Below are positions 1 through 64,000 of a stretch of 64,000 nucleotides of DNA, one piece after another (positions within the stretch are counted from its first letter, which is position 1; every line of letters begins with the position of its first letter). The stretch comes from an uncultured Actinomycetes bacterium. GTDB taxonomy: Bacteria; Actinomycetota; Thermoleophilia; UBA2241. Both the position numbers and the translations under genes were made by a program. The DNA lies in contig CAVRZA010000001.1 of assembly GCA_963725665.1 (NCBI GenBank), forward strand, positions 1 through 64,000, in the 5' to 3' direction. Below the pieces are notes generated by a model, which searched no databases, was not told the origin of the DNA, and saw only the letters and a program-made list of their open reading frames with translations.

Positions 1-40
1 TAGGCGATGCGGCCGCCGAGCCACGACGGGGCGGCGGCCG

Positions 41-3000
41 CTACTTCACCACGAGCTTGCCGGCGATCACCTTCTTCTGCGCGTTGCCGGCGATGTCCAC
101 CACGTACACGCGGAAGCGGTAGGTGCCGCGCTTCAGCTTGCGCGTCACGGCGCACTTGACGTTGGCGTTCGTGCGCACGACAGTGCCGACCTTGGTGATC
201 GTCGCGACCTTCTTGCCGCGGCTGTTGGTGATGACGACCTTGGTCACGCGAGCGCGGCCGCAGCTCGGCTTGGGATCCGTGACGCGGAAGCGCAGGGTGA
301 GCCGGCCGCTGCGCCTGCCGAGTGAGGCGAGACAGCGCGTCACACTGGGCCGGCCTCTGTCGATGCCGATCACGCAGCTCTTCGCCGCGCTGACGTTGCC
401 GTTCGCGTCGGTGGCCCGGAAGCTGACGACGTGACGCCCCAGACCCGTGATGAGGGCGCTGCTGCCCGTCTTCCAGGGGCCCTGACCGAGACGATAGGCG
501 ATGTCGCGCACTCCCGATGCCCCGTCGGTCGCCGTGAAGCGAGCGGTCACCGACTTGGTCTTGAACCACCGGCCGGCCTGCGGGCACGTCACCTGCGGTG
601 CGGTGTCGTCGATCTGCACGGTGGCCGATTCGATGGCCTCGTCGTTGCCGGCGTTGTCGGTCGAGAAGTAGGTGACGGTGTGCGTGCCGTCGCCGCTCAC
701 CACGACGCTCGTGCCCTGTCGCTGTGCGCCCCCATCGATCACGTACGTGGTCGAGGCGACGCCCGACGAGGCGTCGCCGGCGGCGAGCGTGAGCGTCACC
801 GGCCCGTGCTGCCAGCCGGCCGGCGCGTTGTCGCTCGTCTGCGGCGCCGTGGTGTCGATGCGCACGACGGCCGTCCTCGTGTCCTCGGCCACGTCGCCGA
901 TGGTCGAGGACCGGTAGGTGATCACGTGCACGCCGTCGTTGGCGTGGGTCGCCGGCGCCTCGACGACCACACTCGTCCCGGTCTGCGTGGGGCCGCCGTC
1001 GAGCTCGTAGGTCGTGCGCACGGCGCGCTCACCGGGCGTGATCGTGAGGGTCACATCATGGTTGACCCAGCCGGCCGGGGCATCGTCGGTGCTGGCGCCG
1101 GGAGGAGTCGTGCCGATCGTCAACGTCCGGGAGGTCTTGACTGCCTCGTCGTTTCCGGCGTTGTCGGTCGAGTAGTAGCTCACCGTGTGCTGTCCGTCGC
1201 CCGTGACCTCGGCAGAAGTGCCGGTCTGCCAGGCGCCGTCGTCGACGCGGTAGTGGGTCGCGGCGACGCCCGAGACGTCGCGCGCGCCGTTGTCGTCCGA
1301 CGGCGACAGCGTGACCGTGACGGGGTCGGTGTGTGCCGGCGGGCCGGCGGCGATGTCGTCGCGCGTCTCTGGCGGCAGCGTGTCGATGAGCACGGTAGCG
1401 CTCTTGTCGGTCTCGCGATTGCCGACCGCGTCGGTGGAGCGGTAGGCGATCACGTGAGCGCCGTCGTTGGAGTGGTCGGCCGGCGCGGCGACGTGCACGC
1501 TGGTGCCGGCCTCAGTCGCGCCGCCGTCGAGCTCGAACGTGGTGCCGGCAAGGCCGCCGACCATGCCGGAGAGCAGGTCCGTCGGCGTGAGCGTCACGGT
1601 CGTGTCGGCGTTCTGCCAGGCCGTGGGAGCGTCGTCGCCGGTCACCGGAGCGGCGGCGTCGATGCGGACCGTCACTGTCTTGGCGCTCTCGACGTTGCCG
1701 GCGGTGTCGGTGGAGAAGTACGTGACGGTGTGCTCGCCGTCGCCCGTGACCACAACGTCGGTGCCCGGACTGCGGGGCGCCGTCGTCGATCTGGTAGGTG
1801 GTGCCGGCGCTGCCGCCCGTCATGCCAGAACCGGAGTCCGACGGCGTGAGCGAGAAGCTCACCGGGCCCGTCTGCCAGGCGCTGCCGCCGGCATAGGTGT
1901 TGCCGGTCACCGGCGCTGTGGTATCGATGTTGACGTAGCCGGTGTGCTGCGTTTCCACGTTACCGAGGCGTCGGTGGACCAGTAAGGCGATCTCGTGGCT
2001 GCCTTCGCCGCTGACGGCGAAGTCCGCGTCGGTGCCCTCGACGTCGTACTGAGTCAGTCGCCGTCCACCGATAGTGGATCGTCGTGGCGCCATGGCCGCC
2101 CGTCGCCATGAGCGTCACCGTCTGTGGGTCGTTCTTCTGCCAGCCGCCGTCGGCGGAGTCGGACACGGCGGCGTTCGCACTCGTCACCGGCGGGCTCGCC
2201 CAGATGTTCACCCAGCCGGAGTGCGCCGCCTCGGCATTGCCGGCGGCATCGGTCGACCAGTACGTGATCGCGTGGCTGCCGTCGCCGCTCACCTCGAACG
2301 GGTTGGTATAGGGGTACTGCACGCCGTCGAGCGTGTAGTAGGTGTCGGCGAGGCCGCTGCCGCCGCTGTCGGCGGCCGCGAGGCTCACCATCTGCGACGT
2401 CGTGCGCCAGGCGCTGTCGCCGTCGCTGGCCAGCGCCGGCGTGGAGCCGTCGCCGGTCGCCGGCGCTGTGGTGTCGAAGTTGAGGGTGCAACTGCCGGTG
2501 GTCTCGTTGCCGGCCTTGTCAATGGCCTTGTACTCGTATGTCACCGGGCCGTTCTCGCCGGCGGCCGGGATCGTGAAGCCGTCGCCGCTCACGTCGGTCC
2601 ACGTGCCGCCGGTGCCGGCGCGGTACTGCGCCTTGTCGACGCCCGAGCCGCTGCCGTCGCCGGTCGTGAGGGTCACGTCCACGTCGCCGCTGTGCCAGGA
2701 GGTGTCGGCGTCGGCACTGCTCGTGACGGTCGGCGCTGTCGCGTCGATGTTGACGAACGCGGCGTGAGCGGCCTCGACGTTACCGGCCCTGTCGATGGCG
2801 CGGTAGAGCAGCGTGTGCGAGCCCTCGCCGCTGACGACGAACGGGGCCATGTAGGGCAGGTAGCCGGCGTCGTCGAGGTCGTACTCGATCCCGGCCAGGC
2901 CGCTGATCGGGGCCGGACCCACGTCGGCAGCCGACAGCGTGACGAGCTGGGGAGTGTTCTGCCAGCCGCTGACCGCGTCGATGGCCAGAGCCGGGCTCGA

Positions 3001-4731
3001 ACTGTCGCTGCTCACGGGCGCGCCGCTGTCGATGTTCACCCAGCCGGTCTGTGCCGGCTCGTGGTTGCCGGCGGTGTCGGTCGACCAGTACGTGATCGCG
3101 TGGCTGCCGTCGCCGCTCACCTCGAACGGGTCGGTGTAGGGGTGCTGCACGCCGTCGAGCGTGTAGAAGGTGTCGGCGAGGCCGCTGCCGCCGCTGTCGG
3201 CGGCCGCGAGGCTCACCATCTGCGACGTCGTGCGCCAGGCGCTGTCGCCGTCGCTCGCCAGCGCCGGAGTGGAAGCATCGTCAGTCGCCGGCGCGGTCAC
3301 GTCGATGCGCACGACGCGCGTGGTGGTCGATCCGCCATCGCCGGCGGCGTTGACGGCGCGCACGTGGAAGTACCACACGCCGTCGGCCTTGCCGGTGAAC
3401 GACCCTCCCAGGAAGGCCGTGCCGCGGAAGACGCTCACTTTGCCGTCGTTCATGTCGGTCGTGATCAAATCGCCGTAGCCGTCGCCGTTGAGGTCGCCCA
3501 GCGCGACGAAACAGGGGCCGCTGCCGGTCGCCAGGTCGGTCTTGGGGGCGAACGTGCCGTTGCCGTTGCCGTAGAGGATGCTGACGCTGTTCGCGGAGTT
3601 GTTCGTCGTGACCAGGTCGGGTGCGCTGTCCTGGTTCAGGTCGATCACGCTGAACGCGTAGGGGCCATTGCCGATCGCGTAGTCCGCCTTGGCGGCGTAG
3701 GTGCCGTCCCCATGATTGAGCAGGATGCTAGCCGTGTTGGTGCCCCAGTTGACCGTCGCGAGGTCGGGCTTGCCGTCGCGGTTCAGGTCGGCGGCGAGGA
3801 CCATCTGGGGGTTGCCGCTGACCGCGTAGTTGACGGCGGCCTCGAAGGTTCCGTTGCCTTTGCCCATGAGCACGCTGACGCTGCCAGCCGAGTAGTTCGC
3901 GGTAGCCAGGTCCTGCTTGCCGTCGCCGTTCAGATCGCAGAGGTCGATCGAGGTCGGGTGGGTCGGAGTGCTGAAGGTCGAGGGAGCGCCGAAGGTGCCG
4001 TTTCCATTGTTGAGCAGCACGCTCACGTTGTTCGTGCTGGCGTTCGCCGTGAAGATGTCGAGCTTGCCGTCGCCGTTGACGTCGCCCATGCGCAGGCACT
4101 CGGGGTTGGTGCCGATCCCGGTCGTGTAGTCGACCTTGGCCTGGAAGGTGCCGTCGCCGTTGTTGATGAGCACGGTCGCGGAGCTGGCCGCATGGTTGCC
4201 GGTGACCACGTCGATGTGGCCGTCGCCGTTCACGTCGCCGATGGCCATCGACCAGGGGCCGGCGGCCGTCGCGTAGTCGACCTTGGGCGCGAGGGTGCCG
4301 TCGCCGTTGCCGAGCAGCACGCTCACGGTGTTGGAGTTGTAGTTCTCCACCACGAGATCGAGGTCGCCGTCGCCGCTCAGGTCGACCAGGCGGGCCTCGG
4401 CCGGCCTGGAGCCGACGGTGTAGGTCACCCGCGGCAGGTACGTGAGGGAGTTCCGGTCGCTGGTGGTGTCGGGGATGGTGGATGGATCCTGGTCGAGCAC
4501 CATGGAGTAGCCGGCGATCGCCCAGCCGTCCGCTACGGTCGGATCCCACGCGAACGACGGGCTGTTGGAGGAGTACCAGGTGGACTCGTCGGGGTGAGTC
4601 GCCGACACGAGGCCCGTGACTGCACCCGGCACTGCCAGCGCCGGACTCGCCCAGACGGCCATGACCGTGAGGGTGCTCAGGACGAGGATGGTGGTGATGA
4701 CGTGCCGCTTCGGGTATGAAGCCCGGCTCAT
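41..4731 (-). CDS. Large secreted/surface protein: signal peptide, FG-GAP/VCBS beta-propeller, many Ig-like repeats, basic C-terminal beta domain; split by apparent frameshifts at about 1750-2090
   Basis: ORFs 1960..4731, 1512..2093 (part) and 41..1753 carry the same repeat motif (V-x-G-D-G-x-H-T-x-x-Y-x-S-T-D-x-A-G-N-x-E...IDxxAP). The N-terminal region has repeated DxNGDGxxD motifs. Confidence 0.85.
2203..3294. repeat. Near-identical internal duplication of about 260 bp (2203-2466 and 3031-3294, offset 828 bp)
   Basis: Both copies encode STPALASDGDSAWRTTSQMVSLAAADSGGSGLADTxYTLDGVQ...GWVNI with near-identical DNA. Confidence 0.9.
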
Positions 4732-5001
4732 GCAAGCCTCCGTTGCTTTCGACGTCAGCCAAACAAGGTCGGCTGGATGTACACTTCCTTGAGCCAGTAT
4801 CGGCTCGGGTGGCGCGGCTTCCCCATGGGACGTGCGTCTAGATGCCTATTTCTACTAGGCATCGTGTGGGAAGCGCTGCACCGTAGGCGTGATGCGCGTT
4901 TCTGGCTGCGGAGTCGCCGGAGCGGATTCCCAGGGGAGTGTTGCGGAGGGCTTTGCCGCGCCGGGACGCCGCCAGTGGCGGTGTCTGCTGCCGCAAGGCC
5001 G

Positions 5002-6150
5002 TCAGGCGAGCATCGAGAGCGCGCCGGGCAGGAGGTCGATGCGCACCGGGACGTCGCCGCGGGCATCGCCGTCGATGTCGAGCGGGAAGAGGCCGTGCTT
5101 CAGCGAGCGGCGGTGCGGGGGGTGACCGGGGGTCCGGGAAGGGCGAGAGGGCGCATCGCGGGACGGGGCCCACGGCTCCAGCGGCCGGCCGTCGACCTCG
5201 ACCGCGGTGAGCTCCAGCGAGCGACAGGTGAAGTGGTTGACGCCCGGCTCGAGCACGTGGGTGCCGCGGTAGACCGTCCCGAAGCGGCGGATGAGCTGCA
5301 GCTTGGTCCTCGTCTCGAAGCTCACCACCTCGAGGAGCCCGTCGTCGGGGGTCGCCATGGGCGCGATCCTCATGCCGCCGCCGAAGGCGTGGCCGTTGCA
5401 GACGGCGACCGCGTGCGCGCGCAAGAGGCGCTCGTCGGGCGAGCCGTCTGGCAGGACGGACCGGCAGTGCAGCGTGACCCGTGGGCAGGTGACGATACCG
5501 CTGAGGGCGGCCGCGCCGTAGGCGATGCGGCCGCCGAGCCACGACGGCGCGGCGGCCGAGTAGATGTCGACCAGACCGCCGATGCCGGCCGACAGCACGT
5601 TCACCCAGAGGCGCTCGCGGGCGGCGCCGTCGGCGCTCGTGAAGCGGGCGCGGCCGACGTCTATCGGCCGCTCGCGCCCCGCCACCAGCGCCGCGACGTA
5701 GACGTCGAAGCGATGCGCGAGGCCGAGCGAGCGCCCGAAGTCGCCGCCCGTGCCGATCGAGACGATGCCCAGGCGCGGCAGCTCGGGCGCGGGTCGGGGG
5801 GTCCGCGGCTCTGATGCGGTGCGGGACTCGTCGGCGGGTGTCGGCGCGCCCGCTGCCGCGGCAGCGGGCGCGCCGACACCGGTGGTCTGCCCGAGCAGCC
5901 CGTTCACCACCTCGTTCAGCGTGCCGTCGCCACCGAGGCTGACGACGAGCGGCCGCCGCTCGGCTACGGCCGCGGCGGCCAGCTCCTCGGCGTGACCCGG
6001 CCGTTCGGTCACCCGGCAGTCGAGTCGGCCCAAGGCGTTGCGCAAGGCCTCGAGCATGGACCCGAGGTCTTTGGCTGCTCGCCCCCGGCGCGCCGCCGGG
6101 TTGGCGATGACCAGCGGCGGCGCCCCTCTGGTCGGCTCCGCTGTCTTCAT
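5002..6150 (-). CDS. Diacylglycerol kinase family lipid kinase (YegS/DagK-like)
   Basis: Motifs NPAA, GGDGTLNEVVNG, GTGGDF, NGHAFGGG and DDGLL. Confidence 0.9.
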   Translation of the reverse strand: MKTAEPTRGAPPLVIANPAARRGRAAKDLGSMLEALRNALGRLDCRVTERPGHAEELAAAAVAERRPLVVSLGGDGTLNEVVNGLLGQTTGVGAPAAAAAGAPTPADESRTASEPRTPRPAPELPRLGIVSIGTGGDFGRSLGLAHRFDVYVAALVAGRERPIDVGRARFTSADGAARERLWVNVLSAGIGGLVDIYSAAAPSWLGGRIAYGAAALSGIVTCPRVTLHCRSVLPDGSPDERLLRAHAVAVCNGHAFGGGMRIAPMATPDDGLLEVVSFETRTKLQLIRRFGTVYRGTHVLEPGVNHFTCRSLELTAVEVDGRPLEPWAPSRDAPSRPSRTPGHPPHRRSLKHGLFPLDIDGDARGDVPVRIDLLPGALSMLA

Positions 6151-6391
6151 GCCGTGAACCGTAACAGACGCACGCGCACCGTTGCGCCGCTCGACTGCGC
6201 GAGAGCGCCTGCGCGTGCCGGATGTGTCGCCGCTGGACCCGGATGTTTCCGCTGGCGCGATAACGGTGACGATGGCGCGACGAGCGAATCCCCCGGGGAT
6301 GGAGCTCCAACGAGGCCACTCGGGCTCGGGAGACTCGAGATGGGCTCTCGCGTCCGATAGGGAATCAGCGACGTTCCAAGGAGATGCTCCC

Positions 6392-8557
6392 GTGGCCTCA
6401 TTCGCACGTTGGTGCTACCGGCACCGCATCATCGTCGTCATCGCCTGGCTGGTCGTGCTGGTATCAGTGGTCGGCATCGAGCGCGCCGTCGGCAGCGCCT
6501 ACTCGAACAATTTCACCCTGCCGGGCACTGAGTCGACGAAGGCGCTGAGCCTGCTGACGTCGGCTCTGCCCAAGCAGTCCGGCGACTCCGACCAGATCGT
6601 CTGGCACGTCAACGCTGGCACGGTCAACGACCCCGCGGTGCGGGCGCGCATCGACCGGCTGCTCAAACGAGTGGCCGCCTCGCCCGGGGTGGCCGCGGTG
6701 CGCAGTCCCTACAGTCCCGCCGGCGCTGCTCAGATCAGCCGCGACGGCAGGACGGCCTACGCCACCGTCGTGTTCACCAAGCTGGCGAACCTGATCCCCA
6801 AGTCCCAGGTGAGGCACGTCATGAGTCTCGTGGCCGCGGCGCGCACGCCGACTCTTCAGGTGGAGATCGGCGGCCAGGCGATCGAGAACGTGACCCAGAC
6901 GCCGCCCTCCAACAGCGAGGCGATCGGCCTCATCGCGGCGGCCATCATCATCCTGCTGGCCTTCGGCTCGCTACTCGGCATGGCCCTGCCGCTGCTGGCC
7001 GCCGTCGTGGCGCTGGGCACGGCGATCTTCGGCATCGACCTTCTCTCGCACGCCGTGAGTCTCGCCGTGATCGCTCCCACGCTGGCCGCCCTCATCGGTC
7101 TGGGCGTGGGCATCGACTACGCGCTGTTCATCGTCACCCGCTACCGCGAAGGCCTGAAGGCCGGCCTGCCGCCCGAGGATGCGGCCGTGCGCGGTCTCAA
7201 CACGGCCGGTCGGGCGGTACTCTTCGCCGGCGGCACGGTCTGCGTGGCGCTGCTGGGGCTCTTCGTGCTGCGCCTGAGCTTCTTGAACGGCTTGGCGATC
7301 GCCTCGGTGATGACCGTGGCGCTGACGATGGCCACGGCGCTGACCCTGCTGCCGGCGATGCTCGGCTTCATGGGCGCGCGCGTGCTCAGCCGGCGCGAGC
7401 GGCGGCGGCTGGCAGCAGAGGGGCCGCAAGACGGCCACGACAAAGGGTTCTGGGCGGGCTGGGCGCGCTTCGTCTCGCGCCGGCCCGTCGTCCTGGCCGT
7501 GGCCGCCGTGGCGCTCATGCTGACCCTGGCCAGCCCGGTCCTCGCCCTGCGGCTCGGCCTCTCGGATGCCGGCAACGATCCCGCCGGAACGACGACGCGC
7601 AAGGCCTACGATCTGCTGGCGGCCGGGTTCGGTGCGGGGTCCAACGGTCCCCTGCTGCTCGTCGCCGAGGTGGGCTCGGCGGCCGATCGCGCCGCGCTGG
7701 CTCGACTCTCGCAGGACCTGCAGTCGGTGCCCGGCATCGCCGCCGTCGTGCCCTTCCCTTCGGCGCCTGGGGCGAAGGTCGCGGTGATCCAGGCCATCCC
7801 CACGACCGCTCCGCAGGACGCCCGCACCTCGGCGCTCATCACGCACCTGCGCCGCGACGTGATTCCGGCAGCCGAGCAGGGCACGACGCTACGCGTCTAC
7901 GTCGGCGGCGGCACGGCGATCTTCGACGACTTCGCCGCCGTCATCAGCGCCAAGCTGCCGCTCTTCATCGCCGTCATCGTCGGCCTGGGCTTCGTGCTCC
8001 TGCTGATCGCCTTCCGCAGTCTGCTCGTGCCCGCTACGGCGGCGGTCATGAACCTACTCGCCGCGGGCGCGGCGTTCGGCGTCGTGGTCGCCTTCTTCCA
8101 GTGGGGCTGGGGCTCGGAGCGCTTCGGGCTGGGCCGGGCCGGTCCGGTAGAGGCCTTCCTGCCCGTGATCATGCTCGCGCTCCTCTTCGGCCTCTCCATG
8201 GACTACCAGGTGTTTCTCGTCAGCCGCATGCACGAGGAGTGGGTCCACTCGCGCGACAACCGACGCGCGGTGGTGCTCGGGCAGGCGACCACGGGGCGCG
8301 TGATCAGCGCCGCGGCCGCCATCATGATCAGCGTCTTCGCCGCCTTCGCCCTCGGCGGCCAGCGGGTGGTGGCCGAGTTCGGCTTCGGGCTGGCGGCCGC
8401 GGTGTTCCTCGACGCCTTCGTGCTGCGTACCGTGCTCGTACCGTCGCTGATGCACCTCTTCGGCCGCGCCAACTGGTGGCTGCCGCGTCCGGTCGATCGC
8501 CGCATGCCGCACCTCTCGGTCGAGCCCGTGGCCGATCCCGCGGAGGAGGCCGCCTGA
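6392..8557 (+). CDS. MMPL family (RND) transporter
   Basis: Motifs GVGIDYALFIVTRYRE and FGLSMDYQVFLVSR; GTG start after AAGGAG. Confidence 0.93.
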   Translation: MASFARWCYRHRIIVVIAWLVVLVSVVGIERAVGSAYSNNFTLPGTESTKALSLLTSALPKQSGDSDQIVWHVNAGTVNDPAVRARIDRLLKRVAASPGVAAVRSPYSPAGAAQISRDGRTAYATVVFTKLANLIPKSQVRHVMSLVAAARTPTLQVEIGGQAIENVTQTPPSNSEAIGLIAAAIIILLAFGSLLGMALPLLAAVVALGTAIFGIDLLSHAVSLAVIAPTLAALIGLGVGIDYALFIVTRYREGLKAGLPPEDAAVRGLNTAGRAVLFAGGTVCVALLGLFVLRLSFLNGLAIASVMTVALTMATALTLLPAMLGFMGARVLSRRERRRLAAEGPQDGHDKGFWAGWARFVSRRPVVLAVAAVALMLTLASPVLALRLGLSDAGNDPAGTTTRKAYDLLAAGFGAGSNGPLLLVAEVGSAADRAALARLSQDLQSVPGIAAVVPFPSAPGAKVAVIQAIPTTAPQDARTSALITHLRRDVIPAAEQGTTLRVYVGGGTAIFDDFAAVISAKLPLFIAVIVGLGFVLLLIAFRSLLVPATAAVMNLLAAGAAFGVVVAFFQWGWGSERFGLGRAGPVEAFLPVIMLALLFGLSMDYQVFLVSRMHEEWVHSRDNRRAVVLGQATTGRVISAAAAIMISVFAAFALGGQRVVAEFGFGLAAAVFLDAFVLRTVLVPSLMHLFGRANWWLPRPVDRRMPHLSVEPVADPAEEAA

Positions 8558-8592
8558 GCGGCGGCGGCCGTCTGGGGTCACTTAGACGACGA

Positions 8593-9795
8593 TCAGCGTG
8601 ACGGGGCTAGCAGAGCCAGGGCGGCCCCAGACCGTTGTCTGCCGACGCTTCCCCCGACGGGCGTGGCTTGGGACGACCCGGGAGCGGCCTGCGACGACGC
8701 GGGCGCGGCCTGCCGCACGACGGGCTTGAGCGCCTTCGCGAGCACCTGTTCCCAGGCCACACGGGCCGACTCGACCGGGTGGATGAAGTCCCAGAAGGCG
8801 CTGTTCGGCAGATGCAGGCTCTCCTGCAGATCGAGGTACGGCACGCCGTACTTGGCGGCGATGTCACGCACGATCGGCTTGTAGATGCGCTTGAACGCGT
8901 CGAAGGAGTGGCCGACCACGTCCGTGTTCTCGGTCTCCTCGAGTAGGACGACCTTGAAGCCGCGCTGCTCGGCGCGCGCCACCACCGCGTCGAGGAGACG
9001 AGCGTTGTAGGGGTAGTAGCGGTAGAAGTTCGGCCCGCGCCCCTTGACCCACCGCTCGACGCCGGCCTTCTTCTGGGCCAGGGTCCACACCCTGCGCTGC
9101 GTGATCCAGTGCGGCTTGTAGACCGGCGCGAGTGATCGTGCTCGCGCCAAGTCAGTGGCGTGTGAACCCAAGTAGCCGACCAGGTAGTCCAGGATGCCCG
9201 GCAACGCCCCCGGGAGCCGTGCGGAGCGCGCGCCGATCGCCGGATTGCGGTCCACGAACTCACGCAGCGAGGGAGACTCGAGCAGCAGCGGTAGACCACG
9301 TAGCTGTCGCGCGATCTTGGCGGGACTGAAGTGGAAGCGGTTGTTGTTGACGGCAAGCACCACGATCCCTCGCCCTGGGGGCAGGTTGTCGATGATGGCC
9401 AGGCTCTGGCCGAGCGTCTGGTCGTAGTTGCTCAGGACGTAGGCGCGCACCGGCACGCCGCTGGCACGCTGGACCATGTCCGCGAACGAACGGTCCGAGA
9501 TGAGGGACTCGCGCGCCGCCGAGCCCCCGATCACGTAGATCGGCAGGCGGTCGGGAGGATGGCGCTTCAGCCGACCCACGGTGTAGGAGTTGTGCAGGAA
9601 GTCATCGCGCGCCGTGCGCAGCAGGGCGCGTTCCGGAACGACGGTATACGCGCCGCTGCTGAAAGCGGCCTGGATCCCGAGCAGTGCGGGGAAGACGAGT
9701 GCGACGGCGAGCACCAGGACGAATGGGGTGCGGCAGCGCAGACCGCCCGAGAACCGTCTCCCGCGCGTCGTCGTGATCGGCTTGTCAGTCACCAT
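8593..9795 (-). CDS. Membrane-anchored SGNH/DltD-like extracellular protein
   Basis: N-terminal TM helix, a GGS motif and a C-terminal DFIH (DxxH) motif. Confidence 0.55.
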   Translation of the reverse strand: MVTDKPITTTRGRRFSGGLRCRTPFVLVLAVALVFPALLGIQAAFSSGAYTVVPERALLRTARDDFLHNSYTVGRLKRHPPDRLPIYVIGGSAARESLISDRSFADMVQRASGVPVRAYVLSNYDQTLGQSLAIIDNLPPGRGIVVLAVNNNRFHFSPAKIARQLRGLPLLLESPSLREFVDRNPAIGARSARLPGALPGILDYLVGYLGSHATDLARARSLAPVYKPHWITQRRVWTLAQKKAGVERWVKGRGPNFYRYYPYNARLLDAVVARAEQRGFKVVLLEETENTDVVGHSFDAFKRIYKPIVRDIAAKYGVPYLDLQESLHLPNSAFWDFIHPVESARVAWEQVLAKALKPVVRQAAPASSQAAPGSSQATPVGGSVGRQRSGAALALLAPSR

Positions 9796-9972
9796 GGCAG
9801 CGGCTTAGACGAGCCGGTGGGGCGGTGCACTGCGGCATGGAGGGAAGTGACTCACGTTGAACACACAAACCGGACCGGCTGAGATTCGACAGATACTCCT
9901 GCTGGCTCGGCAGTATAGCCGATTACGCGTCGGCGGCGGGCGCGGGGCGCCCTTTGCGGGCGCCCCGCGCTT

Positions 9973-10975
9973 CTAGCTCAGCGCGATGCCCTCCGCCTGA
10001 AATCGTTTCTGGAGTCCGCGGAGGTAGGCGTCCTGGGCGATGCGCCGGCGCCGGTAGTGCTTGATGCCGAGGCGCGTCACGCACTGTGGCGCCGGCGCCG
10101 GCGAGCGAGACCACGTCGCACGTCGGCGAGAAGCTCGCGTCGACCTCGGGCGACTCCTGGGCGGTGGCGCTGGCGACCTCGACCGCCACGACCACGACGC
10201 GGTCGAGGTCGGCGTCGATGACCACTCTGAACTGCACGTCAAGGATGTAGAGCTCATCGCCACGCGAGTAGTTGGTGACCACCGTGTTGCCGATCACCGA
10301 GTTGGGCACCACGGCGATGTCGCCGGTCGCCGTGCGCAGGCGGGTCTCACGCCAGGTCAGGTCGACGACTTCGCCCTCCTCGCCGCTCTGCAGGTGCACG
10401 AACTGGCCCGGCTCGTACTGGTGCGTCAAGGTGATCTGCAGGCCGGTGAACAGGTTCCTCAGGATGTCCTGCAGGCCCAGGGAGACGGCGATGCCGGTGA
10501 CGCCCAGCGCGGTGAGCAGGGGACCGATCTCCACGCCGAGCAGGTTGAGCGCCACCATGAAGGCGATCACCCAGATCACGAAGCGCACGATGTTGAGGAC
10601 GATCGAGGCGCTCGGCAGACGCGACTTGTCAGAGGCGACGAGAGCCCTGGTCAACGCGGCGGCCAGGCGCGTCAGGAAGACCGTCACGGAGAGCACGAGG
10701 ACCACGATCCAGGCACGCTCGAGCCAGACGTCCCAGGTCTGCGAGAGCGAGGCCCTCGGGTCGGCGATGGCGACGCCGACCAGGGCGCCCCAGACCTCGA
10801 GCATGCCGCCCAGCGACGCCGCCGCCGCGCCCGGCCATCTCAGGCCGCGCGCCTCGCCGTACCTGCGCAGGCGGCGCAGGACGAGGACGTGTACCAGCGC
10901 CCCCGCGAGCGCACCGATCGCGAGGGCGACAAGCGCCCACGATAGGGCGGAGACCCAACTGGCGGTCGCGATCAC
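9973..10975 (-). CDS. Small-conductance mechanosensitive channel (MscS family); frameshift near 10080
   Basis: TM helices then LGLQDILRNLFTG...GEVVDLTWRETRL...VPNS. The C-terminus continues in ORF 9973..10263. Confidence 0.85.
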
Positions 10976-11321
10976 GTCACGACCGCCATCGCGGGGCGAT
11001 GCGGGTGGTGGTGCGCGCCGCTGTCATGCGCCGATCAGCCATCTGCCCGTTCAGGTTCGGCGCGCAGCGCCGACCCCCTTGCCGCGGTCGGTCGGCCGTC
11101 CGGAGCTAGGGCTGCCGATTGGCGAGGTGACGTCAGGCCACCACGCTCGCGCGGAGCAGTAGATCGATGCGCACCGGCACGTCGCCTCGGCGGCAACGTC
11201 GATGTCGAGTGGGACGAGACCATGCCGCATGGTCAGCAGCGGGGCAACGGCCAACTGCTTACGACGCAGGCAATCTGGCAATCAAAGCGTTGAACACAGT
11301 CAGCCATGGGGAGGTACCAAG

Positions 11322-12398
11322 ATGCGTCTCGTCCGATTGTCAACTGTTCTGCTGCTTTCGTTGCTCGCGCTGGTGCTGGCGTATCCCGCGGCCGCCACCG
11401 CCTGCAGAGCACGCGCACCCCGCACGTACACCGTCCTGGTCGGGGCCGAGAACGCTCATCGCGGCGTCGACATCATGGCCTACTTCCCCAGCAGGGTCAC
11501 GATCCACGTGGGAGATTCCGTCCTCTGGGTCCAGAACGCCAACGAGATCCACACCGTCACCTTCCTCGGCGGCAGCCCGGTCCCGCCGCTGATCTCGCAG
11601 GCGACCGATCTCGGCTTCCCGGCGGACCCCGGTCCGCTGGTGTTCACCCCCAAGGCGGTCGACAGGGCGACCTCAGGCACGCTCGGCGACAACACGACAT
11701 TCGTCAACTCGGGCTTAATGGGCCGCGAGCCCGGGCAGTACGGCTCGTTCAGTCTCACGTTCACCGCGAAGGGCACCTACGACTACCTCTGCGTGGTCCA
11801 CGGCATGATGATGTCCGGCGTCGTGAGAGTCGTCGGCGGCCGTGAATGCGTGGCGTCTCCCTGGATGGTGCGCGCGCGCGGTCTGTACGAGATCGCCCGC
11901 AAGATGTCCCACGTGCCGGCGGTGCTTCGGGAGGCCAGGCAGCAGATCGAGCCGCCGACCGTCAATCCCGATGGCACGGTCACCCACTACGTCAACCTGG
12001 GATTCGGCGAGGGACAGATCGATCTGATGCGCTTCTTCCCCAGTCATCTTCTCGTCCGCCCCGGAGACACCGTCAAGTGGCAGATGACGCCCGCCAGCGA
12101 TGCCCCGCACACGGTGACGTTTCTCAACGGCACCCCCGAGCCTGACCTGGTCATTCCGGTCCTGCAGACGAACGCACCGCCGGTGCTCTACTTCAACCCG
12201 GCGGTGCTGATGCCCAGCCCGTCCGTCCCTGCAAATCTGATGAGGACCGGTTACTACAACTCGGGCTTGATGGACCCCGTTCCCGGCACTACCTACTCGC
12301 TGGTCATCGGCGATGTCACCCCCGGACCGCTTCAGTACCTGTGCCAGCTACACGACACGAGCGGGATGAAAGGCAGCCTCATCGTTCTCCCGAAGTGA
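11322..12398 (+). CDS. Secreted two-domain cupredoxin (plastocyanin/azurin-like) copper protein
   Basis: Signal peptide; two HTVTF...C-x2-H-x3/4-M ligand sets (YLCVVHGMMM, YLCQLHDTSGM). Confidence 0.8.
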   Translation: MRLVRLSTVLLLSLLALVLAYPAAATACRARAPRTYTVLVGAENAHRGVDIMAYFPSRVTIHVGDSVLWVQNANEIHTVTFLGGSPVPPLISQATDLGFPADPGPLVFTPKAVDRATSGTLGDNTTFVNSGLMGREPGQYGSFSLTFTAKGTYDYLCVVHGMMMSGVVRVVGGRECVASPWMVRARGLYEIARKMSHVPAVLREARQQIEPPTVNPDGTVTHYVNLGFGEGQIDLMRFFPSHLLVRPGDTVKWQMTPASDAPHTVTFLNGTPEPDLVIPVLQTNAPPVLYFNPAVLMPSPSVPANLMRTGYYNSGLMDPVPGTTYSLVIGDVTPGPLQYLCQLHDTSGMKGSLIVLPK

Positions 12399-12422
12399 GA
12401 GCTGATCAGACGGTTGAAGGTC

Positions 12423-12456
12423 GCGCGCGCCGCGCCCATCCGGGCGCGGCGCGCGC
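12423..12456. terminator. GC-rich hairpin between convergent genes (probable bidirectional terminator)
   Basis: gcgcgccgcgccc-atcc-gggcgcggcgcgc forms a perfect stem. Confidence 0.6.
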
Positions 12457-12486
12457 CGGCGATCGAGCGGTGATGTCCTGACTCGA

Positions 12487-13221
12487 TCACGCCTCCGGCC
12501 GGTCCGGGCCTCCTTCCAGCCCGTGCTTGGGCCATTTGAGCTCGTGCTCGTCGATCGCGCCCAGCCCGAGCTTGAGGATCTTGGTCATCTCGGCGACGCG
12601 CCAGCCGACGCAGCGAGTGGCGTACATACCCATCTCGTCCTGGCGGATGGCATCGAGCGACTCGTCCGGGAAGGGGAACCCCGCCAGCGCCATGGCGCCC
12701 GTGTAGCCGCCGATGCTCTTGGCTGGGCGTTCCGGCCCCACGCCGACGACGATGATGTCGTGCATCGTGGCCCACGAGGTCATCGTCTGGATGGTGTGCT
12801 CGTGGCCGCCCTGGCGGTCCCAGGCGACGGTCAGGAAGCCGGCCGCCTTGTTGCGCCAGGGCAGACCCAGCATCTCCACGGCCATCGAGCGGTCCATAAA
12901 GGCTTTTAGCTCGGACGTGACCGACATCCAGTACACGGGGCAGCCGAAGATGAAGCCGTCGGCGTCGAACACCAGCTCGGCGATCTCGTGGAAGGCGTCG
13001 GCGGTCGGCTTGTAGCACTGGCAGAGCTTGTCGCGGTCGGGGTTGTCCTGGCACTTGTACGTGGAGCGGCAGGGCAGCATCTTCTTGCCTGCGATGCTGA
13101 AGTACTCAGTTGTGACCCCCGGGATATCGGCCGCGGCCGCCAGCGCTTCCTGCACCTGGATCTCGGTGTTGCCGTGCCGCGGGCTCCACGCGCATCCCAG
13201 GATCTTCACTGCGGTCGTCAT
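12487..13221 (-). CDS. Flavodoxin-like / iron-sulfur flavoprotein (NADPH-dependent FMN reductase family)
   Basis: SPRHGNT, a Cys cluster, and ADGFIFGCPVY...LKAFMDR. Confidence 0.85.
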   Translation of the reverse strand: MTTAVKILGCAWSPRHGNTEIQVQEALAAAADIPGVTTEYFSIAGKKMLPCRSTYKCQDNPDRDKLCQCYKPTADAFHEIAELVFDADGFIFGCPVYWMSVTSELKAFMDRSMAVEMLGLPWRNKAAGFLTVAWDRQGGHEHTIQTMTSWATMHDIIVVGVGPERPAKSIGGYTGAMALAGFPFPDESLDAIRQDEMGMYATRCVGWRVAEMTKILKLGLGAIDEHELKWPKHGLEGGPDRPEA

Positions 13222-13466
13222 GCCGTCAGACCTCCTCTGACCGAGATGGACAGGCTCTCATGCAAGGAGTTCGACAATCTCCGCGGTCAAGCGGCAGTCG
13301 GCATGCCGTTCGAGCTCTGTGCGACCACGGACACATGAACTCCCGAATGACTTGACGAGATGGATACTAGCCCAGGAGGCGCGCGCGTGGGTGGATGTGG
13401 AGTCTCGGGGCCTATCCGCCGATACCTACTCGTGACACAGCCGCGCGTCCAGGGGGACCGGGGAGG

Positions 13467-13853
13467 ATGTTCGAACTTGGCGATGTGACGGCCTTCGGCT
13501 ACCTGGCGCACAGGACCGCCGTGTGTGAGGCCTGTGGGAAGCGCCTGCCGACGGAGTCCGACCCCACGATCGTCTGGGGACACTCGCTCGACGGCTTGGC
13601 CTACTCCGCCTACTGCGAGGCCTGCGTCGAGAGGCTGCGGGTGACGGTCGTGGCGCGCGTCGTGTCGGGAACAGAGTGGCGCCCGCCACCGCCGCCCTAC
13701 GCCTGCGGCGACTGCGGCCGCTCCCTGCCGGCGCCCGACGATTGCGGCTGGGTGCTCTGGGTACTGGCGCCCGAGGGCGTGGTCTGCTTGTGTAATGACT
13801 GCCGCGTGAAACGCGGGCTGCCGACAGCGCACATCCACCGGCCGCAGAGCTGA
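13467..13853 (+). CDS. Hypothetical Cys-rich (four CxxC) putative zinc-binding protein
   Basis: Motifs CEAC, CEAC, CGDC and CNDC; GGGAGG precedes the ATG. Confidence 0.55.
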   Translation: MFELGDVTAFGYLAHRTAVCEACGKRLPTESDPTIVWGHSLDGLAYSAYCEACVERLRVTVVARVVSGTEWRPPPPPYACGDCGRSLPAPDDCGWVLWVLAPEGVVCLCNDCRVKRGLPTAHIHRPQS

Positions 13854-14080
13854 CGCGGACTCCTGCCGAGCTAGCTCTCGGGCGAGGCTGACCCGGACTC
13901 CTCGCTAGTGCGCCTCTCGTCCGGGCGACCCGCGCGCGCGCGATCGGACGCTCAAGGCATCCGCGAGGTTCTTGCCGCAAGCTCACTTGACTCCCACCAA
14001 GCGTTGTTCGAGATCGGCGCAGGCCGATCTCGGGTGAGTGGGCGGGCGCCGGCCCCTGACAGTCGGCGTGATAGCCTCGG

Positions 14081-15028
14081 ATGATGCTTGCCATCCTCCT
14101 CGCGCTGGGCGCGTCCGTCTGCTGGGGATCGGGTGACTTCCTTGGTGGGCTCACGACGCGCCGCGCCAGCCTGTGGGCCGTCGTCATCGGGAGCCAGAGC
14201 GTCGGCCTCGCCGGCGCGGCCCTCGTGGTCGTGCTCCTCGGTCGACCGTGGCCCGGGCTCGCCGGCGTGTGGCCCGTGCTGCTCGGCGGCGCCGCGGGCG
14301 CCGTCGCCATAGCAACCTTCTATAGGGCGCTGGCCATCGGCACGATGAGCATCGTCGCGCCGATCAGTGCGACGTCCGCCCTGATCCCTTTCGCCGTGGG
14401 GCTGGCGGCCGGCGAGCGGCCGTCGGTCACGCAGCTCGCCGGCGCCGCGGTGGCGGCGGTCGGCGTGCTGCTGGTGGCAAGCGAGCCGGCGCGCCGCGGC
14501 GAGACCGTGGGCGCGCCGGCGCTGCCCGGCGGCCCGGCCGTTGAGCCGGAGGCCGCCGTCGGCGCGCGGCGCGCGTCGGTCCACCAGGCCGGCACGCCTG
14601 CGGAGCGGCGGCGCACCCAGCGACAGGCCATCGGCCTGTCGCTCGTCGCCGCCGTGTGCATAGGCCTGGCGCTGCTGGGCTACGATGCGGCCGCGCAGCA
14701 CGATCCCGTGTGGGCCATGCTCGCCGGCCGCGCCTCGTCGGCGACCTTCTTCGCGCTGTTCCTCGTCGCCGTGCGGCCTCGCATAGTCGCCACAGCCGCC
14801 GCCGTACCGGGCATCGTCACCGTCGGTCTGGTCGACACCGGCGCCAACGGCATGTTCGCCCTGGCCACGACGCAGGGGTACCTGAGCATCGTGGCCGTGC
14901 TCGGTTCTGTCTATCCGGCCGTGACCGTGACCCTCGCCTATGCCTTCCTTCGCGAGCGCATCGCACCCCACCAGCTCGCCGGCGTCGGCGCCACCCTCGT
15001 GGGCGTCTCGCTCATCGCCGCCGGATGA
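14081..15028 (+). CDS. EamA/DMT family transporter
   Basis: About 10 TM helices in two repeats; WGSGDF...FYRAL and YPAVTV...LRER. Confidence 0.9.
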   Translation: MMLAILLALGASVCWGSGDFLGGLTTRRASLWAVVIGSQSVGLAGAALVVVLLGRPWPGLAGVWPVLLGGAAGAVAIATFYRALAIGTMSIVAPISATSALIPFAVGLAAGERPSVTQLAGAAVAAVGVLLVASEPARRGETVGAPALPGGPAVEPEAAVGARRASVHQAGTPAERRRTQRQAIGLSLVAAVCIGLALLGYDAAAQHDPVWAMLAGRASSATFFALFLVAVRPRIVATAAAVPGIVTVGLVDTGANGMFALATTQGYLSIVAVLGSVYPAVTVTLAYAFLRERIAPHQLAGVGATLVGVSLIAAG

Positions 15029-15330
15029 CCGTCGCGAGAGAGGTGGGCTGCCCGGTGCGTGCGGCGAGGCAGAGTGGTGCTCTCCCGCCTCATCTTGCGG
15101 ACCCGGCCACCGGGGGCCCACTGGTTCATCAAGGCCGACTACTACACGTACCTCCAGGTGCCCCACCTCGGGCTACCGCGGGCCGATCACGAGTAGCCTA
15201 TGAAGCGTTGGGCGGACCGCGCTAGGCCATGCCGCGCTGACGTCCCTTCCGCGCCAGGCATCATGGTAGTAGGCTCACACCGGCGTCCGGTGTGGAGGGT
15301 CACGCGGGCGCGCGACACTGAGGGGGGACT

Positions 15331-17145
15331 ATGGGGAACGCGCGACTTCGCTTCGCGGCCATTGGCGCCGCGCTCATTCTCAGTATCGGACTTCTGGTGG
15401 GCCTCGGCTCGGCGCTGGCCGCTGACTCGAGCCCGTCGCCGAACGCAGGCAACGAGAAGGTCGTTCTGCAGTTCGGCTGGTATGAGAACATCGACAGCCT
15501 CAACCCGTTCATCGGCTACGCCAGCGTCGCCTTCGCCGTCTTCTACGAGAACTACGACACGCTCGTCAACTACGACGCCGAGACGCTCCAGCCGGTCCCC
15601 GGCGTGGCCGAGAGCTGGGAACACTCGGCCGACGGCAAGACGTGGACCTTCCACATCCGCCACGACATCAAGTGGCAGGACGGTCGGCCCCTGACGGCCA
15701 AAGACGTGGCCTTCACCTTCAACTACGTCGTCGACAACGAGATGGGCGCCTTCACCACCTACACCAACGCTCTCGAGCACACCTCGGCCGTCGACGACTA
15801 CACGGTGCGGATGGAGTGCAGCAAGCCCAAGGCCGGCATCCTGCAGATGTTGGTCCCCATCCTGCCCGAGCACATCTGGGGCAAGATCGACCCCGGCGAC
15901 GCGGGGAGCAAGTTCCAGAACCTACCGCCGATCGTCGGCTCAGGACCCTTCCAGGTGGTGGAGTGGAAGAAGGACGGGTTCGTGCGCATGGTCGCCAACA
16001 AGGAGTACTGGGGCGGGGCGCCCAAGATCGACCAGCTCATCTTCCGCTTCTACGCCAACCAGGACACGATGGTCCAGGACTTCAAGGCGGGTGCCATCCA
16101 GTGGGCCAAGATCCCGCAAGCCCAGTTCGCGAGCCTGCAGAACACCCCTGGTGTCGCGGCAATCAAAGCGCAGGGAGACGACTTCGAGGAACTGGGCATG
16201 AACTGCTACACCGGCCCGTCGCTGGGGAACCCGGCGCTCAAGGACCCCGCGTTCCGCAAGGCGCTCAATTGGGCGATCGACCGCGAGGCGATGGCCAGCG
16301 TCGCCTACGGCGGCGGTGCCGTGGCGGCCACCGGCTTCCTGCCCAGCGGCTTCTGGAAGGCGTCGCTCGACTACCACTGGGAGCCGCCCGCTGACCAGAA
16401 GTACACCTTCGACCTCGAGCGCGCCAAGCAGGAGCTCGACGCAGCCGGCTACAGAGACACCGATGGCGATGGCGTGCGCGAGGGCAAGGACGGCAAGCCG
16501 ATCAAGCTCCGTCTCTGGTCCATCAGCGAGAAGAACGAGTACACCGGCGCCGCCAAGCTCATGGCCAGCTCGCTGCACCAGGTCGGCTTGCAGATCGAGC
16601 TGCAGACCATGGAAGACGGCGCCTTCTCTGCCGGCGCGTACAACACGGTCGAGGGCAAGTTCAAGCCCGACTACGACCTGTTCGTCTGGGGCTGGACCGG
16701 CGACAGCGACCCCGGCTTCCTGCTCTCGGTCTTCCTGACGAGCCAGATCAACAGCTGGAGCGACTGCGCCTGGTCGAACGTCGAGTACGACGACCTCTTC
16801 AAGCAACAAGACGCCGAGCTCGATCCCCAGAAGCGCAGAGACCTCATCTGGCGCATGCAGGAGATCGTCTACGCCCAATCACCGTACGTCGTCCTCGTCT
16901 ACCCACAGAGCCTCGAGGTCTACGACACCGCCGACTGGGAGGGTTGGGTGCGGCAGCCGTCCGGCACCGGCACGGTGCAGAACAACTGGACCTACCTGAG
17001 TATCCGGCCCAAGACCGCCGCGGCGACCGAGAGCGGGGGCGGCGCCAACTGGATCGTCGCCGTGATCGTGCTCGTCGCGCTCGTCGTGATCGGCCTTGTC
17101 TGGCTTCTGATGCGCCGCCGTGGCACGGCGCTCGAGGAGAGCTAG
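15331..17145 (+). CDS. Family 5 (peptide-type) ABC substrate-binding protein with C-terminal membrane anchor
   Basis: PGVAESWEHSADGKTWTFHIR...W.DG.PLTAKDV and GSGPF; C-terminal TM followed by RRR. Confidence 0.92.
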   Translation: MGNARLRFAAIGAALILSIGLLVGLGSALAADSSPSPNAGNEKVVLQFGWYENIDSLNPFIGYASVAFAVFYENYDTLVNYDAETLQPVPGVAESWEHSADGKTWTFHIRHDIKWQDGRPLTAKDVAFTFNYVVDNEMGAFTTYTNALEHTSAVDDYTVRMECSKPKAGILQMLVPILPEHIWGKIDPGDAGSKFQNLPPIVGSGPFQVVEWKKDGFVRMVANKEYWGGAPKIDQLIFRFYANQDTMVQDFKAGAIQWAKIPQAQFASLQNTPGVAAIKAQGDDFEELGMNCYTGPSLGNPALKDPAFRKALNWAIDREAMASVAYGGGAVAATGFLPSGFWKASLDYHWEPPADQKYTFDLERAKQELDAAGYRDTDGDGVREGKDGKPIKLRLWSISEKNEYTGAAKLMASSLHQVGLQIELQTMEDGAFSAGAYNTVEGKFKPDYDLFVWGWTGDSDPGFLLSVFLTSQINSWSDCAWSNVEYDDLFKQQDAELDPQKRRDLIWRMQEIVYAQSPYVVLVYPQSLEVYDTADWEGWVRQPSGTGTVQNNWTYLSIRPKTAAATESGGGANWIVAVIVLVALVVIGLVWLLMRRRGTALEES

Positions 17146-17232
17146 AGATCGTGTAGGGCGGCGGGATGCGATCGGCACCCCACCGCCCCACACCGCGCAT
17201 CAGGATCGGGCAAGCCGAAACGGGAGGACAGC

Positions 17233-18051
17233 GTGCCGACACTGCAGGGGTCACAGGCGGCGATCCACTACGAGCAGGTGGGCGAGGGACCCGACATCGT
17301 GTGGGTCTCGGGCGGCGGAGGGCTGGCCGAGGACTGGGACTCCTACCAGTTGCCCTACTTCAGGCAGGGTTTTCGCAACACGACCTTCGACAACCGCGGC
17401 GTCGGGACGACTGTCTGCGAGCTGCCTCTGCCCTGGTCACTTGAGGCCTTCGCCCGCGACACGGCCGAGCTCATCGAAGCGGCCTGCCATCCCCCCGTGG
17501 CCCTCGTCGGTCTCTCGTTCGGCGCCGGCATCGTGCAGCAGGTGGCCCTCGACTTTCCGGAGCTGCTCCGTTGCGCGATCGCCATGGGCACGGGCGCCCG
17601 CAGCCTCGGCTGGACCTGGGACTACCAGACGGCCGAGATCGAGTATCGCAAGGCCGGCGGACGCCTGGACGGCATGATGGCTGTGGCCCACTATGCGGCG
17701 ATGTCGTATCCCGCGCGCGTTCTCGGCGATCGTGAGCTATGGCCCAAGATCCGCGAGAGCTACCTCGCCTACTACGAGACAGAGACCAACGAGGAGTCGC
17801 TGGTCGCTCAGTGGGAACCTTGCGTGCTCTTCGATCAGACCGACCGGCTGCCCGACTGCCGGGTCCCTCTGCACGTGATCGCCTTCGACCAGGACGTGCA
17901 GGCGCCGCCCCAGGACGGCGAGGAGGTGGCCGCGCTGTGCCCTAGCGCCGAGTACCACCTCTTCGAGGGCATGGGCCACTGCTCGATCTACGGTCACACG
18001 CACGACGTCCTCAATCCGTTCATCAAGGGGATCGTCGAGCGCTATCTGTAG
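17233..18051 (+). CDS. Alpha/beta-fold hydrolase
   Basis: FDNRGVG, nucleophile motif GLSFG, and GMGH. Confidence 0.9.
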   Translation: MPTLQGSQAAIHYEQVGEGPDIVWVSGGGGLAEDWDSYQLPYFRQGFRNTTFDNRGVGTTVCELPLPWSLEAFARDTAELIEAACHPPVALVGLSFGAGIVQQVALDFPELLRCAIAMGTGARSLGWTWDYQTAEIEYRKAGGRLDGMMAVAHYAAMSYPARVLGDRELWPKIRESYLAYYETETNEESLVAQWEPCVLFDQTDRLPDCRVPLHVIAFDQDVQAPPQDGEEVAALCPSAEYHLFEGMGHCSIYGHTHDVLNPFIKGIVERYL

Positions 18052-18118
18052 GACTCAGGGAAGCTACGGCAACTGTCGCGGCGCCCTGCTACGGCGTGAG
18101 TTGCGCCCGCGGAGTGGC

Positions 18119-18385
18119 CTAGCTCACTCGGCGCAGCTCGAAGACGACCGGGTTGGCCGGGTCTGGGCAGCACACGACCGTGCGGTCTGGGTCGCTCTCC
18201 CAGGGAAGCACGCCACCGAAGCGCAGCGTCGCGAGGAAGGGGGCGATCGCGCTCAGGGCCCACGTGCACACGCCCGTGGGGGCGTTGAAGTCCGTGACCG
18301 TCCATGAGTCGCCCGCCCGATAGCCGCAGGGCGGCTCTCCGCTCTCGAGCACATCGAGGACGGTAATGCGGACCTCGTGCGTCGT
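18119..18385 (-). CDS. TIGR04076-like small Cys protein; no canonical start before the conserved N-terminus
   Basis: HEVRITVLDV...C..Y.AGD...CTWA...CCPDPANPVVFELRR; in frame directly after the TAG of the GGDEF gene. Confidence 0.7.
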   Translation of the reverse strand, partial: TTHEVRITVLDVLESGEPPCGYRAGDSWTVTDFNAPTGVCTWALSAIAPFLATLRFGGVLPWESDPDRTVVCCPDPANPVVFELRRVS

Positions 18386-20386
18386 CTACGTCTTGTAGAC
18401 CTCGACGCGGTTCTTGCCGAGCTTCTTCGCGAGGTAGAGCGCCTTGTCGGCCTTCTCGACCAGCCCCGCCACGGACGTCGCGTGCTCCGGCATCCCGGCA
18501 ATGCCGATGCTGACCGTGATGTGCACCGGGTCGTGCTCATCGTGCCCCGGGAACTGCCTGTGCGCCACTTCGCGCAGGATACGTTTGCCGAGGGCCATAG
18601 CGGACGCGTTCTGCCTGATCCGGTCGCCGGCGGCCTGAGCGCCTTCGGTCCCGGTGCTGGGCAGGATCAGAGCGAACTCCTCGCCGCCGTAGCGAGCGAC
18701 AAGGTCGACCTGAGCGCGCGTCTGGTGGAACAGCAGGTCGCCGAGCTCCTTGAGCACGCGGTCGCCGGCTGGATGCCCGAAGTGGTCGTTGTAGTGTTTG
18801 AAGTCGTCGATGTCGAGCATGAGGAGGGAGAGCGCCAGGTCGTACCGGCGACTGCGCGCGACCTCCTGAGCGAGACGCTCGTAGAAGTAGCGGTGGTTGT
18901 AGACGCCGGTGAGGCCGTCGGTGATCGCTTGCAGCTGCACGGCGTCGTAGAGGCGCGCGTTCTGGACCACCGCTGCCGCCTGGTTGCCCAGGATCCCCAT
19001 GATCTCGATCTCGTCGTGACCAAAGGGCCGCGGAGGGTCGCTGTTGACGTCGATGTACCCGATCAGATCCGTTCCCCACGCGAGGGGCACGATCAGCCGC
19101 CCCGGGTCCCCCTCGGCGCCACGCCTGGGGGCCTTCGCGGCCAGTGCCTCAGCGATGACAGGGTCCGTTACGCCGGGCGCCTCATCCCGCCCGTGCACCG
19201 CGAACTCCGCCGCGCAGCGACGCTCGGGGAAGAGATCGGTGAGTCCCTGTGTCAACTCCGCGCCGATGCGCTCGAGGTCGAGGAGGCCGACCAAGGATTG
19301 GCTGAGAAGTGACCAGCGATCGAGTCGCTGGTTGCGCTCCTCGACGGCGCGGTACTGACGAGCGTTGTTGATCGCCACGGCCGCCTGCTCGCCCAGGGCG
19401 CGCGAGAGCTCGACCTCACTCTCATCGAAATGCCTTTCGTATGAAAGCTGGCCGATCTCGAGCAGTCCCACCGCCTTCCCCTCGAACAACAACGGCACCG
19501 CAAGGATAGTCTTCTGACCCCACTCGGCCATGGAAGTACGCGTCGACTCGAGGACGCCGGGATCGGAGACGCGTTGCTCAACGACCACGCCTTGCTCGAG
19601 AATCTGGCGATCATCCTCCCACTCGTTCAGGGGGTACACCGTTCCCGGGGGGTCCGGAAGCTCGGCGCTCGCTGTCTTGCGAAAGTACGCCTGCCAGATG
19701 ATCGCGTCGCCTTCACGGTCGTATTCGTAGATGTAGCAGATGTCGGCGGACAGGGCCTCGGCGGCGGTCCGCGCGACGTGAGCGAGCACTTCGTCGTAGA
19801 CGACCGAGGACGACACCGCGCGGCTGGCGGTGAGAAGCGACTGAAGCCGGCGGTTCTGATCGTCTTGCAGGCGATGGTAGCGGGCGTTCTGGATCGCGAC
19901 CGCGGCCAAGGCCGCCATGGTGGCGGCCAGTTCGCGGTCGGGGCGCGAGAAGGCCCGTTTGCGGCGCTTCTCGACCAGCTCGAGACATCCGATCGCCGTG
20001 TCGCCGAAGAAGAGGGGGACGAGCAGGCGGCTGGCCTCACCCCAGAGGCGCATCCGCTCGCGGTCCGCGGGCGGCAGGCGTGGCGAGTCGACGTGATTCT
20101 CGATCAGCTGCCGGCGGGTCAGCACGCGCCGGAAGGAGGGCTGGTCGGCGAGGTCGAGCGCTGTGCCCACCCAGCCTTCGTCGTAGGGGCCGGGCAGGCT
20201 CGTCCAGAGCGCCTGCGCCGTGAGAGTGTCTCGCTCGGCCGAGTACTCGTAGATGTCGCACTCGGTGACGTCGAGCAGGCGCGCGCTGCGCTCGGCCACG
20301 TTGGCGAGCACCTCGTCGAGCTCGAAGCTGGAGGTGACCGTGGCGATCGTGTCGGCTGTCAGGGCGGAGCGACGTGAGGCTGCCAT
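18386..20386 (-). CDS. Multi-GAF diguanylate cyclase
   Basis: Tandem GAF domains; DGLTG, DIDDFKHYND.FGH..GD and RYGGEEF. Confidence 0.93.
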   Translation of the reverse strand: MAASRRSALTADTIATVTSSFELDEVLANVAERSARLLDVTECDIYEYSAERDTLTAQALWTSLPGPYDEGWVGTALDLADQPSFRRVLTRRQLIENHVDSPRLPPADRERMRLWGEASRLLVPLFFGDTAIGCLELVEKRRKRAFSRPDRELAATMAALAAVAIQNARYHRLQDDQNRRLQSLLTASRAVSSSVVYDEVLAHVARTAAEALSADICYIYEYDREGDAIIWQAYFRKTASAELPDPPGTVYPLNEWEDDRQILEQGVVVEQRVSDPGVLESTRTSMAEWGQKTILAVPLLFEGKAVGLLEIGQLSYERHFDESEVELSRALGEQAAVAINNARQYRAVEERNQRLDRWSLLSQSLVGLLDLERIGAELTQGLTDLFPERRCAAEFAVHGRDEAPGVTDPVIAEALAAKAPRRGAEGDPGRLIVPLAWGTDLIGYIDVNSDPPRPFGHDEIEIMGILGNQAAAVVQNARLYDAVQLQAITDGLTGVYNHRYFYERLAQEVARSRRYDLALSLLMLDIDDFKHYNDHFGHPAGDRVLKELGDLLFHQTRAQVDLVARYGGEEFALILPSTGTEGAQAAGDRIRQNASAMALGKRILREVAHRQFPGHDEHDPVHITVSIGIAGMPEHATSVAGLVEKADKALYLAKKLGKNRVEVYKT

Positions 20387-20548
20387 CGTCTGGTTTCCTC
20401 CCAGTCACTGTGTGATACGCCGCGGACCTGTCGCTCCCTGCACAGACAAGGACCGGCGCCGCCAGCGGCGCCGGTCGCGATGGCTGGCTCACAGCCTGCC
20501 AGGCGTCAAACCAGGTGCCCTGCCGTCAAGCAGCGGGGTAAGGCGGTT

Positions 20549-21634
20549 TCACTTTGCCCAGAGCAGATAGGGCGCCTCCGCTGCCTCGGCCGGCGTGAGT
20601 TGCATCGGCAGCGTGACCCGGCATCCCGTCGCCGCGGACCTGTAGGCGGCGTAGATGACCTCCAGAGAGACGAGGCCATCGAAGCCGGTCTCCATCGGCT
20701 CCCGATCCTCGACGACGCAGTCCGTGAAATGCTGCATCTCCTGCGGCATCCCGTAGTTGTAGTACTCCTCGGCGATCGCGAAGCTGTACCCGGTCGTCGT
20801 GCCTTTTTCGACCGAGTAGCCGTAGCCGACGTCGCTGTAGGCGAACAGGGACGACTGCTGCATCATGTCGCCGTGGCACGTGCCGGCGCTGCCCTGGATG
20901 TCGAGCCGGTCGTCCATGCCGCCCGGCTTGGCCCAGCTCGTCTCCACCAGGCCGATCCGGTCGCCCTCGAAACGGATAGTCACCAGGGCGTGGTCCTCCA
21001 GGTCGGTACGGTCACCGTGCACGAACGTGCCGAGCTCCGCGGTGACCGACTCGATGGCCGGCTTGTCGTAGAGCCAGCGGATGACCTCGATGCTGTGGCA
21101 CCCCATGTCCATCAAGACACCGCCACCCGAGAGCTCGCCCTGCCAGAACCAGTCAGAGTGCGGGCCGTAGTGCGACTCGCCGTGCTTGACCTGGAAGACC
21201 CGACCGAAAGCGCCCTCGTCCATGAGCTCCTTGGCGCGCACGTAGCGCGGCGCAAAGCAGATCAGCTCGGCGTACATGAGCTTGATCCCCGCACGCTCCG
21301 CGGCGTCGAGCATCTCGCGAGCGTCGGCCAGCGTTCTAGCCAGGGGCTTCTCGCAGACGACGTGCTTGCCCGCTGCGGCGGCCGCGACGACGATCTCGCG
21401 GTGGGTGTTGTTGGGCGCGCCGACGCAGACCATGTCGACGTCGGCGCGCTCCAACACACGTCGGTAGTCGTCGTAGGCCTCCGGCACGCCGTACGTGTCG
21501 GCCAGTCGCCGTGCCCGCGACGTGGCGGGATCGGCTACGGCGACCAGGCGCGCGCCCTTCACTCGCTGGAAAGCGAGCGCGTGCTGGTCGCCGATCAGAC
21601 CGGCTCCGATCAGTCCCACACCTATCTCGCTCAC
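20549..21634 (-). CDS. Gfo/Idh/MocA family oxidoreductase
   Basis: GLIGAGLIG, HVVCEKP and GGGVLMDMGCH; GTG start after GGAGG. Confidence 0.92.
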   Translation of the reverse strand: MSEIGVGLIGAGLIGDQHALAFQRVKGARLVAVADPATSRARRLADTYGVPEAYDDYRRVLERADVDMVCVGAPNNTHREIVVAAAAAGKHVVCEKPLARTLADAREMLDAAERAGIKLMYAELICFAPRYVRAKELMDEGAFGRVFQVKHGESHYGPHSDWFWQGELSGGGVLMDMGCHSIEVIRWLYDKPAIESVTAELGTFVHGDRTDLEDHALVTIRFEGDRIGLVETSWAKPGGMDDRLDIQGSAGTCHGDMMQQSSLFAYSDVGYGYSVEKGTTTGYSFAIAEEYYNYGMPQEMQHFTDCVVEDREPMETGFDGLVSLEVIYAAYRSAATGCRVTLPMQLTPAEAAEAPYLLWAK

Positions 21635-21681
21635 GTCTTCCTCCAGGGTATCGTCGCACCGTTGGCAGGCACGCCTCTCCT

Positions 21682-23166
21682 TCAGTCCGTGACGGCGCCG
21701 ACGTCGCGGTCCGCCCGTCGCACGATCCCCCCGATGAGGGCAAGAACGTCGCCCGGCAGCGGCTCGACCACGTGCTCGGAAAGGATCTGACGAGCCTGAT
21801 CGCGCGCACGCTGCGCCAGGTCCGCACCTCCCGTCATCTCCCAGGCGTCGCGCACGTCGCGGCTGAACAGGTGCGGCTGACTCGCCTCGCGCATGTGTCG
21901 GCGGGTGTGTGCAGTGGACATGAAGTTGCCTGCCGGCCCGACCGCCTCGATCACGTCGACCGCCAGAGTCTCGTCCGTGACGGCGACGCCGCGCACGAAC
22001 TGGCGGATGAGCGCTATGGCCTCGTTGTCCATGACCATCTGGCCCAGGTCGCAGGTCATTCCCGACTCGAGCATCCCCGCACCGTAGATCAGGCTGGCCC
22101 CTGCCAGCGCTGGCGCTAGTCCGGTGAGGGTCTTCTCGTACGCGACCTGCGCGTCGCTCACCTTTGAGTCTCCCTACAACCCCGCCACCCAGCAGGGGAT
22201 GCTGTACCTGCGCGAGATCTGAGCGATACAGGCGTTGAGGAGAGCGGTCTCGGGTGTGCCGACGGAGGCGGTGCCTAGGCGCAGGTCCATGCCTGTCGTG
22301 GAGGACGAGTACAGCACCGGCGCGCCGCGCTCCGCGAGCTGGACCAGCGTGATGCCGGCCAGCACCTCGGCGTTGTGCAGGACCAGCGTGCCGGCCATCG
22401 TCTGGGGGGAGGAGCCCCCGGCCATGCACATGCTCAGGATGCTCAGCGGCAGTCCCGCACGAGCTGTATCGAGGCACACGTCGCTCCCCTGTTGCGTGAG
22501 CTGCAGGGGGCTGACGCAGCACATGCCGAAACCGGTGATGGGACGTTCGCGCAGTGCGTCCCTGCCGCCGCTCACCGCCGCCGCCATCTCGAGACAGGCG
22601 GCCGTCTCACGTTTCGACAGCGGGCCGAACATCATCGGCTTGGTGACGTGTGGCAGGGCGGCCGCGAAGTGATGCACGGTAGCCACCTCTTCGTGGCAGT
22701 CGCGCGGCGTGATGGCGGCCTCGTAGACGTCGATCTCGTCGCACCAGTCGACCACTGTGCACACGTCGGCGACGTCGTGCGTCGCGGTGGGCCTGTTCTC
22801 GCCCGTCACGAGGTCGTTGATCATGACGGCCTCACCGAAGTTCATGAAGGCGAGGCGCCCGCCGCCGAGGACGATGTCGTTGCGGGGGTCGCGTCCGCAC
22901 CAGCGGATCAGGGGCGGCGTCGAGCGGATCGCCTCCTCGACCGTCGCCGGCGGGATGCGTACCCTGCGGGTCTCGCGATCGACGTGGCAGCCGCCATCGG
23001 CGAACACGTCGATCGCGTCGTCGGCCTCGACCCACACACCCGTTCGCTCCAGCACCTCGAGCGTCGCCAGGTGGATGTCCTGCAGGTCGCCCTCGCTCAG
23101 GGGCGCCATGCCGATCCCGTCCCAGCGCGAGTAGCCGGCACGGTCGTGGCGTTTCATCTCGCTCAT
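21682..23166 (-). CDS. mttB: Trimethylamine:corrinoid methyltransferase (MttB family), predicted pyrrolysine-containing through the in-frame TAG at 22174-22176
   Basis: ORFs 22174..23199 and 21682..22161 share a frame and are separated only by TAG: IPCWVAGL-[TAG]-GDSKVSDAQVAYEKT. Readthrough from ATG 23166 (GAAGGAGG upstream) gives 494 aa. MttB motifs include IHLATLEVLERTGV, SPLQ, TMAGTLV..NAEVLAG and GAGMLE. Confidence 0.9.
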
Positions 23167-23246
23167 CGCCTCCTTCATCTTCGTTGTGCCTCTGAGCACT
23201 CGTCTTCGTCGGTGCCCCGCACCGGGCCCGCCGTCGATCAGCGTCC

Positions 23247-24470
23247 CTATCCCGACAGGTGCGCCGTCAGCGATTGCAGGGCGCGATACGTGCGCGTCAC
23301 GAGGACGTCGTCGGCCGGTCGCGACAGACTCGAGAACTTGGCTACGACGATCCCTGCCGCGGGGCTAACGTACAGCATCTGACCATACATCCCGAGCCCC
23401 ATGAACGCCTGTTGCTCGCCGGGCTCACCGACCCAGAAGCAGCTCCTGTACGCCCAGCCGCGCGGCAAGTCGGAGCAATCGGCCGCGTTGGCGAAGGCGA
23501 TCGGGTCGCGTTGTCGCAGATGTCGTCGATCCACCACACCGGCACGACCCTGCGAGCCGCAAGCGTGCCGCGCTGCGCGAGCATCGAGACCGAAGCGCGC
23601 GAGGTCCCGCAGGCTGCAGCAGAACCCGCCGTCGAGCTGCGCGCTGCCGGCGCCGTCGAGTGCGATGTAGGCGTCGTCCTCGGCCCCGAGCTGCGACCAG
23701 ACCTCGCGAGCGATGAGCTCCGCCATCGGCACGCCGGTCGCTCGCTCCATCACCCAGCCGAGCACGTCGGTGTTGAGCGAGACGTAGTGCAGTACAACGC
23801 CGTGCTCTCCCTCCTTGACCGTCGTGGTGGCGTACTCGTAGACGGAGCCCGGCTCGTCGGACGCGCGGCTCGGCTTCACGCCGCACAGGCGGTCGAGCCG
23901 CGCGTCCTCCGTCTCGTCGTCCTCGTGATCCTCCGTGTAGCGGATGCCGACCGTCATGTCCAGCAGATGGCGCACACGAGCGTCGCCGTAGGCGCTGCCC
24001 GCGAGCTCGGGCACGTGTCGCGTGACCGGGTCGTCGGGAGAGATGACGCCGCGGTCGACCAGGTTGGCGGCGACGCACGAGGCGATCGACTTGGTGATCG
24101 AGTGGCAGAGATGCGGACGAGCAGCGGTCAGGGACCCGAAGTACCGCTGGTAGACGACCCTGCCGGCGTGCCACAAGAGAATGCCGTCGGTCGAGGTCTC
24201 CGCAAGCATCTCGGCGACTGTCCAAGAGCCACCGGCGGAGTCGGCCATCTCGACGTCGTCGAGATCGATAGGGTCCTCGGGGAGCTGCGTCACAACCCCG
24301 CGCGCGGCGACGTTCGCGGTCGGCTCGACCTCACGCACGTGCTGCATGAACCATCGCGTCGCAGCCGGCCGGGCGTACACCTGGTCGGCTGCGACGCGAT
24401 CGGTCGGCGGTGGCGGAAAACCCCGCATGACGGCAACTGCGCGCGCGTCCATCGCCTCTCGAGCACTCAT
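23247..24470 (-). CDS. Beta-lactamase-fold serine hydrolase (NylB/6-aminohexanoate-dimer hydrolase-like amidase); two apparently compensating frameshifts near 23510-23580
   Basis: SITKS (SxxK), HLLDM, Y.S.NTDVLG, RDLARFG and G.YGQ. Confidence 0.85.
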   Translation of the reverse strand: MSAREAMDARAVAVMRGFPPPPTDRVAADQVYARPAATRWFMQHVREVEPTANVAARGVVTQLPEDPIDLDDVEMADSAGGSWTVAEMLAETSTDGILLWHAGRVVYQRYFGSLTAARPHLCHSITKSIASCVAANLVDRGVISPDDPVTRHVPELAGSAYGDARVRHLLDMTVGIRYTEDHEDDETEDARLDRLCGVKPSRASDEPGSVYEYATTTVKEGEHGVVLHYVSLNTDVLGWVMERATGVPMAELIAREVWSQLGAEDDAYIALDGAGSAQLDGGFCCSLRDLARFGLDARAARHACGSQGRAGVVDRRHLRQRDPIAFANAADCSDLPRGWAYRSCFWVGEPGEQQAFMGLGMYGQMLYVSPAAGIVVAKFSSLSRPADDVLVTRTYRALQSLTAHLSG

Positions 24471-24524
24471 GCCTTGATCTGTCTCAGCCCGGACGTCGCA
24501 CCAGACCACCCGTGCGCCGGGCTG

Positions 24525-25316
24525 CTACTCCCCGAAGGACGGCACGGGAGGAGCCATCCGCGGATCGGACCAGAAGCCGTGCATGATGCCGCCGTCGACG
24601 CGGATGGTGATGCCGGTGATGTAGGCGGCGTCGTCGGAGGCGAGGAACAGCACGACGTTCGCCTGATCTCGAGGCTTGGCCGGCCGGCGCATCGGGATCT
24701 TCTCCATGTAGCTGCGGTAGGTCTCGAGGTCGTTCGTGAAGTCCATCATGGGCGTCATCGTCATGCCCGGAGCGACCGCGACGCAGCGCACGCCACGGTG
24801 GGCGAGCTCGAACGCCATGCTCTGCGTGAGCAGGTTCACGCCCGCCTTCGCCGCGTTGTAGTCGGCGTAGGGTGACTCGACGATGAACGAGTTGCACGAC
24901 GAGATGTTCACGATCACGCCGCCGCCGTGCTCCACCATGTTCCGCGCCGCCGCCTGGCTCATGTAGAAGACGCCCGAGAGATTGGTGGCGATCACGTCTT
25001 GCCATTGCTCAGGTGTGATGTCGAGGACACCGGTCTGCGGGGCGATGCCGGCGCAGTTGACCAGCGCGTGTATCCGTGGGCGCTCCTCGAGCACCTGCTC
25101 CACCGCTCCTCGCACGGCAGCCGGGTCGCGCACGTCGAGCACTAGGGGCTCGATCGCGCCGCCAGGCGCCTGAGACTGCGTCTCCTGCAGCCTGGCGGCG
25201 TCGCGCCCCACGGCCACGACGTGCGCACCCTCTTCGGCGAACGCGACCGCGATCGCTTGCCCGATGCCGCTCGATGCGCCGGTGACGATGACGTTCTTGC
25301 CTGCGAAGCGTCTCAT
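24525..25316 (-). CDS. Short-chain dehydrogenase/reductase
   Basis: TGASSGIG, NCAG and YNAAK. Confidence 0.93.
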   Translation of the reverse strand: MRRFAGKNVIVTGASSGIGQAIAVAFAEEGAHVVAVGRDAARLQETQSQAPGGAIEPLVLDVRDPAAVRGAVEQVLEERPRIHALVNCAGIAPQTGVLDITPEQWQDVIATNLSGVFYMSQAAARNMVEHGGGVIVNISSCNSFIVESPYADYNAAKAGVNLLTQSMAFELAHRGVRCVAVAPGMTMTPMMDFTNDLETYRSYMEKIPMRRPAKPRDQANVVLFLASDDAAYITGITIRVDGGIMHGFWSDPRMAPPVPSFGE

Positions 25317-25356
25317 CTCTCGATCCCCCTGGTCGCGACACTCTCTGCGGGCGGCT

Positions 25357-26579
25357 CTAGGCGCGCGGCGCCACCGGGAACTCCAGTGGCTCGTCGCCAC
25401 GGATCTCGCGCAGCAGATCGATGTAGTAGCAGAAGTTCTCGAGCGGCATGTCGATCGGCACAAGGTGGTCCGGGCTTGGGAAGTAGGGACCAGTCTCTAC
25501 CAGATACGGTACCTTGCCCATGACCTCGCGCCTTACCGACTCCTTGTCGCGCATGAGCTCTCGCTTGTCGAGTCCTCCAGCCAAGATGATGTCCCTGCCG
25601 TACTGCTTGCGCAGGGCGACCGGATCCATGCCCGCGGCGCACTCTAGCGGCCAGAACAGGTTGATGCCGACCTCCAGCCACAACGGCAGCAACTGCTCGA
25701 TGTTGCCGTCGCAGTCGAGGTAGATGACCTCACAACCGGCGCCGCGGATGACCTCGTTGAGCACACGATAGCGCGGCATCATGAAGCGCCGGACCATGTC
25801 GGGCGAGATCATAGACCCACTCTTGTAGGCCATGTCCTCCCAATACCAGACCCAGTCGAGTCGGATGTCCCTGCTCACACGACGGACCATCTCCAGCTCG
25901 AGGTGGAGGATCGTGTCCATCATGTCTTCGACGAGTCCAGGATCGTCGTAGAACAGGTACATGAGGTCCTGCGTGCCGACCCACATGTTGATGTAGCCGA
26001 AGAACCCGCCGACCTCCATCGACACCGGGCAATCGAGAGCGTTGATGCGGGCCGCGTAAGCATCCCAGTCGGCCGGATACCGCTCCGGCGTGGTCGGGTC
26101 GAGCCTCTCCTTGAACCTCTCCCACGACGCCCGATCCCTTACGGGATGCTCGAGCCACATCGGCATGTTGAAGGCCTGTCTTTGAGCAGCCGCTCTGTGA
26201 TCCCGGTGCTGTTGACCACCACCAGGCTCTTCTCGTCCTCTTCGAGCACCCGCGGCTCGAGGGGCGGGCACACGAGGAACGAGTGGTTGTGTGCCGTGAC
26301 GCCTGGCAGGTAGGTATGCATCTCGGTGCCGGCGTCCATGCCACTGTGGACCTCGGCCAGCGACCGCGACTCGTCGAAGCCGAAGAAGTGGTCGACATCG
26401 CTGGGCGTGCCGTAGTCCTGTTCGCCCACGAGCGCGAAACTGGCCGGCGCACCCTGCTCGACCCAGGCCGGCAGGGTCTCAGGCCAGAAGATGTGGACGC
26501 CGTTGCCGACGATGCCGAAGTCGCCCAGACGCTCCCCCCGACAGATCTCGCGAAAACGCTGTCTGCTGAACTCCGTCAC
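25357..26579 (-). CDS. Uroporphyrinogen decarboxylase-like (MtaA/CmuA-type methylcobamide methyltransferase fold) protein; frameshift near 26175
   Basis: EDMAYKSGSMISP..VRRFMMP.Y, DCDGN, PLECAAGMD, GGLDK and PSPDH.VP; start overlaps the stop of the corrinoid gene (GTGA). Confidence 0.8.
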
Positions 26580-27225
26580 CGCGCGGTCCTTGCCGCGACA
26601 AGGCGCGCGGCTTCGTCGACGGCCGTGATGCAGTCGTCGGCCTGACCGTCGGCGCCGACTTCGCGGGCCAGGGCGGCCGAGACCGGCGCGCCGCCGACCA
26701 TGACTTTCACGGCGGCGCGCACGCCGGCCGCCTCCAAGGCGTCGATCACGCGCTTGAATTGCGGCGTCGTCGTCGTAAGCAGCGCCGACAGTGCGACGAT
26801 GTCGGCGCCGTGCTCGCGGGCCGCCGCGACGAACCGCTCCGCGCTGACGTCCACGCCGAGGTCGACCACATCGAAGCCGTTGCCCCTCAGCAGCATGCCC
26901 ACCAGGTTCTTGCCGATGTCGTGCAGGTCGCCCTCGACCGTGCCGAGGACCACGGTCCCCTTGCCGAGAGGTGCCTGGCCGACCAGCCGCGGCTGCAGCT
27001 CGTCGAGGCCCATCTTCATGGCACGGACACTGATAAGGATCTCGGGCAGGAACGCTTGTCCGTCTTTGAAGAGGTCGCCGAGCTCCTGCATCCCTGGTAT
27101 GAGGCCTTCGGACAAGACATCGGCGGGCGAGTCGCCGGCGGCCACCGCGGCTTTCACCGAGGCCACGTCGCCCGATGGTCGCCATCACGGACCGCTCGGC
27201 TGATCGATCGAAGCCGCTCGTTCAT
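26576..27225 (-). CDS. Corrinoid (B12-binding) methyltransferase protein, MttC/MtaC-like; frameshift near 27175
   Basis: GDLHDIGKNLV (DxHxxG), LGVDV, SALLTTT and VMVGGAP. The N-terminus MNERLRSISRAVRDGD is in a shifted frame. Confidence 0.92.
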
Positions 27226-27303
27226 GCCATCCCTTCGCCGCCATCCGCGCGCGGCGTCGCTCGGGCGCGGATGTCGCGGGTCCGCACACGCGCCTGTGCA
27301 TGA

Positions 27304-27324
27304 TCGCACACCGTGGATGTGCGA
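27304..27324. promoter_or_regulatory. Candidate DeoR-family operator in the divergent promoter
   Basis: Inverted repeat TCGCACA-N7-TGTGCGA, with another TTCGCACA just before the DeoR start. Confidence 0.4.
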
Positions 27325-27385
27325 ACGTCCGCGTAAGGCTAGCATTCTCGGTTGCAGTCTCACAACGGCCGGGATAGATTCGCAC

Positions 27386-28150
27386 ATGATGGATGTTCAG
27401 ACGCGCCGCGCGATCGCACTCGAGCTGATCCAAGAACAGGGCGAAGTCAGCGTCGCCGAGTTGAGCGCCCGTACCGGCGTTTCCTGCATGACGATCCGGC
27501 GCGATCTGGAGCTCCTGGAGACGGAAGGTGCCGTGCGGCGTGTGCACGGAGGGGCTATCGGCCTCGCCTCGCGCGGGTACGCGGCGCCTTACTCGGTCCG
27601 GAACACGCGCGCCGTCGCGGCCAAGGAGAGGATAGGGCAAGCGGCGGCTGGACTGCTGGCGGACCGAGAGACCGTCGTGCTGGACGTGGGCACGACGACG
27701 CTTCAAGTCGCGCGAGCGATGAGTCAAAAGCGCAATCTCACCGTGCTCACGCCGAGCCTGCGCATCGCCCAGGTGCTCTCGTCCAACACCGGGATCCGCC
27801 TCATGGTCACCGGTGGCCTCGTTGCGCCGGGCGAGCTCTCTCTCGTGGGAGACATGGCAGAAGGAGCGTTTTCGAGGCTGCGGTTCGACACGCTGCTCAT
27901 GGGCGTAGGCGGGATCGACGTAGAGGCGGGTGTGACGGAGTTCAGCTTGGAGGACGCACGCGTCAAGCGCGCAGCGCTGGCAAGCGTGCGTCGCTGCATC
28001 GTCGTCGCGGATAGCTCGAAGCTCGGCAAGGTCACGTTCGCGCAGGTATGCCCGCTGGCAAGCGTCGGGGTCGTCGTTACCGACAGCGATGCCGCCCGCG
28101 AGGACATCGAAGCTCTGCAATCGGAGCACGTGGAGGTGGTGGTCGCCTGA
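27386..28150 (+). CDS. DeoR/GlpR family transcriptional regulator
   Basis: VS.MTIRRDL..LE, RVHGGA, LDVGTT and ADSSK. Confidence 0.95.
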   Translation: MMDVQTRRAIALELIQEQGEVSVAELSARTGVSCMTIRRDLELLETEGAVRRVHGGAIGLASRGYAAPYSVRNTRAVAAKERIGQAAAGLLADRETVVLDVGTTTLQVARAMSQKRNLTVLTPSLRIAQVLSSNTGIRLMVTGGLVAPGELSLVGDMAEGAFSRLRFDTLLMGVGGIDVEAGVTEFSLEDARVKRAALASVRRCIVVADSSKLGKVTFAQVCPLASVGVVVTDSDAAREDIEALQSEHVEVVVA

Positions 28151-28968
28151 TGGGACGCGTGAGTGAGTTGTTCGGTGAACGACGACCGTTGATAGCGATG
28201 GCGCACTTGCGGGCGCTGCCCGGCACCCCTCTGTACGACGAGAAGGCCGGCATAGGGGGCATCGTGGAGCACCTGCGAGGCGACCTCGAGATCATCCTGG
28301 CGGCCGACTTCGACGCTGTGCTCTTCTGCAACGAAGGCGACCTTCCCTACTCGTTCAATGCCGGGTACGGCGGTGTGTCGGCCATGACCCGCGTCGTGAC
28401 CGAGCTGGCGCCGAAGGACCGGCCGTTCGGCATCGACTTCCTCTGGGACCCGTATGCCGCGCTGGCCATCGCGGCGGCTACGGGTGGCTCGTTCATCCGC
28501 GGCGTCATGGTCGGCGCCTACGAATCAGATATGGGCCTGTGGAGCACCGACGCCGCCGGGCTCCTGCGCGAGCGCCGCCGCATCGGTGCCGATCGCGTCG
28601 CCATGTTCATGAACGTCACGCCCGAGTTCGCCACCTCGCTGGGATCGCGCAGCGTGACCGAGGTGGCGCGTTCGGCCGTCTGGTCCAGCTTGGCCGACGC
28701 GATCCTCATCTCGGGCCCGCGCCAAGGCACCGAACCCGACATGGACACGTTGGTGCTCGTCAAAGAGACGCTCGGCGACGCGGCGCCGGTATTCGCCAAC
28801 ACCGGAGCCAACGCGACGAACGTGGCGTCGTTCTTGCAGAAGGCCGACGGTGTCATCGTCGGCTCGGACCTGAAGCGCGACGGATACACGTGGAACGAGG
28901 TCGACGCCGACAGGGTGGGCAGGTTCATGAACGCCGCCGGACGACGGCCGGTAGAAGCGCGCGCATGA
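28150..28968 (+). CDS. BtpA/SgcQ family TIM-barrel protein
   Basis: MAHLRALPGTP, NEGDLPY, ADAILISG, NTG and ADGVIVGS.LK.DG. Confidence 0.88.
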   Translation: MGRVSELFGERRPLIAMAHLRALPGTPLYDEKAGIGGIVEHLRGDLEIILAADFDAVLFCNEGDLPYSFNAGYGGVSAMTRVVTELAPKDRPFGIDFLWDPYAALAIAAATGGSFIRGVMVGAYESDMGLWSTDAAGLLRERRRIGADRVAMFMNVTPEFATSLGSRSVTEVARSAVWSSLADAILISGPRQGTEPDMDTLVLVKETLGDAAPVFANTGANATNVASFLQKADGVIVGSDLKRDGYTWNEVDADRVGRFMNAAGRRPVEARA

Positions 28969-30414
28969 GCGTGCTGCTGGGCATAGACGTCGGCACCACC
29001 GGCACGAAGGCACTACTGCTCGACTCGGAGAAGGGCGTGGTCGCCGAGGCCGAGCGTCCCAACCAGCTGCACTCGATCAACCCGGGTTGGGCCGAGGAGG
29101 ACACGGACGAGTGGTGGACGAACGTCTGCGCCACGACGCGCGAGCTAGTCGCGGGCGTCGATGTGGCAGGCATCGGCGTCACGGGCATGGTGCCCTGCAC
29201 GATCCCACTCGACGCGGGCGGGCAGCCACTGCGCTGGTCGATCCAGCAGAACGACGCCCGCTCCGTGGACGAGGTCGAGGAGCTGCAATCGTCGGCTGGC
29301 GGGCACTCGCGTCCTGGAGCGCACCGGCTCGGCGATCACCCAGCAGTCCACCGGCCCGCGCCTGCTGTGGCTTGCCGAACACGAGCCCGAGGTGTGGGAC
29401 AAGACCCGCACGCTGATGGGCTCCTACGACTACATCTCGATGCGCCTCAGCGGCTCGCGCACCGTGGAGGCGAACTGGGCACTGGAGACAGGGCTGCTCG
29501 ATTTCGCCTCGATGCGCTGGGCCGACGACGTGCTGCAGGCTTGCGGCGGAAGCGCCGAGCTGCTGCCGCCGATCCGCCGCTGCGACGACGTCGTCGGCGC
29601 CGTGACCGCTGAGGCAGCGGCCGCGACCGGCCTCAAGGCAGGCGTCCCAGTGGTCGCCGGCACCGCCGATCACATCGGCTCCACGTTCGCCTCGGGAGTG
29701 CTCGACGACGGCGACCTTCTCGTCAAGCTGGGCGGCGCCGGCGATATCATGCTCGCCGTCGACGAGCCGTTCGTCGATGACCGGCTGTACCTGGACTTCC
29801 ACCTCCTACCGGGGCGTTTCGTGCTCAGCGGCTGCATGGCCACCAGCGGCAGCCTCATCAAGTGGTTCCAACGCACGCTGGCCGACGGCGCTACCCTGTC
29901 GCAGCTCGACGACGAGGCGGCGGCGCTGCCGCCGGGGGCCGGCGGCGTCTTCTGCCTGCCCTACTTCCTCGGCGAGAAGACGCCTCTCAACGACCCGGAG
30001 GCCACCGGCGCCTTGGTCGGTCTGCAGCTCACTCAGTCCCGTGGCCACCTGTTCAGGGCCGTGCTGGAGGGGATCGCCTACGGCTTCCGCCACCACCTGG
30101 AGGTCTTTGCGGAGCGCGGGCGCAGGCCGCTGCGCGCACGGGTGACCGACGGCGGCTCACGCTCGCGGGTCTGGACGCAGATCACTGCCGACGTGCTCGG
30201 CATCCCCCTCGAGAAGGTCACTCTGCGCAGCGGTTCGGCCTTCGCGGCCGCTTTCTGCGCGGGCATGGGCGTGGGCGCCTTCTCCGACTGGCGCGACGTC
30301 GATCGCTTCGTGGCGGTCGACGAAGTCATAGAGCCCCATCCCGACGACGTCTATGAGCGCGGATACCGGCGCTTCCGGGCTCTGTACCCGGCCCTTAAGG
30401 AGGTGCTGACATGA
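28965..30414 (+). CDS. FGGY family carbohydrate kinase (xylulokinase-like); frameshift near 29290
   Basis: LGIDVGTTGTK, AGTAD, LPYFLGEKTP, RAVLEGIAY and GGSRS..WTQI.ADVLG. Confidence 0.9.
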
Positions 30415-31165
30415 GCGTGTTGGTCACGGGCGCCGGCGGCGGCATCGGTGAAGCGACGGCGAGACTGCTCGCCGCTCGCGGCGAGAAGGTCGCCGTCACC
30501 GACGTCGATGCCGCCGCCGCCGCCCGAGTCGGTGAGGCGTGTGGGCACCGTGCATCTGCAGCTCGATGTGCGCAGCCGGGAGTCCATCCGGGCCGCCATC
30601 GCCGCCGCCGAAACGGAGCTCGGTCCGCTCGAACGGCTGGGTCTCCAACGCCGGCGTCTCGTCGATGATCTCGTTCTTGGACATGCCCGATGACGAGTGG
30701 CGGCGTATGATCGACGTCAACGAGTCAGGTGTCTTCTACTGCGGCCAGGAGTTCGCCCGACACCTCGTGGGCGCCGGGCGGCCCGGAGCGATCGTCAACG
30801 TCGCCTCCATGGCCGCCAAGCAGGGGAATGTGCCCTACCTCTCGCACTACATCGCCTCCAAGTTCGCGGTGGTCGGCCTTACACAAGCCATGGCCTACGA
30901 GCTCGGTCCGCACGGCATCCGCGTCAACTGCGTCTGTCCGGGTTGGGTCGCCACCAGCATGCAGGAGCGCGAGCTCGTGTGGGAGGCGGAGCTGCGCGGC
31001 ATCACGCCAGAGCAGGTACGGCAAAGCTTCATCGACGGCACGCCGCTGGGCCGCATCGAGACGGGAGACGACGTGGCTCGGACCATCGCCTTCCTCCTCG
31101 GCCCGGACGCCGTCTTCGTGACGGGGGAGGCGCTGAACATAAACGGCGGCGCCTTCATGGATTGA
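30411..31165 (+). CDS. Short-chain dehydrogenase/reductase (polyol/sugar dehydrogenase-like); frameshifts at about 30540-30640
   Basis: TGAGGGIG in ORF 30411; NAG, YIASK and GIRVNCVCPG in ORF 30539..31165. Confidence 0.88.
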
Positions 31166-31252
31166 ACGGTTCAGCGTCAACGCAATCGGAGCTGCGACAG
31201 GGCGCTATCGCCCGAGCAAATGTGATCGCCTCGACGAACGAGAGGGGGAGCC

Positions 31253-32854
31253 ATGAGTGACGAGGATGCACGATCGGTCGACGCATTGGACAGAAGGTTC
31301 ACCCGGCGCGAAGTCGTGAAGGGTGCCGTGGTGGCGGGTGCTGCCGTCAGCCTCGGCAGTCTGCTCGCGGCCTGCGGTGGAGGTACGAGCTCGAGCTCGC
31401 CGACGGCGAGCGCCAGCACGGCGGGGTCGCCGAAGATGGGTGGCACCGTCCGCGCCGGCATCACCGGCGGCTCGAGCTCGAACACCCTCGACGTGACCGC
31501 CGAGGTCACCGAGTCAGATGCCGCGCGCTGCTGCATGTGCTACGAGGCGCTCGTCGAGATTCAGGCCGACGGCAAGATGGCCATGCTTCTCGCCGAGTCG
31601 ATGACGCCCAACGCGGACGCCACTGAGTGGATCATCAAGTGCAAGCCTGACATCACGTGGCACAACGGCAAGGCCTTCGGCGCCGACGACGTGGCCTACA
31701 GCTACAACTACATCGCCAAGAACAAGAAGAACGGCGCCGGCTTCTTGTCGCTGGTGGACCTACCGGCGATGAAAGTGCTGGACAAGCTGACGTTGAAGGT
31801 GCCGATGAAGGTGCCGTACAGCACGTTCATCCAGGTACAGCCGACGTGGTTCCTGCCCATCATCCCCGTCGGCTACAACCCCAACAAGCCGAATGGCACC
31901 GGTCCGTTCAAGATCACGAGCTTCTCGCCCCAGCAGACGGTCTTCGAGCGCTATCCCAACTACTGGCTGAGCCCCAAGCCGTACCTGGACAAGGTCGTCA
32001 TGATCGAGTACGCCGACATAACGGCACAGGTCAACGCCTTGCTTGGCGGCCAGGTTGAGACGGTCAGCCTCCTTTCGTCCGACGAGATCCCATCACTCGA
32101 GAGCCAGGGCAAGAAGGTCGTCATCTCCCCCGGCGGCGGCATGAACCCCTTCACCATGAACACCCAGGTGGCGCCGTTCGACGACGTGCGCGTGCGCCAG
32201 GCCATGCGGCTCTTGGTCGACCGCAAGCAGATGCTCGATCTCGTGTTCAAGGGCAACGGCACCATCGGCAACGACGTCACCTCGCGCTGGGACCCCGCCT
32301 ACGACACCTCGATCCCGCAGCGCGAACAGGACATCGAGCAAGCCAAGTCGCTGCTCAAGGCCGCGGGCAGGGAGGGCCTCACGGTCGAGCTCGTCACGGC
32401 CGACATCGCCATGGGCGTGGTCAACAGCGCGCAGGTCTACGCCCAGCAGGCGCAGGCCGCTGGCGTCACCGTCAAACTGCGGAAGACAACGGTGACCGAC
32501 TTCTTCGGGGGGACGTATCTCAATTACCCGTTCGCCTTCGACTACTGGGGCTTCCAGTACTACCTGCCGCAGGTCGCCTCGGAGCTGCTGCCGAACTCGC
32601 CGTACAACGAGACGCACTGGGACAATGCGCGTACGCAGAAGCTCTACAAGGAGGCGCTGGCGACGCCCGACGAGGCCAAGCGCGCCGAGATCGCGCACGA
32701 GATGCAGAAGATCGACCACGAAGAGGGCGGACTGATCATCCCGTTCTTCCCGCCGGTCATCGACGGCTACAACCCCAACCTGCAGGGCATCGTGCCGAGC
32801 AGGATCGGCGCGCCCTGGGACAACTTCCGCTTCATGAACTACTGGCTGAGCTGA
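31253..32854 (+). CDS. Family 5 ABC substrate-binding lipoprotein with Tat-like signal
   Basis: TRREVVK...LAAC lipobox; GTGPF and PFDDVRVRQAM. Confidence 0.92.
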   Translation: MSDEDARSVDALDRRFTRREVVKGAVVAGAAVSLGSLLAACGGGTSSSSPTASASTAGSPKMGGTVRAGITGGSSSNTLDVTAEVTESDAARCCMCYEALVEIQADGKMAMLLAESMTPNADATEWIIKCKPDITWHNGKAFGADDVAYSYNYIAKNKKNGAGFLSLVDLPAMKVLDKLTLKVPMKVPYSTFIQVQPTWFLPIIPVGYNPNKPNGTGPFKITSFSPQQTVFERYPNYWLSPKPYLDKVVMIEYADITAQVNALLGGQVETVSLLSSDEIPSLESQGKKVVISPGGGMNPFTMNTQVAPFDDVRVRQAMRLLVDRKQMLDLVFKGNGTIGNDVTSRWDPAYDTSIPQREQDIEQAKSLLKAAGREGLTVELVTADIAMGVVNSAQVYAQQAQAAGVTVKLRKTTVTDFFGGTYLNYPFAFDYWGFQYYLPQVASELLPNSPYNETHWDNARTQKLYKEALATPDEAKRAEIAHEMQKIDHEEGGLIIPFFPPVIDGYNPNLQGIVPSRIGAPWDNFRFMNYWLS

Positions 32855-32876
32855 GCCGCCCGGCGAAGCGAAACAG

Positions 32877-33899
32877 GTGACCGCGGTCCCACAAGCTGCA
32901 GCAGGGCCGACGCCGAGGGTGCGGGCGAGGCCGACGCACCACCCGATCCTCAGTCTGGTGGGGCGACGCCTCGCCCTCGGCATCGTCACCCTGTGGCTGG
33001 TCTCGATCGTCATCTTCGCCGCGACGCAAGTGCTGCCCGGCAACGCCGCCTACGCGGTCCTCGGGCAGCACGCCACGCCCGACAGGGTCGCGGCGCTCGA
33101 GAAGCAGCTCCACCTCGACCAGCCGATGGTCGTCCAGTACTGGGAGTGGATCTCCGGCGTGCTCAAGGGCGATCTCGGTACCTCGTTCGCCAATGGAGAC
33201 GCCGTCAGTCATCTCGTGGGGCCCCGGATCATCAACTCCGCCGTCCTGGTGCTGCTCGCCGGCCTCTTCGGCACGGTCATCGGCGTCGCGCTGGGCATCA
33301 TCGCGGCGGCGCGCCGTGACGGCTGGCTCGACAACGTGCTTTCCGTCTTCGCGCTGGCCGTCACGGCGCTGCCCGAGTTCGTGGTCGCGATCGGGCTGGT
33401 GATGCTGTTCGCCTCCCTGGCCCTGCACGTCCTCCCGGGGACATCGTTCATCCCCCCGGGCGTCTCGCCGTGGGCGGACCCCTCGCTGCTGGTTCTCCCG
33501 GTCGCCACGCTGGTCATCGTCATCGTGCCCTACATCTTCCGCATGATGCGCGGGGCGATGATCGAGGCCCTCGAGAGCGACTACGTCGAGATGGCCAAGC
33601 TCAAGGGGGTGTCGCGCTGGCGCGTCATGCTCGTGCACGCCCTGCCCAACTCCATAGCGCCGACCATCCAGGTGATCGGTCTCAACCTCCTGTACCTCGC
33701 CGGCGGCATCGTCGTGGTCGAGTACGTGTTCGCCTATCCGGGGATGGGAGCCGGGCTCGTCGACGGTGTGGCGGCGCGAGACATCCCCACGATCCAGTTC
33801 ATCACCCTGGTGTTGGCCGCCTTCTACGTCTTCATGAACATCCTGACCGACGTGGTGGCGCTGCTGGCTTCGCCCCGGCGCCGGTTGCCGCGCTCGTGA
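32877..33899 (+). CDS. ABC permease (DppB/OppB-like)
   Basis: LDQP...QY..W....L.GDLG.S; EAA-type loop DYVEMAKLKG. Confidence 0.93.
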   Translation: MTAVPQAAAGPTPRVRARPTHHPILSLVGRRLALGIVTLWLVSIVIFAATQVLPGNAAYAVLGQHATPDRVAALEKQLHLDQPMVVQYWEWISGVLKGDLGTSFANGDAVSHLVGPRIINSAVLVLLAGLFGTVIGVALGIIAAARRDGWLDNVLSVFALAVTALPEFVVAIGLVMLFASLALHVLPGTSFIPPGVSPWADPSLLVLPVATLVIVIVPYIFRMMRGAMIEALESDYVEMAKLKGVSRWRVMLVHALPNSIAPTIQVIGLNLLYLAGGIVVVEYVFAYPGMGAGLVDGVAARDIPTIQFITLVLAAFYVFMNILTDVVALLASPRRRLPRS

Positions 33900-33914
33900 C
33901 GAGGACCGTCGATC

Positions 33915-34874
33915 GTGGCGAGTGAGGGTAAGGCCACGCGAACGCCTACCAACGGCGGGCGGCAGGCCAGGGTGCGCCGACACGAGTGGCTGGCCGTGCT
34001 GCGAGCGGCCGCCCGCAGCCGGCGCGGCAAGATCGGACTGTGCGTGGCGTCCGTCGTGATCGGCATCGCCGTCATCGGTCCCTTCGTGGCGCCGCACTCC
34101 GCCACCGAGTTCGTCAGCTCGACGTTCGATCCGCCAAGCGCCGAGTACTGGCTCGGCACCGACGTTCTGGGACGCGACGTGTTGAGCCGCATCCTCGACG
34201 GCGGCTGGCTGCTGCTCGTGGTTGCGGCGGCCGCTACCGTGCTTGGCGTCGCCGTCGGCGCCTTCGCCGGCATCGCCGCAGCCTACTATCGTGGCTGGAA
34301 AGACGGTCTGATCATGCGCATCGTCGACGTCATCCTGGCGTTTCCGGCCATCGTGTTCGCCCTGCTCCTGGTCAGCATCGCCGGTCCCAAGCTCTGGCTC
34401 GTCGTGGTCGCCGTAGCCGCCACTCACGCGCCGCAGGTCGCGCGCGTCATGCGCGCCTCCGCTCTCGACATCTGCGAGAAGGACTTCGTCAAGGCCATCG
34501 AACTGATCCGGGTGCCATCGCGCAAGATCATTCGCGGGGAGGTCCTGCCCAATCTGGTCACGCCGCTGATGGTCGAGACCGGTCTGCGGATGACCTGGTC
34601 CATCGTCATCATCGCCGGGCTGAGCTTCATCGGCTTCGGCTTGCAGCCACCGGCGCCCAACTGGGGCCTCATGCTCAACGAGAACCGCATCGGGCTGGTC
34701 AGCAACCCCTGGGCGGTCATCGCGCCGGCATTGCTGATCGCCCTGCTCACCGTCGGTCTGAACACGTTCACCGACGCCGTGGCTCGTGTGTCGATAGGGG
34801 TCGAACGTCCCGTCGGCGAGCAGCAGCTCCTCGAGGAGCAGCTCATCGGCCGGCCGCTCGACGCGGTAGGCTGA
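33915..34874 (+). CDS. ABC permease (DppC/OppC-like)
   Basis: LGTDVLGRDVLSR and LSFIGFGLQPP.P.WG.ML. Confidence 0.93.
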   Translation: MASEGKATRTPTNGGRQARVRRHEWLAVLRAAARSRRGKIGLCVASVVIGIAVIGPFVAPHSATEFVSSTFDPPSAEYWLGTDVLGRDVLSRILDGGWLLLVVAAAATVLGVAVGAFAGIAAAYYRGWKDGLIMRIVDVILAFPAIVFALLLVSIAGPKLWLVVVAVAATHAPQVARVMRASALDICEKDFVKAIELIRVPSRKIIRGEVLPNLVTPLMVETGLRMTWSIVIIAGLSFIGFGLQPPAPNWGLMLNENRIGLVSNPWAVIAPALLIALLTVGLNTFTDAVARVSIGVERPVGEQQLLEEQLIGRPLDAVG

Positions 34875-34875
34875 C

Positions 34876-36718
34876 ATGGGCGAGGCGCCCTGCCTTGTCG
34901 TAGAGGGCCTGCGCGTCGACCTGGCCAAGTCGACCGTCGACGTCGTCGACGACATCTCACTGACCGTCGACGCCGGCCAGGTCGTGGGCCTTGTGGGCGA
35001 ATCGGGCTCGGGCAAGACCACGGTAGCCCTCGCCCTGCTGGGCCACGCACGGCGCGGACTGAAGGTGGTCGCCGGCACGGTCATCCTCGAAGGCAGGGAT
35101 GTGCTCACGATGTCGCCGCACGAGCTCAAGCGGCTGCGCGGTCGCGGCGTCGCCTACGTGCCTCAAGACCCGGGGAGCGCACTCAACCCCTCGCTCAAGG
35201 TCGGCTACCAGCTCAAGGAGGCGCTGGAGGTGCACGCCGGCGAGGATTCCGGTCTGCCCGACGTCAAGGAACGCATGGCGCAGGTGCTGGCCGAGGTCGA
35301 CCTGACGGCCAGCGCGGAGATCCTCGGCTCGTACCCGCATCAGCTCTCCGGCGGTCAGCAGCAGCGCATCGCCCTCGCCATGGCCTTCTCCTGCCGCCCC
35401 GGGCTCATCGTGCTCGACGAGCCGACCACGGGGCTCGACGTGGCCACCCAGCGTCACGTGCTCGACACGGTACGAGGATTGTGCAGGTCCTACGGCGTGG
35501 CGGCGGTGTACGTGACCCACGACCTGGCGGTCATCGCGGAGATCGCCGATCGGGTGGCGGTGATGTACGCGGGATGGCTCATCGAGCTGGGCTCGACCAA
35601 GGCCGTCTTCGAATCGCCGGCCCACCCCTACACGGCGGGGCTGCTCAAGGCGATCCCCTCTCCTGAGATCTCCCATTCGCTGATCGGGATGGAGGGCCAG
35701 CCTCCCCAGCCGGGCAAAAGACCCCCGGGCTGTCTCTTCGAGCCGCGTTGCCCGCACGCCATCCCCGAGTGCAGCAGGGCGCGTCCCCGGCTGGAGGCGG
35801 TCAACGGCAACGCCCACGAAGCGCGGTGCATCAGGGCGAAGGAGCTCATCCTGACAGCGGCCGGCGTCGAGCAGCTAGCGGCGGAGCGAGCCGACGTAGA
35901 GACGGGGGCCACCAAGCCGCCTCTGTTCGTGGTCAAGGGGCTTGACGGCCACTACGCGGAGAAGCAGATCCTCTACGACGTCTCGCTGGAGATACCGGAG
36001 ACGGCGTGCGTGGCCGTCGTCGGCGAGTCGGGCTCGGGCAAGACGACTCTGGCGCGCTGCCTCACCGGCATGCACGGCAACTGGACCGGCAGCGTCTCCT
36101 TCGCGGGCAAGGAGCTCAAGCCCACGGCGAGGGAGCGCGACCTCGAGGTGCTGCGCTCGGTGCAGTACATCTTCCAGAACCCCTACACCTCGCTCAACCC
36201 GCGCAAGACGATCGGCCAGCTCGTCGAGCAGCCCCTGGCGCACTTCTTCAAGCTCTCGCCGCGCGAGCGCACGGAGCGGGTGGTCGACGACGCTCGAGGC
36301 CGTGGCGCTGAGCGGCGACTTCCTGGGCCGTTACCCGGACCAGCTCAGCGGCGGCGAGCGTCAGCGGGTGGCCATCGCGCGGGCGCTCATCGTGGAGCCG
36401 AGATTGCTGGTGTGCGACGAGGTCACCTCGGCGCTCGACGTGTCCGTGCAGGCGGCGGTCGTGGAACTTCTCCGCCGCCTGCAGCACGAACGCGGCCTGA
36501 GCCTGCTCTTCATCACGCACAACCTCGCCCTCGTGCGCAGCATCGCGCAGGAGGTCGTCGTCTTGCACGAAGGCCGCATCGTCGAGCGCGGGCCGACGGA
36601 CCGGGTGCTCTCGCATCCCGTCGACGACTACACCATTCGCCTCCTTGAAGATGTGCCCAAGCTCACGTCGCTGACCGGTCCGGTCCCCGAGCGCGGCACG
36701 GCCATCGCCTCGACGTGA
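34876..36718 (+). CDS. Fused double ABC ATPase (DppD/F-like); frameshift near 36290
   Basis: Two GESGSGKT Walker A motifs; LSGGQQQR and LSGGERQR signatures, the second in a shifted frame. Confidence 0.92.
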
Positions 36719-36758
36719 GGCCAGTCGCCGACGGCCGGCAATGAGATAGGGAGCGGTC

Positions 36759-38189
36759 ATGCCATCACCCCGGGTCTCTCTGCTGCATCCCTCCGATCGC
36801 GATCTCATCCATGAGCGGACGCTGGAGGTGCTCGACCAAGTCGGGGTGCGCTTTCAGAGCGCGAACGCGCGAGAGGTTCTCAAGGATGCTGGATGCAGGG
36901 TCGATCACGAGGGCGGGATCGTGCGCATTCCCGCACAGTTGGTGGAGTGGGCCCTTGACCAACTGCCGAGAGATGTCCTTCTGGCCGGCCGCGACCCCGG
37001 TCGCGACGCGCTCCTCGACGGGTCGAGGACATTCGCGACCGTCGCCGGGATCTGCCCCTATATCGTCGACGTGGACACCGGGCTCTACAGGGCTCCGCGA
37101 CTGCGCGACGTAGAAGACGTGACGCGCATCGCCGATGCCCTCGACGCTTTCGGCATCGTCTGGTACTCCGTCAGCCCGACCGCAGACACCGCGGCGAAGA
37201 TGACCGATCTGGCAGCCACGGCGCGCATGCTCGCAGCCACCAGCAAACACGTGATGGGCCAGGTCACTCGCCCGGCTGAAGTCCCTTATGCCCTCGAGCT
37301 CGTTCGCCTGTGTGCTGCGGACGACGACCGCCCTTTGTTCTCGATCATCTACTGTCCGGTCGCGCCCCTGCAGCACGGCGGTCCGGCGATCGAAGCGGCC
37401 ATGGCTCTGGCCGCCCAACGCGTGCCCATCGACATCTTCAGCCTCGGTCTCGCCGGGGCGACGGCGCCGGTCACCCTTGCCGGCACGATCACGCAGACCA
37501 ACTGCGAGGTGCTGAGTGCCGCCGTGCTCCTCCAGCTCGTCGCCCCCGGCTGCCCCCTCATCTACTCTGCCAACGCCGGCATCATGGACATGCGGACCTC
37601 CCGTTTCGCCGTCTCGACCCCCGAGACGATCCTCATGAACGTCGCTCAGATCGAGCTGGCCCATTCCTACGGCATGCCGGCGCTCAGCGTGGGCTTCGTG
37701 CCCGACACCAGCGAGCTGGGGTTCCGCGGCGGCGTCGAGGACATGGCGTTCGCGCTGCCGACCCGCCTCGCTTGCCCGGACATCATGACCGGCCTGGGGA
37801 CCCTCGAGGCCGGTCAGGCGGTGTCGCTGCCCAAGATGCTGCTCGACGCCGAGATCGTGGCGTACCTGGATCGTGTGATGGAGGGTATCGCGGTGGACGG
37901 AGAGCACATCTCCGTCGAGGCAATCAGGTTGGCCGGCGCCGGCGGGCAGTACCTTTCGCAGAAAGAGACGCGCACGCGCATACGGGCAGGCGAGCACTGG
38001 CTCCCGGACCTGTTCCACAGACGCTCCTATTCGGAGCGACAGGGCGGCGCCCCTGACGAGATACACGGCGCGGCCAAGCGCGCGGCAGAGATCCTAGCCA
38101 CGCACAGGCCCCTTCCACTCCCGCCGGGAGCAGCCGAGCGCGTCGCCGACGTTCTCCTGGCGGCCGAACGCGAGTTGCCCGGCGCATGA
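36759..38189 (+). CDS. MttB-superfamily corrinoid methyltransferase without pyrrolysine (MtgB/MtcB-like paralog)
   Basis: IHERTLEVLDQVGV, APLQ, APVTLAGT...NCEVL and MDMRT...PE. The segment matching the Pyl site reads PALSVGF-V-PDTS, with no TAG. Confidence 0.88.
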   Translation: MPSPRVSLLHPSDRDLIHERTLEVLDQVGVRFQSANAREVLKDAGCRVDHEGGIVRIPAQLVEWALDQLPRDVLLAGRDPGRDALLDGSRTFATVAGICPYIVDVDTGLYRAPRLRDVEDVTRIADALDAFGIVWYSVSPTADTAAKMTDLAATARMLAATSKHVMGQVTRPAEVPYALELVRLCAADDDRPLFSIIYCPVAPLQHGGPAIEAAMALAAQRVPIDIFSLGLAGATAPVTLAGTITQTNCEVLSAAVLLQLVAPGCPLIYSANAGIMDMRTSRFAVSTPETILMNVAQIELAHSYGMPALSVGFVPDTSELGFRGGVEDMAFALPTRLACPDIMTGLGTLEAGQAVSLPKMLLDAEIVAYLDRVMEGIAVDGEHISVEAIRLAGAGGQYLSQKETRTRIRAGEHWLPDLFHRRSYSERQGGAPDEIHGAAKRAAEILATHRPLPLPPGAAERVADVLLAAERELPGA

Positions 38190-38204
38190 GCACCAGAAGG
38201 GGCC

Positions 38205-38360
38205 GGTAGCGCATACCGGATTCGAACGGGTGTGGCGGCTGTGAGTGGGCACTGATCAGTCTGCGACGAAGTGTCAGCGAGTGCCTCAGAGAGCCTTCCT
38301 GAGCGTGGAGAACGGGGTCGAGTGCTGCCCGGAGTGACTAAGCGCCACCTGCTGCCGCTG
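38205..38360 (-). repeat. Degenerate tRNA-Glu 3' fragment plus conserved flank (att-like scar, copy 1)
   Basis: ggtagcgcataccggattcgaacgggtgtggcggctgtgagtgggc; the next ~110 bp resemble 60824-60935. Confidence 0.8.
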
Positions 38361-38469
38361 CCGACGTTCCCCCCTACGGTTTGCGCAAGGCGCTCGTCCA
38401 GCACAAAGAGGAGACGAGAACCGAACATCGGCCGGCGAGTCCGGGTTCGCCCCGCCTCAAGGAGACGAC

Positions 38470-38985
38470 ATGAGCACCGCAAGCATCAGCGATGCGCTGC
38501 AGAGGATCAGCAACGTATTCGCCGCCGATCCAGAAAAGGCGCACACGAAGGGCACTCCCGCGACGGCACGCCTAGTGGACGGGCTCCGATTCGAGGTGAC
38601 CGGCCCGACGGGTGAGATCGCTCACACCGACATGCCGGCGGCGCTGGGCGGCGCTGCGAGCGCGCCGGCTCCGGGCTGGCTGCTCCGTGGAGCGATCGCC
38701 TCTTGCACCGCCACCGTCATTGCCATGCGCGCGGCACGGATCGGGGTTCACCTGAAGACGCTTGAGACCACCGTCGAGAGCGAGTCAGATCAACGCGGCC
38801 TGCTCGGTCTGGATGAGAGCGTCTCCGCCGCATTCACCACGATGCGTATACGAGTCAGGATCGGGGCAGACAACGTCGCACCCGATGACTTGCGTGCACT
38901 GGTCACATGGGGCGACGTTCATTCACCCGTCGCATGCACCGTGCGCAAATCTCCGGTGACTTCCGTTGAGGTCGAGATCGTCTGA
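38470..38985 (+). CDS. OsmC/Ohr family protein
   Basis: DMP.ALGG...P.PG.LL..AIASC and HSPV; AGGAG RBS. Confidence 0.85.
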   Translation: MSTASISDALQRISNVFAADPEKAHTKGTPATARLVDGLRFEVTGPTGEIAHTDMPAALGGAASAPAPGWLLRGAIASCTATVIAMRAARIGVHLKTLETTVESESDQRGLLGLDESVSAAFTTMRIRVRIGADNVAPDDLRALVTWGDVHSPVACTVRKSPVTSVEVEIV

Positions 38986-39276
38986 GCATCGTCCACGCCG
39001 ATTCATGGGCACCGATGGTTCACCCAAGATGGGGCGTTTGCATGGCTTGGGCACTTCAACTTCAAGGAGGCCATCGATCTTGAGCGCTATCTCGAAGTCG
39101 AGCCCGAGAGACCTTGGTGAGCGTAGAGAGGCGTATCCGCCTCTCCTACGGTGAGCGCAACCGCCCTGCAACCCGACTCTATCTGAGGTCCTTGAGAACG
39201 CGTCCGTGAAGGCCTCCTGCCTTGCCCGTGTAGACTTGCGGCACGCGCACGGGGAGACGGGAACCAAGGAGGAGGT

Positions 39277-39462
39277 ATGGCAGGCAGCAACTACGCGGGT
39301 GGAGCCGGTGGCGGGGCGGTCTACGGCCTCGGCTTCATCGGGGCGCTTGTCTACTACATCCAGAGTGCGACTTCGTTCTGGGATGGGGTCTACGGCGTCT
39401 TTCAGGCAATAGTCTGGCCAGCGTTTCTGGTCTACGGGGCGCTGCACTCCCTGAAGCTGTAG
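39277..39462 (+). CDS. Small membrane protein (61 aa)
   Basis: Strong AAGGAGGAGG RBS; hydrophobic sequence GAVYGLGFIGALVYY...AIVWPAFLVY. Confidence 0.75.
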   Translation: MAGSNYAGGAGGGAVYGLGFIGALVYYIQSATSFWDGVYGVFQAIVWPAFLVYGALHSLKL

Positions 39463-39600
39463 TAGTCAGCACTGGGCCTTCCTGGCCGGAGGGCAACTGA
39501 CAGAGCACCTCCCATATCTGCTCCAGTCGTTCCTGCTCTCTCTCGATCCAGGTCTGACTCTAGGATACCGGGTTGGTTGCAGGCAGATCATCGCTGCACG

Positions 39601-41061
39601 TCACCTCGAGGCCTTGACCCACGACCTAGGGTTCTTCGAGATCCGTCGCTTCTGGAGTGACATGGGCATGAGATCGAGGTGCATTCCGGTCGTCCCTCCA
39701 GGGTCGCGGCTGAAGAGGACGCGGGCGGTGCCTATGCCGAACTCGGACAGGTCGATGCGGAACGCATAGGGGTCCATGTCGTCGTCCGGGAGTAGGGGAA
39801 AGCCTCTGTAGAGCGCGGGTAATGGGCTCAGACCTCGAAGCATCAGCTGACCACGCCGAACGAAGACCTCGGCTCCCGCGCCGATCGTTAGCCTCGCACG
39901 TGCATCCGTGAGCCGGGCGGAGAGCCGGTACCAACCGCAGATATCGCCCCATATCTCAGGGCGTTGCGGAACATCGGTCCGGATGACCTCGTCCGGGACG
40001 CCGAGCAGGCGCTTGAGCAGCCCGGCGACCTCACCCGGCAGCCAAAACATCGCACGCCTGGCCCCATTGGTGAAGGCCATCACACCGACTCCGTCGTCGG
40101 GAGCCGCGAAGATCTGAGAGTTGAAGCCAGGGAGAATCCCCCCGTGCTCGACCGCGAGATGGCCGCCAATGATGAACCGGGAGAACGCCAGCCCGATACC
40201 CGGCACTCGGGGATCGGGCCGGTAGTGCGGCTCGAATATGCTGGCAAGCGTCGCCGGTTTGAGCACTGAGCCGTGCTCGTTGGCGCCACCGCCGAGGAGA
40301 GCCGCGACGTAGCGTGCCATGTCCCTCGGAGTCGAGTAGATGGAGGAGGCTCCCGCGGTCACCCACTCGCGGTCGGTGACCGCTTTCGCACCATTGGAGC
40401 GCAGGTTGTAGCCCGTCGCGAGGCGGGACTTGACCAGCTCGGATCGGAGGAGGTCGGTGTCGGCCATGCCGAGGGGCTCGAAGATGTGCTCGCGTAGGTA
40501 GCAGTCGAAGGGCTTCCCGCTCACGTCCTCGACGATCTGGCCGAGAGTGGCGAAGCCGTGGTCGGTGTATATGAACCGGGTGCCCGGTTCGGCCGCCAGG
40601 CGGAGACCGCCGCGGTAGTACTCCGCAAGCGTCGGCAGTGGCTGTCCGAGCTTGAAGCTCTCCCCAAAGTCCGACCTGAACGCGTCGGAGGCGTGCAGCT
40701 CCTCTGGGATTCCGGCCGTGTGGGTCAGCAGATGGCGCACTGTCGCCGGCCGGAAGCTGGCCTTCGCCGGGATCAGCCGATACGCCCGCAGGTAGTCGTT
40801 GGCGGGCGCATCGAGGTCGACCGACCCTTGCTCCCAGAGCTGCATCACGGCGATCGCCGTGAATGTCTTGGTGATGGAGGCGATGCGAAAGACCGTATCC
40901 TCAGTCACGGGTGTGTTCGACGCGATATCTGCGACCCCGTGTCCGAAGAAGAACTCGAGGGATCCGTAGCGGACCACTCCCACCGCCAGTCCGACTGCCG
41001 GCCAGCGGTTGAGGATCTCGCGGACTCTGGCCTTCATCTCGAGCTCATCGACATCAGACAT
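39601..41061 (-). CDS. Beta-lactamase class C-like serine hydrolase
   Basis: FRIASITKT (SxxK), LLTHTAG, PG.RF.Y and HGG..PGF. Confidence 0.92.
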   Translation of the reverse strand: MSDVDELEMKARVREILNRWPAVGLAVGVVRYGSLEFFFGHGVADIASNTPVTEDTVFRIASITKTFTAIAVMQLWEQGSVDLDAPANDYLRAYRLIPAKASFRPATVRHLLTHTAGIPEELHASDAFRSDFGESFKLGQPLPTLAEYYRGGLRLAAEPGTRFIYTDHGFATLGQIVEDVSGKPFDCYLREHIFEPLGMADTDLLRSELVKSRLATGYNLRSNGAKAVTDREWVTAGASSIYSTPRDMARYVAALLGGGANEHGSVLKPATLASIFEPHYRPDPRVPGIGLAFSRFIIGGHLAVEHGGILPGFNSQIFAAPDDGVGVMAFTNGARRAMFWLPGEVAGLLKRLLGVPDEVIRTDVPQRPEIWGDICGWYRLSARLTDARARLTIGAGAEVFVRRGQLMLRGLSPLPALYRGFPLLPDDDMDPYAFRIDLSEFGIGTARVLFSRDPGGTTGMHLDLMPMSLQKRRISKNPRSWVKASR

Positions 41062-41154
41062 GGCTCTCCCTTCCTTTCACCCGCCCGCTGAGGGTAGTGA
41101 GCCTGGCTGGCCCTGAGTTCTCTCGTAGACTAATCCATACAGTCTGCAGAACCG

Positions 41155-41670
41155 TTGTCAGGCGTGACTCAAGGAGCTGCGTTGGCTAGGGATGCACGTC
41201 TTGTGGCCGTCCACCGCGGCGGCCTGCTCGACGCGCGCCGGCACCGCCTGCTCGCGCGCTGGGCCGCCGACTGCGCCGAGCACGTCCTTCCGTTGTTCGC
41301 AGACACGTATCCGGGCGACGACCGACCACGCCTCGCGATCGAGACCACACGTGCGTGGTCCCGCGGTGAGGTGACCGTCGGTGAGGCGCGTGCGGCATCC
41401 GTTGAAGCGCACGCAGCTGCAAGAAGCGCCTCTGACGGCGCCGCGACGGCCGCTGCCCGCGCGGCCGGCCACGCGGTCGCGACCGCGCACATGGCTGACC
41501 ACTCGCTGGGCGCTGCCGCCTACGCTGTCAGGGCCCTGAGTCTGGCGCCCCAGACGACCGATGCGAAGATGGCGGTTGACCGCGAACGCCGATGGCAGCG
41601 CGAGCATCTGCCAGAAGCGATCCGTGAACTCGTGGTCTCGGCCCAGGAGCAGCGGTCGATCTTCACCTGA
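41155..41670 (+). CDS. Imm5-like putative immunity protein
   Basis: [14 protein letters not shown]....P.DDRPR.AI...RAW..G...[14 protein letters not shown] pattern. Confidence 0.7.
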
Positions 41671-41680
41671 GTCACGGTCC

Positions 41681-41702
41681 TGGTAGCGCGTACCGGATCC
41701 GA
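41681..41702 (-). repeat. Short degenerate tRNA-Glu 3' end fragment (copy 2)
   Basis: tggtagcgcgtaccggatccga versus tggtagcgcataccggattcga in copy 4. Confidence 0.6.
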
Positions 41703-41771
41703 GGATTCGGACCTCGGTTCCACGATCCAGAGCCGCGTGTCCACCAGCCTCCTATGCTATCCTCGGCCCCC

Positions 41772-43472
41772 GTGGGCATCCAGACACCATCCCCGCCCGA
41801 GCGCGGCGACTTCATCCGCGAGATCGTCGCCGCCGACCTTCGCGAGGGCCGGCACCAGACCGTCGTCACCCGCTTCCCCCCTGAGCCGAACGGTTACCTC
41901 CACATCGGCCACGCGAAGGCGATCTGCCTCAACTTCGGCATCGCCCGGGAGTTCGGCGGCCGCTGCCACCTGCGCTTCGACGACACGAACCCCACCAAGG
42001 AAGAGCAGGAGTACATCGATGCCATCGAGGCCGACGTCCGCTGGCTCGGTTTCGACTGGGGCGAGCACCTGTACTTCGCCTCGGACTACTTCGAGCAGCT
42101 CTACGAGTGGGCCGTCGATCTCATCAGGGCCGCCAAGGCCTACGTGGACGACCTCACCGCCGACGAGATCCGCGAGTACCGCGGCACTCTGACCGAGCCG
42201 GGGCGGGACAGCCCCTGGCGCGACCGGCCGGTCGAGGAGAGCCTCGGCCTCTTCGAGCGCATGCGCGCCGGCGAGTTCCCCAACGGGGCGCGCGTGCTGC
42301 GGGCCAGGATCGACATGGCCTCGCCCAACATCAACCTCCGGGACCCGGTGCTGTACCGGATCGTCCACGCGGCGCATCCGCGCACGGGCGACGCCTGGTG
42401 CGTCTATCCCACCTACGACTTCGCGCACGGGCAATCCGACGCGATCGAGGGCATCACCCACTCGCTCTGCACGCTCGAGTTCGAGCCCCACCGGCCGCTC
42501 TACGACTGGCTCATCGACAACCTCCCGGTGCCGTCTCGACCACGCCAGTACGAGTTCGCGCGACTCAACCTCACGCACACCGTCCTGTCCAAGCGCGTGC
42601 TCCTGCGCCTCGTCAACGAAGGCCACGTGAGCGGATGGGATGACCCGCGGATGCCGACACTGTCGGGCCTGCGCCGGCGCGGCTTCCCCGCCGAGGGGAT
42701 CCGCGACTTCGCGACGATGGTCGGGGTGGCCAAGGCCGACAGCGTCGTCGAGGTCGAGATGCTCTCGCACGCCGTGCGGGACGTGCTCAACCGGAGAGCT
42801 CCCCGCCGCTTCGCGGTCCTCGCCCCCCTCAAGGTCGTCATCGAGGACTACCCCGAGGGGCAGGTCGAGGAGATGGAGGTCCCCAACAACCCCGAGGATC
42901 CCTCCGCCGGGAGCCGCCGGGTGCCCTTCACGCGGGAGCTCTGGATCGAGCGCGACGACTTCATGGAGGAGCCCGCGCGGAAGTTCTTCCGCCTGGCCCC
43001 CGGCCGCGAGGTGCGGCTGCGGTCCGCGTACTTCGTGATCTGCCGCGAGGTCGTGAAGGATGCCGCAGGCAGGATCGTCGAGCTGCGCTGCACGTACGAC
43101 CCCGCCACGCGGGGCGGCGACGCTCCCGACGGCCGCCGCCCCAAAGCGACCCTCCACTGGGTGTCGGCCGCTCACGCCGTGCCCGCGGAGGTACGGCTCT
43201 ACGACCACCTCTTCCTGAGCCCGTACCCCGGGGCCGACGGCCGCGACCTCTTCGAGGACCTCAACCCCGACTCCGAGATAGTGCTCCAGGGCTGCCTCGT
43301 TGAGCCGTCGCTCGCCGGCCTGCCGGTCGGCGAGACCGTGCAATTCGAGCGGCTCGGCTACTTCTGCGCCGATCCCCACTCGGCGCCCGGTGCGCTGGTG
43401 TTCAACCGAACGCTCACTCTCAAGGACACCTGGGCGAAACTACAGGCGCAGGGACGGCACGACACGGCCTGA
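41772..43472 (+). CDS. glnS: Glutamine--tRNA ligase
   Basis: [56 protein letters not shown] and QFERLGYF. Confidence 0.97.
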
Positions 43473-43621
43473 CTGCCGAGATGGCCGCGCCGGCGGCAGC
43501 CGATGCCAGTCCGCATCTGGAGGCGTCGAGTCCCGTTTCCGGCTGCCCTGACTCCTGTTCCGCTCCAGTGTTGAGGAAGGTGCCGCCGCGCGGTAGACTC
43601 AGGCTGCCCCTCGGGCATCGC

Positions 43622-43697
43622 TGGCGAGTGGCCTAACTGGCAAGGCACCTGACTCTGGATCAGGGGATTGAAGGTTCGAATCCTTCCTCGCCAGCCA
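43622..43697 (+). tRNA. tRNA-Gln (anticodon CTG)
   Basis: Acceptor stem TGGCGAG/CTCGCCA, anticodon arm CCTGA-CTCTGGA-TCAGG, T arm GAAGG-TTCGAAT-CCTTC, encoded CCA. Confidence 0.96.
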
Positions 43698-44452
43698 TCT
43701 TCCCTCCCCTTCCTCGATCTCTGTCCCGGCGCCCCCCTGATCCGGTCGGCGAAGACTCGGGGGGGCCTCCTGTACCAGCCGCACTATGTGCTCTACGCCC
43801 CCTCCGGCGTTTTGACAACGCACGCCGACATCTCCAGCGTCGCCTCCGACCGCTTCACGTCGGTCGCGACCGACGCCGGCGGTGGCTACCACATGGCCGG
43901 GACGGTGACCATGGTGCCCGGTCATGAGGAGATCCTCACGGTGCGCAGGTCGACGCTGGGCGGCGCCGGATCCTGGACGAACGTGTTCGACGGCGGCGTG
44001 AGCGGCTCGTGCGGCGCGATCGCCGTGCGCGGCTCGACTGCCCCGGTGGTCGGTCTGCGCGACGGCGGCCCGGTCACAGGCCTGGACCAGTTCGTCGAAG
44101 CGTTCGTGTACTGAGGCCAGCCAGTAGGTGCGGGCTCGCTACCGGTCGTGCTGGGTGCCGCCTCCGTCGTGCGCAGCGGCCTCTCGGGGCGCATGGTGGA
44201 TCGCAAAGGCTCCGGGCGCTGCTAGTCCTCGCGCCTGCCTGACGGCCCCTAATCGGCATCTTCACTCTTCGCCGATCCCGTCTGAAGGCCCTCGTTGCCG
44301 ACATTCTGCCGGCGAAATCGGCCGCGCCCGCAGCCGTTAGGTTCGGGGGTGCAATGGCGACGAGTCGGGGGCTGGTCGGGCTGTCAGGCCGCCCCCTGGC
44401 CCGCCTGGCGCCAAGCGGTCACGAGGACTCCTGAGAAGTCATGTGCTCGGTC

Positions 44453-45091
44453 CTACGCCGACAGCTCAGGCATGCGCCGAGTCAGCTCCGCCCAGTCGTC
44501 GCCGATCGCCCGCTGGATGAGCTGCTTGACTCCCGCGAACGCCTCGGGCGGCAAGACCATCTGCTGGATGCGGGTCATGTTCTCGCGGTCGTCGTCGCCC
44601 AGCAAGGGGTACATCCAAAGGATGAACTCCGGCTGGCGTTCCGGGGGGACCTCTGCGGCCATGATGCCGACCGCCTTGCCCTGGTCGGGCGCTGGGACGC
44701 GCTCCCGGACGATGCGGTACAGGTGCGTATCCTCCTTGAACAGGTGGATGTCGAGATGGAACTTGAAGGCGGCGGCGGCTCGGGCAGTCGCCAGGGCGTC
44801 GCCCGCGGAGACGGCAGCGTTCAAGGCATCGAAGGCGGCGTCAAGGCCGCGATGGTCCTTCTCGTAGGCCTCGGAGACCAAAGGCGCGACCGCTTCGACG
44901 GCGGGGAAGACGGCGATCTCCTCCCCGTGGGCGTGCGCCACCAGTATTTCGTTGAAGAAGCGGAAGCGCTCCAGGGTTGCCGCGAGCCCCGGCGTGCCGC
45001 GCGCGGCGCCGAGCGCCGCGGCGTCGATGGTCTCCATGTCCTTGCGGAACGCGTTGTGGATGGCCAATATCGCATCGATCGGACCCGTCAT
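44453..45091 (-). CDS. Hemerythrin-like cation-binding domain protein
   Basis: H..FR.D, H..GEE..VFP, DH and H...HL.KED motifs. Confidence 0.8.
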   Translation of the reverse strand: MTGPIDAILAIHNAFRKDMETIDAAALGAARGTPGLAATLERFRFFNEILVAHAHGEEIAVFPAVEAVAPLVSEAYEKDHRGLDAAFDALNAAVSAGDALATARAAAAFKFHLDIHLFKEDTHLYRIVRERVPAPDQGKAVGIMAAEVPPERQPEFILWMYPLLGDDDRENMTRIQQMVLPPEAFAGVKQLIQRAIGDDWAELTRRMPELSA

Positions 45092-45286
45092 GATCGCCCT
45101 CCCCTTTCCACCGGCATGTTCTCAGCGCGCAGGACCGGAGACCAAGCCACTCGTCCCCGGCCCCGGCCTGATAGAGAGCTTAGTACTGCCCAATGAGTCC
45201 GCGACTCACGCCGTTGGCGCGTTAAGGGTGTGCAGGAGCACGAAAAAACGTGCCACCGACGGGCCGCGCCCGCGGCTGACTCCTCT

Positions 45287-45571
45287 TCAGAAGTCCACCG
45301 ACTCGACGTCTTCGAGGGCGAAGGCCCGCACTTCCTCCACCGAGTGCACCCACTCAAATGCCTCGCGGGTCTCGTACTCGGCTATGAACTTCTCCGCGTT
45401 CTCGAGAGTGTCCCACTCGAAGAGCGCGAAGAGATCGTTGGGGCCGACAGTGGAGCGAAGTAGTCGGCCGCCCTGAGAGCCCAGGCGCTTCCGTCGGGCA
45501 GCGTCGAAGTCGAAGACCGAGCGGAACTTGTCGTAGTCGAGGACGTTGTGGTGGATCAGCACATACGGCAT
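45287..45571 (-). CDS. Small ferredoxin-fold (cyclase/ABM-like) hypothetical protein
   Basis: LIHHNV.DYDKF..VFD.....R...G......R....PN......EW pattern; GGAGG RBS. Confidence 0.65.
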   Translation of the reverse strand: MPYVLIHHNVLDYDKFRSVFDFDAARRKRLGSQGGRLLRSTVGPNDLFALFEWDTLENAEKFIAEYETREAFEWVHSVEEVRAFALEDVESVDF

Positions 45572-45717
45572 GCCAACCTCCCTGGCCATCGGCGCGTGTC
45601 AGGCTTCCGGCTCGCACAGTACGCCACACATGCCGAGTACCGAGTGACTACCGGCGTTTCTGCAATGGTACTGTCGCCTCGCACACACACGACGCAGATG
45701 CAGACAGAGGAGGCTGA

Positions 45718-46143
45718 ATGGCTACCAAGACGGCTTTCACGTCGGCCGAGTGGCAGACCCTGCAGTGGGCGGTCACCGACACGATGACGTACCTGTCGCT
45801 GGCCGACCCGGGATTCTGGGACATGTTCAAGGAGGCCAACGCGGCGGCCCACTACATCGCCGCGGCCAGGCAGACCAGCGAGAGCGTGCTTGTCCGCGAG
45901 CTAGCGGGGGACATCCGGACGAAGCGCGACAAAGAGGTGTCCGGCAATCCCACCGACGTGTCGGGCGAGGTCATTGAGCGTGTCAACGAAGCCATCAAGA
46001 TCGTCTCGAGCAAGGCACCCGAAGACCTCGAGGGCTTCAAGGCCTTCATCATTGGTGTCGCCAAGGCGACCGCTGAGGCCGCCAAGGGGACCGGCCCGAC
46101 TGAGGCTCAGGCCATCTCGAAGCTAGAGGCTGCGCTGGGTTGA
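45718..46143 (+). CDS. Hypothetical protein
   Basis: GAGGAGG RBS, typical codon bias, 141 aa. Confidence 0.75.
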   Translation: MATKTAFTSAEWQTLQWAVTDTMTYLSLADPGFWDMFKEANAAAHYIAAARQTSESVLVRELAGDIRTKRDKEVSGNPTDVSGEVIERVNEAIKIVSSKAPEDLEGFKAFIIGVAKATAEAAKGTGPTEAQAISKLEAALG

Positions 46144-46180
46144 CCGGGCCGCAGACGAGTGCATTCGAAAGCCGGGGCGT

Positions 46181-46274
46181 CTTGGTCGCCACGGCGATGC
46201 TTTCGGTGGCCCACGGAAGGTATCTCCCGAGAAGCTCTCGCACATCGAGGGGGTATTCCGGGCTGCCCCCGGGG
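46181..46274 (+). repeat. Palindromic intergenic repeat, copy A
   Basis: gctttcggtggcccacggaaggtatctc...atcgagggggtattccgggctgcc. Confidence 0.85.
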
Positions 46275-46579
46275 TCAGAGAGCGCGGAAAGACAACGGTC
46301 GGCCCCCGTTGGGAGCCGAGATCGTGCCCATCATCGGAAAGCTGAAGACGCCCGTTTGAAGCCAGCGCAGCCGTCGATAGTCCCTTTGCCGTCGGCCTGC
46401 TGAAGCGGCTTGTTCCCCCGTCACGTGGTGGTAACCAGTGCCATGGAACACGCCCGCGCCTGCCGGGCAGGCGACGTCGTCGGCGGGGACCCTTCGTGTG
46501 GAGAGAGGCGCAGCGGCCCCTTCGCCGAGGTTCGCGACCCGGAGTGCTAGTGGCACCAGTCACGGGCTGGCCCCAGCAG

Positions 46580-46662
46580 CTGATATGGTCGCCAGCCGGA
46601 GAGGCCTTCCGCGGCCCACGGAAGGTATCTCCGAGCCACTCCTAGGTATCCGGAGAACATCG
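46580..46662 (+). repeat. Palindromic intergenic repeat, copy B (3' part diverged)
   Basis: gaggccttccgcggcccacggaaggtatctccgag. Confidence 0.8.
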
Positions 46663-46825
46663 TGGCGATCCTGATCATTCCGATCGTTCACTTCTGAGAA
46701 TCGGGCGGCCGCGGGCGGCCACCGGCCGCGGCGGTGCATCGCGAGTGGTTTCGGTCGCGCGGTTCGCGAGCGAGGCAACCCAGACTGTGGACACGATCGA
46801 CGGCTCCCGGGATACTGAGGATGCC

Positions 46826-47809
46826 ATGCCGAACCAGGAGAACGACCCGAACCGCATCAATGACTCCACCTCGCGCAAGCTGATCTCGACGGCGCCGTGG
46901 ACGTTCTTCGGGGTGCCGAGCTGCAGTGACCTGGGCGATCTCGACGCGCAGGTGGCCTTCCTGGGCGTGCCCTTTGACGCCGGGACTCCCCAGCCCGGCA
47001 TTCCCACCGGCCAGGCGGCCGGGCCCAGCGCCGCACGTCTCGCTTCCCGGGACCAGTTCTCCTATGGCGACAGCGGATCGCTGGGGTGGTACGACGTCGA
47101 GACCGACCGCGATCGCCTCATCGGGGTGACGATGGCCGACGTCGGCGATGTCAAGATCCAGGGGGCCCAGCTCGAGTCCAACTTCAGCCGCATGACCGCG
47201 GTCATGCGCCGCATCACCGAGCGCGGTACGCTGCCGGTGGCCGTCGGCGGCGATCATTCGGTCAGCTACCCGCTCGCGCGCGGCATGCAACCGCTAGGCG
47301 AGATCGACGTCGTCTACTTCGACGGGCATGCTGACTTCCTCGACGAGCTCGACGGCTCCCGGTTCAGCGGCGCGAGCGAGATGCGGCGCATCAGCGAGCT
47401 GCCCTTCGTGCGCAGCGTCACGGCGCTCGGCATCCGCAACGTGGAGCGCGACGAGATCGACGCGATGCGCGAGTCGGGCGTGCGCTGGGCGACGACCCTC
47501 GACTTGATCGATCGTGAGAGCGCCGACGTCGTGGCGGAGCTGGTGCCCCGCTCGCGCGCGCTCTACGTCTCGATCGACCTCGACGTCCTCGACATCTCCC
47601 TGACCCCCGGCCATAGCCTCCCGGAGCCGGGAGGGTTGAGCTATCGGCAGCTTCGCGCAGCGCTCGCTCAGGTCGCTCATCGGGGAAGGGTAGTTGGGTT
47701 CGATGTCGCGGAACTCAATCCAGCGCTCGATCCCGGAGGCAGCACGGCTCGCACTGCGACCTGGCTCATCACGCATTTCCTCAGCGAGATCTTCGACCAG
47801 GCGCGCTGA
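46826..47809 (+). CDS. Agmatinase/arginase family ureohydrolase
   Basis: GVPFD, GGDHS, DGHAD, SIDLDVLD, PEPGG and ELNP. Confidence 0.92.
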   Translation: MPNQENDPNRINDSTSRKLISTAPWTFFGVPSCSDLGDLDAQVAFLGVPFDAGTPQPGIPTGQAAGPSAARLASRDQFSYGDSGSLGWYDVETDRDRLIGVTMADVGDVKIQGAQLESNFSRMTAVMRRITERGTLPVAVGGDHSVSYPLARGMQPLGEIDVVYFDGHADFLDELDGSRFSGASEMRRISELPFVRSVTALGIRNVERDEIDAMRESGVRWATTLDLIDRESADVVAELVPRSRALYVSIDLDVLDISLTPGHSLPEPGGLSYRQLRAALAQVAHRGRVVGFDVAELNPALDPGGSTARTATWLITHFLSEIFDQAR

Positions 47810-47950
47810 ACGCAGGGGGCGGCTTCTACTCCCGGAGAGTTGTCCGCAGGCTGGCACTGGCCCCCCCCGCCGACCTCAAAGGTGAGGACATGTCGGCGCG
47901 ACGATCGCGTCGGTGGCCGCGAAAACCCTGCATATACGTCTGACGAGGGC

Positions 47951-48006
47951 TGGTAGTGCATACCGGATTCGAACCGGTGTTACCGCCGTCAGAGGGCGCC
48001 GATCAG
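47951..48006 (-). repeat. tRNA-Glu 3' fragment (att-like scar, copy 3)
   Basis: tggtagtgcataccggattcgaaccggtgttaccgccgtcagagggcg; two mismatches to copy 4. Confidence 0.88.
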
Positions 48007-48116
48007 ACACCACTGAGCGGTTGCCGCCGTGGGCTCAGGACGGCTGGCGGCACATCGGCGACTGCGACTTTGACTGGTGCCTGCCGGAGCGAGGACCTGC
48101 TGCAGCGCCAGCCTGC

Positions 48117-48533
48117 TCAGCCGACCTTGGCATCGGGGAGATGGAATCCAAAGGCCCCATTGTGGACATACACGAGCTGGCAAGCTTCGATGTATTGGGC
48201 GTCGTGGATTCGGCGTGCGCGGATATATCCGACATCGCCCTTGTCAAAGAAGATCCTCCTTCCATCGGGGACCAACGAGCCCGCTTCCTTGCGGTAGAAC
48301 TGGACCGACATCCTTCCTTCTACGACGACCGTCATATCATCGCCTGGGTGGAAGTGAGGCGGCTCTTCAGTGCCCGCCTGCCAGCGTTCGAGCATCACCT
48401 CGACCCCGTCAGGGTTCGTTGGATAGGTGGTGCGAACCGTGAATCCCTCTGGTGTTCCTGGGGCGGGGACGTGATTGCTCCACACTTCGCTGGTCGCAGA
48501 GGTGACATTCTGAGTTACGTCATCAACAGACAT
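48117..48533 (-). CDS. Cupin domain protein
   Basis: PPHFHPGD...VVEG....F and G..GYI....IH; lower GC than its neighbours. Confidence 0.75.
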   Translation of the reverse strand: MSVDDVTQNVTSATSEVWSNHVPAPGTPEGFTVRTTYPTNPDGVEVMLERWQAGTEEPPHFHPGDDMTVVVEGRMSVQFYRKEAGSLVPDGRRIFFDKGDVGYIRARRIHDAQYIEACQLVYVHNGAFGFHLPDAKVG

Positions 48534-48741
48534 CGTCTGCCCCCTCCTGTCTTTGCAGCGGCTTTACCCGAGCATCGTAGACGGGACTCTACTTCGGTGG
48601 CAACTAGAACCATTCTGCGACCCAAATGCGCGGGATGGGGCGGGGTCGACGAGCGCCGTCTGCGACCATTCTGCGACCCAAGTCGCTGTGCCTGCGCAGG
48701 TCGATCCGGCAGTGAAGAAGGCTGCGTGTAACGAAACGAGC

Positions 48742-48773
48742 AGCCGGGGCCGGCTAACGCCGGCCCCGGCCGC
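48742..48773 (-). terminator. Hairpin downstream of the MMPL gene
   Basis: gccggggccggc-taac-gccggccccggc. Confidence 0.55.
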
Positions 48774-48801
48774 ACAGGGCCTAAGGCCCGGGGGTTCAGC
48801 T

Positions 48802-51156
48802 CTAGCGGGCCGGGGCGGCCCCGTAAGCCGGCGCCCTGAATGCCGGCACGCGCTCGGTCTGCGGTGCCGGCACGCCCTCCGGCTGGCCGTCGTCGCGACC
48901 GTCGCGCGGGGCGCCGGCCGTCCCGGCCGGCACGTGCTCGTCCACGCGCCCCTCGACGCTCACGTTGGGCAGCCACTGCAGCCAGCGCGGCAGGTACCAG
49001 TTCCAGTCACCGAGCAGCGCCATGCCGGCCGGGACGATGATCGTCCGCACGACGGTGGCGTCGAGGAAGATCGCGACGGCGAGGCCGAAGCCCATCTGCT
49101 GGAACATGACCAGCTCGCCAGTCGCCATGCCGCCGAAGACGCAGACCATGATGGCCGCGGCGCCGGTGATGATGCTGGCGGTGCGGCCGATGCCGTGGGC
49201 CACGGCCTCGCGCGTGTCGCCGGTGTGGTCGAAGCGTTCCTTGATGCGCGTGAGCAGGAAGACCTGGTAGTCCATCGAGAGCCCGAACAACAGCGAGAAG
49301 AGGAACAGCGGCACCCAGGCCTCGATGGAGTCGACCTGGGTCAATCCCAGCAGCCCGGCGCCGACGCCTTTCTGGAAGACCAGCACGAGGAGGCCGTAGG
49401 CGGCGCCCACGCTGAGCAGGTTCATGAGGATCGCCTTGGCCGGGATGACGACTGAGCGGAAGGCGACGAGCAGGAGCACGAAGCTCAGACTCAGGACCAC
49501 GGCCAGCGCGATGGGCAGCCAGTGGTCGAAGAAGGCGAGGTAGTCGACGACGCCGGCCGTCGTGCCGGCGATGTACACGTGGGAGGCGGTGGCGCCGAAG
49601 GCGGCCGGCACGACGCTGTCGCGCAGCTGCCTGATGACGTCCTGCGTCGCCTCGCCGGCAGGGTCGCCGGCGAGCGGCACCGAGAGCACGGTGAGGTCGC
49701 GGGCCTTGTTCGCGGCGACCTGCGCCGGGCCGAACCGCCCGTCGGCCTTCAGCGCGGCCTGGAGACGGGCGGTGCCGTCCTTGACGGCCGCGGCGTCCGC
49801 CCGCCCGTCGATGACGATCTGCACGGGATTGGCCTTGCCCAGCGAGAAGTCGCGGTCGAGGATGTCCCAGCCCTGCTTGGCATACCGATCGTCCGGGTAG
49901 TCGGTCGCGGTCTTGCCGGTGCTGCCGGTCTGCATGAACACGATGGGCGATGCGGCCAGGAGGAGGAGGGTGACGGCGGTGGCCAGCCAGATCACCGGCC
50001 GCCGCATGATGCTGTGGGAGAGCTTCTCCCAGACGCCCTCGTGGCCGTTGGCGCGGCGAGTGGCGAAGCGGCTCACGAGCGGCACGTGCAGCGCGTTGAC
50101 GCGGTCGCCGAGCAGGCCCATCAGCGCGGGCAGCAGGATGAGCGAGGTGAGCAGCGTGGTAAAGACGACGAGCATCGCGCCGATGCCCATGCTGATGGTG
50201 AGGTCCAGCGGCACGATGACCATGCCGAGCATTGCGAGCACCACGGTCATGCCGCTGAAGAAGATGGCGCGGTTGGCGGTGGCGCCGGTGGCGGCGACGG
50301 CATCGATCTTCTCGAGGCCGCGCGCGCGCTCCTCCCGGTAGCGGCTGATGATGAACAGGGTGTAGTCGATGCCGACGGCGAGGCCCATCGTAGTGAGGAT
50401 GTTCAGCACGAAGGTGTGCATGGGGTAGAGCTGGCCGATTAGGCCGGTGAGCGTGAGCGCCAGGACGATGCTGAGCACGCTGAGCACCAGCGGCATGAAC
50501 GCGGCCAGCAGGGCGCCGAACACCACGACGAGCACGATGAGCGCGACCGGGACGCCGAAGATCTCGGCCTTCTCCATGTCGCTCTTGGCGAGTTCGTTGC
50601 CCATCTGGTTCAGGCTGGCGGTGCCCGTCTGCTGAAGCGTGAAGTCCCCTCCCTGGCCGGCGGTGACGACCGCGTGCAGCTCGTCGACGTTGTCGATGGC
50701 TGTGTTCAGGTCGCCCGCCATGACCACTTGGATGAGCATGGCGCGGCCGTCCTTCGAGACGAGCGTCGGATCCTTCGCCTGGTAGTAGGTCGCCACGCTC
50801 TCGACGATTCCGTGGCCGAGGCCCGTGATCTCGCCGGCGAGCTCGGTCACGTAGGCCTTATAGGCTGCGTCCTTTGCCGTGTGGGCGGCGGAGCGCACGA
50901 TCACGAACTCAGACATCTTCTGCGGGCCGGTCATGCGGTCCTGGATGAGTTCCAGACCGATCGTGCTGTCGGGCTGCTTGCCGTGCTGTTTTGTCTCCGA
51001 CGTGAGCCCGCTGCTGAGGAGCGAGCTCGTGCCGAGGACGGCGACCACGATGATGGTCACCCAGATCCCCATGGTGCGCCACGGGTGGGTGGCGCTGCTG
51101 CGGGCAAGGCGCTCGGTGAATCCTGTGCTGGTCTTCGGCGAGGTCCTGAGTGACAT
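48802..51156 (-). CDS. MMPL family (RND) transporter
   Basis: AVGIDYTLFIISRYREE and FGLSMDYQVFLLTRIKE. Confidence 0.93.
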   Translation of the reverse strand: MSLRTSPKTSTGFTERLARSSATHPWRTMGIWVTIIVVAVLGTSSLLSSGLTSETKQHGKQPDSTIGLELIQDRMTGPQKMSEFVIVRSAAHTAKDAAYKAYVTELAGEITGLGHGIVESVATYYQAKDPTLVSKDGRAMLIQVVMAGDLNTAIDNVDELHAVVTAGQGGDFTLQQTGTASLNQMGNELAKSDMEKAEIFGVPVALIVLVVVFGALLAAFMPLVLSVLSIVLALTLTGLIGQLYPMHTFVLNILTTMGLAVGIDYTLFIISRYREERARGLEKIDAVAATGATANRAIFFSGMTVVLAMLGMVIVPLDLTISMGIGAMLVVFTTLLTSLILLPALMGLLGDRVNALHVPLVSRFATRRANGHEGVWEKLSHSIMRRPVIWLATAVTLLLLAASPIVFMQTGSTGKTATDYPDDRYAKQGWDILDRDFSLGKANPVQIVIDGRADAAAVKDGTARLQAALKADGRFGPAQVAANKARDLTVLSVPLAGDPAGEATQDVIRQLRDSVVPAAFGATASHVYIAGTTAGVVDYLAFFDHWLPIALAVVLSLSFVLLLVAFRSVVIPAKAILMNLLSVGAAYGLLVLVFQKGVGAGLLGLTQVDSIEAWVPLFLFSLLFGLSMDYQVFLLTRIKERFDHTGDTREAVAHGIGRTASIITGAAAIMVCVFGGMATGELVMFQQMGFGLAVAIFLDATVVRTIIVPAGMALLGDWNWYLPRWLQWLPNVSVEGRVDEHVPAGTAGAPRDGRDDGQPEGVPAPQTERVPAFRAPAYGAAPAR

Positions 51157-51318
51157 CGTTCTCCCCTTTGGCATCTGTTGTCCTGTGAGGGCCGTCATGT
51201 ACGTGAGTGGCGTAACGCGCCGGTCTGTGACAACTCCGGCCAGGAATCGTCAACGCCATCCTTCTGCGACCGCGTGCTAGAATCGGCGGCGTCCCGCAAC
51301 ACCGTCGCTGAGGTTCGC

Positions 51319-52041
51319 GTGACGACACTCTCGCAGACGACCCTTGCGCCGCCCCAGCCCGCAGCCGTCGTGGAGCAGTACGGTCGCCTCGTCTCCTCGA
51401 TCTGCTGGCGCATGACGAGCGATCAGGACGCGGCACGCGAAGCGGCGCAGGAGGTGTGGCTCGCCGTCCTGGAGGGCCTGCCGGGCTTCCGCGGCGAGTC
51501 CGCTCTGTCCACCTGGATCTACAGCATCGCGCGGCGCGTCGTGGGCCGCTACGCGCAAGCCCAACGCACCTACAGCGTGCGCTTCCTGAGTGCGTCCTAT
51601 GAAGCCGAAGGTGAACTCGCGCCCCCGGACGTGCCTGATCTGGATCACGACCTGTGGGTACGGGAGATGTGCGACCTATGCCTGTGCGGGACGCTGCAGT
51701 GCCTGGAGCCCGACGCGCGTCTGGCCTACCTCCTGCGCGAGGTCGCGGAACTGGACTACGACGATGTCGCTCTGGTGCTGGAGATCGAGCCGGACGCTGC
51801 CCGTCAGATAGTGTCGCGGGCACGCCGCAAGCTGAATGGCTTCATGAGCGGGCACTGCGCCCTGGCCAACCCGACGGGCGCCTGTCGCTGCCGTATGCGC
51901 CGGCGGGTGCAGGGCATCGACCTGCCCGCGGAATACACGCGGCTGCGCAGGACCGTGCATCGGGTGCGCGTCATCAAGGAATCCGAGCAGGTGCTGCCGC
52001 CCAAGGACTACTGGCTGGAGTTGCCACAGACCGCCGCGTAG
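51319..52041 (+). CDS. ECF RNA polymerase sigma factor with Cys-rich C-terminal extension
   Basis: AQEVWL...L..FRGES.LSTWIY.IA; region 4 RQ.VSRARRKL; C..C..G and C....P...C.C. Confidence 0.88.
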   Translation: MTTLSQTTLAPPQPAAVVEQYGRLVSSICWRMTSDQDAAREAAQEVWLAVLEGLPGFRGESALSTWIYSIARRVVGRYAQAQRTYSVRFLSASYEAEGELAPPDVPDLDHDLWVREMCDLCLCGTLQCLEPDARLAYLLREVAELDYDDVALVLEIEPDAARQIVSRARRKLNGFMSGHCALANPTGACRCRMRRRVQGIDLPAEYTRLRRTVHRVRVIKESEQVLPPKDYWLELPQTAA

Positions 52042-52103
52042 GGCCACTCACGTCCGTGAGAGCCCTCACGAAAGAGGGCGCCCGACCGGACTGAGGGGAC
52101 GCA

Positions 52104-52600
52104 TTGGAACCCGCGCAGCACATCCGCACCCTGCAGCTGACCTACGCCTCTCAGCTCGCCGACTCCGTGCGGCAATATGAGAACGCCGGTGTGCTCGAGC
52201 GCATCACGGCGGAGCGCCGCACCGCGCGTCTCGCGAGTGGCACGGCACAGGCCGCTCAGATGGGTATCACGCAGCCGGCCGAAGCCTTCACGAAGTCGGC
52301 CGAGCTGTTCGGCTGCGCCTACTGGACGGTCGCCGCCGACGCGTGTTCGGAAGAGGAGGCGAGCGACAGCCTCTCGAAGATCGCCGAGCGCTTCCACCTG
52401 TCGCTCTCGACGGTCTCGCATCACGTCAAGGAGCTCAGAAACGCGGGCCGTATCACCTGCGAGAAGCGTGGGCAGAAGCTCCACTGCTGGGTTGAACCGG
52501 AGGTCCTGAAAGGCCTCGAGCAGTTCGCCAAAGGGAGTGGGGGTAAGGAGCTGACCCCTTTCTTTGCGCGCGATGGTTCGATCGCTGTCGAAAGTCTGAA
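52104..52600 (+). pseudogene. Chimeric remnant: truncated hypothetical protein fused to an ArsR-type HTH fragment
   Basis: An unrelated N-terminal part is followed by IAERFHLSLSTVSHHVKELRNAG.I..EKRG; the frame runs on into the next gene. Confidence 0.55.
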
Positions 52601-52611
52601 GGAGAACCGGG

Positions 52612-52974
52612 ATGAAACCAACCACTGTCTGGATGGCCATCGTGCTGCTCGCCGTGGGTGCGTGTGGCCTCCTCGACGCCGCCGGCGTCGCCGACTCGAG
52701 CCAGACCATCGGCCAATGGTGGCCGCTTGCCGTGGTCGGCTGGGCGTTGTCGGAGATGCTGGCCACACGACGGCTGACTCTGGGCGGCGTCGTGTGCGCG
52801 GCCGTCGGCCTCGCGTTGCTGGCCGATGAGCAGGGCTGGGCGAGTGGTGTGTTTGTGTGGTCGTCGCTCGCCGTCTTCATCGGCCTCGCGATTCTCGCCG
52901 ATGCCAGCCTCCGGGGCGGTGGCCACAACGGTGATGACGCTCGCTCGGTCGCTGGCGGCGGAGCGGCGTCATGA
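52612..52974 (+). CDS. Small membrane protein (LiaF/DUF5668-like TM region)
   Basis: Four hydrophobic segments, a WWP motif and an AAGGAG RBS. Confidence 0.6.
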   Translation: MKPTTVWMAIVLLAVGACGLLDAAGVADSSQTIGQWWPLAVVGWALSEMLATRRLTLGGVVCAAVGLALLADEQGWASGVFVWSSLAVFIGLAILADASLRGGGHNGDDARSVAGGGAAS

Positions 52975-53411
52975 GCCGCCTGCCTCAGCTGGGTCGACGC
53001 GGCGAGGGATGGGTGGCGCTGCAGATGGTCCTCGTCGTCGCGATCAGCGCCACCGGAGCGCGCGGCAGAAGGTGGCCCTCAGCGCTACGTTCTCTGCGAC
53101 TGGGGGCGGCGGGTGTGAGGGGACTCATGGCCCTGTACCTCTTTGTCGCTGGGGTTGCGGCCCTGGGGCGGCAGATCACGCCCTTCCCCAAGCCGGTTGA
53201 GCAGGGCAGCGTGAAACGAAGCGGGGCCTACGGGCTGGTCCGCCATCCGATGTACGGCGGGGTGCTGCTGCTCACGCTGGCCTGGTCGTTGGTATCGTCG
53301 CCGCTGGCGCTTGGCCGGCGTCTGCGGCCTCGTCAGGGCGGTGAGCTCTCACGATCCGTCCCAACGGTTCGCCGTGCGCCGCACCGGGAAAACTCAGGCG
53401 TCCCCGCATAA
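52971..53411 (+). pseudogene. Isoprenylcysteine carboxyl methyltransferase/PEMT family protein, C-terminally truncated
   Basis: TPFPKP....SGAYGLVRHPMYGG; similarity ends near 53310, before the expected EE..L...Y..Y motif. Confidence 0.7.
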
Positions 53412-53428
53412 ATTAGGAGAGCTTGTCC

Positions 53429-53929
53429 ATGCCTACTGTAGAACAGTCCATCGACGTGAACGTCAACGTGACCACTGCGTACGACCAGTGGACCAGGTTC
53501 GAGAGCTTTCCCCAGTGGATGGAGGGAGTCGCGTCGGTCGACCAGATCGACACCAGCCACCTCCACTGGGTCGCCAAGGTCAGGAACGAGTTCGCCACGG
53601 CAAAGAACGAAACCCGTGAGTGGGACGCCCAAATCACAGAGCAGGCCCGTGACCAGCGCATCTCCTGGGAAAGCGTCGGCGGAAAGCCCGATGAGAAGCC
53701 CAACGCGGGGGCGGCCACGTTTGAGCCGCTCGGCGATTCGTCGTGCCGCGTCACCTTTCGGATGGACTGGGAGCCGGAAGGCGCGCTCGAGACGCCGAGC
53801 GAAGTGCTCGACGCGGTGCACCAGGTGGTGGCGGCGGACCTCGCGCGCTTCAAGGACTTCATCGAGGCGAGAGGCGACCAGACCGGCTCATGGCGAGGCG
53901 AGAAGCTTCTGAAGACAAGCGCCGGCTAA
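53429..53929 (+). CDS. SRPBCC (polyketide cyclase-like) family protein
   Basis: AYDQWT.FESFP.WMEGV..V, EWDA.ITEQ..DQRI.W and DL.RFK.FIE. Confidence 0.9.
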   Translation: MPTVEQSIDVNVNVTTAYDQWTRFESFPQWMEGVASVDQIDTSHLHWVAKVRNEFATAKNETREWDAQITEQARDQRISWESVGGKPDEKPNAGAATFEPLGDSSCRVTFRMDWEPEGALETPSEVLDAVHQVVAADLARFKDFIEARGDQTGSWRGEKLLKTSAG

Positions 53930-54842
53930 GTCAATCGCTCGGCTCGATCAAGAGCCGATTCAGGGAGTTGACCAAGATGAGCGATGTTTTGGGTTCCCGC
54001 AGAACGTATTCGAGACTGATCGGAGCGCTGTTTCTGTTGGGGTTTGTCACCTACGGAGTGGGCAGCCTCCTCGTGACTCACGTTCTCCGCGGTGCTGACC
54101 TACTTTCGACGATTTCCGCCCAGCAGACCACCCTGGCCCTCGGAGCCTTTCTGCTGTTGTTGAACTCGGTGGCGGATATTGGCAAAGGTGTCCTCTTCTT
54201 CCCAATTCTGGAGAACCACGGCAAGAGAACCGCGCTGGCCTACCTGGCCGCGATGATCGTCGAGGTAGTCCTGTTGGCCGTCGGGGCGCTCGGTGTGCTG
54301 ATGGTCATTCCCTTGAGCCGACACGGTGTTGACGCGGGTGTGGCGAGCGTGGTGGGGGCCAAGGCCCTCGCATCGGTCGCGACCCAGTGGAACACCATGG
54401 CCTACCAGATCGCAGAGATGTCGCTGGCATTCGGCGGCGTGTTCCTCTGTGCGCTGCTGTTCCGGACCTGGCTCATCCCTCGATTCCTCTCGGTGTGGGG
54501 CTTGATCGGCTACGCGCTCCTCATGGCGGGAGCCATCGCTGAGATCTTCGGGGTCCACATCGGCCTCGTGCTCTCGATCCCCGGTGGAGGCTTCGAAGTG
54601 GTGTTGGCCTTCTGGCTCATCATCAAGGGCTTCCAGCCGGAGGCCTACGGCCGTGATTCGAAGTCGCCGCTCGTGGGGCCGGCGGCAGAGCTGGACGCGG
54701 CAGCTTAGGGCCATGTGACGGGACCGCTGGACGCTGTCGAGTGGTCCCGTAACGGCCTGTGCGTTTCCCCTCAGAAACAAAGCACTGGCCAAGTCAATCG
54801 CTCGGCTCGATCAAGAGCCGACCTAGGGAGTTGATCGACATG
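53917..54842 (+). repeat. Duplicated ~63-bp structured leader (53917-53979 and 54780-54842)
   Basis: aagtcaatcgctcggctcgatcaagagccga-N3-agggagttga-N5-atg precedes two consecutive genes. Confidence 0.9.
53977..54708 (+). CDS. DUF4386 family membrane protein
   Basis: Multi-TM protein; R..GALFL, LIPRFLSVWGLIGY and PGG.FE..LAFWLIIKGF. Confidence 0.8.
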   Translation: MSDVLGSRRTYSRLIGALFLLGFVTYGVGSLLVTHVLRGADLLSTISAQQTTLALGAFLLLLNSVADIGKGVLFFPILENHGKRTALAYLAAMIVEVVLLAVGALGVLMVIPLSRHGVDAGVASVVGAKALASVATQWNTMAYQIAEMSLAFGGVFLCALLFRTWLIPRFLSVWGLIGYALLMAGAIAEIFGVHIGLVLSIPGGGFEVVLAFWLIIKGFQPEAYGRDSKSPLVGPAAELDAAA

Positions 54843-55844
54843 AAGGCGATAGTGCAGGACAGGTACGGGTCGTTCGCGGCCCTGGAAAGCAGGGACATCG
54901 CCAAGCCCGAGATCGGTGAGCACGAGGTGCTGGTGCGGGTGGCTGCCGCGGGCCTCCACATCGGCGACTGCTTCGGCGTGAAGGGCGCGCCGCTGCTCAT
55001 GCGTCTGGAGAGCGGCCTGCTGCGACCGAAGAACGGCGTGCCGGGATACGACTTCGCGGGGCGGGTCGAGGCGGTCGGACCCGGCGTGGCTGCGTTCCAG
55101 CCCGGCGATGAGGTGTTCGGCGCGACCAAGGGCACCTGTGCCGAGTATGTGCCCGTTGCCGAAGACAAGCTCGCCCTAAAGCCGGCCAACCTCTCCTACG
55201 AGCAGGCGGCCGCCTTGCCCACGTCGGCCCTCGCGGCGTTGCACGGCCTGCGTGACGCCGGCAAGCTGCAGCCCGGTCAGAAGGTCCTCATCAACGGCGC
55301 CTCGGGCGGCGTCGGCAGCTTCGCCGTGCAGATCGCCAAGGCCTTCGGGGCGGAGGTGACCGGCGTGACAAGCACGAACAACGTGGAGATGGTGCGCTCG
55401 CTCGGCGCCGACCACGTGATCGACTACACGCGGGAGGACTTCACCACGGGCGGGCCGCGCTACGACCTCATCTTCGACAACGTGGAGAACCGCTCGCTGC
55501 GCGACTGCCGGCGGGCGCTCACGCCCGACGGCACTCTCGTTCTAAACAGTGGCACGGGGGCCCACGGGCTCGCCATGCTGGTGCGCCTTCTCCGGCCACT
55601 GGTGCTGTCGCCGTTCCTGCATCAGAATCTGCGCCGCTATCTCTCGCACCCGAATCGCACCGACCTGAACGTCCTGAAGGCGCTCGCGGAAGAGGGGAAG
55701 CTCAGGCCGGTCATCGATCGCACCTACCCGCTCGGGGATACCGCTACGGCGCTTCGCCACATCGAGGCGGGACACACTCGCGGGAAGGTCGTCGTCAGCG
55801 TGTCAGACGCCGTCGCCCGCGAGGATCAACGGAAGACAGCCTGA
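54840..55844 (+). CDS. NAD(P)-dependent medium-chain dehydrogenase/quinone oxidoreductase
   Basis: MKAIVQDRYG, INGASGGVG.FAVQIAK, LGADHVIDYT and GKVV. Confidence 0.93.
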   Translation: MKAIVQDRYGSFAALESRDIAKPEIGEHEVLVRVAAAGLHIGDCFGVKGAPLLMRLESGLLRPKNGVPGYDFAGRVEAVGPGVAAFQPGDEVFGATKGTCAEYVPVAEDKLALKPANLSYEQAAALPTSALAALHGLRDAGKLQPGQKVLINGASGGVGSFAVQIAKAFGAEVTGVTSTNNVEMVRSLGADHVIDYTREDFTTGGPRYDLIFDNVENRSLRDCRRALTPDGTLVLNSGTGAHGLAMLVRLLRPLVLSPFLHQNLRRYLSHPNRTDLNVLKALAEEGKLRPVIDRTYPLGDTATALRHIEAGHTRGKVVVSVSDAVAREDQRKTA

Positions 55845-56036
55845 AAGGGCAGGAGCCGCCGCCCCAGGAGCCGTTTCTGGCGCAACCACGCAACTATCCA
55901 GCCTCAACAATTGGCGCCACCATTGGGGGCGGAGGTCAGAGCACGACGGAGCGGCGCCGGCGGTCCGACAAAGCGTCGCCTTAAACAGGCCCGGGAAAGC
56001 AGTCATTGCGGGACTTGCCGACAGGAAGGAGAGCAC

Positions 56037-56450
56037 GTGGCAGCCCAACCAGAACCCACGCCAATGCCGGATATGCGACTTGAGCTGGTACCCGTGCCAG
56101 TGTCGGACGTGGATCGCGCCAAGGCCTTCTATCAGAAGATCGGGTTCGGCAACGTGCATGACACGCAGGTGACCGACACCATGAGGGTGGTGCAGTTCAC
56201 CCCACCCGGCTCTTCGTGCGCCATCGTCTTCGGCACCGGCATGGGGCCAATCACCGACATGCAACCCGGATCCGTCAAGGGTCTGCATCTCGTCGTGAAG
56301 GACATCGACGAGGCTCGCGAGGCGCTCATTGAGCGAGGTGCCGATGTCGGCGAGGTCAATGACATTGGAGGCGTCAAGTACGCCTGGTTCAGCGATCCCG
56401 ACGGCAATCTCTGGGGCCTGCAGCAATGGCCCGAGGGCTATGAAGGTTAG
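56037..56450 (+). CDS. VOC (glyoxalase/bleomycin resistance) family protein
   Basis: VPVSDVDRAKAFY, QFTPPGS and F.DPDGN.W. Confidence 0.9.
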   Translation: MAAQPEPTPMPDMRLELVPVPVSDVDRAKAFYQKIGFGNVHDTQVTDTMRVVQFTPPGSSCAIVFGTGMGPITDMQPGSVKGLHLVVKDIDEAREALIERGADVGEVNDIGGVKYAWFSDPDGNLWGLQQWPEGYEG

Positions 56451-56525
56451 TGGAAACGCCAGCCGGACGATCAGCTTCTGACGTCACTTAGCTAAAGCGG
56501 GGACCCGATCGAAAGGACACGAGAG

Positions 56526-57137
56526 ATGAGAAAGCTGATCGTGAGCACCTTCTTGACCCTCGACGGGGTCATGCAGGCCCCGGGCGGACCTGGAGAGGAC
56601 GACAGCGGCGGCTTCGCGCACGGTGGCTGGTCGGTGAACTATTGGGACGAGCAGATGGGTCAGGTCATGGGCGAGGCGATGAGCGCGCCGTTCGACCTCC
56701 TTCTCGGACGCAAGACCTACGACATCTTCGCCGCATATTGGCCACGCGCCTCAGACGATGCCGGCGCCAAGCCATCGAACGACGCCACCAAGTACGTCGC
56801 CTCGCGGGGTCATCCCACGCTGCAGTGGAGCAGCTCGGTCCTGATCGAGGGTGACGCCGCCGAAGGCATCGCGGCGCTCAAGAAGGGAGATGGACCAGAG
56901 CTGCAGGTGCATGGCAGCGGGAATCTGATCCAGACGCTCTTGCGCCACCACCTTGTCGACCAGTACCGCCTGTGGGTCTTCCCCCTCGTCATCGGGTCGG
57001 GCAAACGCCTGTTCTCCGACGGCACCATCCCCTCCGGGCTGAAACTCGTCGACAGCAAGGTCTCCACCACCGGAGTCGTGATCGGTATCTACGAGCCGGC
57101 AGGCGAGATCGTCACAGGATCGTTCGCGCTGGACTGA
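56526..57137 (+). CDS. Dihydrofolate reductase family (RibD C-terminal-like) protein
   Basis: TLDGVMQAPGG, LLLGRKTY, VHGSG.L and P...G.GKRLF. Confidence 0.92.
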   Translation: MRKLIVSTFLTLDGVMQAPGGPGEDDSGGFAHGGWSVNYWDEQMGQVMGEAMSAPFDLLLGRKTYDIFAAYWPRASDDAGAKPSNDATKYVASRGHPTLQWSSSVLIEGDAAEGIAALKKGDGPELQVHGSGNLIQTLLRHHLVDQYRLWVFPLVIGSGKRLFSDGTIPSGLKLVDSKVSTTGVVIGIYEPAGEIVTGSFALD

Positions 57138-57461
57138 CCGCGCTCGGAAACACTCACCGAGCATGAACCGCCTTAATGGGGCGGTAACGAAATGGCCTTC
57201 GAGACGCCTCGGTGAGCGTGGAGGGAGGGGAGTAATCCCCTCTCCCATGGCCACGCGCAACCACCCTGCAACCCTTTGACTCCAGGGAGCCCCCTCCACA
57301 CGCACGTTGGGCCGGCATTTTGGAGGGAAGGGAGGGGGCTCTTGGGGGTCGGCTTGGGTTGCCAGCGTGCCGCCGGTCGCTCGCCACTGGCACGGCGGCA
57401 GCGGCGACGAACCCGGGAGAGATCCCTCGCCCCTACCCTCCGCTGGCCACAAGCCCCAGAA

Positions 57462-57552
57462 CATGTCGGCACGGCGATGGCTTCCGTGGCCTACGGAAGG
57501 CATCTCCGTCGCGCTTTCAGATATCGAGGGGTATTCCGGGCCGCCTCCGCGC
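57462..57552 (+). repeat. Palindromic intergenic repeat, copy C
   Basis: ggcttccgtggcctacggaaggcatctc...agatatcgaggggtattccgggccgcc. Confidence 0.85.
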
Positions 57553-57699
57553 TCACCGATGGGCGACCACCCCGAGAGCGGCGGCCATCGGGGTGGTCGC
57601 ATTGGCTTCGACCCGGTCGTGTCGTCGTGTCGGTGAGCAGAGCAAGCACCGGTACGGACACTTAGCAGGACAGTGCTCCCCCGCTCTGCCCCGCGATGG

Positions 57700-58077
57700 C
57701 TACTGCGCCGGCCGCAGCCGAAACGCTGACCAGGTGTCGTCGATGCCCACGAGACCCAGCGGCCGCATCTCCATCCTCTCGGCGATCGCCCAGATGCTGT
57801 CGCGGTTCATGTCGAGGCCTGCCGCCTTCGACCCCTTGCGGTAGAAGACCCAGATCGCAGCCCCGGGAGCCAGCCGCTCGACTACTGGTGGCAGCTGCGA
57901 TTCGAGCTCCGCGCGAGTGTTCACGAACAGGAACACGAGCTGGGCATCGGCGGGCTCGACGAACGTGACGTCCTCAGGCAGCCCCAACGACTCGACGACG
58001 CCGGGGACCCGGTGCAGGACGGCGATCCTGGTCCCTGGCTTGATGCGCGCCTTCTCGGCGACGCTCCTCTCGCTCAC
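57700..58077 (-). CDS. DUF3052-like small hypothetical protein
   Basis: SVAEK..IKPG, L.PG.AIWV.Y.K, D.NRD and IDD.WSAFR; GAAGGAGG RBS. Confidence 0.7.
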   Translation of the reverse strand: MSERSVAEKARIKPGTRIAVLHRVPGVVESLGLPEDVTFVEPADAQLVFLFVNTRAELESQLPPVVERLAPGAAIWVFYRKGSKAAGLDMNRDSIWAIAERMEMRPLGLVGIDDTWSAFRLRPAQ

Positions 58078-58225
58078 ATTGCCTCCTTCGAGGGTGATGA
58101 GGGTGGGCGAATCACAATCGATGTACCCGATTGACGTATGCAATCCCACCCCGACAGGTTCGTCGATGGGGTTGGCGGAATCGGGTAGTTCTCACGGAGG
58201 TTGACGAGCGTCGGCCCCGGCCGTG

Positions 58226-58327
58226 GCTGATCTGGTCTGCGCGCAGAGAGGCCTTCCCTGGCCCAAGGAAGGTATCTCGGAGACGCTCTGAGATATCGAG
58301 GGGGTATTCTGGGCCGCCTCGAGGCCC
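58226..58327 (+). repeat. Palindromic intergenic repeat, copy D
   Basis: gaggccttccctggcccaaggaaggtatctcggagacgctctgagatatcgagggggtattctgggccgcc. Confidence 0.85.
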
Positions 58328-58895
58328 AGGGCGCGACAGCCGAAGCCTTAGAGAGCACTGTAGCCCATGCATCTCCGCAGCGCGTTCGTACAACCTGCTT
58401 CAAACGATAAACCGGGTGCTTCGTCGGCAAGACATCCCACCACGGACGTCGACGTGACGGCCTTCGGAAATGGCTGTGCGGCGAGCGGACGTTGGCGGCA
58501 TGAGTGCAGTCCTGCCACTCCTGCTGCTCCCCGTTGTCTGAAATGGTTACAGCAGGCCGTGTTCCGAGGGAGACTAGGGAGGCACGCTACGCCCTCCCGT
58601 GCGTGGTGCGTGCAGGGCCGCCGAGGTGCGGGAACTCGGTGACCGTTCTGTGCTGGAGGGAAGCGGGCCGCGACTGTCTTCCCGCTCGTCAGCGCCAGCG
58701 TAGCCGCTGCCCTCACGGGTGGCGGGCCTTCTGCTGCCCCGTCAGACGGCGAGCGCCGCGCCTCGCTCACGTCCGCCAGTGGCGCCGCGGAGATAGAAGC
58801 GGCCAAGACCTGACGCGCCCCGGGCGGTGTCGCCGCAGAACGACACCGCCCGGTCTTGACCACCGCCTACGTGCGGCGGCCGTCTCTGCTCTTGT

Positions 58896-59531
58896 TCAGG
58901 CAGCGCTGCACAGCGGGTCTTCGGGGTGCTGTGCGCAGTAGGTCGCCGACGCGAGCGCGCCGGGCCGCCGGCGACGGCGAGCCAGTGCCCACGCGGCGAT
59001 GACGACGATGAGCGCGGCCGCGGCCGAGCCGGCAACGATCCAGGTGGTCGTGGAAGACGTGCCCGACGAGGCAGGGGCCTGCGCGGCCGCAATCGTGCCG
59101 CTCCCTGCGACGGTGTTCGACACGTTGTTGAAGTGGTGCCGGTGCAGGATCAGGGCCTGCGCGGCCGCCTCGCGTAACGCGGTCGCCACGCTCGTGGACG
59201 ACCCGCCGGGGACGTAGTTGGCGCCCCAGGCCCACCCGGTCGGCAGCTGCGCGGTCGCCACGCTCGTGGACGACCCGCCGGGGACGTAGTTGGCGCCCCA
59301 GGCCCACCCGGTCGGCAGCTGCGCGGTCGCCACACGGGGCGCGTACGGCCCGATGCCCTGATGCTGTTGGACCTGAGCCAGCGTCGGCAGCTGCAGGGTG
59401 TTGAACGTGCTCGTGCCCGACCCCGTCCCCTGTGCAGCCTGCGCGGCCTGGACGCCCAGCGAGACCACGAGCAGCGACAACAGGAGCACGCCCGAAAAAC
59501 GCACGAGCCGTTTCTGTGCTGAAGTGTGCAT
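58896..59531 (-). CDS. Secreted, C-terminally membrane-anchored protein with a tandem 24-aa repeat
   Basis: Signal peptide ending AQA; 2x VATAQLPTGWAWGANYVPGGSSTS; TM followed by RRRRR; tail YCAQHPEDPLC; GGAGGTG RBS. Confidence 0.75.
   Translation of the reverse strand: MHTSAQKRLVRFSGVLLLSLLVVSLGVQAAQAAQGTGSGTSTFNTLQLPTLAQVQQHQGIGPYAPRVATAQLPTGWAWGANYVPGGSSTSVATAQLPTGWAWGANYVPGGSSTSVATALREAAAQALILHRHHFNNVSNTVAGSGTIAAAQAPASSGTSSTTTWIVAGSAAAALIVVIAAWALARRRRRPGALASATYCAQHPEDPLCSAA
59178..59333. repeat. Exact 72-bp tandem repeat (about 2.2 copies)
   Basis: Units start at 59178, 59250 and 59322 (partial). Confidence 0.95.
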
Positions 59532-59933
59532 ATCCTCACCTCCCGGAAGCCGACGCTGCCGTCGCGGCAGGGCCAGCGACCCCTTTGAGACGGGAAACCC
59601 GACCAACAGGGGTTTCTGGCCCCCGATAGGCCCCAGATAAACCCTATCTCCGCAGGGTTAACATTTCGGTGACCGACCTCGCCCGTGCCAACTCATCGTC
59701 AGCCCTTGCAGCTTGACCGGGGCGTGCCCTACGGTCGCACCTGACCGGACGATCTGTGCGTGTGGGCGAAGTCTCGGCTCAGCACTGAGCAGGGCAGGCG
59801 GGCGTGAAGGCAATAGGGGCGCGACCGTCTACCCGAACGTCAGCGCCAGCGTGGCCGGCCCCGGTCGGTTAGCGCAAGCGGGCGCGCTGGCGGGTGGCCG
59901 CCAAGCAACATGACAATGGGCACTCAGCTCGGC

Positions 59934-60383
59934 CTAGGCTCTTGACCCAGTGCGCACATCCTCGAGCAGGCCGCTAATGGTCAAGCGAAGGCCCTCTTTA
60001 TGGACCTCGTCCGGGTACGCGAACGCGAAGGCGTGCCGGTACAACCGGACGTTGGGTCGCTCTTCCTTGTGGGCTTGAAAACGGAAGGCCTTCTCGGCTG
60101 CCGCGACGTATTCGTGTGGCTGGCCCGTGCGCTCCGCCTCCTGCTTCTCGTCCATGCTCAGTGGCGCAAACGCGCCGATTCTCCGGAGCATGACCATGTC
60201 CGTCGGCTCGCTCCAGCCAAACACCGTGGGGTTCGTGGCCATGGCGCGTTGAAACTCGAAGATCTCGTCGCCGAGAAACAGCACTTCCTTCTCCCTCCTG
60301 GCCAACAGCGTCGCCAGGTCGGCTCCTTCTTCGGCGCCTGGCAGGCGCCAGTCGGGTTTCTGCTGCTGCTGCTCACCGTTCAC
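59934..60383 (-). CDS. Hypothetical protein
   Basis: 149-aa ORF with a GAGGGGGAG RBS and plausible composition. Confidence 0.6.
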   Translation of the reverse strand: MNGEQQQQKPDWRLPGAEEGADLATLLARREKEVLFLGDEIFEFQRAMATNPTVFGWSEPTDMVMLRRIGAFAPLSMDEKQEAERTGQPHEYVAAAEKAFRFQAHKEERPNVRLYRHAFAFAYPDEVHKEGLRLTISGLLEDVRTGSRA

Positions 60384-60775
60384 GACTCCCCCTCTCCGGT
60401 GTGTGCGGGATTCACGCGGAAGCTAGTAGGGGGCCGACCGAGGCGCTTATGGCGACCGCAGACGGGTCTCGCGGCCGGCCCGGGGAAAGCGTACGTCGGC
60501 GCGCTGGCGGGCGCCAGGGTGACAACAGGCCATTGATTGCCTCGAGGTAGGGGGGTGTCTATCCTCTTCCCAGCATAAGGCCCGCCGGGTGTTGGCGTGG
60601 CGTAGAGGAAAGAGGAAGCTCAGTCTCACCCGGACGTCACCCCGGGCCAAGCCTGAGCTATGCCTCGCCTGGCTCGCCACGCTCCGTACTCCGGCGGGCC
60701 ACTGAATACTATCGCCTTCCAGCACCCGTTGCCCAGTGAGACAACAACCGCTTGCGCAGGGCAGGTGTTTCGAGC

Positions 60776-60961
60776 TGGTAGCGCATACCGGATTCGAACC
60801 GGTGTTACCGCCGTGAGAGGGCGCCTATCAGTCTGCTAATGGGTGCTACCGAGTGCTTCTGAGAGCCATCCTGAGCGTGGAAAATCGGAGTCGAGTGCCA
60901 GTTAGAGGTACTGAGAGCCAACCAGTGCCGCTGAGTCTGGTTGCAGACGGGTTGCGGACGG
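60776..60961 (-). repeat. tRNA-Glu(CTC) 3' fragment with conserved flank and tandem 11-mer (att-like scar, copy 4)
   Basis: Reverse complement of 60776-60823 is CGCCCTCTCACGGCGGTAACACCGGTTCGAATCCGGTATGCGCTACCA: anticodon arm (CTC), T arm and CCA, with no 5' half. Confidence 0.9.
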
Positions 60962-61177
60962 GACCGTGCAAGCTCTGCCTTGAGACCGGCCCCTCCACTT
61001 GTAGTAGTTGAAAGCAAGCGCTGTGCGGTGAGGTGGCAGACAAGTCGGTCGAGCTTCCCTCCTCCGGCCGCCGATGCCAAGGTGACACGGCAGGCGGTAG
61101 GTCAAAAGGCGTATCCTATGGGGGTTTCGAGAGTGTTTAGGGGGAGTCCTGGGGTTTTGAGCGGTGCAAGAGAGACA

Positions 61178-61819
61178 GTGACGGGTGAGGGTCCTATCCG
61201 CGTCATGATCGTGGACGACCACGCCGTCGTCAGAAGCGGCCTCTCCGCCTTCCTGTTCGCATTCGATGACCTCGAATGCGTGGGAGAGGCCACGGGGGGT
61301 GCGGACGCGGTCCGCAAGTGCGTCTTGCTCAAACCCGACGTCATCCTCATGGACCTCGTCATGCCTGACGTGGACGGCGCCGAAGCCACCCGCCGCATCA
61401 AGGAGACATGCCCCGACGTCCAGGTGATCGCCCTCACCAGCTACAAGGAGGACGATCTGGTCCAGGGGGCGCTCAAGGCCGGTGCCATCAGCTATCTGCT
61501 GAAGAACGTCTCCGCCGACGAGCTCGCCAACGCGATCCGGGCGGCGCACGCGGGTCGCTCCACGCTGGCGCCTGAGGCAGCCCAAGTATTGATCAAGGCG
61601 GCGACCGAGCCGCCGGCTGCCGAGGAGGGGCTCACGAGCAGGGAGCTCGACATTCTCAGGCTGATGGTGGCCGGCGAGAGCAACCCCGACATCGCGGCCA
61701 AGCTCTTCGTGAGCCGGTCCACGGTCAAGTTCCATGTGAGCAACATCCTGATGAAGCTGGGAGCTACCAGCCGCACCGAGGCGGTCGCCATGGCCCTGCA
61801 GAAGAAGCTGGTGGAATGA
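61178..61819 (+). CDS. NarL/LuxR family response regulator
   Basis: IVDDHAVVR.GL, PDVILMDL.MP and LTSRE...STVKFHVSNIL.KL. Confidence 0.95.
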   Translation: MTGEGPIRVMIVDDHAVVRSGLSAFLFAFDDLECVGEATGGADAVRKCVLLKPDVILMDLVMPDVDGAEATRRIKETCPDVQVIALTSYKEDDLVQGALKAGAISYLLKNVSADELANAIRAAHAGRSTLAPEAAQVLIKAATEPPAAEEGLTSRELDILRLMVAGESNPDIAAKLFVSRSTVKFHVSNILMKLGATSRTEAVAMALQKKLVE

Positions 61820-63201
61820 GGCACCTCACGCTCCGCGGCCGGATCGAACCGCGGCTCGGTGCCCGCGGGTCGGTTCTCGCCCTGATCCTCCGTCTTGCCT
61901 GTGGTGGTCTGGCCATCGCCCTGGTGGCAGGGTGCAGTGGTGGCGTAGTCCCGAAGACCTCCCCGAGCACAGGGAGAGTCCAGCTCGTGTACCAGGATTG
62001 GCGCACGGAGTGGTTCCCTCCCATGGCGCAAGAGGAGCTGGCCAAATTCCAGTCCCAGCACCCCAACCTGAGCGTCTTCTATACACCTGACCCGGAGAAC
62101 CTCGCCGACCAGATGCCAATCGACATGCAAGCCGGAAACGCTGCCGACGTGTTTCAAGGATGCTGCGGCTTCTTCCCGGCCTGGGCGCAAAAAGGTTATG
62201 TGCTCGATCTCAGCGGGTTCGTGAAGGCCGACTATGACAAGTTGCTGGTGGCCGACTGGGACCCGGCCCAGTACAAGGCTTTCTTTGACGCCGACGGACA
62301 CCAGTTCGGGGTGCCCAAGTACCAGGGCACGCTCGTCCTCTACTACAACAAGGACATCTTCGACAGGTACAAGGTCGCCTACCCGGACGCGTCCTGGACT
62401 CACGACGACTACCTTGCGGCCATGAAGAAGCTGACGCGGGACACGAACGGAGACGGCAGCACCGACATCTGGGGCAGCATGATCGACATCGGCTGGGACC
62501 GGCTGCAGGTGCACATCAACGACTGGGGCGGTCACATCGTGGACCCCAAGGACCCAACGAAGTGCGACATCGACAGCCCTGAAGCGCTCGCGGCGCTCGA
62601 GTGGGTGCGCGCGCGGATGTGGGACGACAAGGTGATGGCCACGGCCACCGATGTGAACAACGTGGGGACCCGGGTGGCCTTCTCTGAGGGCAAGCTCGCC
62701 ATGGTGGAGGACGGCTCCTGGGCTCTCAAGGACATTCTCGAACACTCGCACTTCCGCATCGGGGTGGCGCCGATACCTGCCGGCCCGGTTAGGCGGGTCA
62801 CCCTGAGCACGACCGACGGGTTCGGCATCTACTCCAGGACCCTGCACCCCCGGGAGGCATGGGAGCTGGTGAAGTTCCTCGTGAGCAGGGAGTACGGGCT
62901 GGCGATGGCCAGGGCGAACCTGCTGCAGCCGGCGCGGCTATCTCTCGTGGCGGACTGGGAGCGATTCGTGAAGCAGCAGTACCCGCGGCAGGCCAGGGGC
63001 ATGGATCTCGACGTGTTCGCGGCCCCGCACCGCGAGAGCTACTCGGTCGTTCAGGAGGTGTTCCCGCGGAACATGGATGAGGCTGCTCGCCTGCTCGACG
63101 ACGCTTTCGCCAAGATCTTCACCCTCGGCCAGGCGAAGGTCGACATTCTGCACGCCGTGAGCCGGCAGATCGAAGCGGCTCAGACGCGCAGCGGCCCCTG
63201 A
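61816..63201 (+). CDS. Family 1 (sugar-type) extracellular solute-binding lipoprotein
   Basis: VAGC lipobox; LYYNKDIFD, F..GK.AM...G.W and AWELVKFL. Confidence 0.88.
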   Translation: MRHLTLRGRIEPRLGARGSVLALILRLACGGLAIALVAGCSGGVVPKTSPSTGRVQLVYQDWRTEWFPPMAQEELAKFQSQHPNLSVFYTPDPENLADQMPIDMQAGNAADVFQGCCGFFPAWAQKGYVLDLSGFVKADYDKLLVADWDPAQYKAFFDADGHQFGVPKYQGTLVLYYNKDIFDRYKVAYPDASWTHDDYLAAMKKLTRDTNGDGSTDIWGSMIDIGWDRLQVHINDWGGHIVDPKDPTKCDIDSPEALAALEWVRARMWDDKVMATATDVNNVGTRVAFSEGKLAMVEDGSWALKDILEHSHFRIGVAPIPAGPVRRVTLSTTDGFGIYSRTLHPREAWELVKFLVSREYGLAMARANLLQPARLSLVADWERFVKQQYPRQARGMDLDVFAAPHRESYSVVQEVFPRNMDEAARLLDDAFAKIFTLGQAKVDILHAVSRQIEAAQTRSGP

Positions 63202-63221
63202 GGCCGGGTCGGGTCGCGGCG

Positions 63222-64000
63222 ATGCGGGGGGTCTTCACGCATGTTCGCCTGCGGACGCGTATCCTGGCATGGTCGTTCGTCCCCACGGCCGTCATCCTCT
63301 TCGCGGTGGCGGTCGTCGCCGTCTACGCCTACGCGCGGGTGACGGAGCAGGAAGCGGTCCAGAAAGACCAGGAGCTCGCCCGCCTCTCAGCCGCCAACCT
63401 GGCTGCCGAGATCAACCAGTTCTCATTGGATCTCGGCGGCCTCACGCGGCAGTCCGATATCGCCGGAGGCCAGGCCCAACGCCAGCAAGCGGCCCTTGCC
63501 GCCTCCTCGAACAAGCTGTCGGTCTTCGACGCAGGGACTGTGATACTCGACGCCCACGGGGCCTTCGCCGCCGCATGGCCGGAGCGTCCCGCCGATGTGG
63601 GCGAGGACTGGTCGTCGCGTCCCTACTTCATCCAGCTCATTCGCTCCTCACGACCCGTCTTCTCCGACATAACGAGCGATGGTGTCGGCGGTGCCACGGT
63701 GATCACAGTCGCCGTCCCTATCACCGGACCGCGGGGCGAGTTCAACGGCGTCCTCGCCGGCATGTTCCGGCTGGGGGCAACCTCGGTCAGCGCCCTCTAC
63801 GGCGACATCGCAAAGCTGCGCGTGGGAGTAAGCGGCGACGTGTACGTCGTCGACGGCAGCGGCCGTGTCATCGCGCACCCCGATGCGAAGCTCGTGGGGA
63901 TGGACTTGACGTCCCAGAACGTGGTCCGCCGGGTCGTGTCCGGCCAGACCGGGGCCGTACGCACCCGCGATCTCAACCACAGGGACGTCGTCGCCGGCTA
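63222..64000 (+). CDS. Cache-domain membrane sensor, probably a histidine kinase; runs off the window end
   Basis: Own translation: MRGVFTHVRLRTRILAWSF + TM...DWSSRPYF...ITVAVPI...YVVDGSGRVIAHPD; downstream of a response regulator. Confidence 0.8.
   Translation, partial: MRGVFTHVRLRTRILAWSFVPTAVILFAVAVVAVYAYARVTEQEAVQKDQELARLSAANLAAEINQFSLDLGGLTRQSDIAGGQAQRQQAALAASSNKLSVFDAGTVILDAHGAFAAAWPERPADVGEDWSSRPYFIQLIRSSRPVFSDITSDGVGGATVITVAVPITGPRGEFNGVLAGMFRLGATSVSALYGDIAKLRVGVSGDVYVVDGSGRVIAHPDAKLVGMDLTSQNVVRRVVSGQTGAVRTRDLNHRDVVAG

Follow-up and report, generated by a model that had tools for sequence, protein, structure and literature searches.

The trimethylamine methyltransferase MttB of Methanosarcina barkeri is available as crystal structures (PDB 7XCL, 7XCM and 7XCN; PMC9842639), and the sections of that paper used here assign roles to its residues Tyr364, Gly110 and Met249 and report Tyr364 and Gly110 as 100% conserved in pyrrolysine (Pyl)-type MttB. 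As far as these sections and those of PMC10805028 go, the characterised Pyl-MttB enzymes use trimethylamine. In bacteria, the Pyl systems of Firmicutes and Deltaproteobacteria belong to the split class, according to the parts of PMC9630628 and PMC11764691 cited here. Two actinobacterial records are already published. One is a PylRS in a Thermoleophilia MAG (PMC9630628), whose supplements list PylSc of 'Thermoleophilia_bacterium' and 'Actinobacteria_bacterium_ADurb.BinA094', and whose section on PylSc phylogeny, in the text consulted, says nothing on these two sequences. The other comes from a permafrost mire, where Actinobacteriota MAGs expressed mttB and mtbB that encode Pyl (PMC10805028, in the sections used here). 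Beyond these two, a literature search of papers available free of subscription brought up no dedicated study of Pyl in Thermoleophilia.

Here we analysed a stretch of 64,000 nucleotides (the window) on contig C1 of a 3.7 Mb assembly. Its host is an uncultured soil or wetland actinobacterium carrying the full pyrrolysine machinery. The mttB gene of the window is on its own not new in kind. On the other hand, the spread of the trait over a whole family, the unusual layout of the pyl locus and the place of this mttB in a sugar-type operon are new.

The mttB gene and its in-frame TAG

The gene lies on the minus strand at 21682..23166 and, judged by its sequence, is a genuine trimethylamine methyltransferase gene of the pyrrolysine type. 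Its protein matches Pfam MTTB (E=1.4e-93), PDB 7xcm/7xcl (E=4e-100) and the NCBIfam equivalog TIGR02369 (trimeth_pyl), the latter with 620.8 bits (618.4 when the genome was scanned), where 525 is the cut-off. Between 23199 and 21682 the frame is interrupted by a single stop, the TAG at 22174-22176 (...IPCWVAGL-TAG-GDSKVSDAQVAYEKT...), and the two halves of the gene form the stop-to-stop open reading frames (ORFs) 22174-23364 and 21682-22173. GC3 is 0.85 in both halves, which is the coding signature of this genome of 68% GC, and the signature is unbroken across the TAG. The gene ends with TGA at 21682-21684, and ATG codons at 23157 (491 aa) and 23166 (494 aa) are the candidate starts. A Shine-Dalgarno-like AAGGAGG at 23169..23175 (minus strand) is followed after 11 nt by ATG-AAA-CGC at 23157, and the ortholog of a relative (G013) likewise starts with M-K-R 11 nt after AAGGAGG, ATG-AAR-CG being common to both. 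Because the arrangement matches that of this ortholog, we consider ATG 23157 the likelier start, which places Pyl at residue 328. Accordingly, the single in-frame TAG described in the first-pass annotation stands, and its length of 494 aa from ATG 23166 gives way to 491 aa.

In the alignment with PDB 7xcl, the TAG is opposite the X (residue 334) of AGSXSDAKV, and the in-frame UAG at 22174..22176 (minus strand) is therefore a predicted pyrrolysine codon at the position of Pyl334 of M. barkeri MttB, the column in which the first-pass annotation had placed it. The TAG occupies the same alignment column in all five Pyl-type mttB paralogs of the genome, which are spread over three contigs (C1, C2 and C4). 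Exactly one TAG is found in 82 of 82 counted TIGR02369 matches above the cut-off from 41 related genomes, and the stop-free TIGR02369 matches, among the matches listed, all score 471.9 bits or less. The 163 codons 3' of the TAG are kept in the five paralogs and in each of the 82 matches. Considering that the column is the same in every paralog and in every counted match of the relatives, the TAG is far beyond chance. Logan contigs from four public runs of four studies also cover 22174-22176 with no difference listed at this codon, while neighbouring positions differ; these contigs are derived from short reads and come from studies other than the source of the assembly. In one run (X2), all three positions at which the contig over the codon differs are listed as lying outside it, and therefore the TAG is certain in this run. 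Among the runs listed for this sequence, none held RNA. The earlier expectation that a chance nonsense change at this codon is unlikely thus agrees with the paralogs, the relatives and the short-read contigs, in which both the TAG itself and its conservation are supported.

When 120-nt pieces were folded and compared with shuffles, with no covariation analysis, we found no convincing conserved structure resembling a PYLIS signal. The 120 nt from the UAG onward of the window mttB gave a folding z of -2.04, with 7 of 200 shuffles folding as well, the corresponding piece of one paralog (at L025) gave -0.43, and the 120 nt before the UAG gave +0.61.

Pyrrolysine machinery and the probable dual use of UAG

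All six pyl components, pylT with its CUA anticodon, pylSc, pylSn, pylB, pylC and pylD, are present on contig C6, as the first-pass annotation would predict. ARAGORN reports tRNA-Pyl(cta) at 343702-343774, with a 6-bp anticodon stem, a 3-bp D stem and a 3-nt variable loop. The protein components all exceed their curated cut-offs: PylSc with 314.6 bits against 178 (TIGR02367), PylSn with 119.9 against 51 (TIGR03912), PylB with 448.3 against 348, PylC with 338.7 against 248 and PylD with 211.6 against 150. The genes pylB, pylC and pylD are contiguous at 343844-347001 and adjoin pylT, and this part of the locus is about 44 kb from the part with pylSc and pylSn. In two relatives (L021 and L022), the locus consists of pylSc, a corrinoid gene, a radical-SAM gene, pylSn, pylT, pylD and pylC, whereas a locus from Eubacteriales (L023) has neither a corrinoid nor a radical-SAM gene between pylSc and pylSn. 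The PylSc of our genome is 49% identical to the Eubacteriales protein. Two activators of the RACo/RamA type are also encoded in the genome.

Considering that the assembly is a long-read MAG, the TAG could have arisen from faulty sequencing or assembly, or a binning artefact could have joined the contigs of the pyl genes and of the window from different organisms. One mtmB homolog is indeed broken into three frame-shifted pieces, the estimated contamination is 5.04%, and the pyl genes are on C6 while the window is on C1. However, frame-shifting errors of this kind are indels rather than substitutions, the TAG persists in the short-read-derived contigs of other studies, the paralogs on three contigs share its column, and the GC content is the same on C1 (0.679) and C6 (0.680). 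In addition, pyl genes and TAG-bearing mttB occur together in relatives, and such a pairing, seen in over 70 related genomes, speaks against mis-binning. We regard an artefact of either kind as extremely improbable.

The genome contains 14 TAG-bearing methylamine methyltransferase genes, namely five mttB, eight mtbB and one mtmB, and each of the mtbB genes and the mtmB gene has one TAG; 19 further matches to the MttB superfamily have no stop. We also screened 175 pairs of same-frame ORFs split by TAG, using paralog comparison and a filter on GC by codon position. In this screen, clearly coding frames with a TAG at the same aligned position in several paralogs came only from the mttB and mtbB families. 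The remaining pairs, judged without Pfam, resembled adjacent genes or antisense shadow frames, and the mtmB gene escaped the screen and was found through its family model only. Conserved, aligned internal TAGs were thus seen only in methyltransferase families.

On the other hand, TAG ends 831 of the 2188 high-confidence ORFs (38%) and is the second most common stop, and RF1 is present (489.9 bits against a cut-off of 423). A genome-wide reassignment of UAG to Pyl, of the archaeal 'Code 34' type (bioRxiv 10.1101/2024.09.30.615893), is ruled out by these stops and by RF1. For the same reasons, the decoding of UAG would be ambiguous or under regulation, which is also the case in other Pyl bacteria. 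Genes ending in TAG showed no sign of adaptation to read-through when compared with genes ending in TGA, as an in-frame back-up stop within 10 codons follows 10.3% of the former and 14.7% of the latter. Unregulated suppression would accordingly be costly, because so many genes end in TAG and no excess of back-up stops protects them.

The frequent use of TAG as a stop and the presence of RF1 would also fit a reading in which the TAG of the window mttB is a true stop. The gene would then be split or decaying, with a product of 327 aa and with or without a separate C-terminal product of 163 aa, and the pyl genes would be non-functional. In the part of PMC12626013 drawn on here, one archaeal pyl set failed to complement, so that a predicted set can be non-functional and the presence of pyl genes is no guarantee of function. 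However, the GC3 signature runs on across the TAG, the codons past the TAG are kept in five paralogs and 82 matches that always have one TAG in the same place, and the six pyl components are intact and are kept in 73 of 79 genomes of the family. Since decay would not preserve such a pattern, we consider a true stop very unlikely.

We therefore favour, with high confidence, the explanation that 21682-23157 encodes a functional Pyl-dependent MttB whose UAG is read by the genome's own tRNA-Pyl. The Pyl column, the full pyl set and the conservation of the TAG agree on this, and the first-pass proposal that the organism decodes UAG as the 22nd amino acid is probably correct. In the mechanism we propose, pyrrolysine would be made from lysine by PylB, PylC and PylD, the tRNA-Pyl (anticodon CUA) would be charged by the split synthetase of PylSc and PylSn, and this tRNA would read the UAG at 22174-22176. 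Because UAG remains a common stop and RF1 is kept, Pyl insertion would compete with termination, and it is probably limited by regulated pyl expression, as in other Pyl bacteria. In the protein, the Pyl side chain would bind and activate a methylamine, most likely trimethylamine. A cognate B12 protein, with the product of the corrinoid gene located 3.4 kb upstream as the candidate, would accept the methyl group on its Co(I) corrinoid and hand it on to a second methyltransferase, while the RamA/RACo-type activators would re-reduce the corrinoid.

Gene neighbourhood and candidate partners

The candidate MttC-like methyl acceptor is encoded at 26576..27184, on the same strand as mttB (minus) with two unrelated genes between them. 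This corrinoid protein has a cap and a B12-binding domain (Pfam B12-binding, 100.6 bits; B12-binding_2, 54.7 bits) and a GDLHDIGK motif. The 5' end of its gene is uncertain, and its TIGR02370 score of 183.8 bits is below the cut-off of 215.3. The candidate second methyltransferase is a URO-D-fold protein of MtbA/MtaA-like type at 25357..26478 (minus strand; Pfam URO-D, 36.6 bits), which has no NCBIfam match and stands without a paralog in the genome. A real coding look is confined to roughly the last 270 codons of this ORF, and relatives match the protein only over residues about 100-370.

The gene string on the minus strand further includes a short-chain dehydrogenase (SDR) at 24525..25463 (Pfam adh_short_C2, 211.6 bits), a beta-lactamase-fold serine hydrolase at 23247..24509 directly upstream of mttB (Pfam Beta-lactamase, 130.6 bits) and a Gfo/Idh/MocA (IolG-like) oxidoreductase at 20549..21643 directly downstream (Pfam GFO_IDH_MocA; TIGR04380 184 bits, below cut-off). 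The first two are syntenic in G013, and the third is syntenic and 81% identical there. Divergent from the string, on the plus strand at 27400..28150 (start approximate), is a DeoR-family regulator, with Pfam HTH_DeoR and DeoRC matching at residues 279-506 of the 26570-28147 frame. G013, which belongs to a different genus, has the same order as the window, FGGY-BtpA-corrinoid-URO-D-SDR-hydrolase-MttB(TAG)-Gfo/Idh, and its MttB ortholog, which has the TAG, is 75% identical.

This neighbourhood bears on the substrate, since the window gene may encode a genuine Pyl enzyme that was recruited to a sugar- or cyclitol-type operon (DeoR regulator, BtpA/SgcQ, FGGY kinase, SDR, serine hydrolase and IolG-like dehydrogenase) and that demethylates some methylated amine distinct from free trimethylamine, with its own corrinoid protein and the URO-D-like second methyltransferase unique in the genome. 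The gene order shared across genera is consistent with such a recruitment. The URO-D-like gene, without a paralog, was found in no more than 4 of the 81 family genomes, with our own (G000) included, and in one of them, G006, it shares a contig with a TAG-bearing mttB. Also, none of the five paralogs scores lower or diverges more than the window MttB (618 bits, with 655-735 for the other four). However, its score is above the cut-off of the trimethylamine equivalog, Pyl, Tyr364, Gly110 and Met249 are all retained, the characterised enzymes use trimethylamine, and a substrate can hardly be deduced from gene neighbourhood alone. We therefore consider such a recruitment unlikely.

Extending it, Pyl decoding may be ancestral and vertically kept in the whole family, Pyl-MttB may have diversified beyond trimethylamine, and the window copy may be a sublineage-specific, operon-wired enzyme that demethylates another methylated amine. 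We hold this combination to be improbable as well; if true, bacteria would here have their first Pyl enzyme for a new class of substrates. Trimethylamine thus remains the substrate that we favour for the window enzyme, though this is less certain than the reading of the codon as Pyl, because the enzyme is the most divergent paralog, its neighbours are of sugar type and not a typical mttC/mttP, the corrinoid protein is below its cut-off and Thr111 is replaced by Glu.

Spread in the family and comparison with known systems

The RpoB of the genome is 83-87% identical to those of MAGs titled Thermoleophilia and Actinomycetes, and this measure of kinship sustains the actinobacterial placement that had been suggested from the window. 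A PylSc was found for 73 of the 79 genomes sampled from the same family, for 9 of the 61 from a second family and for none of the 260 from the rest of the class; in a smaller sample, it was above the cut-off in 21 of 24 same-family genomes. The Pyl trait is thus real and widespread in its family, and these 73 genomes come close to the 2022 count of 81 bacterial genomes with Pyl. A high-GC actinobacterial family therefore has the complete system in nearly every sampled species, with up to 14 Pyl genes, and UAG meanwhile ends more than a third of the genes. Standard gene callers split all TAG-bearing genes at the TAG, and therefore this capacity is under-counted. The family members are likely soil or wetland sinks for tri-, di- and monomethylamine, and competition with methylotrophic methanogens for methane precursors would follow, as transcripts in the sections of PMC10805028 cited above suggest. 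The lineage also represents a natural case of a bacterium living with an ambiguous stop codon and provides a new set of high-GC PylRS/tRNA-Pyl pairs.

Compared with M. barkeri MttB, the window protein aligns over the full length (E=4.4e-100, 338.8 bits, query residues 17-498), and Tyr364, Gly110 and Met249 are all kept. Thr111 is Glu in all five copies of our genome, and two paralogs other than the window copy have Asp or Ala in place of Gly110. A candidate corrinoid partner with a DxHxxG motif is likewise encoded near mttB, but the present host is a high-GC bacterium, and sugar-type neighbours stand in place of an adjacent mttC/mttP pair. We infer that the methyl acceptor after the corrinoid cannot by default be the CoM pathway of the methanogen.

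The MttB superfamily without Pyl, represented by the glycine betaine methyltransferase MtgB (PDB 2QNE/9YCE), belongs to the same TIM-barrel family (E=4.3e-69) and has about 19 paralogs in the genome, one of them in the window at 36750-38189. These paralogs differ from the Pyl type in that they have no TAG, show V, A or other residues in the Pyl column and T or N in the Tyr364 column, and score 356-472 bits with TIGR02369, below the cut-off of 525.

In its machinery, our genome resembles the split-class systems of Firmicutes and Deltaproteobacteria, with which it shares separate pylSc and pylSn, pylBCD, a Pyl-shaped CUA tRNA, TAG as a frequent stop, the retention of RF1 and Pyl in methylamine methyltransferases. 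The gene order of these systems differs both from that of our genome and from that of L021 and L022. The published actinobacterial records are from the same phylum, one of them with the same class label, and have PylSc and TAG-interrupted mttB and mtbB in common with our genome, PylSc being likened by description. In the supplements of PMC9630628 used here, neither actinobacterial entry has anything in the PylSn column, and in the main text of PMC10805028 Pyl was called from amber-codon truncation only, with no mention of pylS, pylT or pylB in the sections cited. In contrast, our genome has PylSn and pylT and, compared with these printed records, combines the whole machinery with 14 TAG-bearing genes and a family-wide spread.

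The in-frame TAG codon of mttB

We have found mttB on the minus strand, in a frame that runs from 23199 to 21682, is interrupted once by a TAG at 22174-22176 (...IPCWVAGL-TAG-GDSKVSDAQVAYEKT...) and is terminated by TGA at 21682-21684. GC3 is 0.85 on either side of the TAG, and GC by codon position is as in real genes of this 68% GC genome. The first-pass annotation had given a read-through product of 494 aa, which corresponds to the ATG at 23166. The single in-frame TAG holds, but we prefer a start at 23157, which would give 491 aa with UAG as codon 328, because AAGGAGG, the 11-nt spacer and the M-K-R beginning (ATG-AAA-CGC) match the ortholog in G013, a relative from a different genus, where AAGGAGG stands 11 nt ahead of an M-K-R start.

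The read-through protein matched the Pfam family MTTB (E=1.4e-93) and scored 620.8 bits against TIGR02369 (curated cut-off 525), the NCBIfam equivalog for pyrrolysine-type trimethylamine methyltransferase. Its best matches among solved structures were the Methanosarcina trimethylamine methyltransferases 7xcm and 7xcl (E=4e-100). The TAG aligns exactly to the X of AGSXSDAKV in these structures, residue 334 counted along the chain, which confirms its earlier placement at the pyrrolysine (Pyl) position. In PMC9842639, Pyl334, Tyr364 and Gly110 of Methanosarcina MttB are the activating residues, Met249 gates the pocket, and Gly110 is stated to be 100% conserved among 66 Pyl-MttBs. All four columns are retained in the window's MttB, whereas Thr111 is replaced by Glu. 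The Gly110 column is Asp or Ala in two TAG-bearing paralogs of the same genome (C2:287860-289284 and C2:361214-362716), and a relative's gene (L039:9180-10535) is listed with these; Glu replaces Thr111 in all those actinobacterial paralogs.

Recurrence and predicted decoding of the TAG codon

A chance nonsense change at this codon had been called unlikely, and the recurrence of the TAG strengthens that view. A tblastn search of the genome with MttB gave 24 matches, of which five (48-100% identity) contain one stop, in each case a TAG at the identical query position; the other 19 (27-35% identity) have none. Across 41 related genomes, exactly one TAG was found in 82 of 82 matches above the TIGR02369 cut-off and also in two partial matches below it, and among the matches listed, with 77 weaker ones outside the listing, the stop-free ones all scored 471.9 bits or less. 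Logan contigs from four public runs of four studies span 22174-22176, and no listed difference touches the codon, which lends it an independent line of sequence support. The covering contig of run X2 has three differences, all placed elsewhere, so the TAG is certain in that run; in runs X1, X3 and X4 there are 1-3 differences without a listed position. More distant Logan contigs differ at 22165, 22167, 22171 and 22183, beside the TAG. Considering its presence in paralogs, relatives and Logan contigs, sequencing error and chance nonsense mutation are excluded.

Other methylamine methyltransferase genes carry the codon as well. Eight mtbB (dimethylamine) genes above the TIGR02368 cut-off have one in-frame TAG each (C1:241214-242593, C2:303445-304812, C2:493948-495300, C2:502572-503927, C2:503978-505334, C2:512556-513905, C3:259394-260767 and C4:189712-191085), one of them being additionally frame-shifted near its 3' end. 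One mtmB (monomethylamine) gene with one in-frame TAG (C3:245990-247345; 630.7 bits) is found along with non-Pyl MtmB homologs. Together with five mttB genes, 14 genes are predicted to encode Pyl.

All components of the Pyl system, whose search had been proposed in the first-pass annotation, were found on contig C6 of the assembly (3.73 Mb, 12 contigs, 97.5% complete, 5.04% contamination; the window is the opening 64 kb of C1). These are PylSc (296347-297081; 314.6 bits, cut-off 178), PylSn (298938-299198; 119.9, cut-off 51), PylB (345979-347001; 448.3, cut-off 348), PylC (344775-345908; 338.7, cut-off 248), PylD (343844-344635; 211.6, cut-off 150) and a tRNA-Pyl with anticodon CUA predicted by ARAGORN (343702-343774). 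In the drawn tRNA, the anticodon stem has 6 bp, the D stem 3 bp and the variable loop 3 nt, and a single base separates the acceptor and D stems; all are characteristic features of tRNA-Pyl. The genome further encodes two RamA/RACo-type corrinoid activators. With the TAG in the Pyl column and the organism's own pylT, pylSc, pylSn and pylBCD, it is highly probable that UAG is decoded as Pyl, and we are confident that this mttB is a genuine Pyl-encoding gene served by the organism's own system.

Of 2188 long ORFs whose coding signature is strong, TAG is the stop in 831, TGA in 1241 and TAA in 116; a second count gave much the same figures. RF1 is present (489.9 bits, cut-off 423), and TAG-terminated genes showed no excess of in-frame back-up stops (10 codons or fewer away in 10.3%, versus 14.7% for TGA genes). 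Therefore, UAG is an ordinary stop that is predicted to be additionally read as Pyl in a small gene set. This usage agrees with the bacterial pattern described in the Kivenson preprint, namely Pyl in a few methylamine methyltransferases and TAG as a stop elsewhere.

No PYLIS-type element was seen: downstream of UAG, the RNA folded slightly better than its shuffles for the window copy (z=-2.04) and no better for a paralog (z=-0.43). Work by Prat et al. in 2012 is said to have found pyl expression in Acetohalobium to be regulated by carbon source. The stop codon of pylD is itself a TAG (C6:343829-343831), 55 nt upstream of pylT, and thus UAG suppression would extend PylD. The genome also has a tRNA-Sec (anticodon TCA; C11:550041-550138), so it may use the 21st as well as the 22nd amino acid; a RACo/RamA-type activator match at C11:277489-278214 has an in-frame TGA that may either encode selenocysteine or stem from an indel error.

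Gene neighbourhood and predicted substrate

On the minus strand, genes for a corrinoid protein (27184-26576; GDLHDIGK motif), a URO-D-fold protein (26478-25357; real coding look limited to the last ~270 codons), an SDR (25463-24525) and a beta-lactamase-fold hydrolase (24509-23247) precede mttB in transcription order. An IolG-like Gfo/Idh/MocA oxidoreductase (21643-20549) and a GAF-GGDEF protein follow it; genes for a DeoR regulator, a BtpA/SgcQ protein and an FGGY kinase are transcribed divergently. G013 repeats the order FGGY-BtpA-corrinoid-URO-D-SDR-hydrolase-MttB-Gfo/Idh, its MttB being 75% identical and likewise bearing a TAG. Because of this shared order, and because the genome holds no paralog of the URO-D-like gene, which was found in only 4 of 81 family genomes (this one counted), we consider this mttB to be an accessory paralog, specific to its sublineage, within a sugar-type operon.

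Such a setting is compatible with a substrate that is not free trimethylamine. However, the protein scores above the cut-off of the trimethylamine equivalog and its active-site residues are conserved, and accordingly we regard another substrate as unlikely. Trimethylamine is the predicted substrate, with reasonable likelihood.

In the URO-D-like (25357-26478), corrinoid (26576-27184) and FGGY-kinase (29149-30414) genes, the 5' part seems to be truncated or in the wrong frame; an Arg/Gly-rich stretch opens the URO-D-like frame, and the match to FGGY begins at profile position 110. This apparent damage probably reflects long-read indel errors. Elsewhere in the window, a non-Pyl MttB-superfamily gene (36750-38189, plus strand; 355.7 bits, below the TIGR02369 cut-off) has Val in the Pyl column and lies behind an oligopeptide-type ABC transporter (31226-36648). 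As one of ~19 non-Pyl paralogs, it indicates a very large expansion of the superfamily in this genome.

Taxonomic spread and comparison with known pyl systems

The actinobacterial host named in the first-pass annotation is supported, through the submitters' labels of close relatives, since RpoB is 86.7% and 82.7% identical to that of Actinomycetes- and Thermoleophilia-titled genomes, versus only 50-59% to that of a Eubacteriales genome. In the species-representative collection, the nearest PylSc loci, which come from these same genomes, are labelled uncultured Actinomycetes bacterium (65%) and uncultured Thermoleophilia bacterium (62%), followed by uncultured Eubacteriales bacterium (49%). Among the nearest relatives, PylSc exceeded the cut-off in 21 of 24 same-family genomes and in 1 of the 16 that represent six further families of this class. 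An even class sample gave 83 of 401 genomes (this one counted), with PylSc in 73 of 79 members of its own family, 9 of 61 from a second family and 0 of 260 across ten more, and an even phylum sample gave 2 of 401, this genome and one of the second family; these figures are sample-based and hold for the searched genomes. PylSc was not found in the near-complete family members G009 and G018 (1.7-1.8 Mb, 98% complete), which have non-Pyl MttB only, or in G123 (93% complete). Its absence from these three looks like secondary loss, and the small genomes of G009 and G018 suggest that the system was lost secondarily in reduced family members.

Guo et al. 2022 (PMC9630628) reported PylRS genes in two Actinobacteria, a count repeated in a 2025 review (PMC11764691); the supplementary tables of Guo et al. 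list PylSc for 'Actinobacteria_bacterium_ADurb.BinA094' and 'Thermoleophilia_bacterium', with the PylSn column empty. Ellenbogen et al. (PMC10805028) described Actinobacteriota MAGs from a permafrost mire that express Pyl-encoding mttB and mtbB, and inferred Pyl from truncation at an amber codon, in a main text without the terms pylS, pylT or pylB. Our literature searches turned up no publication with Pyl in Thermoleophilia as its topic. The phenomenon is thus already in print, as a list entry and one sentence; Pyl in this lineage is not a first, and the kind of gene is known. What is new is the complete actinobacterial machinery including PylSn and pylT, the tally of 14 TAG-bearing genes in one genome, a trait near-universal in one family and patchy in a second, Asp or Ala in two own paralogs at the reportedly invariant Gly110, and an unusual pyl locus layout. 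The Pyl-mttB finding is ecologically relevant. Nitroreductase-family, ThiS-like and tungsten-type aldehyde:ferredoxin oxidoreductase genes directly upstream of pylB (C6:347041-350501; L038:9042-12502) hint at an anaerobic or microaerobic lifestyle.

In the relatives L021 and L022, one locus holds, in order, pylSc, a gene for a corrinoid protein (on the opposite strand), a radical-SAM gene, pylSn (likewise on the opposite strand), pylT, pylD and pylC. In the window's genome, the pylSc-corrinoid-radical-SAM-pylSn block lies ~44 kb away from the pylB-C-D-T block. The two intervening genes (C6:297147-298875; L003:11145-12875) are kept across genera (L016, L018, L020, L021 and L022); the radical-SAM gene is ~72% identical across genera, and its protein has weak NCBIfam matches. 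In the Eubacteriales locus L023, neither gene was found between pylSc and pylSn. Relative to the other bacterial pyl systems compared, this layout is a lineage-specific difference.
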